DNA of 64,000 bases, taken from IMG/VR virus record IMGVR_UViG_3300000553_000012, positions 1 through 64,000 of that record; one strand, 5' to 3'. The DNA is from a virus. The position numbers and the translations under genes are program-made. The notes under the pieces were generated by a model that was not told where the DNA came from, did not search any database, and saw only the letters and a program-made list of their open reading frames with translations. Position 1 is the first letter of the stretch, and every line of letters begins with the position of its first letter. Shown here one piece after another: positions 1-64,000 of the stretch.

Positions 1-95
1 GGCGATATCGAGGATGTCGTGAGACAAACGGTCGTGGCCTGCGCTCCAAACGCCAGCGCCAGCCAAGCCGTTCCCGCGAAAAGTAAGCGCCTCAC
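1..95 (-). CDS. Partial gene (runs off window) with N-terminal signal peptide
   Basis: GTG at 95 overlaps the TGA of 92..742; reads MRRLLFAGTAWLALAFGAQA-TTVCL..., a Sec-type signal ending AQA. Not in ORF track. Confidence 0.55.
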   Translation of the reverse strand, partial: MRRLLFAGTAWLALAFGAQATTVCLTTSSIS

Positions 96-742
96 GGTCC
101 CTGATACCCCTGCATGTTGCAATAGACCGTCGTGAGCGACGTTGAGACAGTGAACTGCGCGGTTGTCTTGGATGAAACCGCCGCCGTCACTACCAGCGGC
201 GAACGAAGGTTGCCGACGATGAAGCCGCCGCCTGCGGTGATCGGCGGCAGGGGGAACACCGATGACGCCGTATCGTTGATCGTGATATAGGCCATGGATG
301 TTCCCGCGTCCGTGCGAAAACACTGAATGCCTGTAAGGTAGATTTTATAAGTGACGGCGGACAACTGAAGAACCGTCACCGCCGATCCCCCCGTCGTGCT
401 CGCTGTGCCCGACAGACGCAGGCCCGATGGTGCGACGGTTTCAGTGATGGCGCCCGTAGGATCGCACTCGGTCGGGCCTGGCTGACCATCCGCCGTCGAT
501 GACGGTGGATTAGTAGCGGCCCGGCAGGGCATGGGAGCCGCGCCTAGACCGTATAGGGCCTTGTCGAGACCAACCAGGGTGCCTGCGCCAGAGCCCCCCC
601 ACGCACTATCTGTCGTGGCTCCCTGCGACACGTTCGCGCCATCGGCGACCGTATTGGATAGAGGACCAGAAATGGTGCTCTGCGCGAACGAGGGCGACGC
701 AAGCGCGAGCAATGCGCCAAGAGTGCGAAGGAAGCGGCGCAT
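92..742 (-). CDS. Hypothetical beta-rich protein with signal peptide, GC-rich
   Basis: MRRFLRTLGALLALASPSFA signal; T/S/G-rich; start coupled to upstream stop. Confidence 0.7.
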   Translation of the reverse strand: MRRFLRTLGALLALASPSFAQSTISGPLSNTVADGANVSQGATTDSAWGGSGAGTLVGLDKALYGLGAAPMPCRAATNPPSSTADGQPGPTECDPTGAITETVAPSGLRLSGTASTTGGSAVTVLQLSAVTYKIYLTGIQCFRTDAGTSMAYITINDTASSVFPLPPITAGGGFIVGNLRSPLVVTAAVSSKTTAQFTVSTSLTTVYCNMQGYQGP

Positions 743-1284
743 TATTCGATACCCCAGTTAAACAGACAGTGGGCCGTGTCCAGCGTCAACGTGGGCCAAT
801 CAGTGGATGAGCACATGATCACGATCCCCGCGCTCGCCGGTATCGGAATGTCGCCGCCGGGCGTCCATGACCATGTTTGCGTCGGCGAAAGGGCCGCGCT
901 CGACAAGATCCTTGTGCCCGCTGACAGCGTCCCATTCGATGGGCAAGCCGTGGCGTTGACCACGAACACATAATCCGTCGCGGCGCCTGCGGCGATTTCA
1001 TGGGCGTCCATGTAGTAGATGTTGCCGGGGTTGGCCTTGATGACGTGGCAGGCTTCCGCCGCCTGAGATCCAAGGTTCCCCGAGCCGTCAAGATTATTAA
1101 AAGCGTATGGGAGTAATGAAGTCGGAACAACGATTGGTGTAGTATTTGGAGGAAAATTAGTGACTGTGACAGATTGTGTTGACGGAAAATTAGTGACTGT
1201 GACGGGCTGACCAGCAGAATATGCTAAAGTACTAAACATTATTCCTAATAATAGTGTTATATTTCTTATGAATTTATGTATCAT
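742..1284 (-). CDS. Hypothetical signal-peptide protein spanning the AT/GC junction
   Basis: Signal MIHKFIRNITLLLGIMFSTLAYSA; duplicated VTVTNFP; 5' part AT-rich, 3' part GC-rich. Confidence 0.7.
   Translation of the reverse strand: MIHKFIRNITLLLGIMFSTLAYSAGQPVTVTNFPSTQSVTVTNFPPNTTPIVVPTSLLPYAFNNLDGSGNLGSQAAEACHVIKANPGNIYYMDAHEIAAGAATDYVFVVNATACPSNGTLSAGTRILSSAALSPTQTWSWTPGGDIPIPASAGIVIMCSSTDWPTLTLDTAHCLFNWGIE
1151..1203. repeat. 20-bp direct repeat GGAAAATTAGTGACTGTGAC (1151-1170, 1184-1203)
   Basis: Exact copies, encoding VTVTNFP twice. Confidence 0.9.
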
Positions 1285-1655
1285 TTGTAAAAACTCACAT
1301 TGAGTACCGCGCCAGTGGTTTGTTGAATAAATTTTAAAGCTGAAAGATTTCCAGCAAATAACATTGTTTGACCAGACAAAAATGGAAATCCTACAGAAGC
1401 TGTAGGATTATTCCCATCGTCTCTCCATCTAATATCAGAATTTTCTACAGATATTATAGCATAAGTTGCTAATGATGGAATTACAGCTTGAAGATTTATT
1501 ACAGTAGACAAATTAGTAAATTGATGATATCCAAGTGGAGTAGCTTGATATGGACCTGAAGAAACTACAGTTCCAGAAGATGCTCCACCAGGTATGCCAT
1601 TTACTAAAATTGGTGTAGGGCTAGTCGCAAGCTGAATATTAATAACTTGGCTCAC
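1281..1655 (-). CDS. Putative virion structural protein
   Basis: Beta-rich ORF overlapping neighbours in the tail operon. Confidence 0.6.
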   Translation of the reverse strand: MSQVINIQLATSPTPILVNGIPGGASSGTVVSSGPYQATPLGYHQFTNLSTVINLQAVIPSLATYAIISVENSDIRWRDDGNNPTASVGFPFLSGQTMLFAGNLSALKFIQQTTGAVLNVSFYK

Positions 1656-2004
1656 TATAATTTACTCCTGTTATTTGTGTAGCTGCCGGATTTACAGTTA
1701 AAATGCCTTCAACAACACGAGTAATATTATTAGATGAATCTATAATAACCACATCGTAAACATATCTTTGATATAGCATACCTGCTGTAGTGTTAGCACT
1801 TAGAGAAAGAGTTATAGAACCGGCTGTAGGAGTTGAAATTGCGGTGGTGAAAGATACAGAATTTGAAGATGTATACCATTGGCGTATTTGACTTTGAGCG
1901 CTGTACCCAGTTAAATCAAATGGATCTCCTACGGTATCAGTCAAATTCAAAAGAGTATTAAATGTAGTTCCCTGATCAACCAATATGTTTGCTTTAGCTG
2001 CCAT
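1639..2004 (-). CDS. Conserved T4-like virion structural protein (Ig/BppU-like fold)
   Basis: N-I-x-V-DQG-T-TF, DLTGY...QIR, RYVYDV, RVVEG-I-L-TV-x-P pattern typical of this small myophage protein. Confidence 0.7.
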   Translation of the reverse strand: MAAKANILVDQGTTFNTLLNLTDTVGDPFDLTGYSAQSQIRQWYTSSNSVSFTTAISTPTAGSITLSLSANTTAGMLYQRYVYDVVIIDSSNNITRVVEGILTVNPAATQITGVNYSEPSY

Positions 2005-2012
2005 ATCAATTC

Positions 2013-2660
2013 CTATACAGACAATGTAGTTCTTTGAAAGTAAACATTGCCCCCGTTTATTGCAGAGGGAGAAAACAAAAGATTTACAGAACCACCAGAT
2101 ATATTAGCTCCAAAAGTTCCTAAAGCCGTTCCTGTATTTGAAATCATAGCAAATTCTGTTAAAAATACATTTGTTCCGTCTTGAATAACCAAAATTTCAG
2201 AACATTGATGACCCGTAGTTCCATTTGAAACTTGAACTAAATATTTTGCTGTTCTATACGATGTAGTAGTAAAGGTATCAATACTTTGATTAGCCGAAGA
2301 TCCAGTTATAGCATATGTATTTGCCGTAAAAGATGCAGTATTTACATTTTGGCCAACATTAAGATTATTTGAAACTAATGTATTGGCCGTAAATACACCA
2401 TTTACGGATGCATTTGTTGTTATAACTAAATTTGTATTAGTACTATTATTACCACCACGTAAATATTGTGTTGCAGCAATAGTATTTGCCGAAAAAACAC
2501 CATTAATATAAGCATTGCCCGTAGTTACGCCAAAACCGCCAACACTGGTGTTGGTTGTAACAACAGTAGTATTAATAGCGTCTGCAATTGAATTAGTAAT
2601 AGTCACCCAATCATTAAATGTGGCTACACTAACATTTACACTATTCTGAGATTGAGCCAT
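2013..2660 (-). CDS. Virion structural / fibre-associated protein
   Basis: TFNDW N-terminus; C-terminal IDTF...YRTAKYLVQ...SEILV...TEFA domain common in T4-like fibre proteins. Confidence 0.65.
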   Translation of the reverse strand: MAQSQNSVNVSVATFNDWVTITNSIADAINTTVVTTNTSVGGFGVTTGNAYINGVFSANTIAATQYLRGGNNSTNTNLVITTNASVNGVFTANTLVSNNLNVGQNVNTASFTANTYAITGSSANQSIDTFTTTSYRTAKYLVQVSNGTTGHQCSEILVIQDGTNVFLTEFAMISNTGTALGTFGANISGGSVNLLFSPSAINGGNVYFQRTTLSV

Positions 2661-2874
2661 GAATATTTTTTGCCATTGATTTTACTAATTGTTTTAATTC
2701 TTCTACTGTATCTGTAAGCTCTTCTACTTGTTTATTTATAACTTCTTGTTTTAAAGCCCGCTCTCTTTCGGATTTAAATCTAGTAAGTTCAGTTATATTT
2801 TTATTTATTAATACACCAGAAGAAATATCTCTATATAATCCAGGAACTTCTGTTTGAATAAGTTGAGCGGCCAT
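2641..2874 (-). CDS. Conserved small coiled-coil protein
   Basis: PGLYRD-SSG-LIN motif plus coiled coil, usually found after VrlC-like genes. Confidence 0.65.
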   Translation of the reverse strand: MAAQLIQTEVPGLYRDISSGVLINKNITELTRFKSERERALKQEVINKQVEELTDTVEELKQLVKSMAKNIHGSISE

Positions 2875-5291
2875 TATGCGCTAAGCCCCACTGCTGTTAG
2901 AGTTGCTACCTTTGGATATATACTAGAATTACTAGATAATAAATCTAGCTTTATTTGCATAGTATCATATGTTGAAAATTCTGCTAGAGTACTATTATAA
3001 TATGATGCATAGTTATTATTTTGTGGATCAGTAAATGCTTGGTGTTTATCTGATATTTTATCTATAAACAATGTAACACCGGTTATACTGACGTTTGAAG
3101 TTGAAATATTTAAATTTAAAGAGGAGGCATTTGTAACATTAGTTACAAGACCTACTATAAAATTATTAGGAACATTAGGATTCCATAATTTTATCAAATC
3201 ATTTACATATATTTCACCGCTTCCGGGCGTACTATTACCAAATTTTGTATTAGCTCCAGTAACAGTAGATCCAGATATTGTTGCTGTTCCATTTGCGGTG
3301 TAAAGGCTTGGAGGTGAATTTGGAAGTCCCCAAGTAAGAGTTACGTAATTATTGGCTTGAATTGTACTAACAAGATTTTGTGTATTTCCAGATGGATAAA
3401 GCCGAGTCCATTCTTTTGATACAAATGGATCAGAATCTTGTGAATTATAAAGTTTTGCCCAGGCGACAATAGAAGTATTTGCAGGAACAAATGCGGTGGC
3501 TTGAACCATAAGATCCTCAGCAGCATATGTAGGATCAAATTGAATTTGAGTTGTAATGTGTTTTGCTAAAGAATTTCCGTAATTTGTATTTTCATTTGTC
3601 GTATCATTGTTGATTAGAACAGAAGATGAAAATATATCTAGCTTTTCACTAGTGATAACTGGGCTATCATATAAAGCACCAGCAATTCCTGCTTGATTTA
3701 ACTGAATTTTTATAACACCAGATTTATTATTTGAGTATGATAAGTCTGAGCCGCCATTTACAGCTTCTAAAGACCTAGAAAGAATATATCCAGAATAACC
3801 ATTTACAATATTAATTGTTCCATTTAAAGCCGGTAAAAATGTAGAAGATGAATTCAGTATTGGATTTCCAGAAGAATTAATTTGTGCAAATGCATATGTT
3901 ATACTTGAATTTCCACCAGTAGATGCACTAATGCCAACTTCTGGTTCAAAATTTGTTACAGGAACAGCATATATTGAAGAAACATATGCATATGTTTGCG
4001 CGCTAAACGACGTGTTAGTGATAATAACATTACCACTAGACATTGAACCTACAATAGGAGTTTGAAAAAATAAATTAGCACCGCCAGCGGACGTGTTGGT
4101 TCCTGTGAATTTTGTAGAAACATTAACTGCTGTAGAATTTACAATTGCAGTGATAGTAGACCCATTTGTAAAACCAGTTATACCGGCTGAAGAATTTGAA
4201 CTATTACTACAATACACCGGCTGACCGACAAACAATCCTGTAGTGCTTGATATAGCATTTATTGTAATATTGCCACTTTTCAGTGTTCCATTAAGATTAG
4301 TGTTGCTGGTAAAATATAATGTATTGTTTGCATTAGAATTTGTTAAAATCATTGTATTACTAGACTGAATACTATTATACACGGTTCCTACCGGAACAAA
4401 GAAAAACTTAGCAGCGCTATTTGATACTGGAAGTACTGGATTAATTGTTGCGGAAGTATTATTAGATACATTAACAATTTGAGTAACATATAATGATAAA
4501 TTAGCGCTAACTACACCAGATGCAGATACAGTATTTGCGTATAAAGCAATATAACTGCCTTGTTGGGTACTTGATTGAAAAGTTGTGCCGTTTCCTGTAA
4601 GTGTAGAACTATTAGCCGTAATTGCTACAGTTTGGGCTGATACATTGGCCAAAAGTGGAAATACGGTCTCGCCGCCCAGAAAAGAACCGACTTGTCCTTG
4701 AACTATCATAAACTCGTAAGGATTGTTTACAAGTTCATATGTGGCATTATTTGCAGTAAATTGAGCTACTTTAATTGCATATTTTAATTGTGTATTCTTG
4801 ATGGGTGTCAATGTTCCATCGGTTCCATAATCAAATAATTGTCCGTGATTTCCTCCGCTAAATCCTGGAAATACTGCATTTGATGAACCGAGTAGCGCCT
4901 GGCCGGCCGAAGCAGTCCATAAAGTATAACCGCCATCTGCTGCTTGAATGTTTATTGAATACGTTTTACCAGTTTTAAGTGGAACAGGTTGATTAAATTC
5001 AAATGTGGTGATAGATGATGCATCAGAAGATACATTAATAGAAGAATAAGGCAAACTTGCAATAGAATATGTATATGCAGATGAATAATTTGGAGCTCCA
5101 TTTATATCAGTATCAGAAATACTAATAGTAACTCCAGGATTAGTAGAACCACTAAGATTATAAACACCATTTACTTGTGAAGTTTGAGCGGGTATTCCAC
5201 TAAAATATAAGTCTATACTTGTTATAAAAGCTCTTGCAGAATTATTTACTGCATTTGGATCAAGATAAAATGTTTGTGATTGAATATACAT
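2874..5291 (-). CDS. Virion structural protein (C-terminal VrlC/DUF4815-like part)
   Basis: QSQTF...FITSIDLYF, TTFEFNQPV, AKHIT, F...QIKLDLLS...P motifs. Confidence 0.7.
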   Translation of the reverse strand: MYIQSQTFYLDPNAVNNSARAFITSIDLYFSGIPAQTSQVNGVYNLSGSTNPGVTISISDTDINGAPNYSSAYTYSIASLPYSSINVSSDASSITTFEFNQPVPLKTGKTYSINIQAADGGYTLWTASAGQALLGSSNAVFPGFSGGNHGQLFDYGTDGTLTPIKNTQLKYAIKVAQFTANNATYELVNNPYEFMIVQGQVGSFLGGETVFPLLANVSAQTVAITANSSTLTGNGTTFQSSTQQGSYIALYANTVSASGVVSANLSLYVTQIVNVSNNTSATINPVLPVSNSAAKFFFVPVGTVYNSIQSSNTMILTNSNANNTLYFTSNTNLNGTLKSGNITINAISSTTGLFVGQPVYCSNSSNSSAGITGFTNGSTITAIVNSTAVNVSTKFTGTNTSAGGANLFFQTPIVGSMSSGNVIITNTSFSAQTYAYVSSIYAVPVTNFEPEVGISASTGGNSSITYAFAQINSSGNPILNSSSTFLPALNGTINIVNGYSGYILSRSLEAVNGGSDLSYSNNKSGVIKIQLNQAGIAGALYDSPVITSEKLDIFSSSVLINNDTTNENTNYGNSLAKHITTQIQFDPTYAAEDLMVQATAFVPANTSIVAWAKLYNSQDSDPFVSKEWTRLYPSGNTQNLVSTIQANNYVTLTWGLPNSPPSLYTANGTATISGSTVTGANTKFGNSTPGSGEIYVNDLIKLWNPNVPNNFIVGLVTNVTNASSLNLNISTSNVSITGVTLFIDKISDKHQAFTDPQNNNYASYYNSTLAEFSTYDTMQIKLDLLSSNSSIYPKVATLTAVGLSA

Positions 5292-5878
5292 TATAAATTT
5301 AAACCTATTCCTATATAACCATTTTCAGCTCCACCAAGTTGAGCTAAATTAATATAATTTGTAGAATTAGCAGAATAATAAGATATAGTAACATTTGCAA
5401 TTGAAGTATTATCAATATTAGCCAATGTTCCTACTACAGTACCTGCCATTCTATTAATTAAATCTTGAGCCGCACTCAATGAACTAGCTGTAGAAGAAAG
5501 TCCAGAATTATAATAAAATGTGAAAGAAGTATTTCCATTTGAATCAGTTATTATTGGTGCTCCTAATATTCCTCCAGTCGGTTGGCATTGGCTAGAAGCA
5601 TTTACACCATTAAATGTAAAAGTATGAACCGTAGATGGTTTTAATCTTGAAGCATTCATTGCAAAAGCCTGAGCCGCGGCAATATACGTAGTAGATTGTG
5701 GATTACTTGTAGATGAATTTGGTATTGATATTTGAGTTCCACTAGGAGTCGTAATAGTAGAGCCACTGCTTCCTAAAGACTGTGTAGCAGAAATTGCGCC
5801 AGAAAGAGCCGTGCCTATTCCAGGTATGACTAAATTAGTCCCTATATAATTTGTTATTATTGGAGGTAAAGTAGCCAT
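5291..5878 (-). CDS. Virion structural protein (middle VrlC-like segment)
   Basis: A-x-RLKPST-H-F-FNG...ITDSNG motif. Confidence 0.6.
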   Translation of the reverse strand: MATLPPIITNYIGTNLVIPGIGTALSGAISATQSLGSSGSTITTPSGTQISIPNSSTSNPQSTTYIAAAQAFAMNASRLKPSTVHTFTFNGVNASSQCQPTGGILGAPIITDSNGNTSFTFYYNSGLSSTASSLSAAQDLINRMAGTVVGTLANIDNTSIANVTISYYSANSTNYINLAQLGGAENGYIGIGLNL

Positions 5879-5900
5879 TTATTATCCCTTAATATTTCAA

Positions 5901-5908
5901 TATTTATA
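5901..5908 (-). promoter_or_regulatory. T4-type late promoter TATAAATA
   Basis: Exact consensus just upstream of 5878. Confidence 0.6.
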
Positions 5909-8900
5909 CTTGCTCAGCCAAAGTAGAAACAGCCCGGCCATCGCCGTGGGCGCTAACAGCTCCTAAACCAAATCCTGCACCACCAGTAGCTGTTGGAGTA
6001 GATTGAGGAATTTTTGTAGTTAGGCCAAATGTTGTAGGATTACTTGTCAATACACCATTATAAATTATGGGTTGAGAAGAACTATTTGTAGTTGGAGTAG
6101 TATTAGAAGTAACACTAAGTTGACTGATTATTGCTGTTTCTGAATATGGTAAAGTTAAAAATAGACCAGTTGTATTACCAGAAGTATTAGTATTTGCTCC
6201 ATTAAATTGAAATTCGATATTATTTTGATAATTTATAGGAACCACTTGATCATTTATGATCATTGCGTTGTATTCTGGATTTTGAAGATCAGAATATGCT
6301 GTACTATTAAAATTATCGGTAAATATTCCATACTTAAATCTATTAATTGAACTATTCAAAGTCGATGGAATTGTAAGATTATTAATATTAGTTTCAAGTT
6401 GGCTTAGAGTTGTATAATATTCTAAAGCTTGAATTCTTCTATCAAGAGCAGCAATATCTTCCATAGTATACGCTGAGGGCTGATAAAGAGAAATTTGACT
6501 ATTATTTGCAGCAATTTCTGATATAATATGATTATTTGCTCTTTGCACAGTATAATTTTTACTAGCAATACCTTTATCAAGTATGGCCGTATAATTTGAA
6601 TCTAATTGTTGAGAAACTGACGGATATGGTGGAATATTTAATAAATTCAACGTCATAGAATTTTCTGGCTGCAGCGGTGGACTAAGTGTTCCCGATCCAG
6701 GAACACCAGGAATTGCGGTTATATTTCCTGTTTTGTCTATGACTACTCTATCAACGCGGCCTTGATAATTTGTAATAGTCGAACTGTATGTAGAACCATC
6801 TATGGGTGTAAATTGAAATGAACTTTGATACTTTACAGTTCCTCCAGTAAATACCAAATTTGCAGTGCCACTGGTTGTAGCATTAGTGCTTAAACTAACG
6901 GATGAAGAATTAAGTACAGCAATAACTCTTGTATTTCCAGGTAAACCCGCGATATCAGCAATAACTGATACATTTGAAATAATTACAGCTTGACAATTTA
7001 CAGAAGTGATTCCAGTAATTGTTGAATTACTATTAAGAGTTCCTGTAGCAATTACTGACTGAAAAGCACCATAATCTACTGGATTTACAGTAGATAATGA
7101 AGTATTTCCATTAGTATTTGCATATGTATTGGCTTGAAGAGCTACTCTAGGTCTGAAATCTACACAATCTATAAGATCATAATAATTTCCTTGAGAAGTA
7201 TAAAATTCCGGAATTTCTTGTGTATTAATAGAAGAATTGTTACTTGCTACACTTAGATTAGCAAATCCTAAATTATCATTTGTAGAATATGAACTTACTG
7301 TAAATAATGGATATGTTGTAGTAAATGCAAAATGATCAAAAACTGTTATAAGTGAATTATTACTTGTTATATTTAATGTTGATGCTGGGTTTAAATACAA
7401 ATATCCTTGATCATAAAAATCTGCATTTTGGTTACTATCAATATAAAATTGATTTGTAACATCTACCCATGCTGATGGAATAGTAGATGAATTTTGCAAA
7501 TTTGCAGATATATTAAGTGTATTTGCTGAAAAGTATACTTTTTTTAATCTAAAAATATCTGGAATACCTAATGCCCATGGCCCAGTATTTCCCGAAACAT
7601 TATTTGATGTATTAATTATTACAGAACTATCTCTAATGGCCGGTTTAGATATAGACCCCGATGTAATATTTACCGGTACAGTAATAAAAGCATTTGAAGT
7701 ACCATTAATTGTAATTGGAAGAGCTGTGCTAAAAAGATTTATAGTTAATATTGTTCCAGTAGAATCTGTACTTACAGAATTGGGAAGAAGTGATACTGGA
7801 ACATATTTAGGGAAATAATAAACCACATTTGCAGAAGTATTGGTATTTAATAAATTAGAATCTAATTGAATAGCAGTAGCATTAATGCCAGTAATTCTTC
7901 TAATTTCTCCAGTAGTATTACTGAAAATTTTAAGGTATCTTCCAGTATTAAATGTAGATAATAGTGTTCCAGTACCACTGAGTGTCATAACATTAGAAGA
8001 AGCTGTGGTAACAAATCCAATAGAAGATACATTAGAAGTTGCATATACATTGCTTGCTTGAAAGATTAAATTTACATTAGAAATTTGATTTGCATTTAAT
8101 GTTACATTATTTCCAAATGCAAAAGTTCCGCTTGGTAGTGTTAGTATTACACTACCATTACTACTACTTAAAGCAACACCAGTAGGTCCAGTATATTGAC
8201 CCATATAGGTATATGATATATTTGAAACGCTTTTTGTTGAATTTGCTCCGCCATAAAAAACAGCAGTGGAATTTGCTGCATTTTGTAATACTATATTATT
8301 TGTATTAACAATATCAGCAATTGCAAATGGTGCGGCAGTATCATATTGAGAACCTAAATATACACTTTTTGCATTTTGAATATTTTTTCCTGGGAACATA
8401 TTAATATCATAGATATATAATCTATTTTGAGCCGCATTTGTTCCTGGAATTCCGGATACTGGAACAACAGTTCTAACTCTTGCTGTACCCATAGGTTCTC
8501 CAGCCGGAGTAGTATTACTAGTATAATAATTTTGTGCATTTGTGATAAACTGCTTGGCAGTATCATAAAAAGTTATATATCTGGTTGTTGAAAAATCAAA
8601 TATACCACCAATTTCATTAATATTTAAATAGCTACCATAATTAGTATTAATTGAAATATTGGCTGTAGCAGTATCAGTGCCCTGTTTATCTGTCAAATAA
8701 TAATTTGTATATGTTTTTGTTCTATAACCAGAAATATAAGCTTCACCAGGATCCACAACTATTGTAAATGTATTAGCTTGTGCCGATGAATTTATAGAAC
8801 CATCATTATTAACTATTACTGGTGTTACTGATGTGGTAATATTAAATGGATCTGTTACGAAATTTCCACTAGTCTCATAAGTTCTTTGCGCAAGAGCATT

Positions 8901-10340
8901 TCCTAAAGCACTATAAGAAGTTTGTTGATTTTGAAGATAAGGATTTCCATTAGAAAACGCGGTAATGGGAAAAAAGGCGCTATTTCCAGTAGCACTTGAC
9001 GTATTGATAACGACCAATCCTGGAGTTAATTGCAATCTATCGGCGCCTGGTGCAAGTGAATTATAAGTTCCTGTGGCGTTATCAAGTAATGATGGATCAA
9101 TGTTGCTGTTTATTAAAGCTTCAGTAGTACTAAATCCTACTGATACTTGATCCGGGGTATTAGAATATTGACTAATTACGGTTACTTCTGGAGCTACATA
9201 TAAAAAATAACCTTTTTGATATATAATTCCTTCTGATATTCCAAAAGCATACCCAAATCCAGTCGGATTACTACTTCCTGAATTAGCACTACTAGCTACA
9301 GTTACTTTAGCTAAATAATTTTGTGCTATTAAATGCTGTGGCGTTGAATATGTGACGGCTGAAATATTTGCACTAGTAGAAAGAGTTTTTACTGTAACAT
9401 ATGGAGCTATACTATATCCAGATCCAGCTTCAGTCATTACAACATTAATAATACTACCATTATTATTTGTAATAACATTGGCAGACGCCCCACCGCCAAT
9501 TATATTATTAATATTAACATCAACGACGTGTGTAGCTCCGTTGTAAATACTAATTGGAGATGATGTGCTAAATGTCCAATTATTGTTTCCAGTAAGATTA
9601 GTATTTGCTAAATCTGTACTATTTGGACACAATTTTAAAACAAGAGAACCAGAAATAGCTGTCGTATTAACTTCAGTAATTACGGCCTGAGCCGGTAAAC
9701 TTGTGCTGTTGATTGTATAACCCGCACTAATTTGTGCCGCTAAAACAGTATTAGTTCCATATGCGCTGTTTGAAATGACTATTGCTGGCATAAAGACTGT
9801 TGAATCAGCATTTGTAAATCCTGTTCCAACACCAGCGGTTGTAAGATTCACTTTATATATACTATTATTTGAATTATAAAGTGTTAATGTATCACCGGGA
9901 TTATATGCAGTTTGAGTTCCTGTATTACCAGAATTTAAGTAACGAACAAATAATGTATTAAGATTTGGAGCTTGTGATACATACCCAGAATTTGCCTGTA
10001 ATACATAAGAGACTAAATTAGAATATCCTGAACCCGAACCTACGGCATATAATCCGACATAATTTGCGGGTGAAACCGATGTGCCATCTGATTGTAAATC
10101 TTCTAATTTTATATATGGATAATTTGGATAATATTGAAAATTACATCCACTAATAATCGTTCCTTTGGTAAAAATATTATCACCAAATTGTTCAATTTGA
10201 TTTTGAAGTATAGATTGTAAAACGTTGAGTTCTCGTGTTTGAAGAGCTACACCCGGCTTGAAGAGAACTTGATAGTAATCTTTGGAAATATTAAAATCAT
10301 CAAAATATGGAGATACAGAAAGATTTGTTGATATTGGCAT
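5904..10340 (-). CDS. Large virion structural protein, VrlC/DUF4815-like
   Basis: NLSVSPYFDDF...LFKPGVALQTRELN-LQSILQNQIE; APGADR; RTYETSGNF; YTM-DI--L--RI--LEYYT-LS-LE; NRFK-G-F-DNF. Confidence 0.85.
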   Translation of the reverse strand: MPISTNLSVSPYFDDFNISKDYYQVLFKPGVALQTRELNVLQSILQNQIEQFGDNIFTKGTIISGCNFQYYPNYPYIKLEDLQSDGTSVSPANYVGLYAVGSGSGYSNLVSYVLQANSGYVSQAPNLNTLFVRYLNSGNTGTQTAYNPGDTLTLYNSNNSIYKVNLTTAGVGTGFTNADSTVFMPAIVISNSAYGTNTVLAAQISAGYTINSTSLPAQAVITEVNTTAISGSLVLKLCPNSTDLANTNLTGNNNWTFSTSSPISIYNGATHVVDVNINNIIGGGASANVITNNNGSIINVVMTEAGSGYSIAPYVTVKTLSTSANISAVTYSTPQHLIAQNYLAKVTVASSANSGSSNPTGFGYAFGISEGIIYQKGYFLYVAPEVTVISQYSNTPDQVSVGFSTTEALINSNIDPSLLDNATGTYNSLAPGADRLQLTPGLVVINTSSATGNSAFFPITAFSNGNPYLQNQQTSYSALGNALAQRTYETSGNFVTDPFNITTSVTPVIVNNDGSINSSAQANTFTIVVDPGEAYISGYRTKTYTNYYLTDKQGTDTATANISINTNYGSYLNINEIGGIFDFSTTRYITFYDTAKQFITNAQNYYTSNTTPAGEPMGTARVRTVVPVSGIPGTNAAQNRLYIYDINMFPGKNIQNAKSVYLGSQYDTAAPFAIADIVNTNNIVLQNAANSTAVFYGGANSTKSVSNISYTYMGQYTGPTGVALSSSNGSVILTLPSGTFAFGNNVTLNANQISNVNLIFQASNVYATSNVSSIGFVTTASSNVMTLSGTGTLLSTFNTGRYLKIFSNTTGEIRRITGINATAIQLDSNLLNTNTSANVVYYFPKYVPVSLLPNSVSTDSTGTILTINLFSTALPITINGTSNAFITVPVNITSGSISKPAIRDSSVIINTSNNVSGNTGPWALGIPDIFRLKKVYFSANTLNISANLQNSSTIPSAWVDVTNQFYIDSNQNADFYDQGYLYLNPASTLNITSNNSLITVFDHFAFTTTYPLFTVSSYSTNDNLGFANLSVASNNSSINTQEIPEFYTSQGNYYDLIDCVDFRPRVALQANTYANTNGNTSLSTVNPVDYGAFQSVIATGTLNSNSTITGITSVNCQAVIISNVSVIADIAGLPGNTRVIAVLNSSSVSLSTNATTSGTANLVFTGGTVKYQSSFQFTPIDGSTYSSTITNYQGRVDRVVIDKTGNITAIPGVPGSGTLSPPLQPENSMTLNLLNIPPYPSVSQQLDSNYTAILDKGIASKNYTVQRANNHIISEIAANNSQISLYQPSAYTMEDIAALDRRIQALEYYTTLSQLETNINNLTIPSTLNSSINRFKYGIFTDNFNSTAYSDLQNPEYNAMIINDQVVPINYQNNIEFQFNGANTNTSGNTTGLFLTLPYSETAIISQLSVTSNTTPTTNSSSQPIIYNGVLTSNPTTFGLTTKIPQSTPTATGGAGFGLGAVSAHGDGRAVSTLAEQV

Positions 10341-10349
10341 ACTAATCCT

Positions 10350-12413
10350 CTAGAACGAAAATAGAAGTTTTACAGTTTCAGACTGTGTATTAGACCTAGC
10401 AATTGCATTAAAATTCTCAATGTATATCACATCGCCGCTTTCTGGAATAAGATCAGGATTGTTTATTGTATTTATATTAAAAATTGTGCCGCTATTTCCA
10501 ATAATATTACCAGTAGTTATAGGTCCTAATTTAGAAGTTAAATATACAATAGTTCCTGTGGAATTATTTGAATGAAAAACGGCAGTTGATGTTCCTTGTG
10601 TAACAGTTTCATTGGTATTAAAAGTAATTCCACTTGTATATGTTCCATTATATGAATATAATTGATTAAATGTTTTAAATCCCTTTACTACACCATTATT
10701 TTGAATACCGGTGATTTGTGCTGTAGTTCCGGAAGAAGAACCTGTAACTAATGCTGTATTAGAAATTACAAAAGTTCCTGTAGCATTTGTTATTTGTAAA
10801 TTAGAGTTAAAAACTGCTGAAGTTACTATTCCACTAGAATTAATATTTCCTATTGATTGTGTTACAGTTTCTCCTACATTAAAATTTCCAGTTTGAGAAC
10901 TAACATTAAAAACAACATTAGAAAATAAAGGATTACTGAGTATTCCAACAGATTGATATTGATTTACTGCTGGAATAGTATTACTTTCAGAATTTGCAAA
11001 AGTCACACTTATACATACAGTATTGCTGTATAATTCAGAGGCAACATTGGCGCCATGCCCTCTTTTGGGACTTCCTATTACTCTAAGAGTGGCTACATTT
11101 GATATAGATGAAGAATAACCACCATATACATAAACATTGGCTGTAGCTGAATATACATTAATTCCTGTATTAAGAATTTGCACTCCATATATACTATTGC
11201 CAGATCCAGGAGTTGAATTTACTAAAGCCATGGCTGCGGCATTTGTCACGTAATCTCCATTGCTATATATATTGACCGCTGGAGCAATCATATACGTTGA
11301 CGTTCCATCTGGAGTTATAGCAAAATTTGATGCTAAATTAATATATGTTCCGGTTGCATATGTAAGATGTGAAGTAATTGTACTATATTGGCCTTGACCA
11401 GTGCCTCCCGTTATATAAAAATAACAGCCATTATATAAATTTGGTTGAGTCGATGCTCCAATATCTAAATGAACTCGAGGAGTTAATGTATTATTAAATC
11501 CACCAATTCCACTAGTAGTTCCACTTAATATACCAGAATAATAATTTATATATCCTTGACCGGTATAAGGAACAATGTTATTATTAGAATCTACAGGAGC
11601 AATAACATCGATAGTACCAGAAACAGCATTTGAAGTTACATTTGAATCAGGAACTACTGGAATATAAAGATTTGTAGCAAACTTATTATATAAAGAAGAA
11701 GGAAAACTATACATATACTTCCATTGATAACCATCTGCTGTTTGAAAGAAATTATCTATAGCAGACGTATCGTTATAATTTGGAGCATATGTTGATGGTG
11801 TTTCACCATTGTTGTTAAGACATTTAAATACATAATAATATGTTGATGGAACATTATCTGTAGTATATACATAAAAATTTTCATTAGATAAATTTGGATT
11901 GGCGTCATCGTACATAGAATATGTTATTCCAGATTGCCACTGGACAGCAGGAATCATCAAAGAAACATCTGAAGAAGTTATTGATTTACCAAATAGCATA
12001 TTATCATATGCATTAAATAAAAGAGTGGACGGATTATCATAATATTGCGGAACTACTCCAGCCGCCCAAGAACTCGATTGTCCTGCAAATATATAATATC
12101 CAGAAGTAGTTGTTTGATATGTATTTACAATTGCTGTAGAAGTAGAACCAGTAAATGCAGCAGACATAGTAATATTACTTGATCCTACCGCAACAACAGT
12201 TGTTCCAGTAGGAATACCAGTAACATTTGCTGTTATTATTTGACCTACTGAAATTCCAGAATTACTTGTTATTGACGAAATATTTGCATCATTATTGTTT
12301 ACTGTACCGGTTATTGAAGCCGATAACACATTTAAAACGGGACTAAAAGAATTTACAAAAGAAATTGCGTTCTTTAATCTATAATCGTTGGGTATTAATT
12401 GAGTCGTCGTCAT
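10350..12413 (-). CDS. gp8: Baseplate wedge subunit gp8-like
   Basis: W-SG--Y-MYDD, VFKCLNNN, TADGYQWKYMY, GHG, SGDVIYIEN---I-R---QSE-VKL. Confidence 0.85.
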   Translation of the reverse strand: MTTTQLIPNDYRLKNAISFVNSFSPVLNVLSASITGTVNNNDANISSITSNSGISVGQIITANVTGIPTGTTVVAVGSSNITMSAAFTGSTSTAIVNTYQTTTSGYYIFAGQSSSWAAGVVPQYYDNPSTLLFNAYDNMLFGKSITSSDVSLMIPAVQWQSGITYSMYDDANPNLSNENFYVYTTDNVPSTYYYVFKCLNNNGETPSTYAPNYNDTSAIDNFFQTADGYQWKYMYSFPSSLYNKFATNLYIPVVPDSNVTSNAVSGTIDVIAPVDSNNNIVPYTGQGYINYYSGILSGTTSGIGGFNNTLTPRVHLDIGASTQPNLYNGCYFYITGGTGQGQYSTITSHLTYATGTYINLASNFAITPDGTSTYMIAPAVNIYSNGDYVTNAAAMALVNSTPGSGNSIYGVQILNTGINVYSATANVYVYGGYSSSISNVATLRVIGSPKRGHGANVASELYSNTVCISVTFANSESNTIPAVNQYQSVGILSNPLFSNVVFNVSSQTGNFNVGETVTQSIGNINSSGIVTSAVFNSNLQITNATGTFVISNTALVTGSSSGTTAQITGIQNNGVVKGFKTFNQLYSYNGTYTSGITFNTNETVTQGTSTAVFHSNNSTGTIVYLTSKLGPITTGNIIGNSGTIFNINTINNPDLIPESGDVIYIENFNAIARSNTQSETVKLLFSF

Positions 12414-12427
12414 ATTTTATCCTATAA

Positions 12428-15400
12428 TCAACTAGATTGTACTATTTGTATAGTACTAGTTATATTTAATGGAGTAGATATATATTCTTTTTTTACTACA
12501 GCACCATATAAAGCAGTTCCCGCAGTATGAACTACTTGTTTAACCATATCATAATATTTATCAACGGACTGAGAAGACTTTATTTCATAAGAAAAGTTTT
12601 GATAAAAATACCCATCTTGAATATACTTGTCGGCCGATAAAAATCCTTTTGTGGTGTCATAATATCCTGTGCCATATCCTTGTTTACCTAGAATTGCTAT
12701 TGCATTTCCCGATGCTAAAGAATTTGTTTGAGATTGAAAAATCAAACTGCTATTATTAATATATCCAATACCAGAATCAATAACCGATAAACTAGTAACA
12801 ACACCATTAGATGATATTACATTAGCTGATATGTTTGCATTATCTCCAGAATAATTAGCTAAGGTATTTGCAGTAATTAATGTAATATTGGCAGAAGCAC
12901 TACTAGTACTGCCAATTAGTCTCATTGCAGTATTAGAACCACTAACTTGAAATCCGGACGAAATTGACATTCTTTTTACTGACATTGTCGTCGATGTCAA
13001 AGAATTAATTCTACCAATAGCATTTGAAGAATTGACATTTTGCGTTACTATTTCACCATTAGAAAATGTACCATTAATATTATCAATCGTAAAATAATAA
13101 TCTTGATATTGTAAATCTGCTACTCCGGGTTGATATATTTCAATAAAAGGAGAATAATTATAATTATTTCCCGGATTTGTAATCGTTATATTTGGTATTT
13201 CGCCAAGATTTATTGTTTGAGTGGTAAAAATAGAAGCCAGTGTGCCATTAGCCAAATTTGCTGTTGGTTTAGCGGGAAATCCATATGCAGTACCAGGGTT
13301 CCCAGATAATGTAATAGAAAGATATGATTCATTTCCAACATTATTTCCACCTATAATATCAGTATATGCGGTTATTGTATCTGTGGTGTTATTACCAATA
13401 GTACCTAATAATATACTTGCGCCATTTCCACTTGAAAAGCCAATAAGATTGGCGCTTACATTTTGTGCTGGTGTATATGAAAGTATACTTGTTGCTGAAT
13501 TAGCAATATTAGTTGCTGTAAAAGACATTTTAGCGCCTGAAATACTTCCAATAATGGGATAACTAATATTTGGACTTCCATAAAAAATACTAGCAAAAAA
13601 ATTAGTCGTAAATTTATTAGTAATTTTACCATATAATATATTTGCCGTGCCGTTGGTTTGATATACTGGTTCACCGGGAATAAATCCGGTAGTGACTGAT
13701 CCGGCAATATTACTGAATCTAGTCAAATATGAAGTAAGAGCAGAGTTGCTTCCTGTAGTTGTAGTAAATGTACCACTTAATGGTTGTACTATTAATGCTG
13801 TACTAGTAGAATCTTTTCCTATAATAATACCAGTAGCAATATTTGCAGTACCATTTGTTTGATATACTACTTCGCCGGTATACCATGTATTTCCAGTAGC
13901 TAAAGTTATTGTTCCAGGATATATTACACCAATAGTATTATATCCTATAATTGGATTTGTATTGGTTAATGGTGCACTTAATCCGATAATACCAATATTT
14001 GTATTAAAAGATGATACTAAAGCAAAAGCTCCACTCGTTTGTCCTATAATAAGATTACTACTAGAAAAATAAGAGTTATAAACATTAGATACTGATAGTG
14101 TAACATTTGAGCCTGATTGTGAAAAAGCAGTAAGAACGCCACTTGCATTTCCATCTTGTGATAATAATGTTTCGCCTATACTAAATTTGCCCGATAATCC
14201 ATTAGCAAATACTGTGACATTACTCGAATAAGCAAATGCATTAGCATATACATTGGCCACCGAAGAATTGGTGCTATTATAAATTACTATATTGGCGAAT
14301 TTTGATATAGCATTTTGACTTGTGGGTAAAGTGCTTTGAACGTTTGATAAGTATAATACTGTATTAGATATTAATAGTTGTGGAGGAAGAATAGTAGTAC
14401 TATTGCTATATCCCCAACCACCATCATTAAAAGTAAATGATACTGTTCCATTTACTTTTGCCGTCGACGTAACTCTAGCTGTTCCTTCTATACCGTATGA
14501 AGATAATAAATTAACTATATCTCCAACATTAAACCCGCTTCCGCCATTAGTTATTATAAGATTTGAAAGAGACCCAACTACAATCGGAGCATTGGTTATA
14601 TTATTGTTTACACTTAATACTTCGCCGGTTATAAATGATTTTTCTGATGCATTTGTCAAATAAAACAAATTGACTAATTTTGATCCTGAAGGTCTGGTAA
14701 TAATTCTATCAACATAAGCTGTGGCGCCGGAAGTAACTCCCGTAACAGTTTGACCAACATAACTAGAAAGTATTGGAGAATTACTAACTTCTAAATATTG
14801 TGGTATAGTCCATATGCCATCTGATGGTTTTAGTATATCATTTCCGGGAATATAGAGATCAATATCTTCAGCAAATACTAATTGAAACAACAATTTAATT
14901 GCTCGACTTGTTCCTTTTGCTCTATATAAATCTAATATTCTTTTTACTGCTAATTTAGGATCTGCTAAAATATCATATTGAATTCCTTGCAAATAGGTAT
15001 TAGTAAAATACACTATAAATTCATTTAATGTATTATCAATATCAATATAACTTAAAAGATTTCTAGTTTGATATGTAGGATTGCCTAAAGTAATAATATC
15101 TGAAACAGCGGCTACGTTAGCAACAGCCAATGATGTTGCGCCATTAAGAGAAAGATTGCTTGTAAATGTTCCAGTAAAATTATTAATAGTCAATGTGCTG
15201 CCAGAAACACCTATTAAAGTTCCTGTAGCTACATTTGTAGAATTTAATGCTTGATAAACAATTTCACCATTTGAAAAGTTCTTTGTAGAATCATATAATG
15301 TTAAGTTAATAACGCCATAAGATTGTTCAAGCCATTCATAATAAGCTTGAACAAAGGCTATGAATAATGGGCCGTCTTCATTATAAAATGCCGGGAATTG

Positions 15401-15439
15401 ATTTTGTATAAGATTGGAAACGGTTTGTTCTTGACTCAT
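12428..15439 (-). CDS. gp7: Baseplate wedge initiator gp7-like
   Basis: QFP-F--EDGP-F--FV-AYYEWLE; LYRAKGT; IQDG-FYQ-FSYEIKS...VHTAGT; lies between gp6 and gp8. Confidence 0.75.
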   Translation of the reverse strand: MSQEQTVSNLIQNQFPAFYNEDGPLFIAFVQAYYEWLEQSYGVINLTLYDSTKNFSNGEIVYQALNSTNVATGTLIGVSGSTLTINNFTGTFTSNLSLNGATSLAVANVAAVSDIITLGNPTYQTRNLLSYIDIDNTLNEFIVYFTNTYLQGIQYDILADPKLAVKRILDLYRAKGTSRAIKLLFQLVFAEDIDLYIPGNDILKPSDGIWTIPQYLEVSNSPILSSYVGQTVTGVTSGATAYVDRIITRPSGSKLVNLFYLTNASEKSFITGEVLSVNNNITNAPIVVGSLSNLIITNGGSGFNVGDIVNLLSSYGIEGTARVTSTAKVNGTVSFTFNDGGWGYSNSTTILPPQLLISNTVLYLSNVQSTLPTSQNAISKFANIVIYNSTNSSVANVYANAFAYSSNVTVFANGLSGKFSIGETLLSQDGNASGVLTAFSQSGSNVTLSVSNVYNSYFSSSNLIIGQTSGAFALVSSFNTNIGIIGLSAPLTNTNPIIGYNTIGVIYPGTITLATGNTWYTGEVVYQTNGTANIATGIIIGKDSTSTALIVQPLSGTFTTTTGSNSALTSYLTRFSNIAGSVTTGFIPGEPVYQTNGTANILYGKITNKFTTNFFASIFYGSPNISYPIIGSISGAKMSFTATNIANSATSILSYTPAQNVSANLIGFSSGNGASILLGTIGNNTTDTITAYTDIIGGNNVGNESYLSITLSGNPGTAYGFPAKPTANLANGTLASIFTTQTINLGEIPNITITNPGNNYNYSPFIEIYQPGVADLQYQDYYFTIDNINGTFSNGEIVTQNVNSSNAIGRINSLTSTTMSVKRMSISSGFQVSGSNTAMRLIGSTSSASANITLITANTLANYSGDNANISANVISSNGVVTSLSVIDSGIGYINNSSLIFQSQTNSLASGNAIAILGKQGYGTGYYDTTKGFLSADKYIQDGYFYQNFSYEIKSSQSVDKYYDMVKQVVHTAGTALYGAVVKKEYISTPLNITSTIQIVQSS

Positions 15440-17247
15440 TATTGTCTTACTATTTGAACCGATACATTGATTTCATCATTTGGTATTTCATAAATTATAT
15501 GTTGAGATACTGAAGTATCTTTTGTAGCAGGAATAATATAAAATCTAATAGAATCTCCAAAATATTCTGAAGTATAAAAATTTATCAAATTAATAGTTCC
15601 AGTAGAATAGTCTATATTTCCTACTCCAGAACTTACTATAGAAGTATGATAACCATTAGCATTAGTTTCAACTATACGAAGATTTCCTAAACCATCATCT
15701 TCAATATTAGATATAATTCCATTATATAAGAATTGTGTACTACTAACAGCATGTTTATTTGGGGCGGGGTGTATTAATGGCTCTGGAGGAAATGTATTAT
15801 CTACAGCCATATTAAAATTAATTTGATAATTTTGAGAAATTGTTGTAGATGGAATTAATTTCTTCATGACTGTATAATCAGTTTCATTGCTTATTATACT
15901 AGGATGAGCAGCATCAATTGCTTCTACAAGTCTAGAATATAAAAGAGATGATCCAAAATTATCTAGATTTTGCATACCATAACTTTGAATTGCTGATGTA
16001 ACAAATGCTGATATATCGGATGGTTGAAGTATTGTTTGATTAATATTATATTTAACTGTTGTGGTTATACTTGCATATGTGTAATCTGGTTCAACAAACA
16101 CATGATCTATAGCCAAAGGAGAACGAGTCGATAAAAATGCATTATATTCTGTGATTTTATTGGTGGGAATTATATCAAAGTTAAAAAGTTTTAAAGCAAT
16201 GAATACTTTTCCATATTGTGGTGGAGTTACATCTTCTCCTCCATATACAGAAATAGCTTCGATTTCAGGATATTGAACAGTCAATAATGTTTTATAATCA
16301 TTGGTTGTTACTGCTCTTTCTTGTGTTGCATAATATCTAGGAGCATTATATCGAATAGTATTAATGTCCTCAGCAATATCACCTCCAGTGGCTGAAGATA
16401 CAGTAGTGACAGATATATTTGAAGAACCACCTATAGTACCGTTTGGAGTAAATACAGAAATTCCATTTGGAAGCTGACCATTAGTTACTAGATATGTTGT
16501 TACAACAACCGAGTTATCTGCTGGTCTTCTACCTACTATATTATCACCAAATATAATCTCATATTGACTATTTTCTGATCCTTGAAGAAAATATACAGTA
16601 GAAGATTCTGTTAAATCTAATAAAGATGTAGATAAAAAATATGGAATAACATTTGCACCATTATTTTCTACACTTACAACAGTCAACGAAGTTGTATCAA
16701 TTGTTGGATTAGATAAAATAAATCTTTGGTTATCTGTATTTGATATTGGATTAACAACAAAAGTATCTGTAATGGAAGTTCCTTCATATATTTCTACATT
16801 GCTGGCATAAAAATTGCCATCAGTATTAGCTCCAATAACTATATTTTGATTTGTGGAAAAAGTATAATTATTAGATCCGGCTTTACCTGTAAAAGAAGTT
16901 CCGGCCGGAATCGTAAGAATAATTGGATTATTTGGAACATTAGATACAACAAGATTTATTACACCATAAGAGGATTTAAATGATCTTGGAGTATAATTAA
17001 GCTCTTTGGCCCTTAGTACAACAGAATCCCTTAATTGTGCTGTATCTAAAAACATTTCAGAACCAATCATGTTCATATAAAATGCATTAAGATATGTATT
17101 ATATGAAAGAATATCTAACAAAACACTAATATTACTGGCGTCAAAATTATAATCTTTGAATTGAGTCTGCGATTGAAGATACGTCTTCAATGAATTTTTG
17201 TAATCAGCAAAGTCTAATGATGTCAGTGATATACTAGAAGGGGTCAT
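15439..17247 (-). CDS. gp6: Baseplate wedge subunit gp6
   Basis: LDF---K-SLK-YL, DYNFDAS---LLD-LSYNT--NAFY-NM---EMFLD-AQLR, QERAVT--DY, PPQYGKVFI. Confidence 0.95.
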   Translation of the reverse strand: MTPSSISLTSLDFADYKNSLKTYLQSQTQFKDYNFDASNISVLLDILSYNTYLNAFYMNMIGSEMFLDTAQLRDSVVLRAKELNYTPRSFKSSYGVINLVVSNVPNNPIILTIPAGTSFTGKAGSNNYTFSTNQNIVIGANTDGNFYASNVEIYEGTSITDTFVVNPISNTDNQRFILSNPTIDTTSLTVVSVENNGANVIPYFLSTSLLDLTESSTVYFLQGSENSQYEIIFGDNIVGRRPADNSVVVTTYLVTNGQLPNGISVFTPNGTIGGSSNISVTTVSSATGGDIAEDINTIRYNAPRYYATQERAVTTNDYKTLLTVQYPEIEAISVYGGEDVTPPQYGKVFIALKLFNFDIIPTNKITEYNAFLSTRSPLAIDHVFVEPDYTYASITTTVKYNINQTILQPSDISAFVTSAIQSYGMQNLDNFGSSLLYSRLVEAIDAAHPSIISNETDYTVMKKLIPSTTISQNYQINFNMAVDNTFPPEPLIHPAPNKHAVSSTQFLYNGIISNIEDDGLGNLRIVETNANGYHTSIVSSGVGNIDYSTGTINLINFYTSEYFGDSIRFYIIPATKDTSVSQHIIYEIPNDEINVSVQIVRQ

Positions 17248-17672
17248 TAACGAACTCTATAAAGTATTGTTGAAAGTGTAATCGGCGTCGTTATATTTAT
17301 AACATAAAAAGTAATAGTTATAGCATATGCATTTTCATCGATATATGGAGTTACTACGACACTAATTAATTTTACTCTAGGTTCATAGTTTTCTATAGTA
17401 TTTGTTATTTCAAGCTGTATATTAGTTTGAGTAACGGGAGTTATTGGTTCAAAGAGATAATTTCTAAGATTACAACCAAATGTTGGAGAAAATGGTCTTT
17501 CATATTTATTGGTATGTATTAAATTTAAAATAGCCTGTTTGACTGATTCTTCATTTTTTTTAATAACTAAATCATGAAGTTCAGGATGTACAACAAAGTT
17601 ATCAAAAAAATCACTGTATAATAATGGCTGTGCTGATAAAGGCGTAAATTTATCTTGATTAAATGTTTGAGC
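17247..17672 (-). CDS. gp25: Baseplate wedge subunit gp25
   Basis: NE-SVKQAI-NL--T---ERPF-P-FG, YEPRV; start probably MAQTF (17672). Confidence 0.92.
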   Translation of the reverse strand, partial: AQTFNQDKFTPLSAQPLLYSDFFDNFVVHPELHDLVIKKNEESVKQAILNLIHTNKYERPFSPTFGCNLRNYLFEPITPVTQTNIQLEITNTIENYEPRVKLISVVVTPYIDENAYAITITFYVINITTPITLSTILYRVR

Positions 17673-17676
17673 CATT

Positions 17677-18822
17677 TTATGTTCCTGCAATCGTTATAGG
17701 CGGTATATTGAGAGTTATACTTGCATTACTATTAGAACTTGTTGCCTTACTTGACATAACAATTGAATTAACATTATAATTTACATTAAAAGTAGCGGGT
17801 GAACTTCCAAGATACGGAGCAGATATAGCTACAGCATTACCAAGTACATTTGTCACATAACAACCATTAGCAAATCCGGGTTGTGTTGATGTCAATGTCA
17901 TACCAATAACAATATTACTATCTGGCGCAGATAAAGTTAAAACTGAAGCTCCTGTAGTATAAATTTGCAATCCAACTGTAGCCGAAAATGAACACGGCAC
18001 AGTATTTATACTTAAAACCGTTGTGTTTATTGGAATAGAATTGTCCGATGCAATTATTGTTTGTCCGACGGTAATAATAGCATTAGCTGGATAATTCTTT
18101 ACATAATTATTGCCGGAAGTGACTGTTGCAGTAAATGGAGCTCCGGATATATTAGTATTTGCTATATAATCTGTAATACTAGAATTAAAAGTATCTCCTA
18201 TAGCCGTATATGAAGCAACAAAATTAGTTCCATTTGACGTATCCAATAGTGGTATATTATTTCCAGCTATTGAAGATACTATTGATTGACTTTGTTGAAC
18301 TCTTTGTAAAGCAGGACCTATTGCGCCATTTACTATATTCTGAGCAGATTGTATATTTGAATTTATATTAGAAATGGTAGAAGATACATTACTTACAGAA
18401 CCGCTAATGCCACCTGTAACTTGATTTTCTAAATTATTATTAGAACTAAGAAGTCCTCTTTCTAATCTAGGTATGGCATTTTGTACAGCAGAGGCCAATT
18501 GCTCTATAGATATTCCCAATTGAACAAGTTGCATAGCATATTTTATTTGAGCCTGTAATTGTGGAAATATTGGACCAAGAATCAATTTTGGTATCCAACT
18601 TATTATTGCAAAAGGATCTGTGGGTAAACTTAATATCGGCAAATAACTTTTAATTATTTGCAATTCTCTTTGTTCAATATCACTTACTAAATCTTGTACT
18701 GATTGTAAATTTTCATGAATTAAGTATTTTAATGATTCTGCATCTTGAGTAAAATTTATCTGTTGCACCAATGAATTGATGTGTAAAGTATTAACTATTT
18801 TTGATCCTGATAATACACTCAT
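17677..18822 (-). CDS. Hypothetical baseplate-associated protein between gp5 and gp25
   Basis: Helical N-half with a hydrophobic stretch, beta-module C-half. Confidence 0.6.
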   Translation of the reverse strand: MSVLSGSKIVNTLHINSLVQQINFTQDAESLKYLIHENLQSVQDLVSDIEQRELQIIKSYLPILSLPTDPFAIISWIPKLILGPIFPQLQAQIKYAMQLVQLGISIEQLASAVQNAIPRLERGLLSSNNNLENQVTGGISGSVSNVSSTISNINSNIQSAQNIVNGAIGPALQRVQQSQSIVSSIAGNNIPLLDTSNGTNFVASYTAIGDTFNSSITDYIANTNISGAPFTATVTSGNNYVKNYPANAIITVGQTIIASDNSIPINTTVLSINTVPCSFSATVGLQIYTTGASVLTLSAPDSNIVIGMTLTSTQPGFANGCYVTNVLGNAVAISAPYLGSSPATFNVNYNVNSIVMSSKATSSNSNASITLNIPPITIAGT

Positions 18823-18833
18823 TTTTAATGCCG

Positions 18834-19646
18834 CTAATTTATATTAACGATTATACCATCTACAACATGAACTGTTTGACCAGTAGGTGTAGAAAATGTA
18901 CCAGAAGCACCAACACTCGTTCCTATTGCTCCAGGACTATTTAAACCCGCGCCGGCCACATAAGTTCCACCCGGTGCACTTAATTTTATATTATTGTTTC
19001 CAACTATATTAGTATTACCTCCAGATTGAACATTATAACTTCCGGACACATAAATTGTTTTATCTTTTACAACTATATCAAAATCATTACCAATAACTTT
19101 AGTGACTTGCTGTCCTGTATGATCTATTTCAATATAATTTCCAACTTTATGATATATTCTTATTCTTTCATTAGATGGAGTGTCGTCTAGTTCTATTACA
19201 TGCCCAGATTGAGTTTGCCTTACATTATTATATGGATATTTTGCGGCGTACGGAGACGCTGGTTCTGGACCTACTTGATTAACAGTTATTGTATTTTTTC
19301 CACGAGCCAGATTTGAAACATCATTTGTATTTTGAGTACCATCTGGAAGTTTAGCATATGAACCCCAGATTAAAGGTAGTTGCTTTTCATGCCCGTCTAA
19401 ATAAAAGCCAAACACGTGAGAACCCACTAAAAGTCCAGTAGGAGATTCTCCCACTTGATTATATGCCGCTGATGTTATTGATTGTATTGGAGTAGCCCAT
19501 AATAATTCATCAGTTGTTATAGATGGATGGTCATTTTCATTAATAACTCTAATTTGTACACGACCGAGTTGCTGTGGATCATTTACATTTTCTACAATGG
19601 CGATAAACCACCTTAGTCCTTCTTCTCCTAATCTTTGAGTTGTCAT
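18834..19646 (-). CDS. gp5: Baseplate central spike gp5 (no lysozyme domain)
   Basis: WF---VE-V-DP--LGRV-IR OB fold; YPYN-V--T-SGHVIE-DDTP--ERI--YH--G; start likely MTTQR (19646). Confidence 0.9.
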   Translation of the reverse strand: MTTQRLGEEGLRWFIAIVENVNDPQQLGRVQIRVINENDHPSITTDELLWATPIQSITSAAYNQVGESPTGLLVGSHVFGFYLDGHEKQLPLIWGSYAKLPDGTQNTNDVSNLARGKNTITVNQVGPEPASPYAAKYPYNNVRQTQSGHVIELDDTPSNERIRIYHKVGNYIEIDHTGQQVTKVIGNDFDIVVKDKTIYVSGSYNVQSGGNTNIVGNNNIKLSAPGGTYVAGAGLNSPGAIGTSVGASGTFSTPTGQTVHVVDGIIVNIN

Positions 19647-20917
19647 TATGAAAAATCCTCTTGGAAACCTTTTATAAGTTCCATAGAACAAGTATAAGAT
19701 TTTGGATTTGGCACATTATTTAATATAATGTGTCTTAATTTAGATATCAAATAATTACCAGCATATAATCTATTATCATAAGGAGCTCCAGTAGAACCTT
19801 GAGAGCTAGGAACGTTAACGGTTATAATATCACCCGCAGTCAATGCCGGATCACCATTAACATACATTCTGTATATGTTTTGTCCCATTTTTGTTACAAA
19901 TGCTCGTCTAAATCCCAACATACTATCTATAAAATTTTCAGGAAGATCGCTGGAATGTGGTATTAATAATGCCGTTGATATAGTGTTACCATATTTGTTA
20001 TTATAAGATAAAGTATTAAGGGATAATGGTTTAGGCGAAGCATATTTAAAATTTTGTTCTTGTTCTGAATTTACATATTGAGTTGTACTCACTTTGCCGG
20101 TCAATAGATCAAACCGTTTTACAGTATTATTTAATGCGCCTTGAGCTAATTTTTTGGTGTTATCTGTTTGAGACATTTGTAATAATGATATGATGCTACG
20201 AGTATTCATATTTTTAGCATCAGTTTGTTGTGTAGTATCATAAAAGAATACTTTATCACCAGTGTTATTTTGTAATTGATTTAAAAGATATTCAATCGTA
20301 CAAAAATTAAATCCTCTTTTATTTTCAAAAAATACATATGATGATGAATTATAATTTTGAGAAACCGCTCGTTTTCTTACCATGTCAATAGCCTGAAATG
20401 GCCTAAGCCGACTAAACATAAGACTTTGAACCCCTTTGGTCGGTTCAGCTATATTGATATTTTTTTGTGTATTGAGATATTGATTACACAAAGCTCTTAT
20501 CAAATCTTCGGTATTTCCCGTCATTTTGTGTGTAATAAATTGATTGGAATTTGTAATAAATTCTTCACTGACACACCTTAACAAATAAGTTCTAAATTTA
20601 CTTTGAGGCGAAATTTTTTGATCTTCTATAGATTTTACATGAAATTTATATGAATTTGTAAGATCGTTTCCTGGTTGTGAAAATTCTATTTCTATTAATT
20701 CTTCACCTATAATTGGAAATTGTGTTAAAATATCTACAGCATCAGTTATATTAAAATCCGCGCGTATAACAGGAAACATTATATCTTCATAAATACTGAT
20801 TTGTGTGACTTGATTTATTAAATTGAAACTTTTATTACTGTTGGATAATGATGTCAATGTAATTGAATTAATATCAATGCCATCTGATTTTGCATATGAA
20901 GCATTTATTGCTGTCAT
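19646..20917 (-). CDS. Baseplate hub protein (gp27-like)
   Basis: IYEDI, PIIGEE, FFENKRGFNF, GD--L-AGD-I, G-YLI--LRH; directly upstream of gp5. Confidence 0.75.
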   Translation of the reverse strand: MTAINASYAKSDGIDINSITLTSLSNSNKSFNLINQVTQISIYEDIMFPVIRADFNITDAVDILTQFPIIGEELIEIEFSQPGNDLTNSYKFHVKSIEDQKISPQSKFRTYLLRCVSEEFITNSNQFITHKMTGNTEDLIRALCNQYLNTQKNINIAEPTKGVQSLMFSRLRPFQAIDMVRKRAVSQNYNSSSYVFFENKRGFNFCTIEYLLNQLQNNTGDKVFFYDTTQQTDAKNMNTRSIISLLQMSQTDNTKKLAQGALNNTVKRFDLLTGKVSTTQYVNSEQEQNFKYASPKPLSLNTLSYNNKYGNTISTALLIPHSSDLPENFIDSMLGFRRAFVTKMGQNIYRMYVNGDPALTAGDIITVNVPSSQGSTGAPYDNRLYAGNYLISKLRHIILNNVPNPKSYTCSMELIKGFQEDFS

Positions 20918-20918
20918 G

Positions 20919-21887
20919 TTATACCGTTGTCAATAATAAATTCTTGAGTTCTTTTGTAGCTTGAGCCGCAAAATTATTATCAAGTAATTGAATGTTTTTA
21001 TTAAAAGCATTTTTTTCCACTTCATATTGATATGCTGTTACAATTGTCCAATATGAAAATTCTGCTTGTGGAATATTTTGACTAAGAGTGGTCACAGATG
21101 TAACTAATGTACTTGCACCTGAAGTAAGACCAGTTATATATCCAGCTAATCCGCCAATAGTTGATATTCCATTTACAACCTGACCAGATATATGCTGAAT
21201 TATTATAAAGTCACTATTAACAGATACTATAGTTCCAATTGTATATCCGTTTTGAGATACTTGTTCACCGACAATAAATGCTGAAGTTGTACTTACATTT
21301 GGTGCAAGTAAATCATATCCCTCTTCAGTTTCAAGAGTATATACTCCATCTTCTGTTAATAATTCTGTTCCATTAACTATATTTAGCTGCTGTACTTGAT
21401 TTGTGGTTGAAATCCAATCTTCTTGTTTACGAACATATGCATATATGTTATTATTATTATCTATTTGAGGCGCCCAATACTTTTGTAAATTTTCAGTTGC
21501 ACTCACTGGCAAAGCAGCATATGCCGCTGGAGATATTATAGAATCATCAGATATCCAGTTTGTTGTAAAATATAATATAGTAGATTGTGCATTAGATATA
21601 CTTCCATATTTTTGAGCTATCAAAGAATTTAGATCAGAATCAGAAAGAGGATAATCATAATAAGGATCAATTATTTTATTTGAAAGATTAATAAGCCAAA
21701 TATAATCAGGATTAGAATAATAGTTATAAGAAAGATGCTCTGGCTTCATTCCTTCTGGAATAACATATGTATAAAAAGCAGATTTATTTGTAAGAGCCAA
21801 TTTTGACATATTGACTCGTGCAAATATATTCACTGCGGAAGTATTTGAATAATTTATTACAGGAAATTTTTTAAAAAACTGAGTCAT
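20919..21887 (-). CDS. gp53: Baseplate wedge subunit gp53
   Basis: FF--FP-I-Y, LysM-like Y-I-EG-KPE-LS--YY-NPDY-WLI---N-IIDPY-D-PL. Confidence 0.85.
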   Translation of the reverse strand: MTQFFKKFPVINYSNTSAVNIFARVNMSKLALTNKSAFYTYVIPEGMKPEHLSYNYYSNPDYIWLINLSNKIIDPYYDYPLSDSDLNSLIAQKYGSISNAQSTILYFTTNWISDDSIISPAAYAALPVSATENLQKYWAPQIDNNNNIYAYVRKQEDWISTTNQVQQLNIVNGTELLTEDGVYTLETEEGYDLLAPNVSTTSAFIVGEQVSQNGYTIGTIVSVNSDFIIIQHISGQVVNGISTIGGLAGYITGLTSGASTLVTSVTTLSQNIPQAEFSYWTIVTAYQYEVEKNAFNKNIQLLDNNFAAQATKELKNLLLTTV

Positions 21888-23131
21888 TAACCACCTCCCG
21901 TCGATGGTGGTGGTGAAGTACCGGTAATAAAACTAGCTGCGCCTTGAACCAAAGCACCTGCTAAATTTCCAATTTTACCGAGAGCATCAGTATTACCAAT
22001 TAAAGCTCCACCATAAGCTGGAGGTAATCTATATTCCATTTCTTCTAATACTAACGATAGTCTAATCATTACGGGTGCTTGTGTAGCAGAATAAAATGAT
22101 GGAGCATCTCCCATTGGAGAATAACTTACATTGACTGCTTTTATAACACACCATTGAAAAGTTGTCATAAAATCTTGAGCGGTTTGTGGATTAATATATG
22201 GTTTTACGAGTGATGGATAATTAAATAAAAGACTTGTACCACCAGAAGAATATGTAGGTAAATGCGCAGCTTTAATTTGGTTAATAATTTGTTTTAAAGT
22301 ATTACTTTCATCCGAAGTTTTTGGCGCAAATAACCAATTAAACGTAAAAGTTCTAAAATCTAATCCACTAAAAATCATAGCTGTAGCAGGATTTAAAGCA
22401 AGACCTGTGCCTACACTAACAGTTTGAACAACATCATTCAGACCTGTTGCATTTCCAACCGTTCCAAGCGCAAAAGCGGCAACGTCTCCAGTAACAGATA
22501 CAATATTGTTAGATACCTTATTATCTGCATTAAGTACATTTTGTAATACATTTCCCGCTAAACCTAGATCGGTCGATGACCATCTTGGAGATGTCTCATC
22601 AATTAATCCACCGCCGTCCGGTAAAGGAAGAGTTATTTTAAATGTAGCGTTTATTGCTGTATTTGAAAATGGATCGGGCCTATTATAATCTCCAAACTGT
22701 AATGTCATATAATAAGGAGGCATATCCGGTGGATAACTTAAATCCGGATCTGTACCATTAGTAGTATTTTGTGTTCCTGGAATCTGAGTTTCTGGATTAG
22801 ACTGAATTTGACTAGCCAAATTTCTATTTGCAAGAGCACTAGATGATATTCTGGTAGGAGAACCAGAAGTAAAGAAAGAACTTGATCCGGATATCAAAGT
22901 ATCAAGTTCAGAAGCAATAATGTCTCCAGCCGAAGATGAAGTTATTCCAGTAGATGCTAAAACAGATGCTAAAGCAGATGTTATACTTCCGGCGCCGCCT
23001 AAAGCCCCATTCACATTATTCAAAATATTATTTACTGCACCGGTGGCGGTCTGTGTTATATTACTGACAACAGTTTGATTTACTGATTGAACATATGGAT
23101 TATTTGTTATATTTGAAAGGAGTGAACCCAT
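21887..23131 (-). CDS. gp48: Baseplate tail-tube cap gp48
   Basis: NP----IF-G--FR-F-F-W-FAPK---ES; CVI--VNV-Y-P; L-L-E-E. Confidence 0.85.
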   Translation of the reverse strand: MGSLLSNITNNPYVQSVNQTVVSNITQTATGAVNNILNNVNGALGGAGSITSALASVLASTGITSSSAGDIIASELDTLISGSSSFFTSGSPTRISSSALANRNLASQIQSNPETQIPGTQNTTNGTDPDLSYPPDMPPYYMTLQFGDYNRPDPFSNTAINATFKITLPLPDGGGLIDETSPRWSSTDLGLAGNVLQNVLNADNKVSNNIVSVTGDVAAFALGTVGNATGLNDVVQTVSVGTGLALNPATAMIFSGLDFRTFTFNWLFAPKTSDESNTLKQIINQIKAAHLPTYSSGGTSLLFNYPSLVKPYINPQTAQDFMTTFQWCVIKAVNVSYSPMGDAPSFYSATQAPVMIRLSLVLEEMEYRLPPAYGGALIGNTDALGKIGNLAGALVQGAASFITGTSPPPSTGGG

Positions 23132-23140
23132 TTCTTTTCC

Positions 23141-23169
23141 TATAAGTAAAAAGTCATTAATTATTTATA
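23141..23169. promoter_or_regulatory. Back-to-back overlapping late promoters: TATAAGTA (+, 23141-23148) for gp4 and TATAAATA (-, 23162-23169) for the baseplate operon
   Basis: Consensus and near-consensus T4 late promoters in the 46-bp divergent gap. Confidence 0.7.
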
Positions 23170-23177
23170 GAGATAAT

Positions 23178-23597
23178 ATGAAGGGTAAATTTCGTCCAAA
23201 AAATCCTCAAAAATATATGGGAAATCCCACAAATATAATTTTTAGAAGTAAGTGGGAAGCCGATTTCATGAGATATTTAGATATGAATGAAGACGTCCTT
23301 GCCTGGGGGTCAGAAGAATTAGTTATTCCATATAAATCACCAATAGATGGTAGATATCATAGATATTTTCCAGATATGATTATAAAAAATAAAAAGAATG
23401 AAGTAATTGTAGTTGAAATTAAACCCTATAAACAAACGCTCCAGCCTTCTATACCAAAAATGAAGACTAGAGCGTTTTTAAATGAAGCCGCAACATATGC
23501 TGTAAATCAAGCAAAATGGAAAGCAGCAGAAGAATACTGTAAAGATAGAAAATGGAGATTTCAAATTATTACTGAAAATGAAATCTATAGAAAATAG
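23178..23597 (+). CDS. gp4: Head completion nuclease gp4 (TnsA-like)
   Basis: KGKF-PKNP-KY-G-PTNII-RS-WE, WGSEE--IPY, RYFPD, EIKP, NQAKW-AA. Confidence 0.95.
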   Translation: MKGKFRPKNPQKYMGNPTNIIFRSKWEADFMRYLDMNEDVLAWGSEELVIPYKSPIDGRYHRYFPDMIIKNKKNEVIVVEIKPYKQTLQPSIPKMKTRAFLNEAATYAVNQAKWKAAEEYCKDRKWRFQIITENEIYRK

Positions 23598-23603
23598 TTA
23601 TTT

Positions 23604-23963
23604 TTATTTAGCTACTGAATTTGCAGAATTTGGAACTGAAGAAGGAACATGAGTAATACTGGCCGTAACTAAAGCAATTATAGCCTGAAGCATTGTAGAA
23701 CCTAAATTTTTAACCCAATCTAATTCTTGAACTACGGCAAGATTTAAAATTGCGGTTTCAATATCTGCAATATTTCCGGTAGAAATTTCAGGAAGAACTT
23801 GAAGAACAAAGTTTCTTAAAATTATATATTGAGAAGGTAAAGTAGAATTTAGAATAGCTTTAAAATCATCCCAAAGAATTTCTGCTTCACCCACGACAAA
23901 ATGTTCTGCATCAACCCAAATAGTCTTTAAATCATTTTCGATTGTCTGTAGTAAATTGCTCAT
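23604..23963 (-). CDS. Hypothetical protein
   Basis: ORF with AAGGA RBS and TATAAATA at 24009-24016 on the minus strand. Confidence 0.65.
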   Translation of the reverse strand: MSNLLQTIENDLKTIWVDAEHFVVGEAEILWDDFKAILNSTLPSQYIILRNFVLQVLPEISTGNIADIETAILNLAVVQELDWVKNLGSTMLQAIIALVTASITHVPSSVPNSANSVAK

Positions 23964-24030
23964 TATATTTTCCTTTGATAAATAGAATAGCCATAATACT
24001 ATTCAAGTTATTTATAAAAGGAGATATACT

Positions 24031-24624
24031 ATAGCTGTTCAGTTATTTGATCAGATATTAGCACAAGGTCTTAGAGCGGGTCAAGTTCCTGGTAGAACAC
24101 AGGAAGCTCGTAATTGGTATCGCGATACTGCATTAAAAGTTAAAAACATAAATGAAGGAAAACTTCTTCGTTCACGAGAAGCATTAGTGAATAGAATAGA
24201 AGTTGGAAAGATGTATCTATTTTCATATGATCCAAAATTAAAAAAAGAACTACCATATTATGATAGATTTCCTTTAATATTTCCATTTAAAAAAGTACCA
24301 AATGGATTTTTAGGAATAAATCTACACTATTTACCATATATTTTAAGAGCAAAATTGATGGATCTTTTATATCCTAAAGTAAATGATCCTAAACTAAGTG
24401 ATGCCGCAAGATTAAAAATAAGCTATAATATATTGAATGCTGCTGCAACAAATAAATATATAAAACCTTGCATAAAAATGTATCTTAATAATCATGTGCG
24501 GTCTAAATTTATTATGATAGTGCCGACAGAATGGGATATTGCGCTTTGGCTTCCAGTAGAAAATTTTGCAAAGGCTTCAAACCAAAAGGTCTGGGCAGAT
24601 AGCAGAAAAATGATAGGTAAATAA
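24031..24624 (+). CDS. gp2: DNA end protector gp2; predicted ATA start
   Basis: YDPK-K--LPYYD-FPL, GINLHYLP, W--A--LP---F; frame open from ATA 24031 behind AAGGAG, reading (M)AVQLFDQILAQGLRAGQVPGRTQEARNWYR. Confidence 0.9.
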   Translation: MAVQLFDQILAQGLRAGQVPGRTQEARNWYRDTALKVKNINEGKLLRSREALVNRIEVGKMYLFSYDPKLKKELPYYDRFPLIFPFKKVPNGFLGINLHYLPYILRAKLMDLLYPKVNDPKLSDAARLKISYNILNAAATNKYIKPCIKMYLNNHVRSKFIMIVPTEWDIALWLPVENFAKASNQKVWADSRKMIGK

Positions 24625-25434
24625 ATGGCGTTAAATGGATTTAATATTGCCGAATTTAAAGCCAATGCTTTAAGAAATGGCTTACTTAAGGACAATCTAT
24701 ATCTGGTAAACTTTCAACAATCTGGATTTTTATCAAATAGCTTAATGTTTTTTACTGAAAATGTATCTATACCAGCAACAGATTTAGATACACAAATGAT
24801 AAGAAGATATGGCTATGGTCCTATAGAAAATGTTCCATTTCGTCCTGTTTTTCAACCATTACGAATGACATTTATAGTAGAAGCTTCTCAACAAAACGTA
24901 CTCATTAATGTTTTAAAAAATATATCTGCTACAACATCATTCATGAATTATAATAATATGAGCACTCAGGGTGAAACTTTGTTGGGCGGAAGAACAACAG
25001 CATATCCTTATGAGGTAGCATATAAAGGTGATTTAGAATTTGATCTTACTGTATATGTTTACAATGATCATCAAGATACAATAATGACTTATACATTTAA
25101 ACAATGTTATGCTAAACAGGTTGGTGATATTTCTCTCGGTTGGGCGACAAATGATCAATATATGAAAGTAGACGTTGTTTTTATGTATACAGATTACAGT
25201 ATTAATTCTGAAACAACTACTCAAATCGACGACTTGAGTAGTTTAAGTAATATACAATCTCAATTAGGATTTTCATCACCTTCACAAACTATAAGCGCAC
25301 TACAATATCCGGTGGGAGTTTCAGATGCTATTAATTTAGCAAATGCTAGAACTTTAGTTGGACTTCAAAATAACCCGGCTGGAAATTATGTTTCACCTTC
25401 AAATAGTTCTTTAACAAATCAAATACAATTATAA
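24625..25434 (+). CDS. Tail-tube-fold baseplate protein (gp54-like)
   Basis: I--FK----G----N-Y-V, V-IP, P---F--L--TF, Y------Y---V--I-L-W; located between gp2 and gp26. Confidence 0.7.
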   Translation: MALNGFNIAEFKANALRNGLLKDNLYLVNFQQSGFLSNSLMFFTENVSIPATDLDTQMIRRYGYGPIENVPFRPVFQPLRMTFIVEASQQNVLINVLKNISATTSFMNYNNMSTQGETLLGGRTTAYPYEVAYKGDLEFDLTVYVYNDHQDTIMTYTFKQCYAKQVGDISLGWATNDQYMKVDVVFMYTDYSINSETTTQIDDLSSLSNIQSQLGFSSPSQTISALQYPVGVSDAINLANARTLVGLQNNPAGNYVSPSNSSLTNQIQL

Positions 25435-25467
25435 ATCATAATTTGAATAATATAATAGGAGTTTATT

Positions 25468-26187
25468 ATGCCATTACCTAAATTAAAAGTACCTCTTTTC
25501 GATGTGACTATACCATCTACAAATAAAGACGCTAAATACAGACCTTTTCTTGTAAAAGAAGAAAAAATTCTTTTAATTGCTCAACAGGGTGGCACAAAAA
25601 AAGAAATGATTAATGCCCTAAAACAAGTCATTAATAATTGTATGACTTTGATTGATGGAACAGATGTTGATGTAGACTCATTAACAACATTTGATTTAGA
25701 ATATCTTTTTTTAAAGATAAGATCAAAATCTGTTGATAATGTCGTAGAATTAAAATACATTGATCATGAAGATGAAAAAACTTATGAATTTAAAGTATCT
25801 TTGGACGATATAGAAATTCAACATACTCCAGAACATACAAATAAAATTAAAATAGATAATGACGTTGGAATTATTATGAAATATCCCACGGCAACAATGA
25901 TAGATAATGTTCCTGAAGATATTAGTGATGCTGATATGTCTGTGTATATGATCAAAGAATGCCTTGATAAAATTTATGATGCTGAAGAAGTTTATCTTGC
26001 AAAAGAATGTAATAAACAAGAATTAGAAGAATTTGTCGATTCATTAAATGTAAAAACATTTGAAAATATTCAAAAATTCTTTGAAACTATGCCTAGACTA
26101 TATCATAAGATTGAATATACTAATTCAAAAGGAACGGCTCGAACAATTGAGTTGACTACGTTAGATGATTTTTTTACATTGGCCTAG
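25468..26187 (+). CDS. gp26: Baseplate hub assembly protein gp26
   Basis: MPLPK---P------PST----YRPFLVKEEKILL-A, FD-EYLFL-IRSKSV, MKYP, FF-TMP-L, L-DFF. Confidence 0.92.
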   Translation: MPLPKLKVPLFDVTIPSTNKDAKYRPFLVKEEKILLIAQQGGTKKEMINALKQVINNCMTLIDGTDVDVDSLTTFDLEYLFLKIRSKSVDNVVELKYIDHEDEKTYEFKVSLDDIEIQHTPEHTNKIKIDNDVGIIMKYPTATMIDNVPEDISDADMSVYMIKECLDKIYDAEEVYLAKECNKQELEEFVDSLNVKTFENIQKFFETMPRLYHKIEYTNSKGTARTIELTTLDDFFTLA

Positions 26188-26345
26188 TTCACAATGATTT
26201 AAATAATTATTATTCTACATTATTTTCTATGGTTCATCATCATCATTATTCCATAGACGAATTGGAAAATTTGATTCCTTTTGAAAGAGATTTATATGTC
26301 GGTATGATTAAAGATATTATAGAAGAAGAAAATAGAGTTAATTAA
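26175..26345 (+). CDS. gp51: Baseplate hub assembly protein gp51-like, probably expressed as a -1 frameshift extension of gp26
   Basis: YIGLVHNDLNNYYSTLFSMVHHHHYSIDELENLIPFERDLYVGMIKDIIEEENRVN*, matching the gp51 pattern YY---F-M--HH-YS--ELE--IP-ER--Y. Missing from ORF track. Confidence 0.8.
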   Translation, partial: YIGLVHNDLNNYYSTLFSMVHHHHYSIDELENLIPFERDLYVGMIKDIIEEENRVN

Positions 26346-28532
26346 ATGGCATTTTTACTACCATTATTAGAAGGTGGCGCGGCGATCGGTGCAGAAGCAG
26401 GGGCTGTCGGTGAAGCGGGGGCTGCCGCTGAAGGCACTGCTGCTAAAGGTGCTATAAAAGATATAAAAAAATTAGAAAAAGATACAAATGAAAAAACAGA
26501 TAAATTAGAAAAAACTACAAAAAAAGTAAAACAGTCTGATACATATAATCCTTTAGAACAAGCAATATTAAAACAAGAAGGTATTAAACCGCGCGGCTTT
26601 TGGTTTGCTCGTGATAATGAAATGGTCAAAAAAGAAGAGATTACAAGAACTTTAGAATCAAATCCTACTATAATAATTGTCAAAAAATTAGATATTATTG
26701 ATAATAAAATAACAACGCTTATTGATATATCTAAAAATGTTTTAAAAAATACAACAGAACAATTGGATTTTTTAAAACGAACTGTTGAAGATATGGAAAT
26801 TGAAAAAGAAGAAGCTTCTCTTAAAGGTAAAAAAAATAATCGTGATGTAGAACCCGTTGACAATTCTGATAAAGAAAAAACCAAAATGAGTGGTTCTTTA
26901 ATGTTATTGCTAGGCGCCGGCTTTTTATTATTTGCTAGATGGTTAGGTAATCTTAAAACCGCTTTTGGTGCTTGGATGGTAGTTAGTTTGAGTAAAATAG
27001 GAAAAACTATAGATAATGCTATAAAAAGTATTATAGGAGCTTTTAAAAAAAGATCAACTGTTCCTAAAAATATAGGTAAAGATGAAAAGGCTTTAATAAA
27101 TTCTGAGGAAGAAGCAAAAGAAGCAAGAGCCGCATATGAAGAAGCAAAAAATCTTTCTAGTTCTAAAGGAAAATCTATAGTTAAAAAAACATTGAGTTTT
27201 GTTGAAAAGAAAACTCTTCAATTTTTCAAATTATTTAAACCTCTTCTAGAGAAAGGCAAATCTCTTTTAAAATTTTTAGGAAAATTTGTTGGTATAATTG
27301 GTACTCTATTGGTATTTTCAGATGCTATAATTGATTTTCTTAGTAATGGATTTAAATTAGATGATAAAGTTAAATCAGATTTTTTAAAAGCATTTGGAGC
27401 TCTTATAGGAGCAATTGTGGGTGAAGCTGGCGGGACCGCCATTGGTGCTTTTTTTGGATCAATAGTACCAATAATAGGAACAGCGATTGGAGGAGTTATC
27501 GGAGGATTAGTTGGTTCATTTGTGGGTGCAAATGTAGGAGAATACATAGCAAAAAAAGTTGGTGAATGGATATTTGATGGAAAAGATATAGGAGCTATAC
27601 TAAAAGAATTTGTCGATGATACATTTAATTTTATAAAAACTCCTATATCAAATATAGGTTCTTTCTTTGGATTTGGTCCAAAAAAGAAAGATCCAGGAGC
27701 TACCGCTAGCAGCAAGCCTACTCCCACAACAACAAATGTTCCCAGACAAATGAATAATGCTCAAATGGCTGGAATTAAAGGACTAGGCGGAAATGGAAGC
27801 ACTGCTGAAGCCATGAATTATTTAACCAAACAAGGATGGACCAAAGAGCAGGCCGCCGGAATAATAGGAAATCTACAGGTAGAAAGTGGAATAAATCTTA
27901 AAATAAATGCGCTTGGTGATAATGGCCGTGCATATGGAATTGCGCAATGGCATCCGGACAGACAAAATAAATTTTCACAATTATATAATAAAGATATTAG
28001 AGAATCTAATTTTAAAGAACAATTAGCATTTCTTAATTGGGAATTAAACAATAGTGAAAAAAGAGCGGGTAATATTATAAGAGGAGCGACCTCGGCGGCA
28101 GATGCGGCTGCTTTATTTGATATTCATTATGAAAGATCAAGTGGAACAGCAAGACAGCAAAGAATTGCAAATGCTGCGGCTATAATCGGTGGAAAAAACA
28201 ATGGAATTCCAACATCTACATCATTTTCTACCGTAAATCCAGTATCTTTTGCTAAATCATTTAACGGCGGTGGAGGAAGTGGTGGTGGAGGTGGATCTAC
28301 TGCTCAATCGAGTAGTGCGCCAAAAGCTTCAACTAATCCTTCGGCAGGAAAACAATCATTAACTAATCAACCTACACAAACTTCTCAAACTCCACTTACT
28401 CCAAGAAAACCAGTATCTCCGGGTATACAATATGGCATACCAAATCCAGTATACACAATGATAAAAGAAGATTGTGCTGCTGTATTTTTTAATTCTGGTG
28501 AACCGCTGTTTGGTGTTGCCGGATTAACCTAA
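26346..28532 (+). CDS. Tape-measure-like tail protein with phage tail lysozyme domain
   Basis: Follows gp26/51; hydrophobic glycine-zipper segments; AAGIIGNLQVES...AYGIAQW...R...QL-F---EL...YER. Confidence 0.75.
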   Translation: MAFLLPLLEGGAAIGAEAGAVGEAGAAAEGTAAKGAIKDIKKLEKDTNEKTDKLEKTTKKVKQSDTYNPLEQAILKQEGIKPRGFWFARDNEMVKKEEITRTLESNPTIIIVKKLDIIDNKITTLIDISKNVLKNTTEQLDFLKRTVEDMEIEKEEASLKGKKNNRDVEPVDNSDKEKTKMSGSLMLLLGAGFLLFARWLGNLKTAFGAWMVVSLSKIGKTIDNAIKSIIGAFKKRSTVPKNIGKDEKALINSEEEAKEARAAYEEAKNLSSSKGKSIVKKTLSFVEKKTLQFFKLFKPLLEKGKSLLKFLGKFVGIIGTLLVFSDAIIDFLSNGFKLDDKVKSDFLKAFGALIGAIVGEAGGTAIGAFFGSIVPIIGTAIGGVIGGLVGSFVGANVGEYIAKKVGEWIFDGKDIGAILKEFVDDTFNFIKTPISNIGSFFGFGPKKKDPGATASSKPTPTTTNVPRQMNNAQMAGIKGLGGNGSTAEAMNYLTKQGWTKEQAAGIIGNLQVESGINLKINALGDNGRAYGIAQWHPDRQNKFSQLYNKDIRESNFKEQLAFLNWELNNSEKRAGNIIRGATSAADAAALFDIHYERSSGTARQQRIANAAAIIGGKNNGIPTSTSFSTVNPVSFAKSFNGGGGSGGGGGSTAQSSSAPKASTNPSAGKQSLTNQPTQTSQTPLTPRKPVSPGIQYGIPNPVYTMIKEDCAAVFFNSGEPLFGVAGLT

Positions 28533-28533
28533 A

Positions 28534-30120
28534 ATGGCAAAATTAGAAAATGTCTCAAAAAAAATAAAAAATACTGACTATAGCCCATTAGAAATACAGA
28601 TTTTAAGAAGTAAAGGTATTACCACAAAAGGTTGGTGGTTTTCAAAAAACAATAAAATGATAAAAAAAGATGAAATAGACAATACTATCAATACAAGTGG
28701 AATTCTTGTTGTAATAGATAAATTAGATTTAATTAATAAAAAAATTAATAAAACACGAAAAAATTTGTTTAAAGCCATGGATGCAAATGAAGAATCTATG
28801 GACTATGCTATACGAATATTTAATCTTAATAAACCTGAAAGTTCTCCAAAACCTGTTCCTAACAAACAAAAAAGAAAAAAGAAAAAATCTGATAATTTAG
28901 GTAATTTTTTACTTTTTGCTGGAATAGAATTATCAGTATTAATCCGTGGCGCTATAGGATGGGCAACTACTGGTATACAAAAAATATTTGACACATTAAA
29001 ATCAGGATTTAGTAAGGTAATAGCTATACTATATGATGGCTTGTCCAGTTTTATGAACTTTATAGGACAAAAAGATGCTGCAAAAGAGTTTAGTGATAAA
29101 GCTAAAGCACTTAGATTACCGCCCGCGCCTTCTATACCCAAAACTAAAAAGAATGAAGTGGGTGCACCGTCTACTGGAGGTTCTGAAGTTTCTCCACAGA
29201 AAGAAGTAACACCAGAGCTTCAATCTACAAATGCTCAACTTGCAACTAACAAACCAAATGATATAATTTCATCAAGTCCAAGTCCGAGTATACAGTCTAC
29301 TACCGGTGGAAGTGGAACTGGTGGTTCAGTCTCTCCAGCACCGCCTACTACCGGTGGAGGTGGAACTGGTGGTTCAGTCTCTCCAGCACCGCCTACTACC
29401 GGTGGAAGTGGAACTGGTGGTTCAGTCTCTCCAGCACCGCCTACTACCGGTGGAGGTGGGCCACCCGCTACTGGGGATAAAATACAAACAAATACGGGGA
29501 AAAAACCAAATAATGTAACTTTAGGCCCAAAAGCAGATATATCAAAAGTAGAACCCGAATTACTATCTAGATTTTATGCAGCCGCAGTAGAATATGGCAA
29601 ACCATTAAAAATTGAAACAGGATATCGAGGAGACGAATATCAAGCAGAACTTTGGGTAAGAGCTAATATATTTCATGAACCGAGAATTTTTAGTCCAGCA
29701 TCACCAAAAAACGATACTACAATTATATATAAAGGAAAAACTTTTACCGTCAAAGGTGGTGGTAAAGGAAGCGCCCATGCTTTAGGGCAAGCAATAGATG
29801 TGAGTCCGACTGCTCCACAAGGACAACAATCACCACTGGATCCATTTTTAAAGAAACATGGGCTGTGGAGACCTTTTATTAATGGCGTAGGCAGAACTAA
29901 AGCAGACGCTCCACACATTCAATATGCTGGTAAAATGGGAGCAGATATACAAGAAGGACAAAGATTTATGAATAATAAATCTTCCACTACTTCTGCGCCA
30001 AAAACAAATCCACCGACTTCTACTAATTCTAAAAATAATATAAATAATAATGGATATTCATTAGAACAGCATTTTGGCGTAAATGAACCGACATACACTT
30101 CACATAATCAAGGAACTTAA
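28534..30120 (+). CDS. Paralogous tail protein with M15-family zinc peptidase domain
   Basis: N-terminus resembles that of 26346; TGYR...Q..L, S-A-H-ALGQAID, DAPHIQ M15 motifs. Confidence 0.75.
   Translation: MAKLENVSKKIKNTDYSPLEIQILRSKGITTKGWWFSKNNKMIKKDEIDNTINTSGILVVIDKLDLINKKINKTRKNLFKAMDANEESMDYAIRIFNLNKPESSPKPVPNKQKRKKKKSDNLGNFLLFAGIELSVLIRGAIGWATTGIQKIFDTLKSGFSKVIAILYDGLSSFMNFIGQKDAAKEFSDKAKALRLPPAPSIPKTKKNEVGAPSTGGSEVSPQKEVTPELQSTNAQLATNKPNDIISSSPSPSIQSTTGGSGTGGSVSPAPPTTGGGGTGGSVSPAPPTTGGSGTGGSVSPAPPTTGGGGPPATGDKIQTNTGKKPNNVTLGPKADISKVEPELLSRFYAAAVEYGKPLKIETGYRGDEYQAELWVRANIFHEPRIFSPASPKNDTTIIYKGKTFTVKGGGKGSAHALGQAIDVSPTAPQGQQSPLDPFLKKHGLWRPFINGVGRTKADAPHIQYAGKMGADIQEGQRFMNNKSSTTSAPKTNPPTSTNSKNNINNNGYSLEQHFGVNEPTYTSHNQGT
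29297..29459 (+). repeat. 48-bp in-frame tandem repeat, 3 full copies plus a partial
   Basis: Units start at 29297, 29345, 29393, 29441 and encode TTGG(S/G)GTGGSVSPAPP. Confidence 0.95.
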
Positions 30121-30121
30121 A

Positions 30122-30373
30122 ATGAGTACAACAGATGTAACTCCTGCCGCGCCACCAAATTGGATAGCTAAAGTATTACAAGATGTTGATGGAAATCCAT
30201 CTTCAAAACGAGTTATTGTATTAGGATCAATGGTATTTCTTTCAATATATGGTATTGCTAACATTTTTTATAATGTTAAAGTCGATCCCATGGTTATAGA
30301 TGCCTTAAAATATACAATTATTACCGGCATTGGCGCTATTGGTGCAGAAAAATTTACCAATAGACCAAAATAA
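30122..30373 (+). CDS. Small two-TM membrane protein, holin-like
   Basis: AAGGA RBS before ATG 30122; D--G-PSSKR then two hydrophobic helices and a basic tail. Confidence 0.6.
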   Translation: MSTTDVTPAAPPNWIAKVLQDVDGNPSSKRVIVLGSMVFLSIYGIANIFYNVKVDPMVIDALKYTIITGIGAIGAEKFTNRPK

Positions 30374-30399
30374 AAAAAGAGGGAGAGAATCTCCCTCTT
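30372..30399 (-). terminator. Rho-independent terminator between convergent operons
   Basis: AAGAGGGAGA-gaa-TCTCCCTCTT stem with U-tract on the minus strand. Confidence 0.85.
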
Positions 30400-30524
30400 G
30401 TATCTCAACGAAATGGTCGGGCTTATTTTGAGACGTTCGCCCGTATTTCGTCTGGTCCCGGTCGCTATCCGATCTCGCCTATAGCTACTCGTGGTATTTT
30501 AAGTCTCCACGACCGACGTCTCAA
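30400..30524 (-). ncRNA. Candidate structured, pseudoknotted RNA/ssDNA element downstream of gp32
   Basis: GC-rich intergenic island with five complementary helices, two of them crossing. Strand inferred from context. Confidence 0.55.
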
Positions 30525-31439
30525 TTATTCCGAAGCGAGCTTGCGAAAATATGCCATGTCATCGTCATCATCTTCAGTTTGCCAAGGAACGTCATCTTCC
30601 TCGACAACGGGAGACTTAGACCGAGATTCTCGCAATGGAATGGCCTCTGCGCGAGGAAGATCATCTTCATCTCGTCTATTGGCTGACTCTAGTCCTAATA
30701 CCGCATAAAGCTTCTTCTTTAGAGTATCATAATCCTTAAAATTCTTGACATCAAGAAACTCTTGAAGAGGATATTCAGACTTCCAAATCTTTTCTAGTTC
30801 ATCATCATCCTTTAATAAAGGACTCCTAGAATCAAATACGGACTTATCATAGTTTCGATAACCTTCAACATTTCGAATCTTAATCTTAAAGTTTGCGCCT
30901 TCCCAAAGATCAAATGGGTTTAAAGGATTTTCATCGGCAAATTGAGGATTCATTGCTTCATTAATCTTATCAAAAATCTTCTTACCATACTTAAAGATTT
31001 TTACCTTTCCTTCATTTTGAGGATTGGCTGGATCACTAATAACATAGATATTAGAAAAATAACTTAGCTTTCGCTTTTGATCTCTAGCCTGCTTACGCGC
31101 GGGAGAGTTATCATCTGTCGTAGAATTCCAAAGTTGTGAATTATATTCACTACAAGGATCTGGCTGATTAAGAGTTGTAAGTGAATTTTCAATATACCAA
31201 AGCCCTGTAGGACCCTTGAATCCATGATTCCATACTCGAACAAATGGCATATCTTCATTTGGAGGAGGCGGAAGGAATCTAATTACAGCATAACCATTTC
31301 CCGTCTTATCTACATCGGGATACCACATTCTTTCGTCTGTTGATGCTGGGGACTCATTGCTAGTGATCTTTTTAATTTGATCAGCAAGCTTATTTAGTTC
31401 ATTTGTACGATTGCGCTTTAATGTTGCAAAATCTACCAT
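30525..31439 (-). CDS. gp32: Single-stranded DNA-binding protein gp32
   Basis: D-R-W-P--DK-GNGYAVIRFLP, H-F-GP-G-WYIENSL-T, NPFDLW-GANFK-KIR, acidic tail. Confidence 0.97.
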   Translation of the reverse strand: MVDFATLKRNRTNELNKLADQIKKITSNESPASTDERMWYPDVDKTGNGYAVIRFLPPPPNEDMPFVRVWNHGFKGPTGLWYIENSLTTLNQPDPCSEYNSQLWNSTTDDNSPARKQARDQKRKLSYFSNIYVISDPANPQNEGKVKIFKYGKKIFDKINEAMNPQFADENPLNPFDLWEGANFKIKIRNVEGYRNYDKSVFDSRSPLLKDDDELEKIWKSEYPLQEFLDVKNFKDYDTLKKKLYAVLGLESANRRDEDDLPRAEAIPLRESRSKSPVVEEDDVPWQTEDDDDDMAYFRKLASE

Positions 31440-31491
31440 GTATTTTCTCCATATATTTGTGTGTATTGTCCTGTATAAGCGGACATATTAT

Positions 31492-32088
31492 TTATGCATT
31501 CTCATAGGATGCTTCAAAATGCTTTAAAGCAATTTTACGCATTTTAGAAATATCATAATCTAGAAATGAACGATACTTTTTAAAGATAATAAAAATATCT
31601 TTCCACAATGGATCGTCCTTCAATTTTTTATTCCATAGATCAAAATAATTTAAAAGATCATCTAATATAATGATGGTCTCTATTGATATCTTTTTTCTTA
31701 GAAATAACTTTAGCAGATGTGGATGCTGATTATTTTTAATATTAACATTATCGGAAATATTTGTCAATAGATTATTAAGGTCTTCTTGAAAATAATAACT
31801 AAGAGCTTGTCTTCTTTTATTCCATTCTATATATACTTTTTCGGTAGTAGAATTATTAATTAAATCACCTATCCAAATATTTGTTCCATTCTCTACAAAA
31901 TTAGCAATAAGAAAATCTTTTGGATTTTTATGTTTGGCTAATTTAGCAAAGAAAAACTTATCTTTACGAATCTCAAAGGCTTCTACATTAAGTTTCATTT
32001 TACCTTGATATTTTATGAAGTCATATTGTTCACGAGAAAAGTGTGCTTTGAGAGCAGAATATAATACATATGCTTCAAATGGAGTCAA
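31492..32088 (-). CDS. gp59: Helicase loader gp59
   Basis: FE-Y--Y-ALK-HF----YDF-KY-GK, RKDK-FF-KL, IS-ET; gp33-gp59-gp32 order. Confidence 0.92.
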   Translation of the reverse strand: MTPFEAYVLYSALKAHFSREQYDFIKYQGKMKLNVEAFEIRKDKFFFAKLAKHKNPKDFLIANFVENGTNIWIGDLINNSTTEKVYIEWNKRRQALSYYFQEDLNNLLTNISDNVNIKNNQHPHLLKLFLRKKISIETIIILDDLLNYFDLWNKKLKDDPLWKDIFIIFKKYRSFLDYDISKMRKIALKHFEASYENA

Positions 32089-32318
32089 ATTGGTAACCTT
32101 GAAACCTTTGGAATAAAATTTAAAACTTCTGCTTCAGATTGAACTTTTGATTTTAATTCGGCATTCATTTTAATTAATGATGCCGCAGTTTCAACTTCTA
32201 AATTATTTTTTTCACAATAAAGAATAACTGCATCAATATATTCAATATCATGTTTCCAAATCAATTCTTCAATTTCTGCCGCAAATTCTTTTGGCGATTT
32301 AATATTTAATTCTTTCAT
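32085..32318 (-). CDS. gp33: Late transcription coactivator gp33
   Basis: F--EIE-------YIDA---YCE-N--E-E--A-LI-----K-K---EA--LNF-----RLPI. Confidence 0.92.
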   Translation of the reverse strand: MKELNIKSPKEFAAEIEELIWKHDIEYIDAVILYCEKNNLEVETAASLIKMNAELKSKVQSEAEVLNFIPKVSRLPI

Positions 32319-32500
32319 TGTGTATTCTTTTTACAACAAAAAAGATCACATTGATTGGTAGATTTTACCTTATTACATATAGAGCAAATTTCTGACTCTA
32401 AAGCAACATGAAAATTATTTTTATATCGCCTGACGCCAAATCCATCATATTCCCAGTCACGTTTATCTGGATCGGGATGAAGTTCTGTATTGCTATGCAT
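32315..32500 (-). CDS. Small hypothetical protein with Cys-rich C-terminus
   Basis: Overlapping start/stop with neighbours; CxxC motif. Confidence 0.5.
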   Translation of the reverse strand: MHSNTELHPDPDKRDWEYDGFGVRRYKNNFHVALESEICSICNKVKSTNQCDLFCCKKNTQ

Positions 32501-32933
32501 CTGTTAATTCCTTAAGAATAAAATTGCCATTTTCTATAGTTATACCAATACGAGGATGATTTGCAGAACAACGAACATAATCTCGGCCACCATCAATCAT
32601 ATGACCATCCTTTTCAACATAATCATGCCGATAACGAGATACAAGCACTTCACCGTCTTCACAAAGAATCCCGGCAATAGGCTCTTCAAAACAAGATTCC
32701 GCGTTTGTGATCATGACAGAATTATTTTGAATAAACATTCCAAAATAATTTGAATGACCTTTAGAACGATCCGGATTTTCTACATAAAAAACATCCACAG
32801 GAGTTTCATTCCATCCTCCTGAAGGACGCTTAGTACACCAATATCCAACATATTTTGCATCATATTTGTCTTCAATAATTTTAATACCCTTTTCATCAAA
32901 GAAATATCCATGCGGATCAATTTTTACAAACAT
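32493..32933 (-). CDS. Conserved phage hypothetical protein
   Basis: SRYRHDYV...IDGGRDY motif; GGAG RBS. Confidence 0.7.
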   Translation of the reverse strand: MFVKIDPHGYFFDEKGIKIIEDKYDAKYVGYWCTKRPSGGWNETPVDVFYVENPDRSKGHSNYFGMFIQNNSVMITNAESCFEEPIAGILCEDGEVLVSRYRHDYVEKDGHMIDGGRDYVRCSANHPRIGITIENGNFILKELTDA

Positions 32934-33007
32934 TGATTTTATTCTACTCCAATTCCATAATTAAATGCAACCTGTTTGGATATAGGCCGGTTGCCCACCT
33001 ATTTTAA

Positions 33008-33232
33008 TTACCCGTTAGAAATAAAATTATTAAGACCAAGCGCCTTATTAATAATATCATGTTCTGTTGGATATCGAGGAAGTTTAGGCGCTTCTATAGA
33101 TGTATGATCTTGAACCACCGATATCTTATAACTCCATTCTTGTTCAATTAAACTTCTCTTTGAATGGTATTCTTCCATAAGAAGATCCTTGGCCATCTTA
33201 AGAAGTTCTAGTCTAATTAGATATGCATTCAT
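33008..33232 (-). CDS. Conserved phage hypothetical protein
   Basis: AY-IRLELLKMAKD-L...YPT--DII-KA--L--F; AGGA RBS. Confidence 0.75.
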   Translation of the reverse strand: MNAYLIRLELLKMAKDLLMEEYHSKRSLIEQEWSYKISVVQDHTSIEAPKLPRYPTEHDIINKALGLNNFISNG

Positions 33233-33261
33233 TTTTTTATTCCTGTGTTTGTGTGTGTTAA

Positions 33262-33556
33262 ATTGGGTCCGTTCTGGTGCTAGGTGGAACCCATACCCCG
33301 GAAAACTTACGCGGCTAAGCGGGTCTCCATAATACCATTATCGTTGGCATTTACACGTTTCTTGCGGTTAAGGTCGCTCGCTCACCTATTCTCCACGCTT
33401 CTACTCATCGGCAATCGATACTAGTCGCCCCCGTCATGACTACACATAGCTGATAACTTTTGTACCCTCAGCCGCTGGCGCTTTATATGTAGTCATGGTG
33501 GAGGCGGGGAGATTTGCACTCCCGTGTTACCAAACTTTTGTTACGCTTCAACGAAT
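33262..33556 (-). ncRNA. ssrA: Two-piece (circularly permuted) tmRNA, alphaproteobacterial type
   Basis: Minus strand: acceptor piece ending CGCCTCC-ACCA (3' end 33496); intervening hairpin; coding piece starting GGGGGCG (33432); tag frame 33348-33307 encodes ANDNGIMETRLAA*. Outer ends approximate. Confidence 0.92.
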
Positions 33557-33561
33557 ATTTT

Positions 33562-33569
33562 TATTTATA
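33562..33569 (-). promoter_or_regulatory. Late promoter TATAAATA upstream of tmRNA
   Basis: Exact consensus immediately 5' of the acceptor piece. Confidence 0.7.
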
Positions 33570-34100
33570 TTATTTTCTTTCGAAATGATAGATATTATAG
33601 TGATTAACTCTGTTTGAAAATTTATTTTTTTTCGAAATCGTTTCTGTTTTATGATTCCATCCTTTATCTCTCATAGATTTTTGAAAGTGCTTGTTGTCCA
33701 TAAGCCTATCATACATAGTTCCCAATCTTGGATCTGCTCCGGTAAAATGTATTTTATTAATACCATGTTTATCAACAAGATGATGTATAACATGCATCGA
33801 TTTACCAAATGCACCTATAGGCCCACCATGAGGCTGTCTTTTATCACTATATGACGATATATCGGTTGATGGGTCTTGGCTTGTTCCCATACCAACCTCT
33901 CCATCATTTGAGAGATAAACACAATGGTGTAAACCTTTATGCTTAAAGAAGGTATGATGAACACCCAATTCGGTCTTTGTTTCACCATTATCCATTTCAG
34001 CATTTGTGCCAAACTTTGTAGGAGTGTCAACGATTGATTCAGATAAACACCACTGATCAAAAGATAACAATATATTTTTATCTAAAAAAATGCTACTCAT
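33570..34100 (-). CDS. Hypothetical protein, putative internal head protein
   Basis: LLSFDQWCLSE resembles the T4 capsid-targeting sequence; CATAAATA upstream (34142-34149). Confidence 0.65.
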   Translation of the reverse strand: MSSIFLDKNILLSFDQWCLSESIVDTPTKFGTNAEMDNGETKTELGVHHTFFKHKGLHHCVYLSNDGEVGMGTSQDPSTDISSYSDKRQPHGGPIGAFGKSMHVIHHLVDKHGINKIHFTGADPRLGTMYDRLMDNKHFQKSMRDKGWNHKTETISKKNKFSNRVNHYNIYHFERK

Positions 34101-34116
34101 ATTTCATTTTCATATA

Positions 34117-34140
34117 AATTGCTGGGTCGACCCAGCAATT
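34117..34140. repeat. Perfect 24-bp palindrome AATTGCTGGGTCGACCCAGCAATT
   Basis: Self-reverse-complementary. Confidence 0.9.
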
Positions 34141-34146
34141 CTATTT

Positions 34147-34397
34147 ATGGCCCGCCCTATGCATCCGGATACCAGACACATTAATTTCTCGTCTGACCGA
34201 CGGGCAATCAGACAATATTCTATCTACTAACAATATATTCCACGATAGAATATGGAATATAAAGATTGTCGTTAAGCAGTTTGGGAATAACCCCTCATAG
34301 TGTGCATTCGACAATATCATTGGCTGCTGCTAACGCCATTTAACTCACTATCATCATCGCCGAGTTCAAAGCTACGGGCTGACTGTGTTGCACCATT
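34147..34397 (-). ncRNA. Candidate ~250-nt structured ncRNA with two pseudoknots
   Basis: No credible ORF; own sigma70 promoter; several stems whose G-U pairs work only on the minus strand. Confidence 0.65.
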
Positions 34398-34403
34398 AAT
34401 ATT

Positions 34404-34432
34404 AATATAAGCTTATTATGATTTATTGTCAA
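34404..34432 (-). promoter_or_regulatory. Sigma70-type promoter TTGACA-N17-TATATT
   Basis: -35 at 34432-34427, -10 at 34409-34404. Confidence 0.75.
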
Positions 34433-34604
34433 TATTTAAAATGCCATTTTTCCAATTTTCAGCAGCGGATTCTACATATTCAAGACTTTTCCTAGGAAAA
34501 TATACGGTATCAGTTACATTTTCGTTTTCAATTAAATCCATAGCCCATATAGAAAAATGGTCATCTTTATAATGAATTTGAAATATCCTAGTCGTTCTAG
34601 ACAT
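34416..34604 (-). CDS. Small hypothetical protein
   Basis: GGAG RBS; KS--YVE-AAENW motif seen in small T4-like ORFs. Confidence 0.7.
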   Translation of the reverse strand: MSRTTRIFQIHYKDDHFSIWAMDLIENENVTDTVYFPRKSLEYVESAAENWKNGILNIDNKS

Positions 34605-34689
34605 ATAATTTCTCCAATATATTGTCGGTCGCGATTAACATCCACCGACTCTAGCCACGGTTAGACCTGCGCCAGCTTTGTCGTATATA

Positions 34690-35664
34690 TTATGCCGCTT
34701 CAGCCATCTCTACAGCGAGATTGAGAGCTTGAACCTTCTTTGCTTGATTAGAACCAAACCAGGCACTAGTCATACGGGTATCAGCAGACCTACCAAGCAG
34801 GTGATCGGTAAGATACGTGACACCGTTATAGGCCTGCCACCAGCTACCCTCAGCATACTTAGCCCCCGGCTGAGTTTGAAGAACATCTATTGCTAGTTGT
34901 GCAGCCCGGCTGTTTGGCATATTTACGCGCTTAGACTCTTCCTTTTTATCGGAGGTCTTGGGAAAGACTCGGTTAAAATATTCGACAATGGTTTCATTGG
35001 TATATCGCTTAGAACCAAGATAAGCCGCCATCTCCTTGTACTTGACCAACTTTTCACTGGCGACACCCAAAGTTTCCTTTACCGCATCACCATCAAAGGC
35101 TCGGCGGTGATTAATCTTAACCATGCGCTGAGCAGTTGCACCAAGAGAAAGAGTTAGCGTATTGTTGCAAACCACTCGGATTGGAGTGAATCGCACATCA
35201 ATCGACTTACCAAATTGGTGAGGATTTGAAAAAAGAAGATAACCATCGACCTTATCACCACCAAAGAGTTCAAAAGAATCCTTGATCTTAGCCAGACCCC
35301 AAACATGGGTGCCACCCTTAAGTGATCCCGCCGTATGCATTTCCATATCACCTGCGGCCACAAAGTCATTGAAAAATTCAAAGGCTTCACGATTTTGACA
35401 TGGATTCCAACTATCCGTTACAATAGTTAGAACCGATCCGTCGGTTTCACGCACAAGCGCTTCGACTCCAGTGGCCACTTGGCGGCCCTTAAATTCGCCG
35501 TAAAGTGGAATCTTTTTAACTTCCCAATCGAGTCCAGCAGCTTCAAGCATTTGCTGAGGAGTCAAATCGGGAAGAACCTTTGTTCCTAAACCATGCCAAG
35601 GTACTTCACCCACGTAAGCATGTGAATAATCACCATTGGATAGTTGTTCAAGCATATGCGCCAT
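34690..35664 (-). CDS. DUF932-family protein (early gene)
   Basis: MAH...PWHGLG, AGLDW-V, QN-EAF-FF, TAGSL-GG, TPIRVVCNNTL, W-AYN-VT---DH. Confidence 0.9.
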   Translation of the reverse strand: MAHMLEQLSNGDYSHAYVGEVPWHGLGTKVLPDLTPQQMLEAAGLDWEVKKIPLYGEFKGRQVATGVEALVRETDGSVLTIVTDSWNPCQNREAFEFFNDFVAAGDMEMHTAGSLKGGTHVWGLAKIKDSFELFGGDKVDGYLLFSNPHQFGKSIDVRFTPIRVVCNNTLTLSLGATAQRMVKINHRRAFDGDAVKETLGVASEKLVKYKEMAAYLGSKRYTNETIVEYFNRVFPKTSDKKEESKRVNMPNSRAAQLAIDVLQTQPGAKYAEGSWWQAYNGVTYLTDHLLGRSADTRMTSAWFGSNQAKKVQALNLAVEMAEAA

Positions 35665-35706
35665 AATTTAGTCCTTTCAGTTGGTTGGTTTGTTTGATTA
35701 ATAAGA

Positions 35707-35736
35707 TTATAATATCATATTTTTATTTTATGTAAA
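35707..35736 (-). promoter_or_regulatory. Early-type promoter TTTACA...TGATATTATAAT
   Basis: Upstream of DUF932 gene, divergent from the OMP gene. Confidence 0.55.
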
Positions 35737-35759
35737 TATGTATTTTGAAAAAAATGCAA

Positions 35760-35798
35760 TTGACATAAAATTATTTTGTGATAAGATACATATAAATA
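35760..35798 (+). promoter_or_regulatory. Tandem sigma70-like (TTGACA-N16-TAAGAT with extended TG) and late (TATAAATA 35791-35798) promoters
   Basis: Motifs read directly upstream of the OMP gene leader. Confidence 0.6.
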
Positions 35799-35876
35799 AG
35801 AGATAGGGTTGCTACTTAATAAGCACGTGGTGAGTTACGGTTAGCTCATCTTCTTTCAACAACATGGAGTTATAAT

Positions 35877-36437
35877 ATGAAGTCACTATTTTTTAGTGTA
35901 GCCGCGGCGGCTATTTTAGTTGCAGCAACAGCATCGGTGGCCGGTACTCTTACTGGCGAAGTTCGCATTGGCGATATTGATGGTAATCCCGGATCGACAG
36001 AATATCGCGTCGATTATGGAGATACGTATCATAATGTAGTAATGTATGGCGGAGAAATCGCCGTAAAGCAAAACCAAAATGAAGGCGGTCTTAGTTCTAA
36101 GATTGTTGGTCGTGTCGGGCCAGTTCTTCCAGTAGTACTTGGCTTTGAACCAAAGGTCTATGGTGAATTTGGTGAATCTGTTTCTCAAGGTAATAATACC
36201 GAGTTTTGGGGTACATATGCTGGAGTAAGTCATCCGGTCTATGGTCCAGTTTCGGTAAACGTTGGATACCGACATCGTGAAGGCCTGCGACAAGATGTTT
36301 CTTTTAACGAAAATCGTCTAAGTACAGGTCTTACATATAATCTAGGTAAGAGCAACACTCTTGGTGTAGAGTATTATCGAACGAGTGGTACTACAACATC
36401 GGATGTCATTGGTATTTCCGCATCGCATAGTTTCTAA
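35877..36437 (+). CDS. Outer-membrane beta-barrel protein
   Basis: Signal peptide ending SVA; alternating amphipathic strands; C-terminal ...GISASHSF BAM signature. Confidence 0.8.
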   Translation: MKSLFFSVAAAAILVAATASVAGTLTGEVRIGDIDGNPGSTEYRVDYGDTYHNVVMYGGEIAVKQNQNEGGLSSKIVGRVGPVLPVVLGFEPKVYGEFGESVSQGNNTEFWGTYAGVSHPVYGPVSVNVGYRHREGLRQDVSFNENRLSTGLTYNLGKSNTLGVEYYRTSGTTTSDVIGISASHSF

Positions 36438-36457
36438 TACTTTTAATAGTTAAAGAT

Positions 36458-36489
36458 AAAGCCTCCGGAGAAATCTGGAGGCTTTTTTT
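36458..36489 (+). terminator. Rho-independent terminator
   Basis: AAAGCCTCCGGA-gaaa-TCTGGAGGCTTT followed by a T-run. Confidence 0.9.
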
Positions 36490-36491
36490 AT

Positions 36492-37037
36492 TTAAAAATT
36501 CAACGATATACCGGGGCCAATAAGATCATTTGAATGATGTGAAAACTCATGAGAATATGAAAAATATAATGATATTTTATTGTTGATTTTATATGTAAAA
36601 TCGGTTGAGCATTGAATTGCTTGCATATCATATTTTTTATTAAATGCATTTTGATATGTAATGTTTATATCAGCTTGTAATTTAGTTGTTATATTTTTTT
36701 GATATCCGACAACTGTATTATAAAACAATGTATTGTTTTGATTTAATTTAAAATTAGTAAAAGCATCGCCAATAACACCAGATACATAAAATTCTTTAGA
36801 AAGATTATATGTTCCCGAAACAGAAATTTGTTGATTTAAATTCAAACCAACTTCAGTACTAATATCTATACTAAATACTAATGGTATTTTTTTAAAATAA
36901 AGATTATCGATAAACGTATCGATATAAAGATTTTTTTCTCCACCGTAATTATTTTTATATTCTAATGATTGTGTCAATGTCCCGGCATTGACAAATGAAC
37001 CATATAATACGGCTAAAATAAAAAAAAACTTATACAC
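36492..37037 (-). CDS. Second outer-membrane beta-barrel-like protein
   Basis: GTG start after CAGGAG; signal ending VNA-GTLT (mature start as in 35877); C-terminal ...GISLNF. Confidence 0.7.
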   Translation of the reverse strand: MYKFFFILAVLYGSFVNAGTLTQSLEYKNNYGGEKNLYIDTFIDNLYFKKIPLVFSIDISTEVGLNLNQQISVSGTYNLSKEFYVSGVIGDAFTNFKLNQNNTLFYNTVVGYQKNITTKLQADINITYQNAFNKKYDMQAIQCSTDFTYKINNKISLYFSYSHEFSHHSNDLIGPGISLNF

Positions 37038-37039
37038 GA

Positions 37040-37480
37040 CTACTCCTGTATTGAAAATAATGATACAGTTTTATTTTTCTTTCTATACCAACGTGAAAGA
37101 ATATTATCGTTATAATATTCTTCACTATTCAATACATCGCGTATAACTTGTTCTTTCATTTCATAATAATTTACATCGCCTCTGGAAACATGAAGAGAAA
37201 GGATCGTTCGGCTAAACGATCCTTTTCCATATAATTCTACGTCTTCTTTGAGAGACTTTGAACTTCCATAATATTTTTTCCAGTCGGAAAATTTACGAAT
37301 AACTTTTCTTCTAGTTTTACCTTTTTGAACTACTCTGTTAGTAGAATAGAAGAATTTTTTTCCGATATATTTTTTATTTGTAATTTTATTTTGTATAATA
37401 TATACAAAACCAAAAGAATTGCCGATATGCTCTTCTCTAAAAGGTGTTCCGTTCCAAAGCCAGGGATTTTCATAATCCAC
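37040..37480 (-). CDS. GIY-YIG family endonuclease
   Basis: GFVYIIQN-----KYIGKK...SDW--YYGSS...F-R-IL...YYN. Confidence 0.85.
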   Translation of the reverse strand: MDYENPWLWNGTPFREEHIGNSFGFVYIIQNKITNKKYIGKKFFYSTNRVVQKGKTRRKVIRKFSDWKKYYGSSKSLKEDVELYGKGSFSRTILSLHVSRGDVNYYEMKEQVIRDVLNSEEYYNDNILSRWYRKKNKTVSLFSIQE

Positions 37481-37635
37481 TAATCTTCTTCATCTTCTTC
37501 ATCTTCCTCATAATCTTCTTCTTTTAAATCGAGTTCTGATCCACAAAATGGACAATATTCTGGAGTAGTTTCTCCTACTAAAGCTAGAATTTTAAATTCT
37601 TCATCGCATACAGTACATGTAATCCAATCACTCAT
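37480..37635 (-). CDS. Small zinc-ribbon protein with acidic tail
   Basis: MSDWITCTVCDEEF...PEYCPFCGSELD...; AAGGAG RBS; not in ORF track. Confidence 0.8.
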   Translation of the reverse strand: MSDWITCTVCDEEFKILALVGETTPEYCPFCGSELDLKEEDYEEDEEDEED

Positions 37636-37724
37636 TTTAGCTCCTTTTGTTTATAAATTTAGAATAATCTTTTTCATCTTTATATGGCGTCAAGTCTAAA
37701 TTTGGTGGAGAATACTTCAAATTT

Positions 37725-37829
37725 TCATGACCCAAATTTTTTATATTATATTAAATCAGAAACAAAAGAAGCATTTTCTATTTCAATAAGTCTAAAATAA
37801 TCTGCTTCAGTTGCTTTACGAATATTTAT
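37725..37829 (-). pseudogene. Remnant of a GNAT acetyltransferase gene
   Basis: Reads INIRKATEADYFRLIEIENASFVSDLI*YKKFGS*: RimI-like N-terminus plus YKKxG motif, middle missing. Confidence 0.5.
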
Positions 37830-37830
37830 A

Positions 37831-38937
37831 TTAGAGTTTAAATCCAGAAAAAGTGTTTTCTGTAACATCTTGTTTAATTCCTCCAGAAACATATGAAACA
37901 ATATCTACTTCTTGCGGAGCCATTTGAACATCTGCTCCAGCAATCCATTTGGCAGTCCATGGAAGAGGATTTGATCCTGGGCGCCCATTTAATCCTATAG
38001 AGCCCATACGTTTTGCTGCAATATAATCTACATATTCACAAAGTAGTTGTTCATTTAATCCGATTATTGAACCGCCTTTAAAAAGATATTTTGCCCATAT
38101 TTTTTCTTGATTAATGACAGAATAAAACATATTAATACATTCATCTTTAGTTTCTTCTTTAATTTTTGCAAAGTCAGAATCTTCCTTTGGCAAAATCTTT
38201 ATTAAATTTTGTGTTGCGGCTAAATGAATGTTTTCATCACGAGCAATCAATTTAATAATCTTAGCATTACCTTCCATCTTTTTGACTTCAGCAAATGACC
38301 ATGAACAAGCAAATGATGTATAAAATCTAACGCCTTCTAGTGCATTGACTGCATTGAGACACAACCATAATGCTCTTTTATGATTATAGTTTCCTCCATA
38401 TTCTAATCCTGCCGCATTATAAGAACTAGACAAATGTAAAAAATTATTTTGATGAATTAACTCATCATAATATTTGCTAATATCTTTAGCACAATCTACA
38501 ATTTCAGAAATATTAAGCATTTCATCAAAAACTTTAGATGGATCTGAATAAACATTTCGAATAATGTGTGTATAAGAACGTGAATGAATTGTTTCAAAAT
38601 ATGCCCAAGTTTGAATAAACGTTTCAAGTTCAGGAAGTGAACATATTGGTAAAAAAGCAAGACTTGGCGCCCTGCCTTGAACAGAATCAAGTAAAATTTG
38701 TCTTTTTAAATTTGAAGTAAAAATGTGTTTTTCATGATCAGAAAGACCTTTAAAATCTTTACCATCACGAGAACAATCTATTTCAGTAGGTTGCCAAAAA
38801 AATCCATTTTGCTTTTCAGTCAATTTTTCAAAAATAGGATATCGCTGCTTATCATAACGAGCAATATTGACTGATTTACCAAAAAAACAATTTTGTTCAG
38901 TAGCATCAAATATATTATTATTAAAAATTGTAGTCAT
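37831..38937 (-). CDS. nrdB: Ribonucleotide reductase class Ia beta subunit
   Basis: FFWQPTEI, QILLDSVQGR, ETIHSRSYTHI, LEGVRFY, IARDENIH. Confidence 0.97.
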   Translation of the reverse strand: MTTIFNNNIFDATEQNCFFGKSVNIARYDKQRYPIFEKLTEKQNGFFWQPTEIDCSRDGKDFKGLSDHEKHIFTSNLKRQILLDSVQGRAPSLAFLPICSLPELETFIQTWAYFETIHSRSYTHIIRNVYSDPSKVFDEMLNISEIVDCAKDISKYYDELIHQNNFLHLSSSYNAAGLEYGGNYNHKRALWLCLNAVNALEGVRFYTSFACSWSFAEVKKMEGNAKIIKLIARDENIHLAATQNLIKILPKEDSDFAKIKEETKDECINMFYSVINQEKIWAKYLFKGGSIIGLNEQLLCEYVDYIAAKRMGSIGLNGRPGSNPLPWTAKWIAGADVQMAPQEVDIVSYVSGGIKQDVTENTFSGFKL

Positions 38938-38938
38938 A

Positions 38939-39397
38939 TTATAATCTGATCTCCATTAGATAAGCATCTATAGAATTATTGTTATTGTCAATTCCATAAT
39001 GTTTATTGATATAATTAATTTTTTCAAATCCTAATTTCTTATACATATCAATAGCCATTTTATTTCGTGTATATACATGAAGATTACACGAAATTATGTT
39101 TTTTTGTTTAAGTATATCAATTATAAAATTCATTAAAGCTTTGGCATATCCTTTTTTACGAAAAGGTTGTCCTATAGCCAAACTATCTATATAGGCAGTA
39201 TTTTTTTTAGAATTAATTTTTATCAAAATATAACCGGTTATTTCAAAACCGACTGTATAAACATATATGTTTTTTTGTTTTAAGGCTATAAAAAGTGGTT
39301 TATTTCTATTTTCATTGCCAACATTAAAACTTTCTTTTTCGATTTTTATAATATCATATAAATCCAATGTGTCGCCAAGACGAATTAGATGTTCCAT
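38939..39397 (-). CDS. GNAT (RimI-like) acetyltransferase
   Basis: LAI---FRKKGYAK-LM, L-V---N--AI--YKKLGF; AAGGA RBS before ATG 39397. Confidence 0.88.
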   Translation of the reverse strand: MEHLIRLGDTLDLYDIIKIEKESFNVGNENRNKPLFIALKQKNIYVYTVGFEITGYILIKINSKKNTAYIDSLAIGQPFRKKGYAKALMNFIIDILKQKNIISCNLHVYTRNKMAIDMYKKLGFEKINYINKHYGIDNNNNSIDAYLMEIRL

Positions 39398-39438
39398 TGC
39401 TATGTCCTTTATTATAGATATAACAACTGAGGACAGCA

Positions 39439-41709
39439 TTAAATTTTACAGCTATCACAATCCTCTTCTTCAATTTTTGTTGATGGCAAATCTTTTATTT
39501 CAATTTCACCAGATTGATCATTGGTATTGAAATAATATAAATTTTTACCACCATATTTATAATACATCAAAATATGCCCAATCATTTCACTTAAAGGAAT
39601 TTTTTCTTCAGGATAAAATTTAGGATTGTATGAAGTATTTGTTGAGATTGCTTGATCGATATATTTTTGAAGTACCGCACAGATTTTTAAATAACCTTCT
39701 GGTGATTTAATATTCCAAAGAAGTTCATACTTGTTTTTAAGTCTACGAATTTGAGGAACTACTTGTTTTAAAACTCCATCTTTAGATTGTTTAACAGTAA
39801 TCAATGATCTTGGCGGCTCAATACCGTTTGTTGAATTAGATATTAAAGCTGAAGTTTCTGCTGGCATTACAGCCATTAATGTGGCGTTACGAATACCATA
39901 TTGTAATAATTGATTACGAAGTTCATTCCACGGTAATCGTTCTTTATGTTCTACTAAATCATCAACATCTTTTTTATAGGTATCAATGGGTAATAGACCA
40001 TTACAATATTTAACACAATCAGAAAATTGTAAAGCGCCTTTTTCTTGTGCTAAATCTGCGGAAGCTTTGATAAGATAATATGACCAAGCTTCCGCAAATT
40101 CATCTATAAGTTCTAAATTTGGTTGACTATACGTCATGTTATTAATAGCCATCCAGTAAGCAAGATTAATAATACCTATACCAAGAGGCCTATAAGCCAT
40201 ACTATGTTTATGCGCTGCTTTTATTGGATATTCTTGATAATCTAGTAAAGCATCAAGAGCCCTGACTGCTAGAGTACAGGGCTTTTCAAAATCTGATGGA
40301 TTTTTAATCTTACCCCAGTTGATTGCCGAAAGTGTACACAGGGCAATCATACCGTTTTCATCATTTACATCATTTAAAGGAATGGTCCCAAGACATATTT
40401 CTTGACAAAGATTACTCATACGAATAGGAGCTTTTTCTTTTACAAATGATCCATGATCATTTACATGGTCTACATTTTGAAGATAAATTCTTCCCGTATC
40501 TTTTCTTTCTTGAATAAAAAGCGAAAAAAGGTCTCTAGCTGGAATTGTCTTTTTACGAATTTTTGAAGATCGCTCGTAATTATAATAAAGGGTTCTAAAT
40601 TTTTCTGTATCAATAAAAAATGCTTCATATAAGTCTGGAACATCATGCGGCGAAAAAAGAGTGATATTTCCGTCATTAATAAGTCTTTCATAGATAACTT
40701 TATTAAATTGAACAGAATAATCCATATGTCTAATACGATTTTCTTCTGTACCTTTATTGTTTTTTAATACTAAAAGATCCTCGATTTCATAGTGCCAAAT
40801 TGGGTAGTGAAGTGTCGCCGCGCCGGAACGAATAGAGCCTTGACTACAGGACTTAACAGCAGACTGAAAATACTTATAAAAAGGTATAACTCCAGTATGA
40901 CTAGCATCACCATTGCGAATGGGACTGCCAATAGCCCTAATACGCCCAGCGCCAATACCGATACCAGCTTTTTTAGAAACATATTTAACAATTGCTGAAG
41001 CTGTTGCATTTATAGAATCCAAAGAATCGTCGGTTTCAATAAGTACGCAAGAGGAATATTGCCGCTGAGGAGTTCGAACTCCAGCCATAATTGGCGTCGG
41101 AAGGCTGATATCAAAGAGAGAAATTGCGTCATAGTAGTCCTTTACCCATTTAAGTCTATCTTGTTTATATGAAGAAAATAAAACCATTGAAATAAGCATA
41201 AAAGTCATTTGTGGCGTTTCATATAAAGCGCCAGTTACACGGTTTTTTACTAAATATTTGCCTCTAAACTGCTCCATAGCAGCATATGTAAAAAGATCAT
41301 CACGATCATGATTTATATAATCGTTTAATTCATTCCATTCTTCTTTTGAATATAGTGAATCAAGTTCCGAATCATAATATCCATATGATTTTACTTTTAA
41401 ATAGTGTTTTAATAAATCGATCGGCTCGTACTGCCCATATACTTCTTTGCGAATATGATAACTTATAAGTCTACCAGCTACATATTGATAGTTTGGGGTT
41501 TCTTCTGTGATTAATTCTGAAGCTGCTTTGATAATTGTTTCTTGAATATCCGATGTTTTGATTTTATCATAAAATTGAATATGAGACTTTAGTGCAATTT
41601 CAGAAACAGAAACATTTGATATTCCTTCACACGCCCAAGCAATTACTTTATGAAATTTTTCAATGTTTAAAAGCTCTTTTTGACCGTTTCTTTTAATAAC
41701 ACTAATCAT
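39439..41709 (-). CDS. nrdA: Ribonucleotide reductase class Ia alpha subunit
   Basis: ATP cone, PTPIMAG, SSCVL, SNLCQEI, MPAETS, C-terminal CxxC. Confidence 0.97.
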   Translation of the reverse strand: MISVIKRNGQKELLNIEKFHKVIAWACEGISNVSVSEIALKSHIQFYDKIKTSDIQETIIKAASELITEETPNYQYVAGRLISYHIRKEVYGQYEPIDLLKHYLKVKSYGYYDSELDSLYSKEEWNELNDYINHDRDDLFTYAAMEQFRGKYLVKNRVTGALYETPQMTFMLISMVLFSSYKQDRLKWVKDYYDAISLFDISLPTPIMAGVRTPQRQYSSCVLIETDDSLDSINATASAIVKYVSKKAGIGIGAGRIRAIGSPIRNGDASHTGVIPFYKYFQSAVKSCSQGSIRSGAATLHYPIWHYEIEDLLVLKNNKGTEENRIRHMDYSVQFNKVIYERLINDGNITLFSPHDVPDLYEAFFIDTEKFRTLYYNYERSSKIRKKTIPARDLFSLFIQERKDTGRIYLQNVDHVNDHGSFVKEKAPIRMSNLCQEICLGTIPLNDVNDENGMIALCTLSAINWGKIKNPSDFEKPCTLAVRALDALLDYQEYPIKAAHKHSMAYRPLGIGIINLAYWMAINNMTYSQPNLELIDEFAEAWSYYLIKASADLAQEKGALQFSDCVKYCNGLLPIDTYKKDVDDLVEHKERLPWNELRNQLLQYGIRNATLMAVMPAETSALISNSTNGIEPPRSLITVKQSKDGVLKQVVPQIRRLKNKYELLWNIKSPEGYLKICAVLQKYIDQAISTNTSYNPKFYPEEKIPLSEMIGHILMYYKYGGKNLYYFNTNDQSGEIEIKDLPSTKIEEEDCDSCKI

Positions 41710-41863
41710 ATATTTTCTCTTTTATTGTAAATGTACCGTCTTCATTATCAATCCATTCTATTTCCGTGCCTTCATTCCAACCAAGAGATTCAATAATATC
41801 ATTTGGTATTTCTATATATGCCAGGCCTGTCGCAGGATCTTCTTGTATTACCAGTTCAAGCAT
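41702..41863 (-). CDS. Small AbrB/MazE-like DNA-binding protein
   Basis: MLELVIQEDPATGLAYIEIPNDIIESLGWNEGTEIEW...; not in ORF track. Confidence 0.7.
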   Translation of the reverse strand: MLELVIQEDPATGLAYIEIPNDIIESLGWNEGTEIEWIDNEDGTFTIKEKIYD

Positions 41864-42030
41864 TAAGAAATTCTGCCAAGTCTATGATATAGTTTTGTCA
41901 TAGCCGCAAGCTTTTCAAATTCTACATCATTTTCTCTATTTTTTCTATCTTGAATATAAGATATAATTGCTTCTTTTATAAGAGAATAATCATTTTGACT
42001 AAACACTGCTCTGGGTCTTTCATCATTCAT
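41863..42030 (-). CDS. Small hypothetical protein
   Basis: MNDERPRAVFS...LYHRLGRIS*, coupled (TAATG) to the next gene; not in ORF track. Confidence 0.6.
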   Translation of the reverse strand: MNDERPRAVFSQNDYSLIKEAIISYIQDRKNRENDVEFEKLAAMTKLYHRLGRIS

Positions 42031-42034
42031 TTTT

Positions 42035-42694
42035 TTATTCGTCCTTTAAAGCTTCAACTACACTAGGAAAATGATGACCAATAATGTCCCAACATAATAA
42101 AGCAATTTCTCTATGCTCTTTTTGTGTGGCTTTATCCATTCTTAATGTACAATAATGAATCCAGCTTCTAAGAGTACCAGCCATATATAATGTAGTCTCA
42201 GTCATTCCTTCAGGTAAAACTACTCTTGCTTGTTCTTTTGCAATGCCATTTTCTAAAGCCCATTTATATTGTGTGATTGCTTCAGATTTTACTTTATTTT
42301 GACGCATATTCCATGTTTCTTGAAGTCTATGATCATCATTTTCAATAGAATTTTGACGATTCTTTAAATCTTGTAATCGAGCTTCTCGTGTAATAAAGTT
42401 TTCTGATATAGCATATCTTTGGCTAAATTCTTGAAATGAAAATGACCTATGACGAAGAATTTGTCTAGAAATATCTCTAGTCGTTTTAATTTCCATTACG
42501 ATGTGTACTAGTTCAAATGGCGACCAGTGCTCATTGTTAATAAGATATTTGACTAACTTATTTGCGGTCTTAGTATTATTTTGATTACTAGGATTTGATA
42601 CTCTAGCTGCATATGCGACAAGATCATTTGCAGTCAAACAATCTGAATATGCTGTGGGTTTAGTAATTCCAATGAGATTGACTTTTGAATTCAT
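42035..42694 (-). CDS. thyX: Flavin-dependent thymidylate synthase
   Basis: ARVSNP, HWSPFE, RHRSFSFQEFSQRY signature. Confidence 0.97.
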   Translation of the reverse strand: MNSKVNLIGITKPTAYSDCLTANDLVAYAARVSNPSNQNNTKTANKLVKYLINNEHWSPFELVHIVMEIKTTRDISRQILRHRSFSFQEFSQRYAISENFITREARLQDLKNRQNSIENDDHRLQETWNMRQNKVKSEAITQYKWALENGIAKEQARVVLPEGMTETTLYMAGTLRSWIHYCTLRMDKATQKEHREIALLCWDIIGHHFPSVVEALKDE

Positions 42695-42888
42695 TCTTGA
42701 TTAACACTTTCAAATCGTGTATTAATATCAAAAACATAATCACAACTTTCTAGAAAAGTTTTAAAATGATATAATAGATTATCAACAGTAGCATCTACGG
42801 TATCGATATTATAACTTGTATGTTTTGTTGCAGCACCTTCATAATCTGCATTATCATCATCATACATCGAAAAACTAAAACGTCTCAT
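42691..42888 (-). CDS. Small hypothetical protein
   Basis: Overlapping start/stop within operon. Confidence 0.6.
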   Translation of the reverse strand: MRRFSFSMYDDDNADYEGAATKHTSYNIDTVDATVDNLLYHFKTFLESCDYVFDINTRFESVNQE

Positions 42889-43076
42889 TTAAATCTCCAT
42901 TTTGAAAAATATTTGATAAACTCTTGAATAAAAATTTTAATTACTATTAATGGCCATATAATTGATAATACTGGATGAATAATATCAGTAGTATCTCCAT
43001 GCATCCATTTTGCAAGATACACTATAAATATACATATAACTACATATATATAAACAAATAAACCAAAATCCATCAT
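42885..43076 (-). CDS. Small membrane protein
   Basis: Two hydrophobic segments, SIIWP motif. Confidence 0.55.
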   Translation of the reverse strand: MMDFGLFVYIYVVICIFIVYLAKWMHGDTTDIIHPVLSIIWPLIVIKIFIQEFIKYFSKWRFK

Positions 43077-44089
43077 CAGCACTTTCTCCACTTATTGAAT
43101 TCAAGCTTGGCTGACAAACCATTAAATGTTCTTTGATCAATAATATATTTAATATGTTCGATGTCAGCGCCATTGAGGATCATTTCATTAACATCTTTGC
43201 CTTTAAAGGTATTATCCCATATTACAACATTATAACCCTTTTCAATATAATTGTCAATTCGTTTGACTATTTCTTTATTTCTAGGTTCATTATCAAAAAC
43301 ATATACAGGATCGATAAAAGAATTGTCTAAATGTACATCTGCACCAGCCATTGCTATAGAATTATTAATAAACATACTATCAAATGGGCCTTCAAATACA
43401 TAGACTCTTTCTTTTTTATTTACAGAATCTAGACCAAAGATTTTAGGCCTATCTTCAAGCATAATAGTTATATATCTCATTTTGGATTTAGGATCAAGAG
43501 ATCGCCCCTGATATCCAAACATAGTTCCATCTTCTCTGAGAAATGGTATAATAATTCTAGAATGTTCATTATTGAGTTGTAACTTTTCTGGAATCATACT
43601 ATTAGTCCAAGCAGCAAATCTTTCACAAAAGAAAAGCTTGGCATGCCATGGAGTATCAATTTTTCTCGATACGATATATTGCTTTGCCGGATGATATGAT
43701 GGTAGTTGAGAAATCTTTTTTAATTTACGTAATGGAGAACCAGCAGCTAAAAATTTTGGTGGAGATGGATTAATAATACTCTTTTTTGTTTCTATAACAG
43801 TTTCTTTATTAATAAACGTTTCAACTGTATATTCTTCATATAATGATGGATCTAATTTTTGAATAAATTTAGGAAATGTACAAGCAATACCACAATTGTG
43901 GCACTTATAATACACATTTCCTTTATTTTGATAAATATAACCTCGGGCTTTAAATTTATTTTTTTCAGAATCACCACAAATTGGACATCTGAAATTAGCC
44001 ATATAGGGATTTGTTTTTTTAATTTTGTAAAGATTTAATCGACTAGAAAGTATTCCAGCATATTTAATATCTATCCACACATTATTCAT
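43076..44089 (-). CDS. gp61: DNA primase gp61
   Basis: FRCPICGDS...CHNC zinc finger; GYQGRSL; EGPFDS; KDVNEM. Confidence 0.95.
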   Translation of the reverse strand: MNNVWIDIKYAGILSSRLNLYKIKKTNPYMANFRCPICGDSEKNKFKARGYIYQNKGNVYYKCHNCGIACTFPKFIQKLDPSLYEEYTVETFINKETVIETKKSIINPSPPKFLAAGSPLRKLKKISQLPSYHPAKQYIVSRKIDTPWHAKLFFCERFAAWTNSMIPEKLQLNNEHSRIIIPFLREDGTMFGYQGRSLDPKSKMRYITIMLEDRPKIFGLDSVNKKERVYVFEGPFDSMFINNSIAMAGADVHLDNSFIDPVYVFDNEPRNKEIVKRIDNYIEKGYNVVIWDNTFKGKDVNEMILNGADIEHIKYIIDQRTFNGLSAKLEFNKWRKC

Positions 44090-44122
44090 CTAGTATACCT
44101 TTATTATTGAGTCAGTATACTC

Positions 44123-44150
44123 ATTATAACTAATATCAATTTAATGTAAA
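44123..44150 (-). promoter_or_regulatory. Early/middle-type promoter TTTACA-N16-TATAAT
   Basis: Upstream of primase operon. Confidence 0.55.
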
Positions 44151-44157
44151 TGGGTAT

Positions 44158-44514
44158 TTAATTTAAAAATGGCGGAATCCACGGAATTATTCCCATTTTA
44201 AAAAGAATAAATGCTATAAGCACTCCAATAATTAAAAATCCCATTTTATGTCGTGCTAAAGAATCTCTAATCAATATCATATCATCATGATGTTTTTTAT
44301 TTTCATCTTTAATTTCTTTTAATACATTATAAATATCAGATGTTATGTCATCTTGTTTAGTAAGTTTTACTTCATGAACAGCAAGTAATTCTTTGATAGA
44401 AGACGAAACGTCTGATAATTTATCCATAGTCGTGTCTAATTTTGTAAAAAAACCAGACATTTGATCGATATCACGCTCAAGTATTGCTACTCGTGTTTCT
44501 ATTTCCCCTGCCAT
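44158..44514 (-). CDS. Coiled-coil protein with C-terminal TM helix (possible holin)
   Basis: RVAILE...KLD----KL...LLAVHE plus TM; adjacent to spanins. Confidence 0.6.
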   Translation of the reverse strand: MAGEIETRVAILERDIDQMSGFFTKLDTTMDKLSDVSSSIKELLAVHEVKLTKQDDITSDIYNVLKEIKDENKKHHDDMILIRDSLARHKMGFLIIGVLIAFILFKMGIIPWIPPFLN

Positions 44515-44522
44515 TTTTTCCT

Positions 44523-44789
44523 CTATTTACAAAACTTATTGATCCAAGCAATCACGCCATTATGATCGATGTTTAAATCATTATAAGATTTGATATCAAC
44601 AATCCATTGATCTAATATTTGTTTTTCAGTCATACTTCCATTTGGAAGTGGCTTTAGATCATTATGTTTGATCATGTATTCTTGCGGAGGAACACATGTT
44701 TTAGTTGTTACCGGTGGAGGCGCGTAAATTGTTGAGCACCCGAGTAACATCGGGGCCAACATCACAGCTAGAATTATCTTTAACTTCAT
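44523..44789 (-). CDS. o-spanin (Rz1-like lipoprotein)
   Basis: Lipobox LLG-C, Pro-rich linker, overlaps the 3' end of the i-spanin. Confidence 0.8.
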   Translation of the reverse strand: MKLKIILAVMLAPMLLGCSTIYAPPPVTTKTCVPPQEYMIKHNDLKPLPNGSMTEKQILDQWIVDIKSYNDLNIDHNGVIAWINKFCK

Positions 44790-45093
44790 TTGTAACTACC
44801 GTTGTTGCAACGTCAGCGGCATGCTGAACATTTTGTTTCTTTTTATTTATTACAACGACAGTTGGAACCGCTGCATTAATTTGATCCTGAAGATTCTTTT
44901 CTTTGATTATTTCTGCATCCAGTTGGCTCTGGATTGCGGCCTGGTGACATTTGTTAGATGCATTGGTATAACCTAAGTGATAGATGAAGAATCCCACAGA
45001 AAGGGCTCCAGCAAGCACCACACCCATGCCTATTAACTGACCGACAAAAGACTTGAAGACCAATCCAAGAATAAAATCAAATATCTTATCCAA
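44701..45093 (-). CDS. i-spanin (Rz-like)
   Basis: N-terminal TM, periplasmic coiled coil, late Cys. Confidence 0.8.
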   Translation of the reverse strand: MDKIFDFILGLVFKSFVGQLIGMGVVLAGALSVGFFIYHLGYTNASNKCHQAAIQSQLDAEIIKEKNLQDQINAAVPTVVVINKKKQNVQHAADVATTVVTNEVKDNSSCDVGPDVTRVLNNLRASTGNN

Positions 45094-45460
45094 GATTAAC
45101 TCCAGTCACCATTTTTCTTAAAGCATTAATATTGTCTTCAACACCTTTTTGATTTTCTTTTTTATATTTTGTTTTAAAAACTGGAGGATTATCTATACTG
45201 GGTTTAATTCCAGCCGTGCTATTTGTTGGAGCTCCAGAAGACATACCTGCGCCAGGCGCTCCAGCTGCCGGCGCCGCGCCATCTTCCTGAAGTCCGGCAT
45301 GTTTAAGTGCAGACTTCTTAAAATCTGCACCAAAAAACTTTAATTTTTTCCCATTAGATGCTTTCCAGCCTTGGTCACCATTTGGAGTAGTATATGGTTT
45401 TACGTAAGGTTTGCCTTGTACTTCTGTAATATAATTTTGAATTTCCTTAAACGTTTTCAT
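45086..45460 (-). CDS. Putative internal head protein
   Basis: Starts MKTFKEIQNYITE (capsid-targeting-like); L-E-D...APTNS motif. Confidence 0.65.
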   Translation of the reverse strand: MKTFKEIQNYITEVQGKPYVKPYTTPNGDQGWKASNGKKLKFFGADFKKSALKHAGLQEDGAAPAAGAPGAGMSSGAPTNSTAGIKPSIDNPPVFKTKYKKENQKGVEDNINALRKMVTGVNLG

Positions 45461-45858
45461 CAGCAATGCCACCGGCGTAAAGACATCGCTTTGCGCGTTG
45501 GTCTACCCTTTTCATCTTTCATTGGGCCTGGCATACCACCCATTCTAGCACAAAATGATTTTCTACGTTTAGCTGCTTTACTGCCGGGTTTTAGTTTACT
45601 TGGAGGAGTAGTGACTGCCGTATGTATGCCAAAGTGTTTAGCACCTTTACGAGTAAGTCCAGCACCAGATTCAGTAGAACGATAGTATCCTTTAGAGTCT
45701 GCACCACGTTCAAGCAGAGCATCTTCTTTGACTGGTACACAATTCGGAACTTCTTTACCGTCTTTCTTTTTCTTACCAATCATTTTATACCCTTTCCAGC
45801 ATGGATCGGGCTCTTTCATTTTTTTGTTTTCATTTATAAAAGAAGAAAATCGTTTCAT
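45460..45858 (-). CDS. Putative internal head protein (DUF6321-like)
   Basis: MKRFSSFINE; CWKGY...VPNCVP; RRKSFCARM-GM-GPMKDEKGRPTRKA-SLR-W-C. Confidence 0.75.
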   Translation of the reverse strand: MKRFSSFINENKKMKEPDPCWKGYKMIGKKKKDGKEVPNCVPVKEDALLERGADSKGYYRSTESGAGLTRKGAKHFGIHTAVTTPPSKLKPGSKAAKRRKSFCARMGGMPGPMKDEKGRPTRKAMSLRRWHC

Positions 45859-46115
45859 TATGACATTTCTGCTGCAATATAATTTGCTACAGTATCAATA
45901 TAATCTTGAGCCATTGTGATTTTTGCATGACACCATTCAGGTAATTCATCATCTGATTTAATCATACCAAGAATTTTTTCAGAATTCATAACAGTACTTT
46001 TTAGATAATTGATTGTCATATGTGTATCATGATCTGCTTTGACTTCTTCTTTCACACACTTGCAAGGAGAAGCATTGCATTCTGTACATTTTCTCATTTC
46101 TTTGAATTTTTTCAT
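45858..46115 (-). CDS. Putative internal head protein
   Basis: MKKFKE; LPEW---KIT-A-DYI-TV--Y motif. Confidence 0.7.
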   Translation of the reverse strand: MKKFKEMRKCTECNASPCKCVKEEVKADHDTHMTINYLKSTVMNSEKILGMIKSDDELPEWCHAKITMAQDYIDTVANYIAAEMS

Positions 46116-46116
46116 T

Positions 46117-46509
46117 TTAGATTTTCCTCAGTTTTTCTAATATATTCTCATCGGAGATAATATCTTTACTATTTATATTTTCACCTGTTAATCCTATATT
46201 TAATACCTTATCTGGCATAAAATGAAGAAATTCTAAAAAAGGTTTTAGATATTCTTTATATTCATATAACTTAAAAAATAACATTCTTGTCGCTGGAATT
46301 AATCCAAATATATTATAAATTATTATAATATGATTGAGTATAAGTCGATCTTTTAAATCACCGGTTTCTGCATATATGTTAAATAATCGTTTTAAATATT
46401 TAAATCGTTTGAGATCATCATAAAACTCGATGGTGTCATAACATTGTGGATTTTCATAATGTTTTGCTGAATATAATAAAAAATTAGTTTCATCAAGCTT
46501 TTCATACAT
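46117..46509 (-). CDS. Conserved T4-like hypothetical protein
   Basis: L---NFLLY--KHY-NPQC----EF--DLKRFKY-KRL...RLILNHII--YN-FG. Confidence 0.8.
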   Translation of the reverse strand: MYEKLDETNFLLYSAKHYENPQCYDTIEFYDDLKRFKYLKRLFNIYAETGDLKDRLILNHIIIIYNIFGLIPATRMLFFKLYEYKEYLKPFLEFLHFMPDKVLNIGLTGENINSKDIISDENILEKLRKI

Positions 46510-46521
46510 TATAAAATAATA

Positions 46522-47790
46522 TTAAGAACCTATCGCCATCCAAAATACGTAATTATTTGTAGCAGAAGTTGTTCTGATAGTAAAAGTGGAGTTATTTACT
46601 GCAAATATATACGGAACATTGGCGGCCGCCGCTCCTGGTGTACTATTACTGGTAGCTGTTATACTATAAACATTTACAGAAAAAAGTGTAGTATTTGGAA
46701 AATTGATGGCGGCAGTAGATGAATTTGCGTTTGCCTGTCCCCACTGCATCTTTAGTCCATTTGACATCGTACTCCAACCATTTTGTGAAATAGATGATGA
46801 ACCTATAGAAATCGTTGTACTATTAATTACAACATTAGAAGTTGAATTGCCTATACTTAAATTAGAGGCACTTAATACAGCAGAAGTATTTGTGGTTGTA
46901 TTATATAATCCTTCAACAGTTGAATTTCCAAAACCATAAACAGTTGAATTTCCAACATTAGCCGAAGATGAAGTAATAATATATACACTTATATTACCAC
47001 TACTATTTGCGGTAACTAAAGCTTCTGCTGTTGAATTTCCAAAACCATAACTAGTTGAATTTCCACTGTAAAAATGAGTTGAATTAGAAAAAGTATTTAC
47101 TGTAGAATTTCCAACCGAGTATTGAATAGAATTTGCTGTAAACTTGGATCCAGCAGCCGAAGTATTACCGACTGTAAATGTGGCTGTGCTTGTCACATTA
47201 CCAATATTGACATTACCACCAGCATCTATACGCATTCTTTCATTTGTAGAAAGAGAGCCACCTGTAAAAAAATTAATATAATTGGTTCCGCCACCAACAG
47301 AAGCAACCCCGATAGAAAGATTTGTGTTGCCAGAATACAAATAAGCATCTGAAGGGTTACTTATGGTCCATAGTGTATTAGACCACCCAGAAGATAATAT
47401 TCCGATATCTACATAGTTATTTCCTATTGGGCCATTATTATCATAAACAGCAAAATCAGCGGAAGCAGAAGATTGATTGTTTGAATTCCAAATGATACCT
47501 TGAATATAATTGTTTTGATTCCCTACAAATTCAACAAGTGATAAATCTGTAGAATTCCAACCAATGACTGTATTGACTGTAGAATTGCCAACAGTTAATG
47601 TATTACTTACGGCTAAATTGCCTTGAAAAGTTGGAGAAGTATTATTAAAGACTCCAGCAAGTAAAGTACTCGGATTTATGGAAAAGGTATTAAGAGTAGT
47701 TCCAGTATTTTGAACAATTACTAAGAGGTCAGCATTTGAAAATGATGAAGTAAGCGTTAAATTGCTTATTTTAATTGGACCGTTGGACAT
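46522..47790 (-). CDS. Fibre-like structural protein
   Basis: ERMRI-A-GNV-IG, GNST repeats, C-terminal NGW--M-NGLKMQWG...WMAIG domain. Confidence 0.7.
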   Translation of the reverse strand: MSNGPIKISNLTLTSSFSNADLLVIVQNTGTTLNTFSINPSTLLAGVFNNTSPTFQGNLAVSNTLTVGNSTVNTVIGWNSTDLSLVEFVGNQNNYIQGIIWNSNNQSSASADFAVYDNNGPIGNNYVDIGILSSGWSNTLWTISNPSDAYLYSGNTNLSIGVASVGGGTNYINFFTGGSLSTNERMRIDAGGNVNIGNVTSTATFTVGNTSAAGSKFTANSIQYSVGNSTVNTFSNSTHFYSGNSTSYGFGNSTAEALVTANSSGNISVYIITSSSANVGNSTVYGFGNSTVEGLYNTTTNTSAVLSASNLSIGNSTSNVVINSTTISIGSSSISQNGWSTMSNGLKMQWGQANANSSTAAINFPNTTLFSVNVYSITATSNSTPGAAAANVPYIFAVNNSTFTIRTTSATNNYVFWMAIGS

Positions 47791-47813
47791 ACTGACCTCT
47801 TAGTATTATAATA

Positions 47814-50129
47814 TTATGAATTTGGTGTCGTTGAATTATCAGCCGCATTCTCAGTAACATATGGACTTGTACCAGCTAAAGCAACAATAGTTTCTGACAT
47901 TACTCGTCCAGATCGGCCGCCTAGTGTAACATTTACTGAATTACCAGAACTTGCACTAGCAAAAGATGCAGCAAAAGTAATACCAGAACCAGTACCAGTA
48001 CCGCCACTAGAATTAGAGTAAGTAAACACTAAATTAGCAGTGGTTAAACCGGAAGTAAATAGCCCCTGATTAGTAATTGTAATTGTTGAATTGCTAACAC
48101 TTGAGCTTGTAAGATTAGCCCTTCCTGCAACAATTTGGCCAGTAGAAGTCATTGATGTACTGGCGACGGTGGGATTGCCACTAACAGCATATGTTCCAGC
48201 ACCACCGGTCGTTCCGGATAATTGAGCTAAAATCTGTGTATTAGCTGCTACACCTGTACCAGCGATAATATTGCCCACAGAAATTGTGCCCGTTACTGAA
48301 GATGCTGTTAAAATATTACCAGTAATAACTCCGGTGAAACTTGCGAGATTATATGTACAAGTAACAGTAACAATATCACCAGCAACATAACTTGAAGGTG
48401 TACCAGTAGCTGTCACATTTGCAAGGTGTATTTGCCGTTGATAGGTATACGTTAATGAACCAGTATTAGTAAATCCATAACCAGGATAAGCTACTGCAAC
48501 TGAAGATATATTAGCTCCGGCCGTGCCGGATTGTGTATTTGTTGTAATTGTAAGAAGACCGTTTGCAGTACCTCCAGAAACAATAATTGTTTCGCCATTT
48601 GAATATCCTGAAGTAGAAGTACTATTAGGACTGGCTCCTGTAATTGGTCCAGTACCATATTTTAATTCTACCCAACCAGATGAAAGGCTGCGGCCATATA
48701 CTGTTTTTTCATAAGATGAGAAAGTTATCGTATTGCTTGTAGCACCTCCGGTAGCATAAGCATTACTAGAAAGAACAATTGTTGTGGCATTAACTGATAC
48801 TACTTTTGGTATCACCGTTGACATAGTAACTGTAGCACCAGATGCACCATTTGAAATTGAATTGGCGCTTACAACATAGTTTCCAATACCATTTGTTGCG
48901 GTAGTTGAAACTACATATGTGCCATTAGCGATAGCAAGAGTGCTATTAGCTAATATTTCTTGTCCAACAGCTAAAGGAGGACCGGTAAAAGCAGTGACAT
49001 TTAAAATATTACCATTTGATCCAATGGTGCCATTTGAAATTGTACCAGTAATAGTAGTAACGGTTGTTGATGTAGTGCCGTTTAATTGTGATAGACTTGG
49101 AATATTATTTCCAGAAATAATCATGCCTGGTGCAATATATGTAAAGGTGCATGTTGCACTAGCATTAGTAAGATTTGATGGTGCTGATAAAAGAACCGCA
49201 GACGAATTAATGACATTTGCAACAGCAATTGTATTGGCCCATACTGGAAGGGCGCCGGTTGTATTGGCAGCAGTAGAATAAATTGCCATGCCCGGAGCAA
49301 TATTTGCAGTTGAGGCAATTCCGGTTAAAATAGTATTACTTTGGCTAAATGCAGCAGTAGTACTATATGATGTAGCTACGTTGCCTCCCTGATAAGTGGC
49401 ATTTGCAGAATAATTAGTAAGAAAATTGTTTCCTGAAATTGTATTTGCTGTAATTGTAACAATATTTGGAATATTTAACATGTTCCAAATACCAACCGCA
49501 GCGCCATTTTGAATAGCACCAGTTGTTGTGTTTTGATACATATTTTGACCACGAACACCATCATTATAGAAATTTACATTAGCACTTGTTACATTTGCAT
49601 ATGCCCATTGTTGAGACATTGTAACCGCAGTACTATTAATTATTGAAGTAACAATAGCTCCGGAAGATAAATTACCAAAAACAGTATTTGAATTAATAAG
49701 CATATTCACATTTATGCCAGAAGTAGAGGTTAAATTTCCAATAATATTACTTGTGGTAAAAGTCATATTTGCAGTTTGATTACTAATAGGAGAAGGCGAA
49801 GATAAAGTAACTGCTGTGGTATTAATAATATTAAGCACTGTTATAGCGCCATTTGACCAACTTCCACTACCAGTAGCATTGGTAGCAGCAGAATATAGCA
49901 CTTGTCCCGGAAAAACATTTTGTGTAGATGGCAATCCAACCATAATTGAATTACCTTGAGCTACATTTGCAACAGATGTAGTTACAGTATATGCAGTTTG
50001 ATTTGATGTAAAAGTTGCATTAGAAATAGAAGTAACATTTGCTGTTTGTGCATATGCCTTATCTTTAGCTAATACACCAAGAAACTTGGGTGCACTATTG
50101 GCTTGGTCTGAGGCTCTCCATAATGGCAT
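47814..50129 (-). CDS. Virion structural protein (head/neck fibre-like)
   Basis: MPLW---D...P N-terminus, GWV, GR-GRV--E-IVA C-terminus, repeated beta modules; TATAAATA at 50161-50168. Confidence 0.7.
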
Positions 50130-50155
50130 TTTTTTTCTCCTTACGAGTGTTTATT

Positions 50156-50344
50156 CTATTTATTTATATGAAACATCTTAGAAACATACTCAGAGGGTTT
50201 CTCGACGACATCTGGGTTATGCACAACAGTAATATTTATAGTAGGATCATCTGATATTTTTAAATGAACAGAATCATTGTGTTTAATCTTTGGCACGGCT
50301 TCCTGTCTATTTAATATAGTAATATTTTTATGTATGACCGGCAA
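50156..50344 (-). CDS. Small hypothetical protein
   Basis: Fills the gap in the operon. Confidence 0.5.
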   Translation of the reverse strand: MPVIHKNITILNRQEAVPKIKHNDSVHLKISDDPTINITVVHNPDVVEKPSEYVSKMFHINK

Positions 50345-50347
50345 GTA

Positions 50348-51397
50348 TTAATCCTTAACCAAATTCGGATTATTTCGACGCCATTCAGCTTCTTTAGCTT
50401 CTTCACGAATATTACGATTTTGAGCTATAATTTCACGAACGGCAGATTCTACTGCACGATAGCGATTAGCTTCGACATAAACAGAAGCTTTGGGTTCGAC
50501 TTCTTCTTTCATAGGCTTCTTTTCTTGTCTGAGTAATTTAAAATCTTCTGAATCTAAATGGCCATTGTGATTTTTATCAAGTTTCTTTTGATTGCCTTTA
50601 AGTTCTTCTTCACCTACAATCTTAGCGGTTTTTGCTTTAATTTTTGCATCTGGATCATACGGTGCTTCTGGCGTAGGCATTTGTCCACCGCTTTTTCTTA
50701 CTTTATCAAAATTTTCTTTAGAAGCTCCCATATGCTTTCTCATTCTATCTTTATCTGCTGGCTTTTCTGGTTTACCAAGATGATAAAGTGCGGCTGTAGC
50801 ATGAGCCCTAGAAATATGATGAACATTATTATCATCAAATTTAACATGACCGCCTTCTCTACTATCAGCGGCCTTCCCTAATTGATCTGTGAATGAAGGT
50901 GGTTCAGATGGACCACCGGCTTCATCTGAAGTCATTCCAGCTCTTTTAGCAGCACCAAAAGATTTTGAACCTTTTGGTCGACCGCGGCCACGCTTTACTG
51001 GAGCATCCTCTTCTTCAATAAAAGAACGGAACTTGCTGATTCCTGTTCCCCAAAGAGGAGCGGTCATTTCTTCAATTTTTACTTCTTCATTTGCTTTTTC
51101 TTTTAATTCAGTCTCTTCTTTCTTTAATTCCGGGTGCATTCCATAATAAGCACCGAGAGCTATCTTCTTACGTTCTTCTTTTGACTTACCAGCAAACTTA
51201 GGATCATCAGAGTGAACAAAATCATCAATGACATTGCCGGCCGTCATTTTCTTTGTTAGTTTTTCTGAAAGTTCAACGCCAGACTCAATGCCGTGATCAA
51301 ACATAACATCGGCAGATAAAATATCACCATCTTCATCATATACTTCTGTTGAATTGATGATATGTCCTTCGCCGAATTCTTCGTGGTAAACTTTCAT
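50348..51397 (-). CDS. Putative internal head protein with AT-hook and EF-hand-like motifs
   Basis: H---G-G...DVMFDHGIE; I-DF--SD-PKF-GKSKEER; KRGRGRPKG; LDKNHNGHLDSEDF. Confidence 0.7.
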   Translation of the reverse strand: MKVYHEEFGEGHIINSTEVYDEDGDILSADVMFDHGIESGVELSEKLTKKMTAGNVIDDFVHSDDPKFAGKSKEERKKIALGAYYGMHPELKKEETELKEKANEEVKIEEMTAPLWGTGISKFRSFIEEEDAPVKRGRGRPKGSKSFGAAKRAGMTSDEAGGPSEPPSFTDQLGKAADSREGGHVKFDDNNVHHISRAHATAALYHLGKPEKPADKDRMRKHMGASKENFDKVRKSGGQMPTPEAPYDPDAKIKAKTAKIVGEEELKGNQKKLDKNHNGHLDSEDFKLLRQEKKPMKEEVEPKASVYVEANRYRAVESAVREIIAQNRNIREEAKEAEWRRNNPNLVKD

Positions 51398-51431
51398 TGA
51401 AATCTCCTAAAATTATACTTCTTATTATTTA

Positions 51432-51875
51432 TTAAATTTTATTTTTAATGGTGGATCTAAGCATCCAAGAATGTTTTTTGTGAATATCGGTTCTGTCTTG
51501 TAAAAAATTACTGACACCAATTTCACCAACTTTTTCTGCTTCATTATACGCTTTTCTTAAAGATATTATTACTTTTTCATTATCATCTAATAATTGACCG
51601 GCCATTGACACTCCATCGGGAATAGTTGTAGCATCTGAAATTGTAGTCAATTCGGAAAATCTACTAAATGATCCGGGAGCATATTCATCTAATGATCTAA
51701 TATGTTCTGCCACTGCATCTGTGGCTTCCCAAACTTCATCATAGATTTTATTAAATAGCTTATGATATTCGTAGAAGTCTGCACCCTCTACATTCCAGTG
51801 ATAATTATGAGTTTTTAAATAAAATGCAAATGTATCAGCCAAAACAACTTTTAATGCATCAGTTAGTTTGCTCAT
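51432..51875 (-). CDS. dps: Dps / ferritin-like DNA protection protein
   Basis: HNYHWNVEG--F---H-LF--IY-E-----D--AE-IR-L, H-K--WML. Confidence 0.95.
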   Translation of the reverse strand: MSKLTDALKVVLADTFAFYLKTHNYHWNVEGADFYEYHKLFNKIYDEVWEATDAVAEHIRSLDEYAPGSFSRFSELTTISDATTIPDGVSMAGQLLDDNEKVIISLRKAYNEAEKVGEIGVSNFLQDRTDIHKKHSWMLRSTIKNKI

Positions 51876-52764
51876 TAGGATCTCCTTTTATATAATTTCC
51901 ACTCATATTACGAATAACAGAACCATCTTTTTGAGAAACCCAGCCAATGATAGTATATCCCCGTTCTTTCCAATCTGGAGCTTGTGATATCAAAGATTTA
52001 TTATATATTACAACAAATTGTTTTATACCACTTCTATGATAGTATTTATTTGATAAAATATAAGCACGATCATTTGGATCTTGTTGTTGAGAAGCCATAT
52101 GTTCTGCGGCTTTATATGCTTCTAATTTATTATTATGCATTAATCCCGGATTTTTCAAAATATCTTGTTCTTGGCCGGGGGAACCGGCAGGAATTGCATT
52201 AACCGAAGAATCTTCTTTTAATACGGAAATAAATCGAGAACTTATTACTGACCAATCTATAATTTTATAAATGTTTTTTAGATATTCTTTTTTATCGGCC
52301 CGATAATCTAAAGCCCAGGCGTGTTCCCACCAATCAATCAAAAGCATAATCTTCATGCCCGGATGATATTCGTGATTATGAATTACATGAATTTTACAAG
52401 AATCATCAAGATAAATCCAACCAGACCCTTGAATTTTCATAGCTTCTTCTTCAATTTTATCTTGAAGATTTGCAAAAGAACCATATATTGCTTCTATTTT
52501 ATTTTTTACAGTCCCTGTAAAGTTTGATTTATTCGGTTCACAGAATTGACTAAAATATAAATTATGAAGAATAGCCCCCCCAAAATTAAAGTCTTTATCG
52601 CCTTCATTTTTATTATACCTTTCAACATACTTAGATGCTAGACCACGATAATGATAATCTATGGTATCTTTACTCATAACGGGTTCCAAGTCAAAATCTT
52701 GATATCTCAATTTTTTTTGAACTAGTTTTATTTTTTGTTCTGTAAATGATCCAAAATTTTTCAT
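51859..52764 (-). CDS. sod: Fe/Mn superoxide dismutase with capsid-targeting-like N-terminus and ~115-aa C-terminal extension
   Basis: LEP-MS--TIDYHY, GGAILHN-YF, GSGW, DWWEHAW-LDY; start MKNFGSFTE (52764). Confidence 0.85.
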   Translation of the reverse strand: MKNFGSFTEQKIKLVQKKLRYQDFDLEPVMSKDTIDYHYRGLASKYVERYNKNEGDKDFNFGGAILHNLYFSQFCEPNKSNFTGTVKNKIEAIYGSFANLQDKIEEEAMKIQGSGWIYLDDSCKIHVIHNHEYHPGMKIMLLIDWWEHAWALDYRADKKEYLKNIYKIIDWSVISSRFISVLKEDSSVNAIPAGSPGQEQDILKNPGLMHNNKLEAYKAAEHMASQQQDPNDRAYILSNKYYHRSGIKQFVVIYNKSLISQAPDWKERGYTIIGWVSQKDGSVIRNMSGNYIKGDPNEQTN

Positions 52765-54641
52765 TATAATTCTTCTATGAAATTCCAAGAACAAACAACG
52801 TTAGCGGTTCCTCCAATACTGCCCGGCAAGTTTTGAATACAAAGAGTTAATGTGGCAGGATTTCCATTTATATCAGAACCCAGATTGTATGTTCCGGGTA
52901 TACCATCAAATGTTGTTGATCCTGCGCCAGAAGCTGTTAATCCAGATAATATAGTCAATCCGCCGGTTATTGTAGCAGTATTACTCCAAGTCCAATATCG
53001 ACTAGACCTACCAGTATTTGCATTAATTAATGCAGAATTTCCATTATAGGCATAAGTTCCATTAACATTTGCATTATATACTATAGTGTATAAAAATGTA
53101 TCTGCTGTAGCATTTTTTCCTTGATTATTTTGATCTATAATTGTAAATTCTCCAGGAGAAATATCAGAACCTATCCAAGGAGAACCTGCTCTAAGCCCGA
53201 TAGTCAAAACAGGCGTTAATGTAGTACCAGGAATATATCCAGAAACATTGTATGCTGTTGTAGGAGAAGGATTACTTGACAATTCCGCGTCTGATTGAAA
53301 AGCAATTCCTGACATATTAAATACTGGTGTTGTTGTGGTAAATGAACCGGTAGATCCATTTAATATTTCACGTCTTAATGGAAGACTATTATCAGTAATA
53401 AATGTAGTATTACCTATAAGTGAAGGAGAAGAGTAACTTTGAATATGGACAATTTGTGGTCCAATTGGTGTTCCTAGACCAAATCTAACTCTTCCAGTTC
53501 TTCCTCCAATTAAATCAAACCAAAAAGTATAATATTTGTTCAATCCAGTAGTAAAGATATTCATACCAGATGGTCCTGTACCATCTAATTTATCTTGATT
53601 AAAGCTATTAGCATATACTCTATCTTCAACAATAGAACCATTTGCCACTTGACGCCTTACAACTACTGCTAAAGTATTTGCTGATGTGTTTCCTTGTTCC
53701 CAATATATTCCATTATTAATATCAAAAAGTCCAGTTCTACGAATAACACCAGATTCTCCAGCAGTAACTTCATAGTTTACTGTAGTATAAAGAGTATGTG
53801 ATGTTCCTGGTATAATTTTATATCTATTATATGTTTGTTTATATGCATACCCACCAGCAGTATTACCACTCGTCATTTGTATTTCTGATGTATTGGCAAG
53901 GAATATACTATTAGAATTAGTTCCATTCAGTATTTGTGACCACCTGTATAGTATATCATCATCAACTACAGGAACGAACCAATTCTGACTACTAGTAGTA
54001 GATATTCTTAATTTTGATAGCGCGTCTGTGGACCACGTAGGCGCCTGTTGAGTATATACATAGTTTGTTGTATTTGATATAACATCAACAGGTATTGGAG
54101 CCGAATTACTTACGGGTATTGTATTAGCAAAATACAATAAACTGTTTACTGAATTTGGAAAATTATTAATCGCAACAGGTAATGCTTCGGCAGCAGTTAT
54201 ACTATCGCCATTGCTTTGATATATTGATATTTGATTAGAAGTTTGTATAAAAACATTGCCTATAACTTCAGTAGTAAAAGGACTGAATGTAGTAAATAAA
54301 GGATTAACATTGTTAATAGATGAGCCATCACTATTAAAAATGAGAACATTAGATGTACTTGGAAAATTATTAATCGCAACAGGTAATGCTTCGGCAGCAG
54401 TTATATTATCGCCATTGCTTTGGTGTATACTTACATTAGATGCTGTGGTGACATTGACATTGCCACTGATAGAGATAGTATTATTACCAATATCTACAGG
54501 AAGTCTAGATGAAGCATTAATAGCTGAACCATTACTATTAAAAATAACAACATTACCAGTAATTGGAAGCGGTTCTGTATTGCTAATAGAATTTGTATTA
54601 CTATTAAAAATAGAAACAGAATTTGTAAATACATATGACAT
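52764..54641 (-). CDS. Virion structural protein
   Basis: N-terminal LPV/NNFP repeats; DA--KLR-S, KQT----K--PG, R-GLFD--NGIYWE, QDKLDGTGPSG, GRVRFG. Confidence 0.7.
   Translation of the reverse strand: MSYVFTNSVSIFNSNTNSISNTEPLPITGNVVIFNSNGSAINASSRLPVDIGNNTISISGNVNVTTASNVSIHQSNGDNITAAEALPVAINNFPSTSNVLIFNSDGSSINNVNPLFTTFSPFTTEVIGNVFIQTSNQISIYQSNGDSITAAEALPVAINNFPNSVNSLLYFANTIPVSNSAPIPVDVISNTTNYVYTQQAPTWSTDALSKLRISTTSSQNWFVPVVDDDILYRWSQILNGTNSNSIFLANTSEIQMTSGNTAGGYAYKQTYNRYKIIPGTSHTLYTTVNYEVTAGESGVIRRTGLFDINNGIYWEQGNTSANTLAVVVRRQVANGSIVEDRVYANSFNQDKLDGTGPSGMNIFTTGLNKYYTFWFDLIGGRTGRVRFGLGTPIGPQIVHIQSYSSPSLIGNTTFITDNSLPLRREILNGSTGSFTTTTPVFNMSGIAFQSDAELSSNPSPTTAYNVSGYIPGTTLTPVLTIGLRAGSPWIGSDISPGEFTIIDQNNQGKNATADTFLYTIVYNANVNGTYAYNGNSALINANTGRSSRYWTWSNTATITGGLTILSGLTASGAGSTTFDGIPGTYNLGSDINGNPATLTLCIQNLPGSIGGTANVVCSWNFIEEL
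54155..54422. repeat. 64-bp near-identical direct repeat (54155-54218, 54359-54422)
   Basis: One mismatch; encodes QSNGD(N/S)ITAAEALPVAINNFP. Confidence 0.9.
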
Positions 54642-55480
54642 TATATAATTCTCCAGCCACTACGATAGATAAATGTCAAACTCATATTATTGATACCCAT
54701 TATTACCGTTGTATTATTATCTATAGAGCCGCCCGCAGGAGCAGTTACAGTTATATTATTTATTGAACAATTTCCACTCTCATCTTTTATTATTATTTGT
54801 AAACCGTTTTTATTTGTTTTTGGTAATGTAATGGTACATGCTGTTGGACAATTAACTCCAATATAATAATCTTTTTTATTGGCTGTATAATCTGTAGTTA
54901 CTAAAACTGTTCTAAGCGTAAGTTCATCAATAGAGCCTGCTCCGCCGCCGCCCATTTGTGAAATGCGTGAAGCAAATTGATGTAAATCCAAAACTGATTT
55001 TTTAAGAAGATCCATTTCTTTGCGAAATGCTGGAGGAACTTCATCTTTTGGTAATTCATCTGCTGGAATTTTATCAATAGATTTACTGATAGCTTCTACT
55101 GATTTACTGACAAAATCATCTGGAAGTTGAGGTTGTTTTTCTACTGGTGTATTTACTGGTTGAGTTATTTGTCTTGTTGTAGAATTTCTTGCATCTACAA
55201 AAGACTCTTCTACAGGAGTATCTTCTTTTATTTCTTTTATTTCTTCTAAATCGAGTATTTCTTGAATAGCTGGTTGTTCAATTACCTTTATGGGTTCATG
55301 ATCAATAACTTTTACAGGTTTAATTCCAAGAAGAGCATTTTCAAAACTTTCTAGTAGTTTTCTTTCTCTTTCTTTTTTTTGTATATTTTTTTCAATTTTT
55401 TCAAATGTAGAATCAGAAACTTCCGGATTACCTAGAAGTCTAGACCAGCTATCTAGAAGTTTCTGTTCTTTTTCATTCAT
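54641..55480 (-). CDS. Structural protein with charged N-terminus, GGGGAG hinge and fibre-tip-like C-terminal domain
   Basis: DYYIGVN-----TITLP...IIIKDESG----NNIT motif. Confidence 0.7.
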   Translation of the reverse strand: MNEKEQKLLDSWSRLLGNPEVSDSTFEKIEKNIQKKERERKLLESFENALLGIKPVKVIDHEPIKVIEQPAIQEILDLEEIKEIKEDTPVEESFVDARNSTTRQITQPVNTPVEKQPQLPDDFVSKSVEAISKSIDKIPADELPKDEVPPAFRKEMDLLKKSVLDLHQFASRISQMGGGGAGSIDELTLRTVLVTTDYTANKKDYYIGVNCPTACTITLPKTNKNGLQIIIKDESGNCSINNITVTAPAGGSIDNNTTVIMGINNMSLTFIYRSGWRII

Positions 55481-57141
55481 TAGTGGCCCGAACTTCCACT
55501 TTTACCTGGTGGTAACATATTAATTGTTCCATCTGCCATTCTAATAGGAACAAGAGATGAGAATACTTTTTTACGTTTACCAGACGTACCTTCTGGTACA
55601 GATAATTCAGTTACAACATTATCATCATATTCTATTTCATTATTCAAACGCATACCTGAACGAGCAGGCCCAAATAATGGTGAAGGTTCTTGAGAAGGTG
55701 GATTATTTTGAAATCTTTTTATAAGTTTATCTTTTAATCTTTGTCTCTGAGGAGACTTTGGATCTTTTGGTGAAGTACTAATAGCAGATGAATATGCAGA
55801 AAGCATTGTTCTTCGACTAAGTTCATCAATATTTTCAACTTCTTCTTTTACGATAGAAAGATATTTTAATCCACTGTGGGGTTCATTATGTAAGGATCTT
55901 TGAAGTTTAGCCAAAGCATCGTGTTTATTTGGTGATCTAATATAATGATGAACGGTTTCACGTTCTTCTGTTTCTGGATTATATGTATTAGATTTTAATT
56001 TATGAAGCGGCCATTGTAAGTTTGATCGGCGCTCATCTGTTCCAACTTTTTCTTTTTGTATTTTTTTTATAACTCTTTGCATGGCGCCCTTTGCTTTTGC
56101 TTTCATTGGACTGCCTTTGGCGCCTTCCTCAATATCGTGAGGCTTTACTATTTTAGAATTCATTTTCTTTTTTCCTTTTGCTTTTTCTGGAACAGTTATT
56201 AAATTATCCATTTTATCATATATTGGAAATCCATCTCCGGCAGCACCTCCGGTATCACCTCCACCAGTAGGTTCAGTGAACCCGCTCTCTCTGACATCTT
56301 TAAATTTCTTTTTTAATTTATAATTTTTAGAATCAGGATTTTTTGATAAAATATAATTTTTTCCTCCATCTTGGCGGCCGCCATCTACTAAATCTGCTCC
56401 ACCCCATCCGCCCGACGTACCTTCTCCGCCGATACCCTCTTCATCCACATAGGTTTTTACGATCTTCATGGCTTTACGTCTCTGAAGTTGTTTTTTATTA
56501 TCTTCGGGTTCTACAGTCTTATCATAACCGATTGGTTTATCTTTTGCGCTTTTTCTATCAAAAGGAACGTTGTAACGAACCGATTCATATGGATTATCTG
56601 TTACTTGAGTAGTATTGCCTGCGCCAGAACCCGATTTATTGCCAAATGTAGCATTCATTCCCATTATTTGCTTATCCTTAAAATTTGGCGCCTTTTTATA
56701 CTTCTTTGGTTTGGTCTCTTCAAACTGATTTTTAGATCCGGCATTTTGAGGATTTTGAGGTTGAGCGGGTCTCGTTCTAGCATTATTAGCGTACTGTATA
56801 CTCTGATTGTGTAGTTGACCAGCATGTATTTCTTGTTTATTATGCGCTGTTGTAATTTTTGCCCTTTGTGCTGCAGCTTCTGCTGTTCTCTTGGCTGAAG
56901 CTTGTACGGCTGCTGCTGCTAACTTAACGACCTTGGCGCTGTTTTTTGCCGCCTGTGATGCTTTCTGAATAGAAGCTTTTTGATAAGCTACCGCTTCTGG
57001 TGGAGTAGACACTTCTGGTTTACTTCTAAATCCAGGAGCATTTCCAGTCCTAAAACTCGTCTTAATGGGTTTATTAGTCTTAGGAATGCTAGTAATAGCG
57101 GCTGAAGTCTTAGAAGAAGTGGGTTTGCTTGAAGATTCCAT
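55480..57141 (-). CDS. Large basic low-complexity protein, putative protease-processed internal protein
   Basis: Repeated (I/V/L)-x-E sites (YVDEE, DIEE, IVKEE, IDELS, VTELS). Confidence 0.6.
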   Translation of the reverse strand: MESSSKPTSSKTSAAITSIPKTNKPIKTSFRTGNAPGFRSKPEVSTPPEAVAYQKASIQKASQAAKNSAKVVKLAAAAVQASAKRTAEAAAQRAKITTAHNKQEIHAGQLHNQSIQYANNARTRPAQPQNPQNAGSKNQFEETKPKKYKKAPNFKDKQIMGMNATFGNKSGSGAGNTTQVTDNPYESVRYNVPFDRKSAKDKPIGYDKTVEPEDNKKQLQRRKAMKIVKTYVDEEGIGGEGTSGGWGGADLVDGGRQDGGKNYILSKNPDSKNYKLKKKFKDVRESGFTEPTGGGDTGGAAGDGFPIYDKMDNLITVPEKAKGKKKMNSKIVKPHDIEEGAKGSPMKAKAKGAMQRVIKKIQKEKVGTDERRSNLQWPLHKLKSNTYNPETEERETVHHYIRSPNKHDALAKLQRSLHNEPHSGLKYLSIVKEEVENIDELSRRTMLSAYSSAISTSPKDPKSPQRQRLKDKLIKRFQNNPPSQEPSPLFGPARSGMRLNNEIEYDDNVVTELSVPEGTSGKRKKVFSSLVPIRMADGTINMLPPGKSGSSGH

Positions 57142-57143
57142 GA

Positions 57144-58727
57144 TTAATCCTTATGTACTTTACATCCAACACGGCCACACTTATCGCAAGGTTTTTCTTT
57201 AGATGGTTTTGGAGGAGCTAATCCAGAACGAACATCATCATACATCTTCTTCACATCGTCTGGTTTCATAGTGCTGGGTGCACCCGCTGCAAAGTTTTCA
57301 TATTTACCGTTTTGTGCATGTAGTCTTTGATTTGAAGCAGATACTCCAGCAGTGCCTTCGGCATCCGGATCTCTTTCCCCTGCTGAATGTAGATTTACTG
57401 ATTTAAAATTATAATACCCATGTGTACCATGCTGGCCATTATATTGATTTATGAGTTTTTCATACTCTGGAATGCGATCAGATCCAGCAACCATATGTAA
57501 GTCTGTAACACCGTTTTCATGAAGTCTAGAAAGTTGATGTAATAGGGTTGGATGATCTTTGTCTGCTACCTGAGTAACGACATCTGGAAAAGCTTTCTTA
57601 GCGTGTTCTTCTTTTTGTTCTGGAGTAAGAGGATTCTTCTTGTTATCATGAGTCCTAGATAAAATCATACTAGAAGTACCGTTATATTTTTTAGCAAGTT
57701 TCTTGACTAGATTATACGCAACTTCATGCCCAGCGTGTGGTGGATTGACTCTACCAAAAAACATCACATGATGCCGACGATGCATATTTGTCGGATCAAC
57801 AGATTCGGCCCATTTTGTAGGAGCAGTAGAAGGAGGAGTAGCCGTTTGTGTGGTTTGATCAGTATGCCCCAAAGCTTTTTTGATAGAATTTCTATCTTCT
57901 TGGTTTTCAAGATTGATATTGGATGGATTTAATTGTGTTGGAGAAAACTGTACAGTCAAATTCCCCGATGAATGTTTTCCTCTAACACGAAAACGTCCCG
58001 TTCCAGTTGCAGGAGGAAGATTAGTTCCTGTTCTATCTTTTTCTTGGGATAATCCTGCTCTATATGTTCCATGTGTTCCAACATGAAGTACGTCTACACC
58101 ATGATCTTTCAAATAGGCATGCATGGGAGATAAATCTGTTTCTTGACTATAAACATTACTTTGCCCGCTCAATGATCTTGTGCCTCTAGTTGGAGGAGGA
58201 ACAGTTTCATTGATGTGGTCTAAAAAAGATTTTCCACTCTCATGATGCGAATTTTCTATTGCCCTAGCAAATTCTGGATGCTGTCTTCTAACATTATCAG
58301 AAATATGCCATTCGCCTTTTTCTGGATCATGGTTTAGCGTAAGTTGTCCAAATGCCGCTCTAGTGCCGCTGTGTTTAACTTCACCATGATACACATTTGG
58401 TTCGTCTTCACCTGCTTTTTCTCTTTTATTGAGAAGTGAAAAATCAATACCTTTGGTAGATCCGGGAGGCTTTTCATCTGAAGATATCATATTATCATTT
58501 TTTAAAACATCATGAAACTTCCCTTCATATGTAATTCCTCGATTTTCTTCATTAAGTATTTTATATGATATAAACTTTGCAAAACTTTCAGTTCTCATTT
58601 GAACGTCAGGATTAACTAGAATTTGATTGGGATGTTCACCAGTCATAGTTCTACCATTATTGATAGCATTACTTTGACCCTTAGCAGCGTTAAGTCGCTT
58701 CATAATTTTGTCGAGAAAATCTCCCAT
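57144..58727 (-). CDS. Fusion: N-terminal PD-(D/E)xK-like domain plus HxGH cytidylyl/nucleotidyltransferase
   Basis: FFGRVNPPHAGH, KNPL----K, MVAGSDR, SAGERDPDA-G--G-SAS; N-half G--YE...IDF...GEVK. Confidence 0.8.
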   Translation of the reverse strand: MGDFLDKIMKRLNAAKGQSNAINNGRTMTGEHPNQILVNPDVQMRTESFAKFISYKILNEENRGITYEGKFHDVLKNDNMISSDEKPPGSTKGIDFSLLNKREKAGEDEPNVYHGEVKHSGTRAAFGQLTLNHDPEKGEWHISDNVRRQHPEFARAIENSHHESGKSFLDHINETVPPPTRGTRSLSGQSNVYSQETDLSPMHAYLKDHGVDVLHVGTHGTYRAGLSQEKDRTGTNLPPATGTGRFRVRGKHSSGNLTVQFSPTQLNPSNINLENQEDRNSIKKALGHTDQTTQTATPPSTAPTKWAESVDPTNMHRRHHVMFFGRVNPPHAGHEVAYNLVKKLAKKYNGTSSMILSRTHDNKKNPLTPEQKEEHAKKAFPDVVTQVADKDHPTLLHQLSRLHENGVTDLHMVAGSDRIPEYEKLINQYNGQHGTHGYYNFKSVNLHSAGERDPDAEGTAGVSASNQRLHAQNGKYENFAAGAPSTMKPDDVKKMYDDVRSGLAPPKPSKEKPCDKCGRVGCKVHKD

Positions 58728-59875
58728 TAGACTTTAGCTCCTAGTGTCTTTGATGCTCTAAGTACCGCTGAGCGGGCCCTATTTGCTGCCGAAAATCCCT
58801 TGCGATCTACAATCTTTAAACCACCCGCGACAAATCCTTCTGGGCCAGTTTCTTCTCCGTTAATCGCATGGCCATATCCACCATGGGCAGTCTTTGCTAA
58901 TGCTTTAGAAAGCAAATTGGTTGCTTCTTGAACATGACCATGGATTTTAAATGATTTGTCAAATGCCTTTTTATTTTTATTTACATGTGCTAAAGCAGCA
59001 TCTCTTTCAGCGGCTTTGACATCTTTTGTTTTTTGTGTTTTTACAGAATCGATTCGTTTTTGATGATGCTTATTTAAATGATTAATATATCCTTCAGTTG
59101 TTGGAGTTTCTCCACTAGTAACAGTAGAATTGATATATGATCTAAGAGTATCTTCGTGTCCTACATGATGATCATGAGTATGATTATTCATGAGTTTTTG
59201 AGCCTGATTCAAATGATTTAAAACCCGGCGTTTCATTACAGGATCAATATTATGCTGTTCATCATGAGATACTAGATGACTTACAAGATGAACATCAGGA
59301 TGCTCTCCAAACTCAGAAAGGTCCGTAACAGGATGAGCTTCCCTGTTCGGACCCGTAAGTTCTGAATGAATAACCGTACTGACTTTAGATTGTTGAAGTT
59401 TCTTACCCTCTTTGGTGTTAGTCGGTACAGAATATTCAATTGTATTTGGTGTATGACTTATTCTTCCATTAGAGATAGTCCTTGTAGATGGATCGCTCAT
59501 ATATCCGCCTTGCCATTCTCCTTCACGTTTAGGAAGAACTTTAGGAAGATGCTCTAGAAGAAGTTTTAATGGGTGTGCTAAGTAAGGTTTATGACCATGT
59601 TGTTTATCAATGTCTTCTGGACTAAAATTGTATTGAGCACCAGCGCCCTTATACTTTACACCAACTCTGCCATCTTTATCTCGCATGACTTGATAAGACA
59701 GCTTATCATCAATTTTACGCGAAATAGGAGTAGAACTTTCGGTTGCACCCTTAAGAGTATCTATAGCATGTTGAGCAGCATCGTGGCCATCAAATGTTCT
59801 ATCGGCCGGGTGTTCAATATGCTGTATGCCACCTGCGGGTGATCCTTCAATCAAAAAAAACTTGAATGTAAGCAT
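58727..59875 (-). CDS. DUF6267-like protein with ATP-dependent ligase-type motifs
   Basis: HIEHP-D, KIDD (KxDG-like), PNTI-Y, PEGFV, KIVDR--FS-AN; starts MLTFKFFLIE. Confidence 0.75.
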   Translation of the reverse strand: MLTFKFFLIEGSPAGGIQHIEHPADRTFDGHDAAQHAIDTLKGATESSTPISRKIDDKLSYQVMRDKDGRVGVKYKGAGAQYNFSPEDIDKQHGHKPYLAHPLKLLLEHLPKVLPKREGEWQGGYMSDPSTRTISNGRISHTPNTIEYSVPTNTKEGKKLQQSKVSTVIHSELTGPNREAHPVTDLSEFGEHPDVHLVSHLVSHDEQHNIDPVMKRRVLNHLNQAQKLMNNHTHDHHVGHEDTLRSYINSTVTSGETPTTEGYINHLNKHHQKRIDSVKTQKTKDVKAAERDAALAHVNKNKKAFDKSFKIHGHVQEATNLLSKALAKTAHGGYGHAINGEETGPEGFVAGGLKIVDRKGFSAANRARSAVLRASKTLGAKV

Positions 59876-59879
59876 GATT

Positions 59880-59910
59880 ATACCTTATTTAAGAATATAA
59901 GGTATTTATA
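59880..59910 (-). promoter_or_regulatory. Late promoter TATAAATA overlapping an RBS-sequestering hairpin
   Basis: ATACCTTAT-N8-ATAAGGTAT stem covers the AAGGT Shine-Dalgarno of 59875. Confidence 0.7.
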
Positions 59911-60447
59911 TTATAACCAATCTGGCTTTTCTCTTTTTTTCCAAGCATGAAGATGAATTTTTGCTCGTTTATAATATTGGCGATAATTTTCTATTGGATT
60001 ATCGCTGATAATATATTCTGGTGCCATAGCAGAAGGTGGAATAGTAAAGTCCCAATCTTTTAGATTATACGGTGGTGATTGTAAATGAAATCCTAATCCA
60101 CTAGATTTGACTTTATGAATTTTTTCATATCGATATTGATATTCATCCATAAGGGCAAACATATGATCTACAAGCCAAGAATAATTTTCAATCGATCGCC
60201 GACACCAAACGGCACTAGGATGATTGGTGTGTGTGGCCGAGTACATAATGTTTTCACGGGCATCATTTAATCTCCACCGCTTAACTTTACGTCCAGTCTG
60301 TGTTTGATCAACATATTGTTCACCATCAAGAACACGGTGTGCTGTTGACAATAATTGCGCCGACTCAAGAATCATTTTTACACAATGTTTATCAACTAGA
60401 CACTGTGCGGCAATATTAGGATTAGAATCTACATAAAAAATATTCAT
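59911..60447 (-). CDS. Pyrimidine-dimer DNA glycosylase / DenV-like protein
   Basis: MNIF--D--P--AA----DKH-VKMILE-AQLLSTAH, TH-NHPS-VW-R, YR-YY---K. Confidence 0.85.
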   Translation of the reverse strand: MNIFYVDSNPNIAAQCLVDKHCVKMILESAQLLSTAHRVLDGEQYVDQTQTGRKVKRWRLNDARENIMYSATHTNHPSAVWCRRSIENYSWLVDHMFALMDEYQYRYEKIHKVKSSGLGFHLQSPPYNLKDWDFTIPPSAMAPEYIISDNPIENYRQYYKRAKIHLHAWKKREKPDWL

Positions 60448-60467
60448 AATTTATCTATTTGGATTAA

Positions 60468-60755
60468 TTAATCGTCATAATTAATTACATTAACAAATTG
60501 CCACTTTTTTTCGGTTGTCCAATCTTTAAGATACTCATTATCTCTATCAAAAAGTTTTAGATATTCATCATCAGCAATTTCACGAGAAGATGTAATCGTT
60601 TCTCCAATATGATATTGTGAAAATTCTTTAAAATTTTCATTATAATCGCCCAATATATTCATTGTAACTTCATCAAGAGCATGTTCTTCTTCTTTTGCTT
60701 CTATGACATATCGCTCACGAAACATAGAAATTGTTTCCACCAAATATCGCGGCAT
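60468..60755 (-). CDS. Conserved hypothetical protein
   Basis: LVETISMFR-RYV...A-D-VT...EFSQ--IGE-I. Confidence 0.75.
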   Translation of the reverse strand: MPRYLVETISMFRERYVIEAKEEEHALDEVTMNILGDYNENFKEFSQYHIGETITSSREIADDEYLKLFDRDNEYLKDWTTEKKWQFVNVINYDD

Positions 60756-60837
60756 AATTTATCTCCTAAAAAAATTTTTAAATATAATAAACAATATTAC
60801 AAAAGATACTAAAAATACTGTAATGTGTGGTTCAATA

Positions 60838-61200
60838 TTAAGATTCGTTCTTTGTATATCCATTACTCTTAGCCCATAAATGTAAATCTTTTGAGGTATA
60901 AATTGCATTATGAAGTTCCATATATCCACAATCCATACCAATACCATATGACTCGGGTCCAAAATTAAATACATCATATAACACCCAACGATATGTTCCA
61001 TGATCTTTTAATTCACCCTGAACCAATCGCTTAATTACAGAATAAAATGCTTTAAGCTGATCATCATAAGATAAATTTTCCCAGAATTCATTGTTGGCTT
61101 TTTCTTCCTCAAGTGTTGCTTTTTTGATATTTTCAGTAAGTTCTTTATATTCTGGGCTACTAAAAAAATCTTTCATACTGGTTTTGTTTTCTTCAGACAC
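60838..61200 (-). CDS. Conserved hypothetical protein
   Basis: W--LS---QL-AF---KR----EL---GTYR-VLYDVF-FG---Y--G--CGY--LHN. Confidence 0.75.
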   Translation of the reverse strand: MSEENKTSMKDFFSSPEYKELTENIKKATLEEEKANNEFWENLSYDDQLKAFYSVIKRLVQGELKDHGTYRWVLYDVFNFGPESYGIGMDCGYMELHNAIYTSKDLHLWAKSNGYTKNES

Positions 61201-61465
61201 GGGATTTCTTTCTTTTAGATTTAACTTTAGCTTGTTCTTCTTCGGCTCTTTGATATTTTTTTTCTAATTCTTCAGCCACTCTTTTTTTAATAGCACCCAT
61301 TATATCATCTTTATTATATTCTAACACATAAATCCACATATGTTTTTTTTCATCATATATTGGATTTTCTAATATTGGCCAACCTAATGCATCTCTACAC
61401 CATCTACAATGAATAAATGCTCCAGTTTTTGTATATGCTGAAAATGTAGATTTTACCAAATTCAT
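61193..61465 (-). CDS. Hypothetical protein
   Basis: Overlapping start/stop within the early operon. Confidence 0.6.
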   Translation of the reverse strand: MNLVKSTFSAYTKTGAFIHCRWCRDALGWPILENPIYDEKKHMWIYVLEYNKDDIMGAIKKRVAEELEKKYQRAEEEQAKVKSKRKKSRV

Positions 61466-61869
61466 AGATAATCATATCCTTCTTCATCAAGAGAATAACA
61501 TACATTTTTAATGTTAAACGTAGCTATTGCCCTTTGGCAACCTACACACGGCTTTGCTAATCCCGATATAAGACGTCGTTTTTTCTCGTTTTCCCACTTA
61601 ATTCGATATACATACAACGTCGATTTCGATACGATTTCGGCGTCATATTTACGAATTGCATTATAAATTGCATCGGTTTCTGCATGAAGAAAAATGGCAT
61701 CAGAATTTGTGCCATATTTTTTTTGAAAAGGATGAGACTTGTTTTTGTTGGTTCCAATTGAGATAATGTCATTTTTATAAACTAAACCGGCGGCTAGCCG
61801 GGCCCTCGCAAAAGGTTCAACTGATTCCGCAACTTTCGAAAGTGCGTTCATTATATCTGTATCGTTCAT
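61462..61869 (-). CDS. Zinc-dependent cytidine/dCMP deaminase-family protein
   Basis: LHAE...AKPCVGC motifs. Confidence 0.88.
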   Translation of the reverse strand: MNDTDIMNALSKVAESVEPFARARLAAGLVYKNDIISIGTNKNKSHPFQKKYGTNSDAIFLHAETDAIYNAIRKYDAEIVSKSTLYVYRIKWENEKKRRLISGLAKPCVGCQRAIATFNIKNVCYSLDEEGYDYL

Positions 61870-62010
61870 TTAGATTCAAAATCCATCCTTTAGTCGGGTC
61901 AAAATATGTTACATAATCATCATATCTACAAGATGATAAAAAATCAACCATTTCTTTTTGTTGTTCAAATTTTACTTCATATTGCATTTTGTACTCCTAT
62001 TCATAATCTC

Positions 62011-62039
62011 ATTATATTATATTTTAATATAAATGTCAA
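62011..62039 (-). promoter_or_regulatory. Consensus sigma70 promoter TTGACA-N17-TATAAT
   Basis: -35 at 62039-62034, -10 at 62016-62011; AGGAG RBS downstream. Confidence 0.85.
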
Positions 62040-62494
62040 CTAGGATACCATGTTCCGGCAAAAAGTTTATTTTGATCGGACACAGGAATAAATTGAATAT
62101 GATCCATATCTCTAAATGTGTGAGGCTTATTTGGTTCTCCCCAATCACCTCCCCATATTAAACCTTGATTTTTTGCTAACTTACCGAGAAATGAAAAGTC
62201 ACCAAAAAAGGAAGGTTCGCCATTGACTTTTTTTACAATATCAACAGCCAACCCGTAATGATGTACACCAACAGTTTTTAATTGTGTGGCTTTTGCCTCA
62301 TATAACTGAAGTTGTCTTTCACTGCTTCTAAAAGTTTCTAAAACCATAAGAGGCGCTTCATTCTTTTCAGATTCAATAAGCAATGCCTCTATTTTTGTTC
62401 TAAATGCAGGAAACAACATATTAAGATCATTGACTCTATTTGTAGTATGAAATAAAGGACTTTTTTGAATTACATCTATATAAAAATTACTCAT
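62036..62494 (-). CDS. Endolysin, M15 L-Ala-D-Glu peptidase family
   Basis: ETFRS-ERQ--LY, H-YGLAVD, WGGDW, D--HIQ. Confidence 0.88.
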   Translation of the reverse strand: MSNFYIDVIQKSPLFHTTNRVNDLNMLFPAFRTKIEALLIESEKNEAPLMVLETFRSSERQLQLYEAKATQLKTVGVHHYGLAVDIVKKVNGEPSFFGDFSFLGKLAKNQGLIWGGDWGEPNKPHTFRDMDHIQFIPVSDQNKLFAGTWYPS

Positions 62495-62665
62495 TAATTA
62501 CTCCATTAATATTTTTTATAATAAAGATGTCTAGGACCGGCTTCTCCAAATAAGCATTTAGATAAAAAAAGAGCATCTTTTAGAGTCGTAGAGTTTAATT
62601 CTAACATCTCTATTTTTTTATTATTAGGATTAACATATGCTATCATATATTTTTTTACGTATTTC

Positions 62666-63358
62666 TCAGATTGTTCTTCCATTGCGTTTTAATCCATGAT
62701 AGTCATAATAACTATTAATGATATTTATTGCTTTATCAATCCACCTATCACGCTTTTGCTGAAAAAATTGAGGACTATCATTGTCTACAGCTATTAAAAC
62801 GCCAAGATTAGTTATAGGATTGCCTGTACATTCTTCATACATAACTGCATAACACGCGGTTTGCATAAAATACCCATCAATCCATTCTATTTTTTTTGGA
62901 CGATTGGACGTTTTCCAATCTAAAATAAATCGCTTATTTCTAAACTTAGCTACACAATCTACCGTTCCCGCTACTCCAAGATGTTTTGAAAATAAAGGAA
63001 CTTCTATTCCATAAACTTCTTCAATATCATCTAAATATTCTTTAACAGAAGTAAAAAGATCAATTGTTCCTATATCTAATGATTTAAAATCAATTTGCTT
63101 ATTATTAAGATAATCTTCAATTATAGAATGAAGCTTTGTTCCTCGATTTGCCGCTTTAGTTGAAATTCTATTGGCTTCTTCTTCACCAACTCTTTTACGC
63201 CATTCTATTAAACCTTCTTTTTTTTCCCAACCAAGAACGGTAGTAACACTGGGCGCTTTAGTTCCATCAGGAAGAACATAAAAGCGCCCAGCATCAGTAT
63301 CTTCTCTATTGAGCAAAAGCGGGGTGTAAAGGTTGTGCGCGAATTGTTTTTGATTCAT
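62666..63358 (-). CDS. PD-(D/E)xK (Cas4-like) exonuclease
   Basis: R-Y--PDG---PSVTTVL, RGT--H, AG-VDC, ILDWKTS, YF-Q---YA-M-EE. Confidence 0.9.
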   Translation of the reverse strand: MNQKQFAHNLYTPLLLNREDTDAGRFYVLPDGTKAPSVTTVLGWEKKEGLIEWRKRVGEEEANRISTKAANRGTKLHSIIEDYLNNKQIDFKSLDIGTIDLFTSVKEYLDDIEEVYGIEVPLFSKHLGVAGTVDCVAKFRNKRFILDWKTSNRPKKIEWIDGYFMQTACYAVMYEECTGNPITNLGVLIAVDNDSPQFFQQKRDRWIDKAINIINSYYDYHGLKRNGRTI

Positions 63359-64000
63359 ATTGTTCTTTTCTAATAATATATTCTTTTATCATTTTACTTC
63401 GGACTATGTCCTCAATATCAAATTCAACTATTCCAAAACTATTCATTCCCGAAAGAATTTTTACAAATTTATAAAATCCACTTTCTTCTCTTCGAAGGTC
63501 ATTTTGATTGCAATCGCCGGAAAAAATAATTTTACAGTTTTCTCCAACTCGTGTAATCACTGAATGAAGCTCTTCAAAATTCATATTTTGAAATTCATCT
63601 ACTATAACTATACAATCTTTTAATGTAATTCCTCTAACAAAAGAAGAAGTCATAAACTCTATGACGCCTTTTCTTTTGAGTAATTCATATGCATCTCCAC
63701 GCCCTAAAAGCTCGGTGCATATTGAATAATACGGTGATTCATATACTAAGGCTTTTTCTCTAGCACTCCCGGGTAAAAATCCCATATCTCTGGTTGGGAC
63801 TACCGATCTAACAATGACTACTTTATTGTATTCTGATTGTTTTGATAATAATTCTTCAAGTGCAAGATAAAGCGCACAAAACGTTTTACCCGTACCTGCT
63901 GTTCCATATAATAACAAATTTTTATCATCATCATATAAATCAAAGGTTCGTCTTTGATTTTCTGTTATTGGTGTTATTCTGGCTAATTTCAAATTGTTTT
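63306..64000 (-). CDS. phoH: PhoH-family ATPase (5' end may extend beyond window)
   Basis: G-AGTGKT Walker A, GFLPG, RG-TL, IVDE-QN, GD--Q-DL, DIVRS. Confidence 0.93.
   Translation of the reverse strand, partial: NNLKLARITPITENQRRTFDLYDDDKNLLLYGTAGTGKTFCALYLALEELLSKQSEYNKVVIVRSVVPTRDMGFLPGSAREKALVYESPYYSICTELLGRGDAYELLKRKGVIEFMTSSFVRGITLKDCIVIVDEFQNMNFEELHSVITRVGENCKIIFSGDCNQNDLRREESGFYKFVKILSGMNSFGIVEFDIEDIVRSKMIKEYIIRKEQYESKTIRAQPLHPAFAQ

What the first reader, a model, noticed from the sequence alone, without database searches (positions are those of the whole stretch)
34117..34432. Unannotated ~250-nt RNA gene with its own sigma70 promoter and two pseudoknots
Seen on the minus strand: TTGACA-N17-TATATT (34432-34404), then no credible ORF but a chain of structures: AACTC/GAGTT and TGGC/GCCA hairpins; an ATTGTCG/CGACAAT-closed domain; a 9+9 bp H-type pseudoknot (TATATTCCA/TGGAATATA crossed by TATTCTATC/GATAGAATA, 34216-34261); a 9-bp hairpin GTCTGATTG-CCCGT-CGGTCAGAC (34191-34213) whose loop can pair with GCGGG at 34151-34155; and a 10-bp hairpin (34159-34181). 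G-U pairs fix the strand. A perfect 24-bp palindrome follows. I do not recognise it as tRNA, RNase P, SRP, 6S or a known ribozyme. Inference: an early phage ncRNA; tandem pseudoknots suggest a decoy role (for example mimicry of type III toxin-antitoxin antitoxin RNAs) or catalysis, both speculative.
Basis: partly seen in the sequence, partly recalled or inferred. Interest (0 to 1): 0.78.

Follow-up and report, generated by a model that had tools for sequence, protein, structure and literature searches.

The report
Orphan structured non-coding stretch beside phage tmRNA
A freshwater T4-like phage carries a 315-base gene-free stretch with a strong promoter and unusually stable RNA hairpins just upstream of its ribosome-rescue RNA gene. 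Nothing like it was found in any other sequence, so it is probably a folded leader or small RNA of unknown role.

Summary
On the minus strand, 34101-34415 is a non-coding gap. It lies between a 62-aa ORF and a 176-aa ORF that directly precedes a two-piece tmRNA.

What is there:
- a near-consensus sigma70-type promoter (34432-34404)
- an interleaved perfect 9+9 inverted repeat, unique in the 96-kb genome
- two G·U-containing 10-11-bp hairpins that exist only on the minus strand
- the genome's longest perfect palindrome (24 bp)

Stems of 10 bp or more are enriched (5 against 0.85 expected, P=0.002) and the fold z-score is -2.8.

- No Rfam family matches.
- No homologue appeared in about 90 related loci, whole related phage genomes, GenBank phages or lake metagenomes.
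- Four lake metagenomes from 2012-2020 carry the gap unchanged, so covariation cannot be tested.
- No RNA run was listed.
- The 5' third is not structured above chance.
- The second "pseudoknot" is at chance level.
- The 9+9 stems cannot both form at full length. As separate hairpins they are equally stable alternatives.
- There are no tandem repeats, so it is not a ToxI-like antitoxin.

The palindrome has a poor U-tail compared with this phage's clear terminators. It sits 16 nt before the next gene, which has no sigma70-type promoter of its own.

Best reading: a transcribed, structured leader with leaky termination, which may also yield a ~280-nt RNA. A tmRNA-tag-like mini-frame (ALAA-AND) in the gap is an untested lead.

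The parts
34404..34432 (-). Sigma70-type early promoter: -35 TTGACA at 34432-34427, 17-nt spacer, -10 TATATT at 34409-34404. The predicted start is near A34397.
   Evidence: 11 of 12 matches. In this genome such sites lie 11-55 nt before ORFs, but this one lies 303 nt before the next. An unrelated contig in a lake metagenome shares just 34402-34434 with 3 mismatches (tables 7 and 8).
34265..34397 (-). 5' third of the putative transcript. It is weakly structured and holds two tiny same-frame reading frames: 34396-34340 (18 codons) and 34339-34295 (14 codons).
   Evidence: The fold of 34268-34318 has z=-0.7. The centroid structure keeps only two short hairpins here. Frames are read.
34295..34342 (-). 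UAAAU followed by the mini-frame M-ALAA-AND-IVECTL-stop, which carries words typical of tmRNA tags.
   Evidence: The only other tag-like site in six frames of the 96-kb genome is the real tmRNA tag. Both words in one frame occurred in 1 of 40000 shuffles. A tmRNA coding-piece HMM gives no hit.
34215..34261 (-). Interleaved perfect inverted repeats S1 (34261-34253 with 34242-34234) and S2 (34252-34244 with 34224-34216). They form either a bistable pair of hairpins or a trimmed H-type pseudoknot.
   Evidence: 0 of 3000 shuffles, and unique in the genome. Each hairpin alone is worth -10 kcal/mol.
34189..34215 (-). 11-bp hairpin with 3 G.U pairs and loop CCCGU.
   Evidence: -12.3 kcal/mol, z=-3.6. 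It is kept in the centroid structure.
34159..34181 (-). 10-bp hairpin with 3 G.U pairs and loop UAU.
   Evidence: -11.1 kcal/mol, z=-4.6. It is kept in the centroid structure.
34142..34149 (-). CATAAATA, a one-off variant of the T4-type late promoter box, 1 nt before the palindrome and 41 nt before the ATG of the 176-aa gene.
   Evidence: 13 of 25 TATAAATA boxes lie within 80 nt of an ORF start, but only 2 of 8 CATAAATA boxes do. The role of this box is uncertain.
34117..34140 (-). Perfect 24-bp GC-rich palindrome. As RNA it is an 11-bp hairpin followed by UUUAUAU. It is a candidate leaky terminator, or a processing or protein-binding site.
   Evidence: -16.5 kcal/mol, z=-5.8. It is the longest perfect palindrome of the genome. 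The scan flags it as terminator-like only on the plus strand, whereas the clear terminators at 36458-36485 and 30399-30377 have T5+ tails.
33570..34100 (-). Downstream 176-aa gene. The family has no Pfam or PHROG match and a weak GNAT-like fold. It starts 16 nt after the palindrome.
   Evidence: In relatives the family sits beside tRNA or tmRNA genes in most loci.
33262..33623 (-). Two-piece (permuted) tmRNA with tag ANDNGIMETRLAA. A TATAAATA box lies at 33569-33562.
   Evidence: Rfam RF04321 at 85.8 bits and RF01849 at 59.1 bits. Tag. Promoter box.

Best explanation
The gap is a transcribed, non-coding, structured RNA segment of an early transcription unit. I read it as a long leader with leaky termination rather than a fully separate gene.

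Proposed mechanism:
1. Host sigma70 RNA polymerase starts near 34397 at the promoter 34432-34404.
2. The first ~130 nt are loosely folded.
3. The next ~150 nt form a chain of stable stem-loops: the S1/S2 element, then two G.U-containing hairpins, then the palindromic hairpin.
4. At the palindrome (34140-34117) some transcripts stop, giving a ~280-nt RNA. The rest read through into the 176-aa gene and on into the tmRNA precursor.
5. The two mutually exclusive, equally stable hairpins S1 and S2 could set which fold, and so which outcome, prevails.

Shown: the promoter match, the absence of coding signal, the strand-specific excess of structure, and the weak U-tail.

Inferred: transcription itself, the 5' and 3' ends, read-through, and any regulatory effect.
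For: Promoter:
- 11 of 12 matches.
- The same class of site sits 11-55 nt before ORFs elsewhere in this phage.
- The 33-nt promoter module recurs in an unrelated lake contig.

Non-coding:
- No tRNA or Rfam hit.
- The 59-aa frame lacks a Shine-Dalgarno sequence and homologues.
- No coding remnants by tblastn against the held loci.

Structure:
- z=-2.8 on the minus strand against -1.8 on the plus strand.
- Excess of long stems, P=0.002.
- Six G.U pairs confine two hairpins to the minus-strand RNA.
- GC is 0.40 against 0.31 for non-coding DNA of this genome.

Leader rather than separate gene:
- The palindrome ends 16 nt before the ATG.
- No other sigma70-type site serves the 176-aa gene.
- Its minus-strand tail is poor next to the T5+ tails of this phage's clear terminators.
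- There is no terminator between the tmRNA and the next gene, so this is a long operon with embedded RNAs.
Against: - There are no expression data of any kind.
- There is no homologue, so there is no evidence of selection on the fold.
- The gap is invariant in four metagenomes, which is uninformative.
- The structure excess is only in the top ~1-3% of genome windows, not extreme, and some coding windows score higher.
- Relatives express the 176-aa family without any such leader, with small ORFs or tRNAs abutting it. The leader is therefore dispensable for that gene.
- A CATAAATA box could give the gene its own late start.
- The perfect Watson-Crick symmetry of S1, S2 and the palindrome is equally compatible with DNA-level sites.
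Confidence: 0.42

Rival explanations
1. Stand-alone, trans-acting early small RNA of ~280 nt, running from the promoter to the palindromic terminator. It would act on a host or phage target as a decoy, sponge or antisense RNA.
For: - It has a promoter and an end hairpin.
- GC is elevated and the hairpins are strand-specific.
- Relatives have stable RNA genes (tRNAs) in this slot.
Against: - The U-tail is weak, and the downstream gene needs read-through.
- No pairing to phage translation start regions beyond shuffled controls.
- No homologue and no Rfam family.
- No tandem repeats, so it is not like ToxI.
Confidence: 0.2
2. Spacer or relic with no RNA function of its own. The slot is hypervariable: cassettes of tRNAs and small ORFs are swapped here. 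The gap would be leftover or recently acquired sequence that keeps only a promoter and a hairpin, possibly including decayed pieces of a tmRNA message region.
For: - The DUF932-to-tmRNA interval differs in every relative.
- The gap is unique to this lineage.
- The 5' third is unstructured.
- Tag-like words ALAA-AND preceded by UAAAU lie 1 kb from a real tmRNA.
Against: - The excess of long stems with G.U pairs on one strand, the unique 9+9 interleaved repeat and the 24-bp palindrome are all hard to get by decay.
- Phage genomes are compact, and this phage has only about 17 other gaps of 120 nt or more.
- The tmRNA HMM and Rfam models see no relic.
Confidence: 0.22
3. DNA-level element. The perfect palindrome and the interleaved perfect repeats would be protein-binding or recombination sites, such as an operator for a dimeric regulator placed between a late-promoter-like box and the 176-aa gene.
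For: - S1, S2 and the palindrome are perfect Watson-Crick and so symmetric on both strands.
- Even the 4-nt centre of the palindrome is self-complementary.
- A CATAAATA box abuts the palindrome.
Against: - The two G.U hairpins make sense only as RNA.
- No second copy of any of these sites exists elsewhere in the genome.
- No DNA-binding gene was identified next to it.
Confidence: 0.1
4. One or more small proteins are encoded here: the 59-aa frame 34141-34320 with a hydrophobic stretch, or the 18-codon and 14-codon frames at the 5' end.
For: - The open frames exist.
- The predicted start at 34397 would put an AUG at the very 5' end, giving a leaderless message.
- Small membrane proteins are common in early regions of phages.
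Against: - No Shine-Dalgarno sequence before the 59-aa frame, though fewer than half of this phage's genes have one.
- No homologue, and the frame is not itself in the 5.8-billion-protein set, although the neighbouring gene is.
- No PHROG match.
- The frame is occupied by the strongest hairpins.
Confidence: 0.06

Closest known systems
Phage T4 stable RNAs of unknown function (species 1 and 2, rnaC and rnaD) encoded in its tRNA gene cluster. Cited from my own knowledge, not checked here.
   Same: - A non-coding, structured RNA of a few hundred nucleotides or less in a T4-like phage.
- It lies in the stable-RNA region and is co-transcribed with genes for translation RNAs (here a tmRNA).
- Its function is unknown.
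   Different: - No sequence or model comparison was possible, because no such family scored in the Rfam search.
- In this phage the tRNA genes lie 40 kb away.
- No processing signals or CCA-type ends were found.
Translational operator in the T4 gene 32 mRNA leader, a 5' pseudoknot followed by an unstructured tract. Cited from my own knowledge.
   Same: A structured element with pseudoknot potential in the long 5' leader of a gene in a T4-like phage.
   Different: - Here the element lies ~115-160 nt before the start codon, with three more hairpins in between.
- The connecting loops are too short for the full pseudoknot.
- The downstream protein is not a known RNA binder.
Type III toxin-antitoxin antitoxin RNAs (ToxI and relatives).
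   Same: Small phage-related or defence-related RNAs that fold into pseudoknots.
   Different: - ToxI-type RNAs are tandem arrays of ~36-nt repeats next to a ToxN-type endoribonuclease gene.
- Here there are no tandem repeats and no such gene.
Coding piece of two-piece tmRNA (Rfam RF04321 and RF01849), as in the neighbouring gene and in the OM43 phage Melnitz (PMC9004378).
   Same: - UAAAU lies shortly before a short frame that contains AND.
- A stop codon is followed by a G-rich hairpin.
- It is on the same strand, 1 kb from a real tmRNA.
   Different: - ALAA precedes AND instead of ending the tag, and the frame ends in CTL.
- There is no tRNA-like part and no acceptor-stem strand.
- No hit with Rfam models or with an HMM of 9 coding pieces.
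Promoter-early stem-loop cassettes of T4-type phages (Arbiol et al. 2010). Cited from my own knowledge, not read here.
   Same: - An early sigma70-type promoter associated with stem-loops in a hyperplastic region of small early genes.
- The promoter module is shared with an unrelated contig.
   Different: - Those cassettes are short and repeated many times per genome, with the stem-loop upstream of the promoter.
- Here ~300 nt of unique structured sequence lies downstream, and no repeat of it exists in the genome.

Membership tests
Any Rfam 15 family (4227 models, including tRNA, tmRNA, RNase P, 6S, SRP, riboswitches and small ribozymes) | Covariance-model score at or above the family's gathering threshold | tested here: not met
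   The gathering-threshold scan of the window found only the tmRNA. The permissive scan of 33000-35000 at E up to 10 gave only noise over the gap, with scores 13-23 bits against thresholds of 57-102.
tRNA or tRNA-like gene, which occupies this slot in relatives | Cloverleaf detectable by ARAGORN or the Rfam tRNA model | tested here: not met
   ARAGORN finds none in the window. There is no tRNA hit at E up to 10. Relatives have tRNA-Ser, Arg, Met or Ile here.
Type III antitoxin RNA (ToxI-like) | Tandem direct repeats of a ~34-36-nt unit | tested here: not met
   Tandem Repeats Finder at minimum score 30 finds only a 6-nt micro-repeat at 34097-34115. The only direct repeats are two 8-10-nt pairs.
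Type III antitoxin RNA (ToxI-like) | Adjacent ToxN/AbiQ-type endoribonuclease gene | tested here: not met
   The neighbouring ORFs have no such Pfam or PHROG match. The model of the downstream protein resembles GNAT acetyltransferases instead.
tmRNA coding piece | Sequence or structure match to tmRNA models | tested here: not met
   No Rfam tmRNA hit in the gap. An nhmmer profile of 9 coding pieces finds only the real tmRNA at E up to 100.
tmRNA coding piece | Tag reading frame (AND...ALAA-stop) behind a UAAAU-type resume context | tested here: inconclusive
   UAAAU-G-ALAA-AND-IVECTL-stop is present and rare by shuffling. However, the order of the words is inverted and the end is not LAA. The same string occurs inside ordinary proteins of other phages.
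tmRNA coding piece | 5' strand able to complete the acceptor stem with the acceptor piece (GGGGGCG-type) | tested here: not met
   Reading shows no such strand. The nearest G-rich run, GGGCGGG at 34157-34151, does not pair in register with CGCCUCC.
H-type pseudoknot | Two stems with crossing topology | tested here: met
   S1 and S2 are each 9 perfect base pairs and interleaved. This occurred in 0 of 3000 shuffles.
H-type pseudoknot | Connecting loops long enough to span the grooves | tested here: not met
   From the sequence, there are 0 nt between the S1 5' arm and the S2 5' arm, 1 nt before the S1 3' arm, and 9 nt in the last loop. By established pseudoknot geometry a 9-bp second stem cannot be spanned by 0 nt, so only trimmed stems could coexist. 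No pseudoknot energy program was available.
Intrinsic (rho-independent) terminator | GC-rich hairpin immediately followed by a U-run on the transcribed strand | tested here: inconclusive
   The hairpin is strong at -16.5 kcal/mol. On the minus strand the tail is UUUAUAU only after two A-U pairs, and the scan accepts it only on the plus strand.
Sigma70-type promoter | -35 and -10 hexamers with 16-18-nt spacing | tested here: met
   TTGACA-17-TATATT. Whether it is used has not been tested.

The most novel reading that the evidence does not exclude
The gap encodes a lineage-specific RNA that carries a second, 'headless' tmRNA-style message. The message is UAAAU, then a 14-codon frame with the tag words ALAA-AND, then a stop codon in front of a G-rich hairpin. 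Behind it lies a bistable pseudoknot/hairpin module. The whole is expressed early, next to the phage's own two-piece tmRNA. Such an RNA could compete with, or re-programme, ribosome rescue and tagging during infection.
Probability: 0.06. Interest if true: 0.8.

Novelty: new member of a known kind. Interest (0 to 1): 0.36.

Why it matters
Phages of abundant streamlined freshwater and marine bacteria carry tmRNA and tRNA genes whose expression and role are poorly understood (PMC9004378).

If this is a real structured leader or small RNA in front of the tmRNA unit, it would be a handle on how such phages time or tune ribosome rescue. It would also add to the few phage non-coding RNAs known outside model phages.

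As it stands it is a single-genome orphan. That limits what can be learned without transcript mapping or the discovery of diverged relatives.

Tried and rejected
Homologue searches, all empty or chance-level:
- blastn (word size 7) and nhmmer of the gap against 80 DUF932-anchored IMG/VR loci and L001.
- The same against 8 metagenome loci of the 176-aa family.
- Three whole related virus records.
- GenBank phages at E up to 1.
- An exact scan of IMG/VR for the 11-bp hairpin gave one chance hit inside a coding region, L085.
- A covariance model of 34141-34265 found only itself in 654 kb of loci and nothing in 5 related genomes.
- The 62-aa upstream ORF has no relative in IMG/VR.

Tools and data that were unavailable or uninformative:
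- No RNA holder was listed among the sequencing runs.
- Contigs of four DNA runs showed no differences inside the gap, so there is no covariation data.

Ideas tested and dropped:
- Antisense pairing of the RNA to 126 phage translation start regions is no better than for shuffled RNA.
- tblastn of all gap frames against the held loci gave nothing at E below 0.3.
- A glutamine riboswitch as in Melnitz, ribozymes, and large phage RNAs of the GOLLD and ROOL type: none of the Rfam 15 families scored.
- Local alignment of the gap to the phage's own tmRNA and to relatives' tmRNAs is not above shuffles.
- The tag-word pattern in IMG/VR gave 11 hits, all inside ordinary coding regions.
- A duplex search against the tmRNA timed out and was not repeated.

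Full report
**Setting**

The window is part of a 96-kb IMG/VR virus record with 33% GC and T4-like gene content. Its closest cultured relatives by DNA are the Melnitz phages of OM43 bacteria, which also encode a two-piece tmRNA (PMC9004378).

On the minus strand the order is:
- a DUF932 gene (35664-34690; Pfam E=1e-38)
- a 62-aa ORF (34604-34416)
- the 315-nt gap (34415-34101)
- a 176-aa ORF (34100-33570)
- a permuted tmRNA (33623-33262; RF04321 at 85.8 bits and RF01849 at 59.1 bits)

The tmRNA tag is ANDNGIMETRLAA. A TATAAATA late-promoter box sits directly in front of the tmRNA.

Yes. The promoter TTGACA-17-TATATT is the best minus-strand match in the region. In this genome, sites of that quality typically lie 11-55 nt before an ORF. 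This one lies 303 nt before the next. An unrelated 894-nt contig in one lake metagenome shares only the 33 nt of the promoter with 3 mismatches, so the promoter looks like a reusable module.

Their statistical weight differs by region.

The 3' two-thirds carry the signal:
- Stems of 10 bp or more: 5 observed against 0.85 in shuffles, P=0.002.
- The interleaved perfect 9+9 repeat never arose in 3000 shuffles and is the only such site in the genome.
- The 24-bp palindrome is the longest perfect palindrome in the genome.
- The hairpins at 34215-34189 and 34181-34159 hold three G.U pairs each. They therefore exist only in a minus-strand RNA, and each has z of -3.6 to -4.6.

For the whole putative transcript, z is -2.8 on the minus strand against -1.8 on the plus strand. 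The gap lies in the top 1.3% of genome windows after GC correction, and in the top 3% for strand asymmetry. Its GC content (0.40) exceeds that of the genome's non-coding DNA (0.31).

The 5' third (34397-34265) is no more structured than chance. The second 'pseudoknot' is a 5-bp match that I estimate arises by chance about one time in three. Its 3' partner also complements a second GCCCGU, at 34379-34374.

**The first 'pseudoknot'**

S1 and S2 are real as complementary segments. However, the connecting segments are 0 nt, 1 nt and 9 nt. By the known geometry of H-type pseudoknots, two full 9-bp stems cannot coexist with these loops. Only trimmed stems could.

Taken as separate hairpins they are mutually exclusive and have the same predicted energy, -10 kcal/mol each. 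The minimum-energy fold extends S1 into a ~20-bp irregular hairpin that excludes S2. A two-state element is therefore as good a description as a pseudoknot. I could not run a pseudoknot energy model.

**Coding or not**

- The 59-aa frame across the hairpins has no Shine-Dalgarno sequence, no PHROG match and no homologue. It does not itself occur in a collection of 5.8 billion predicted proteins, although the neighbouring 176-aa protein does.
- No frame of the gap matches anything in the held loci.
- No tRNA, tmRNA, riboswitch or ribozyme model scores over the gap.

**Comparative evidence**

None could be obtained. The gap has no detectable relative in any of the following:
- 80 loci anchored on DUF932, whose proteins are up to 78% identical
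- 9 loci anchored on the 176-aa family
- whole related virus genomes
- GenBank phages
- a covariance-model search

The DUF932-to-tmRNA interval is a swap zone. In relatives it is packed with different small ORFs. The slot just upstream of the 176-aa family holds tRNA genes or an abutting small ORF.

Thirteen or more freshwater metagenome runs hold the stretch. Contigs from four runs dated 2012 to 2020 show no difference inside the gap and only two in the flanks. This says that the phage is a persistent, near-clonal lake population. It gives no information about selection on the stems.

**How it most likely works**

The palindromic hairpin is as strong as this phage's clear terminators at 36458-36485 and 30399-30377. 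Those, however, have tails of five or more T, while the palindrome's minus-strand tail is UUUAUAU after two A-U pairs.

The 176-aa gene starts 16 nt later and has no sigma70-type promoter of its own. Only a one-off late-box variant, CATAAATA, abuts the palindrome, and variants of that kind are rarely found before genes here. There is also no terminator after the tmRNA.

I therefore favour a long structured leader with leaky termination. In this reading the early promoter fires, part of the transcripts end at the palindrome as a ~280-nt RNA, and the rest continue into the 176-aa gene and the tmRNA precursor. The S1/S2 element is a possible fold switch.

Confidence in this reading is 0.42. The rivals are:
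- a separate trans-acting small RNA (0.20)
- a functionless spacer or relic (0.22)
- a DNA-level site (0.10)
- small proteins (0.06)

**A lead on the tmRNA**

Earlier notes of this scan on other phages reported tag-like frames in leaders. Prompted by them, I translated the gap.

One frame reads M-ALAA-AND-IVECTL-stop (34339-34295) and is preceded by UAAAU. That is the context found before the resume codon in the tmRNAs of this phage and 7 of the 10 relatives read. ALAA and AND are the end and start words of these tags.

In favour of a real signal:
- In six frames of the whole genome, only the real tag and this site match such patterns.
- Both words fell in one frame in 1 of 40000 shuffles.

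Against:
- The order of the words is inverted, and the frame does not end in LAA.
- There is no tRNA-like part.
- Neither Rfam nor a profile of nine coding pieces sees any similarity.
- The same string occurs inside ordinary proteins of other phages.

I treat this as an unexplained coincidence or a relic, with a small chance (about 0.06) of a functional 'headless' message.

**Comparison with known systems**

- It is not a ToxI-type antitoxin. There are no tandem repeats and no ToxN-type neighbour.
- It works most like two T4 precedents, which I cite from memory: the stable RNAs of unknown function in the T4 tRNA cluster, and the structured leader of gene 32.
- It belongs to no curated family.

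**Verdict**

This is a real, statistically unusual, non-coding structured stretch behind a credible promoter. It is an orphan of one phage lineage. It is of moderate interest and cannot be resolved without transcript data or diverged relatives.

Noticed in passing
window 33570-34100 (-), and loci L001, L086-L093: The 176-aa protein family has no Pfam or PHROG match. In most related loci with enough flank it sits beside tRNA or tmRNA genes. An AlphaFold2 model (pLDDT 65) matches almost only GNAT acetyltransferases, weakly: Foldseek E 0.008-0.1 and VIA-align Z 5.3-6.6. A conserved R..P.GAFGK loop lies where GNATs bind acetyl-CoA. It may be an acyltransferase linked to translation RNAs.
   Followed up: partly
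window 34295-34342 (-): The mini-frame M-ALAA-AND-IVECTL-stop behind UAAAU carries tmRNA-tag words in inverted order, 1 kb upstream of the real tmRNA. It is rare by shuffling, but no tmRNA model supports it.
   Followed up: partly
window 33262-33623 (-): ARAGORN misses the phage's permuted tmRNA, but Rfam finds it. The tag is ANDNGIMETRLAA. A perfect TATAAATA box at 33569-33562 lies just after the stop codon of the 176-aa gene, so the tmRNA probably has a late start of its own as well as early read-through.
   Followed up: partly
L001 3567-3737 and 3836-3915: In the closest relative of the 176-aa gene, the equivalent slot holds tRNA-Ser, an unassigned GC-rich 170-nt stretch bracketed by TGCTGGG...CCCAGCAAT (the arms of the window's palindrome), and a tRNA-like sequence with a T-arm that ARAGORN does not call. 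Rfam gives nothing for either.
   Followed up: partly
window 34402-34434: An unrelated 894-nt contig in lake metagenome run X10 shares only this 33-nt promoter stretch (3 mismatches), with different sequence on both sides. This hints that early promoters move as cassettes among co-occurring phages.
   Followed up: no
window 1-1300: The first ~700 bases have 61-65% GC, against 33% for the genome, and fold strongly on both strands. The composition is foreign to the rest of the phage.
   Followed up: no
window 36856-37275 (-): These are the most structured minus-strand windows of the genome after GC correction (residual -3.8 to -3.9). They lie across the start of the AT-rich beta-barrel-like ORF 36492-37037 and the end of ORF 37040-37480.
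   Followed up: no
G000 73954-74112 (outside the window): A 159-nt intergenic gap near the phage's tRNA genes (tRNAs at 73040-77346) has the strongest fold signal of all gaps (z=-4.7 on the minus strand, GC 0.38). It is another candidate structured RNA.
   Followed up: no

Follow-up and report, generated by a model that had tools for sequence, protein, structure and literature searches.

Among the closest described counterparts of the locus analyzed here are the internal proteins of phage T4 and the linked systems that heal and seal nucleic acids. T4 IPI, IPII, IPIII and Alt carry an N-terminal tag of 10 residues, in which positions 4 and 7 are aromatic, with an isoleucine or leucine at position 8 and a glutamate at position 10. 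Positions 4 and 7 serve in targeting and positions 8 and 10 in processing (PMC9026906), and we verified that IPII and IPIII begin MKTYQEFIAE. Alt, an ADP-ribosyltransferase, provides a precedent for an injected enzyme. The systems T4 Pnkp+Rnl1, bacterial Pnkp/Hen1 and bacterial LigD link a ligase-fold enzyme to a PNK-type kinase and a nuclease or esterase. Among the ligases themselves, the ATP-dependent RNA ligases NgrRnl of Naegleria (Rnl5, 5cot), fungal Trl1 (ligase domain; 9r3w, 6n0t), REL1 of T. brucei (1xdn), T4 Rnl1 (9do4) and Rnl2 (2hvq, 1s68) share the fold of the nucleotidyltransferase (NTase) domain and present a lysine in motif I, an acidic motif III, an EG in motif IV and a lysine in motif V, in that order. 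All of these enzymes lack an OB domain and possess a helical accessory module. The first-pass annotation of this DNA considered the gene pair described below to be uncharacterised, and our literature search likewise found no paper mentioning DUF6267, the Pfam family of its first member.

The window, by which we mean the whole stretch of DNA analyzed (64,000 nucleotides, positions 1 to 64,000 of IMG/VR record IMGVR_UViG_3300000553_000012), comes from an uncultured T4-like phage and contains the following genes and promoter-like element:

58727..59875, minus strand: P1, 382 aa, DUF6267 protein with a predicted RNA-ligase-like nucleotidyltransferase fold (Pfam and AlphaFold model).
57144..58727, minus strand: P2, 527 aa, leader, nuclease domain, adenylyltransferase domain and Cys/His knuckle (AF2 model).
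55480..57141, minus strand: P3, 553 aa, partner protein, basic (pI 9.9) and of low complexity.
59903..59910, minus strand: late-promoter-like box of T4 type, TATAAATA, 27 nt upstream of the P1 ATG.

The P1 and P2 ORFs are both present, and the reported overlap of the P1 stop with the P2 start lies in TAATG at 58727; the P3 ORF begins 2 nt past the P2 stop. The position of TATAAATA fits a late promoter of the P1 and P2 genes, the octamer being found in the window at chance level (18 seen vs 17 expected). Genes for an Fe/Mn SOD and a Dps-like ferritin belong to the same strand cluster as P1–P3, the SOD carrying a tag in L011 and L012, two syntenic loci, and T4-type baseplate genes are present in the 96-kb record. 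A search of the record for AAA_33 yielded as its sole signal a 17-bit P-loop match elsewhere, and the window is without a kinase. No gp21-type prohead protease (PF03420) turned up in the 96-kb record, whose completeness is 57%, in a search whose control gave no information.

P1 matched DUF6267 (PF19782) with an E value of 2.7e-42 and 145.9 bits (cut-off 27), over profile positions 2–371 of 376. Its AF2 model (pLDDT 93.6, pTM 0.90) identifies it as a predicted ligase-superfamily nucleotidyltransferase. In VIA-align comparisons with the PDB, ranks 1–21 were all ligases (Z about 8.7–5.6), with RNA ligases first; unrelated folds can also score in this range, and the case is made by the uniformity of the matches together with the motifs, not by Z alone. 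The RNA ligases named above gave Z values of 8.7–6.8 over 174–210 aligned residues (NgrRnl 8.7, Trl1 7.6, REL1 7.3, Rnl1 7.2 and Rnl2 7.0). P1 is closer in fold to RNA ligases than to DNA ligases (Z 6.9–5.8), although this gap of about 1–2 units is nearly a tie by the standard of the tool. The best Foldseek matches were LigIV, Lig1, Lig3, Rnl2 and a capping enzyme (probability up to 0.94, E only 5e-3), and a phage RNA ligase was among the BFVD structural matches. At the sequence level, phmmer and hmmsearch of P1 against the PDB found nothing, and hhalign against T4 Rnl2 gave a probability of 0.15%, with a lone common segment, not significant, on the AEGYVL of Rnl2.

The ligase-like elements of P1 are located as follows:

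59705..59716, minus strand: motif I, K54-I-D-D57 (family consensus KxDG), with K54 as the presumed nucleotidyl-lysine.
58814..58840, minus strand: motifs IV and V, E346-G-F-V349 ... K354-I-V-D-R358 (family alignment).
58889..59266, minus strand: residues 204–329, five-helix insertion between motifs IIIa and IV (model secondary structure).

The KIDD, EGFV and motif V lysine read in the first-pass annotation are all present, and an alignment of 75 family members showed K54, E346 and G347 to be conserved in 75/75, D56 and K354 in 74/75 and R358 in 71/75. Motifs I, III, IV and V follow the superfamily order within one domain. Position 57 is a glycine in 58 members and an aspartate in 15, the latter corresponding to the clade of the window (KIDD). 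Motif III reads Q122-G123-[D/G]124, and D57 is always paired with a G124 replacing D124: KxDG occurs with QGD in 57 members and KxDD with QGG in 15, and neither DD with QGD nor G with QGG was found. This swap of an acidic residue, as seen in the alignment, argues that the fourth position of motif I and motif III share one active site.

The P1 model consists only of the NTase core, the five-helix insert and two short C-terminal helices. An OB domain is absent from it, and P1 was therefore not assigned to the DNA ligases or the capping enzymes. The ligase alignments span about 185 residues and pass over the helical block at 204–329, which lies between motifs IIIa and IV, whereas the accessory module of the RNA ligases follows motif V. 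The family also differs from these enzymes in its motif III, QGD, with a glutamine instead of the usual acidic/Gly/Glu, the aspartate having moved to KIDD in the P1 clade. Unlike the listed RNA ligases, P1 has a capsid-targeting-like tag and an extra, conserved N-terminal HxxH (H19, H22). The best structural matches of P1, OB-less RNA ligases, and the phage RNA ligase in BFVD would suit an injected RNA-repair kit, in which the ligase-like enzyme and the kinase of relatives reseal tRNA or mRNA cut by anticodon nucleases or defence RNases. Such a kit would be like T4 Pnkp+Rnl1, but pre-loaded in the capsid, with the adenylyltransferase and nuclease trimming or marking RNA ends. The near tie with DNA ligases weighs against this reading, which we consider rather unlikely on the whole of the evidence, including that from the partner genes given below.

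P2 comprises four segments:

58548..58727, minus strand: residues 1–60, conserved leader (MGxFLDKIxKR...TMTG..PN..INPD) ending in the tag-like ESFAKFISYKILNE (alignment A1).
57858..58547, minus strand: residues 61–290, PD-(D/E)xK restriction-endonuclease-like domain (E68, D95, E116-x-K118).
57213..57791, minus strand: residues 313–505, HxGH adenylyltransferase-type domain (H331-A-G-H334, S463-x4-R468).
57150..57188, minus strand: residues 514–526, CDKCGRVGCKVH, small Cys/His knuckle at the C-terminus, seen in the sequence.

The AF2 model (pLDDT 82.6) shows two well-folded domains with disordered linkers between them, and P2 is predicted to combine a nuclease fold of the PD-(D/E)xK type with an HxGH nucleotidyltransferase. 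Foldseek and VIA-align on the AF2 models returned the ligase-type, PD-(D/E)xK and HxGH folds that the first-pass annotation had read from motifs. Its structural calls were right, and its interpretation as a whole is partly supported; its functional proposal, by which the module would adenylate or ligate ends, make an NAD-like dinucleotide or counter anticodon nucleases or NAD depletion, is one candidate reading among several. The nuclease motifs were seen as Y67-E68, I94-D95-F96 and E116-V-K118, and E68, D95, E116 and K118 are invariant in 13/13 homologues of this domain. E68 is placed in helix 63–77, D95 one residue ahead of strand 96–100 and E116/K118 in strand 111–118. The domain shares with the type II restriction endonuclease R.HhaI (6uke; PD-(D/E)xK superfamily) its fold, over 178 of 258 residues (VIA Z 11.9, rmsd 3.5; Foldseek E 6.8e-4, probability 0.98), and the placement of E...D...ExK on helix-strand-strand. 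However, identity to R.HhaI is 14%, the P2 operon has no adjacent methyltransferase and P2 is capsid-tagged.

An R.HhaI-like fold with an intact E-D-ExK, together with the retention of catalytic residues in all three domains, might also be expected of an offensive take-over cargo, the nuclease cutting the DNA or RNA of the host upon entry and the two nucleotidyltransferases nucleotidylating host proteins or nucleic-acid ends, much as T4 Alt ADP-ribosylates proteins of its host. T4 offers precedents for such a role, in the injected enzyme Alt and in injected anti-restriction proteins (PMC9026906, PMC12373910). However, a free endonuclease packed alongside the genome would need self-protection, and the linkage to a kinase of PNK type and an NTase of Pol-beta type suits repair better. 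Ligase-fold enzymes are not known to modify proteins beyond themselves. We consider this reading distinctly unlikely.

The adenylyltransferase domain of P2 matched phrog_3041 and phrog_395 'cytidyltransferase' in PHROG, and scored below the Pfam CTP_transf_like threshold, which fused relatives reach. It has the Rossmann-type HxGH fold and C-terminal helical subdomain of NadD/NMNAT/NadM/NadR/PPAT (149–174 residues aligned) and retains the GxxxPxHxGH and SxxxxR motifs of NMNAT/PPAT-type enzymes, with G333 and H334 invariant in alignment A1 and nearly so in A3, and S463, Q467 and R468 invariant in A1. Foldseek matched NadD and PPAT with a probability of 1.00. The VIA Z values were 13.7 for the NadD-like 3h05, 12.9 for NMNAT (2h29, 1f9a), 12.8 for NadM, 12.2 for PPAT (4nah), 11.2 for FADS and 9.0 for GCT, a ranking that does not separate NMNAT, PPAT and FADS (Z within 1.5–2.5). 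The domain differs from the NMNAT/PPAT group in its identity, of about 9–17%, and in being fused to a nuclease or, elsewhere, to a kinase, DUF6267 or P3. Classification of P2 as a NadR-type bifunctional enzyme was rejected, as the kinase domain is absent from P2 and the kinases of relatives are of the Zeta_toxin/AAA_33 type.

The top matches of the HxGH domain (NadD, NMNAT, NadM and NadR, Z 13.7–10.7) are those expected if an injected NMN/NaMN adenylyltransferase restored the NAD+ lost to NAD-depleting defences, with NAD+ as the cofactor of the ligase-like enzyme. With the fused kinase of relatives, the adenylyltransferase would then be NadR-like; the NMNAT+kinase order in relatives mimics NadR, and the S-CREM1 homologue is annotated as a 'bifunctional NadR-like protein'. 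We nevertheless regard restoration of NAD+ as unlikely. PPAT and FAD synthetase score almost equally, and the kinase matches Zeta_toxin/AAA_33, and AAA_17/AAA_18 weakly, the NadR-type ribosylnicotinamide-kinase family not being among its matches. Furthermore, no gene for NAD salvage, Nampt included, neighboured the adenylyltransferase in the loci listed, and this reading accounts neither for the nuclease nor for the ligase-fold enzyme as a constant neighbour.

The capsid-targeting-like motifs attributed to both proteins in the first-pass annotation differed in their clarity. That of P1 is clear and N-terminal:

59846..59875, minus strand: P1 residues 1–10, MLTFKFFLIE, capsid-targeting-like tag ending in L-I-E (compared with T4 IPII/IPIII).

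It conforms to the tag of T4 IPI/IPII/IPIII/Alt at positions 4, 7, 8 and 10; E10 is retained in 70/75 family members, and residues 1–12 are disordered in the model. In P2, the motif is internal only (residues 47–60), behind a conserved 47-aa pre-sequence that has no counterpart in the T4 internal proteins. The leader has many invariant positions in residues 1–52 (alignment A1) and a pLDDT below 50 at residues 16–60; the L-N-E site marks the boundary between disorder and fold, and [IL]xE is retained at the leader end in homologues. The tag was found in 30/35 module ORFs and 8/314 other ORFs (Fisher p 7e-31, the sequences being related). CTase was detected by mass spectrometry in the virions of the cyanophages S-SZBM1 (PMC9146016) and S-CREM2 (PMC10665884), and DUF6267 was not among the virion proteins reported in these two studies. 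These counts and the proteomes of relatives support the earlier proposal of a packaged module. The tags suggest that P1–P3 are injected together with the DNA. The folds, the conservation of catalytic residues, the linkage and fusion of the genes and the tags are what the analysis shows; packaging in this phage, the chemistry and the target are what we infer. P1–P3 and the T4 internal proteins have in common late expression, basic proteins and a diverse cargo behind a constant tag, but the T4 IPs are small non-enzymatic inhibitors, whereas the P1/P2 cargo would consist of nucleic-acid enzymes.

Database names such as 'cytidyltransferase' and the listing of the CTase among AMGs (PMC9146016) would be consistent with cytoplasmic auxiliary metabolic genes, such as a sugar- or glycerol-phosphate cytidylyltransferase serving envelope precursors, rather than cargo, as would the PA5oct adenylyltransferase homologue, for which an MS tag was not found in the record. 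Dead structural or scaffold proteins would be another form of non-cargo, against which the invariant catalytic residues argue. Both are very improbable, given that nearly all module ORFs are tagged, CTase was detected in the virions of two phages, the genes have a late promoter box and a structural-gene context, and GCT-type cytidylyltransferases match P2 worse (Z 9.0) than adenylyltransferases.

The gene pair recurs in T4-like phages, as had been noted, either as neighbours or as fusions. The adenylyltransferase gene was matched in 557 phage records, mostly from T4-like cyanophages, together with HTVC008M and Methylophilales Melnitz phages. DUF6267 adjoins the CTase gene in S-PM2, Melnitz, HTVC008M (gp127, DUF6267; gp129, P-loop; gp130, CTase), S-SZBM1, S-WAM1 and C48C1. 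Fusions of DUF6267 and CTP_transf_like exist in both orders, DUF6267 is also fused to a Pol-beta NTase and to LysM, and adenylyltransferase-Zeta/AAA_33 kinase fusions number in the hundreds. Of 20 related IMG/VR loci, 14 have the nuclease as a tagged gene of its own, adjacent to DUF6267 and the adenylyltransferase, the latter often being fused to a PNK/zeta-like kinase. DUF6267 was missing from the records of the jumbo phages RaK2 and PA5oct, which have small stand-alone adenylyltransferase homologues. The nuclease as a module member and the acid swap between motifs I and III are new here.

This module resembles T4 Pnkp+Rnl1, Pnkp/Hen1 and LigD in its linked ligase-fold enzyme, PNK-type kinase and nuclease, and the Pol-beta-type nucleotidyltransferase of some relatives adds to the likeness to healing and sealing systems (in LigD, ligase, polymerase and phosphoesterase). 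However, it has no component orthologous to theirs, none of them includes an HxGH adenylyltransferase, and it is apparently delivered pre-made in the virion. For the repair of RNA in particular, the relatives' kinase matches AAA_33/Zeta_toxin, AAA_33 being the Pfam family covering polynucleotide-kinase-type P-loop kinases, and ligase plus kinase is the architecture of Trl1 and of T4 repair. On the other hand, a phosphoesterase healing 2',3'-cyclic phosphates was not seen in the module, it is a DNA restriction enzyme that the nuclease domain of P2 resembles, and the kinase is found in relatives and not in the window.

We favor, with a probability of roughly 0.45, the interpretation of P1–P3 as a late three-gene operon of capsid cargo enzymes, an injected kit that would cut, heal and seal nucleic acids, processing their ends at the moment of entry. 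P1–P3 would enter the prohead via their T4-type tags, be trimmed after the glutamate by the prohead protease and be delivered with the DNA, P2 being cut from its leader at ..ILNE(60). P1 would be the catalytic core of a ligase/capping superfamily branch that is new and lacks an OB domain; most likely it would form a Lys54-NMP adduct and then pass the NMP to a polynucleotide 5'-phosphate end, in sealing or capping. The P2 nuclease domain may be a Mg-dependent restriction-type endonuclease, and its adenylyltransferase may make or reverse an A(5')pp(5')X linkage, like NMNAT and PPAT. P3 would be the basic companion of P1 and P2, and in relatives the kit would also include a kinase of PNK/zeta type and, in some cases, a nucleotidyltransferase of Pol-beta type.

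As the target we prefer breaks in the phage genome as it enters, on the basis of co-packaging, the fold of a DNA endonuclease and the presence in the cluster of the tagged SOD and the Dps gene; RNA cut by host defences comes a close second. The preference for the genome is weakened by the P1 fold being nearer to RNA ligases than to DNA ligases. More specifically, we tentatively suggest, as a possibility about which we are doubtful, that aquatic T4-like phages have a capsid-borne kit of restriction-fold endonuclease, PNK-type kinase, adenylyltransferase, OB-less ligase and sometimes a mini Pol-beta, which excises, heals and seals damage or host-made breaks before phage gene expression. Ordinary ligases work without a separate adenylyltransferase, and it counts against the kit that it does not explain this most conserved partner; in pre-loaded repair, that partner might supply or recycle the nucleotide cofactor of the ligase or a 5'-App intermediate. 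If true, this would make the pre-loaded repair of nucleic acids a new class of function injected by phages, with a new ligase family that has a two-enzyme adenylation mechanism and may serve as a reagent.

The adenylyltransferase has so far gone under the name 'cytidyltransferase' or been placed among the auxiliary metabolic genes, in neither case after a test. Comparison of the loci and models shows it to belong to a linked, capsid-tagged set with DUF6267, a predicted hidden ligase-superfamily enzyme, a restriction-type nuclease and a PNK-type kinase, making this set a concrete, testable candidate for an injected function of a new kind. HTVC008M, a pelagiphage, and the Melnitz phages infect abundant ocean bacteria, and a kit repairing the incoming genome or host-cut RNA would bear on the infectivity of sunlight-exposed phages and on the first minutes of the phage-defence contest. 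The gain for this window is specific but modest.

The remaining observations concern P3 and the end of P2. Pfam, PHROG and cultured-phage searches with P3 gave zero matches. Its C-terminus is conserved (VFSSLVPIRMADGTI..LPPGKSGSSG), it is syntenic in loci L011 and L012, and in P0129 its homologue is fused behind a leader and adenylyltransferase (E 6e-30 over 300 aa; 78% over the last 37 aa). The Cys/His knuckle of P2 is common to P0122, P0126 and P0144.

The first-pass annotation had proposed two minus-strand ORFs with overlapping stop and start codons, and both the ORFs and the overlap (one shared base, TAATG) were confirmed. The first ORF encodes P1, a 382-aa DUF6267 protein, and the second P2, a 527-aa protein composed of a leader, a nuclease domain and an adenylyltransferase domain; a third ORF encodes the basic protein P3.

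Features of the P1-P3 locus and other cargo candidates nearby
59911-60447, minus strand: DenV-like gene directly upstream of P1 (phrog_624; borderline Pfam Pyr_excise)
59903-59910, minus strand: TATAAATA box, a T4-type late-promoter-like octamer 27 nt before the P1 start codon (ATG), immediately past the stop of the upstream gene
58727..59875, minus strand: P1 (382 aa)
57144..58727, minus strand: P2 (527 aa)
57150-57188, minus strand: C-terminal end of P2, CDKCGRVGCKVH, a small Cys/His knuckle
55480..57141, minus strand: P3 (553 aa), starting 2 bases past the P2 stop
51432-52794, minus strand: Fe/Mn superoxide dismutase (SOD; Sod_Fe_C E 1.4e-20) and Dps-type ferritin (Ferritin E 3e-25), overlapping genes in the late cluster of P1-P3
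45460-45858, minus strand: small tagged DUF6321 protein, N-terminus MKRFSSFINE

The window, which contains T4-type baseplate wedge and tube genes, a primase and NrdA, is part of a T4-like myovirus. Its source record is a 96-kb fragment with an estimated completeness of 57%, and by blastn the locus matched none of 50,697 phage records. The promoter of P1 is called by position only, since TATAAATA is not enriched in the AT-rich window (18 found vs 17 in shuffles). Fourteen of the 18 octamers are on the minus strand, the total still being at chance level, and several copies lie just upstream of structural genes (e.g. 5901, 23162, 24009, 50161 and 59903). The DenV-like gene scored at the Pyr_excise threshold (23.6 vs 23 bits) and showed no BLAST similarity to T4 DenV. 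In T4, denV adjoins ipII and ipIII; a mirror of this adjacency was discarded as weak, the parallel being positional only, with Pyr_excise at threshold and a blank BLAST result.

Over its full length, P1 matches Pfam DUF6267 (E 2.7e-42), a family for which a literature search turned up no paper; the ESM Atlas search gave DUF6267 clusters only, all of them viral. The AlphaFold model of P1 (pLDDT 93.6, pTM 0.90; residues 1-12 disordered) was compared with about 48,000 PDB representatives, and ranks 1-21 were all occupied by ligase-superfamily enzymes. RNA ligases led the list (NgrRnl, Z 8.7 with 185 aligned residues; Trl1, 7.6 and 7.3; REL1, 7.3; Rnl1, 7.2; Rnl2, 7.0; archaeal Rnl3, 6.9), with DNA ligases below them (Z 6.9-5.6). 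Foldseek recovered the same ligase families at weak significance (best E 5e-3, prob 0.93) and, against viral models, found a phage RNA ligase outside of DUF6267 itself. Z-scores alone are no proof, but because the ligase matches are uniform and the conserved motifs ordered, the assignment of the predicted P1 structure to a ligase-superfamily, RNA-ligase-like fold is solid, bearing out the ligase-like character initially ascribed to P1. This fold would also suit RNA repair against host RNases, a close rival to the reading favoured here, in which the incoming phage genome is the target. P1 lacks an OB domain and has a five-helix insertion (204-329) between motifs IIIa and IV; given the absent OB domain, a DNA ligase or capping enzyme was rejected. 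Neither P1, P2 nor the DUF6267 profile had a meaningful match among PDB sequences, and sequence-level homology of DUF6267 to a known ligase is undemonstrated, since hhalign against T4 Rnl2 returned a probability of 0.15%, the sole aligned segment being ..PEGFV / ..AEGYVL.

An exhaustive search yielded 718 representative DUF6267 relatives, 75 of which made up the conservation alignment. H22, K54, E346 and G347 are invariant in these 75 sequences, and D56, Q122, N144, Y148, H170, K354 and R358 nearly so. The DUF6267 consensus reads KxDG ... QGDxM ... PEGxV ... K.V.R, so that the KIDD noted earlier in P1 is a variant of a genuine KxDG. Positions 57 and 124 covary: 57 sequences have G57 and D124, 15 (the clade of the window) have D57 and G124, and none combines two aspartates or two glycines. 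Such a swap would be expected of neighbouring active-site positions supplying one carboxylate, and may correspond to one or two evolutionary events only.

The model of P2 (pLDDT 82.6) consists of a disordered leader (1-60), a fold (61-290), a disordered linker and a second fold (313-505). The middle domain had been described as PD-(D/E)xK-like, and this description held: R.HhaI, a restriction endonuclease, aligns with it over 178 residues (Z 11.9, rmsd 3.5; Foldseek prob 0.98), and E68, D95, E116 and K118, invariant in 13 of 13 homologues, lie in the model on or beside the helix-strand-strand elements bearing the PD-(D/E)xK signature. The C-terminal domain likewise proved to be an HxGH nucleotidyltransferase, retaining HxGH (H331-H334) and SxxxxR (S463-R468), with NadD-like, NMNAT, NadM and NadR structures as best matches (Z 13.7-10.7), PPAT (12.2) and FAD synthetase (11.2) close behind and cytidylyltransferases lower (about 9). 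Its NMNAT-like fold would be consistent with NAD+ supply, another rival to an action on the incoming genome. NadR itself was rejected, the kinase being absent here, as was a glycerol-3-phosphate cytidylyltransferase, given the poorer structural match and the capsid context, although phage databases name homologues of this domain 'cytidyltransferase' or 'cytitidyltransferase'. By tblastn, 557 phage records contain the adenylyltransferase; most are T4-like cyanophages, and HTVC008M, Melnitz and several jumbo phages are also among them. The CDKCGRVGCKVH knuckle is common to three homologous proteins (P0122, P0126 and P0144) and missing in most relatives.

The proposed recurrence of the gene pair in T4-like phages was upheld, as neighbours or fusions across relatives. 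DUF6267 and the adenylyltransferase are adjacent in S-SZBM1, S-WAM1, S-8S5x, C48C1, HTVC008M and Melnitz, and are fused, in both orders, in many proteins. In the S-PM2 RefSeq record (NC_006820.1, 103037-104222; locus L006), DUF6267 is divided over two genes, with profile positions 1-157 in S-PM2p141 and 156-376 in the N-terminal part of S-PM2p142, annotated as 'cytidyltransferase', and BFVD has a 591-aa S-PM2 fusion protein, which points to a frameshift or a sequencing difference between records. In the jumbo phages RaK2 and PA5oct, DUF6267 is absent and the adenylyltransferase is a small stand-alone protein. A Zeta_toxin/AAA_33 P-loop kinase is part of hundreds of adenylyltransferase proteins and, in HTVC008M, is a gene of its own between DUF6267 and the adenylyltransferase; single DUF6267 proteins have a Pol-beta-type nucleotidyltransferase in one case and LysM in another.

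An IMG/VR locus scan with the nuclease alignment as query returned 20 loci (a single stand-alone nuclease query returned none), 14 of which have the nuclease next to DUF6267 and the adenylyltransferase(-kinase). Two of the 14 (L011 and L012) show the fusion of the window and 12 a stand-alone nuclease gene, the orders being nuclease-DUF6267-adenylyltransferase, DUF6267-nuclease-adenylyltransferase-kinase and nuclease-DUF6267-adenylyltransferase-kinase. The P2 nuclease is thus a recurrent member of the module rather than a fusion accident. L011 and L012 repeat the order of the window: DenV-like gene, DUF6267, leader-nuclease-adenylyltransferase, P3, fibre, virion protein, SOD and Dps. The module comprises up to five linked activities; the share of the window is three genes, with the kinase absent. 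P3 is very basic and of low complexity, with a sharply conserved C-terminus (VFSSLVPIRMADGTI..LPPGKSGSSG); it matched no protein family, no cultured phage by tblastn and, with significance, not the virion protein S-SZBM1_139. A P3 homologue is fused behind a leader and adenylyltransferase in the protein P0129 (E 6e-30). The histidine content is 7.9% in P1 and 6.1% in P2 (7.4% for its adenylyltransferase domain), with the residues spread over the folds, compared with 2.0% in P3.

The N-terminus of P1 (MLTFKFFLIE) resembles that of T4 IPII and IPIII (MKTYQEFIAE), and 70 of 75 DUF6267 members retain E10 despite the disorder of this segment. According to a review, the ten N-terminal T4 residues are sufficient for loading, 4 and 7 being important for targeting and 8 and 10 for cleavage (PMC9026906). 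In the related loci, the N-terminus M..[FYWL]..[FYWLIM]..E was present in 30 of 35 distinct module ORFs vs 8 of 314 other ORFs (Fisher p 7e-31, which overstates independence because the sequences are related), several of these eight being SOD or DUF6321 proteins of the same clusters. P2 differs, with a conserved 47-residue pre-sequence ahead of an internal ESFAKFISYKILNE and an [IL]xE site kept precisely at the switch from disorder to the nuclease fold; its leader occurs once in the record, with no second copy. Two published virion proteomes contain the adenylyltransferases S-SZBM1_140 of S-SZBM1 (PMC9146016) and ORF154 of S-CREM2 (PMC10665884). The first of these, S-SZBM1_140, is homologous to the C-terminal domain of P2 (38% identity, E 1e-31), and SSZBM1_141, upstream of it, is a DUF6267 protein missing from the reported S-SZBM1 virion list. 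That P1 and P2 are packaged in the phage of the window is therefore an inference. In the 57%-complete record, a search for a T4 gp21-type protease, whose control was uninformative, gave no match.

According to the models, P1 would be a ligase-type lysine nucleotidyltransferase, and P2 would join a metal-dependent endonuclease to an enzyme making or breaking an A(5')pp(5')X bond; with the PNK-type kinase and Pol-beta-type transferase added by relatives, these could be the components of a cut/heal/seal pathway for the ends of polynucleotides. We favour the incoming phage genome as the target, because the proteins would be loaded with the DNA and are basic (pI 9.3 for P1, 9.2 for the P2 adenylyltransferase domain and 9.9 for P3). 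The main puzzle is why a ligase that adenylates itself would be accompanied by an adenylyltransferase; supplying a cofactor (an NAD-like donor) and 5'-App formation or reversal are possible roles for the latter enzyme, previously known only as an annotation and a virion match without an assigned function. The locus would belong to kinds already known, the ligase superfamily and T4-type capsid cargo. New here are the recurrence of the R.HhaI-like nuclease in the module and its fusion in the phage of the window, the long P2 leader and its internal tag, the acid swap between motifs I and III of DUF6267, and the link to P3.

The window SOD begins at an internal, tag-like MKNFGSFTE, and the SODs of L011 and L012 begin with MKNFTSFVEE, which suggests that the SOD/Dps pair is an antioxidant capsid cargo; its presence in the same late cluster, with the tag-like SOD, fits a guarding of packaged DNA. 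The DUF6321 protein is probably another cargo module. Segments similar to it were seen at the C-terminus of the C48C1 adenylyltransferase and in S-SZBM1_139, and PF19846 is precomputed on P0228, an adenylyltransferase-kinase fusion. In the related locus L017 (7738-9593), two tagged ORFs (MLRFKSFIAE and MIRFKQFILE) that match no module query adjoin a stand-alone tagged nuclease, and may be additional cargo types.
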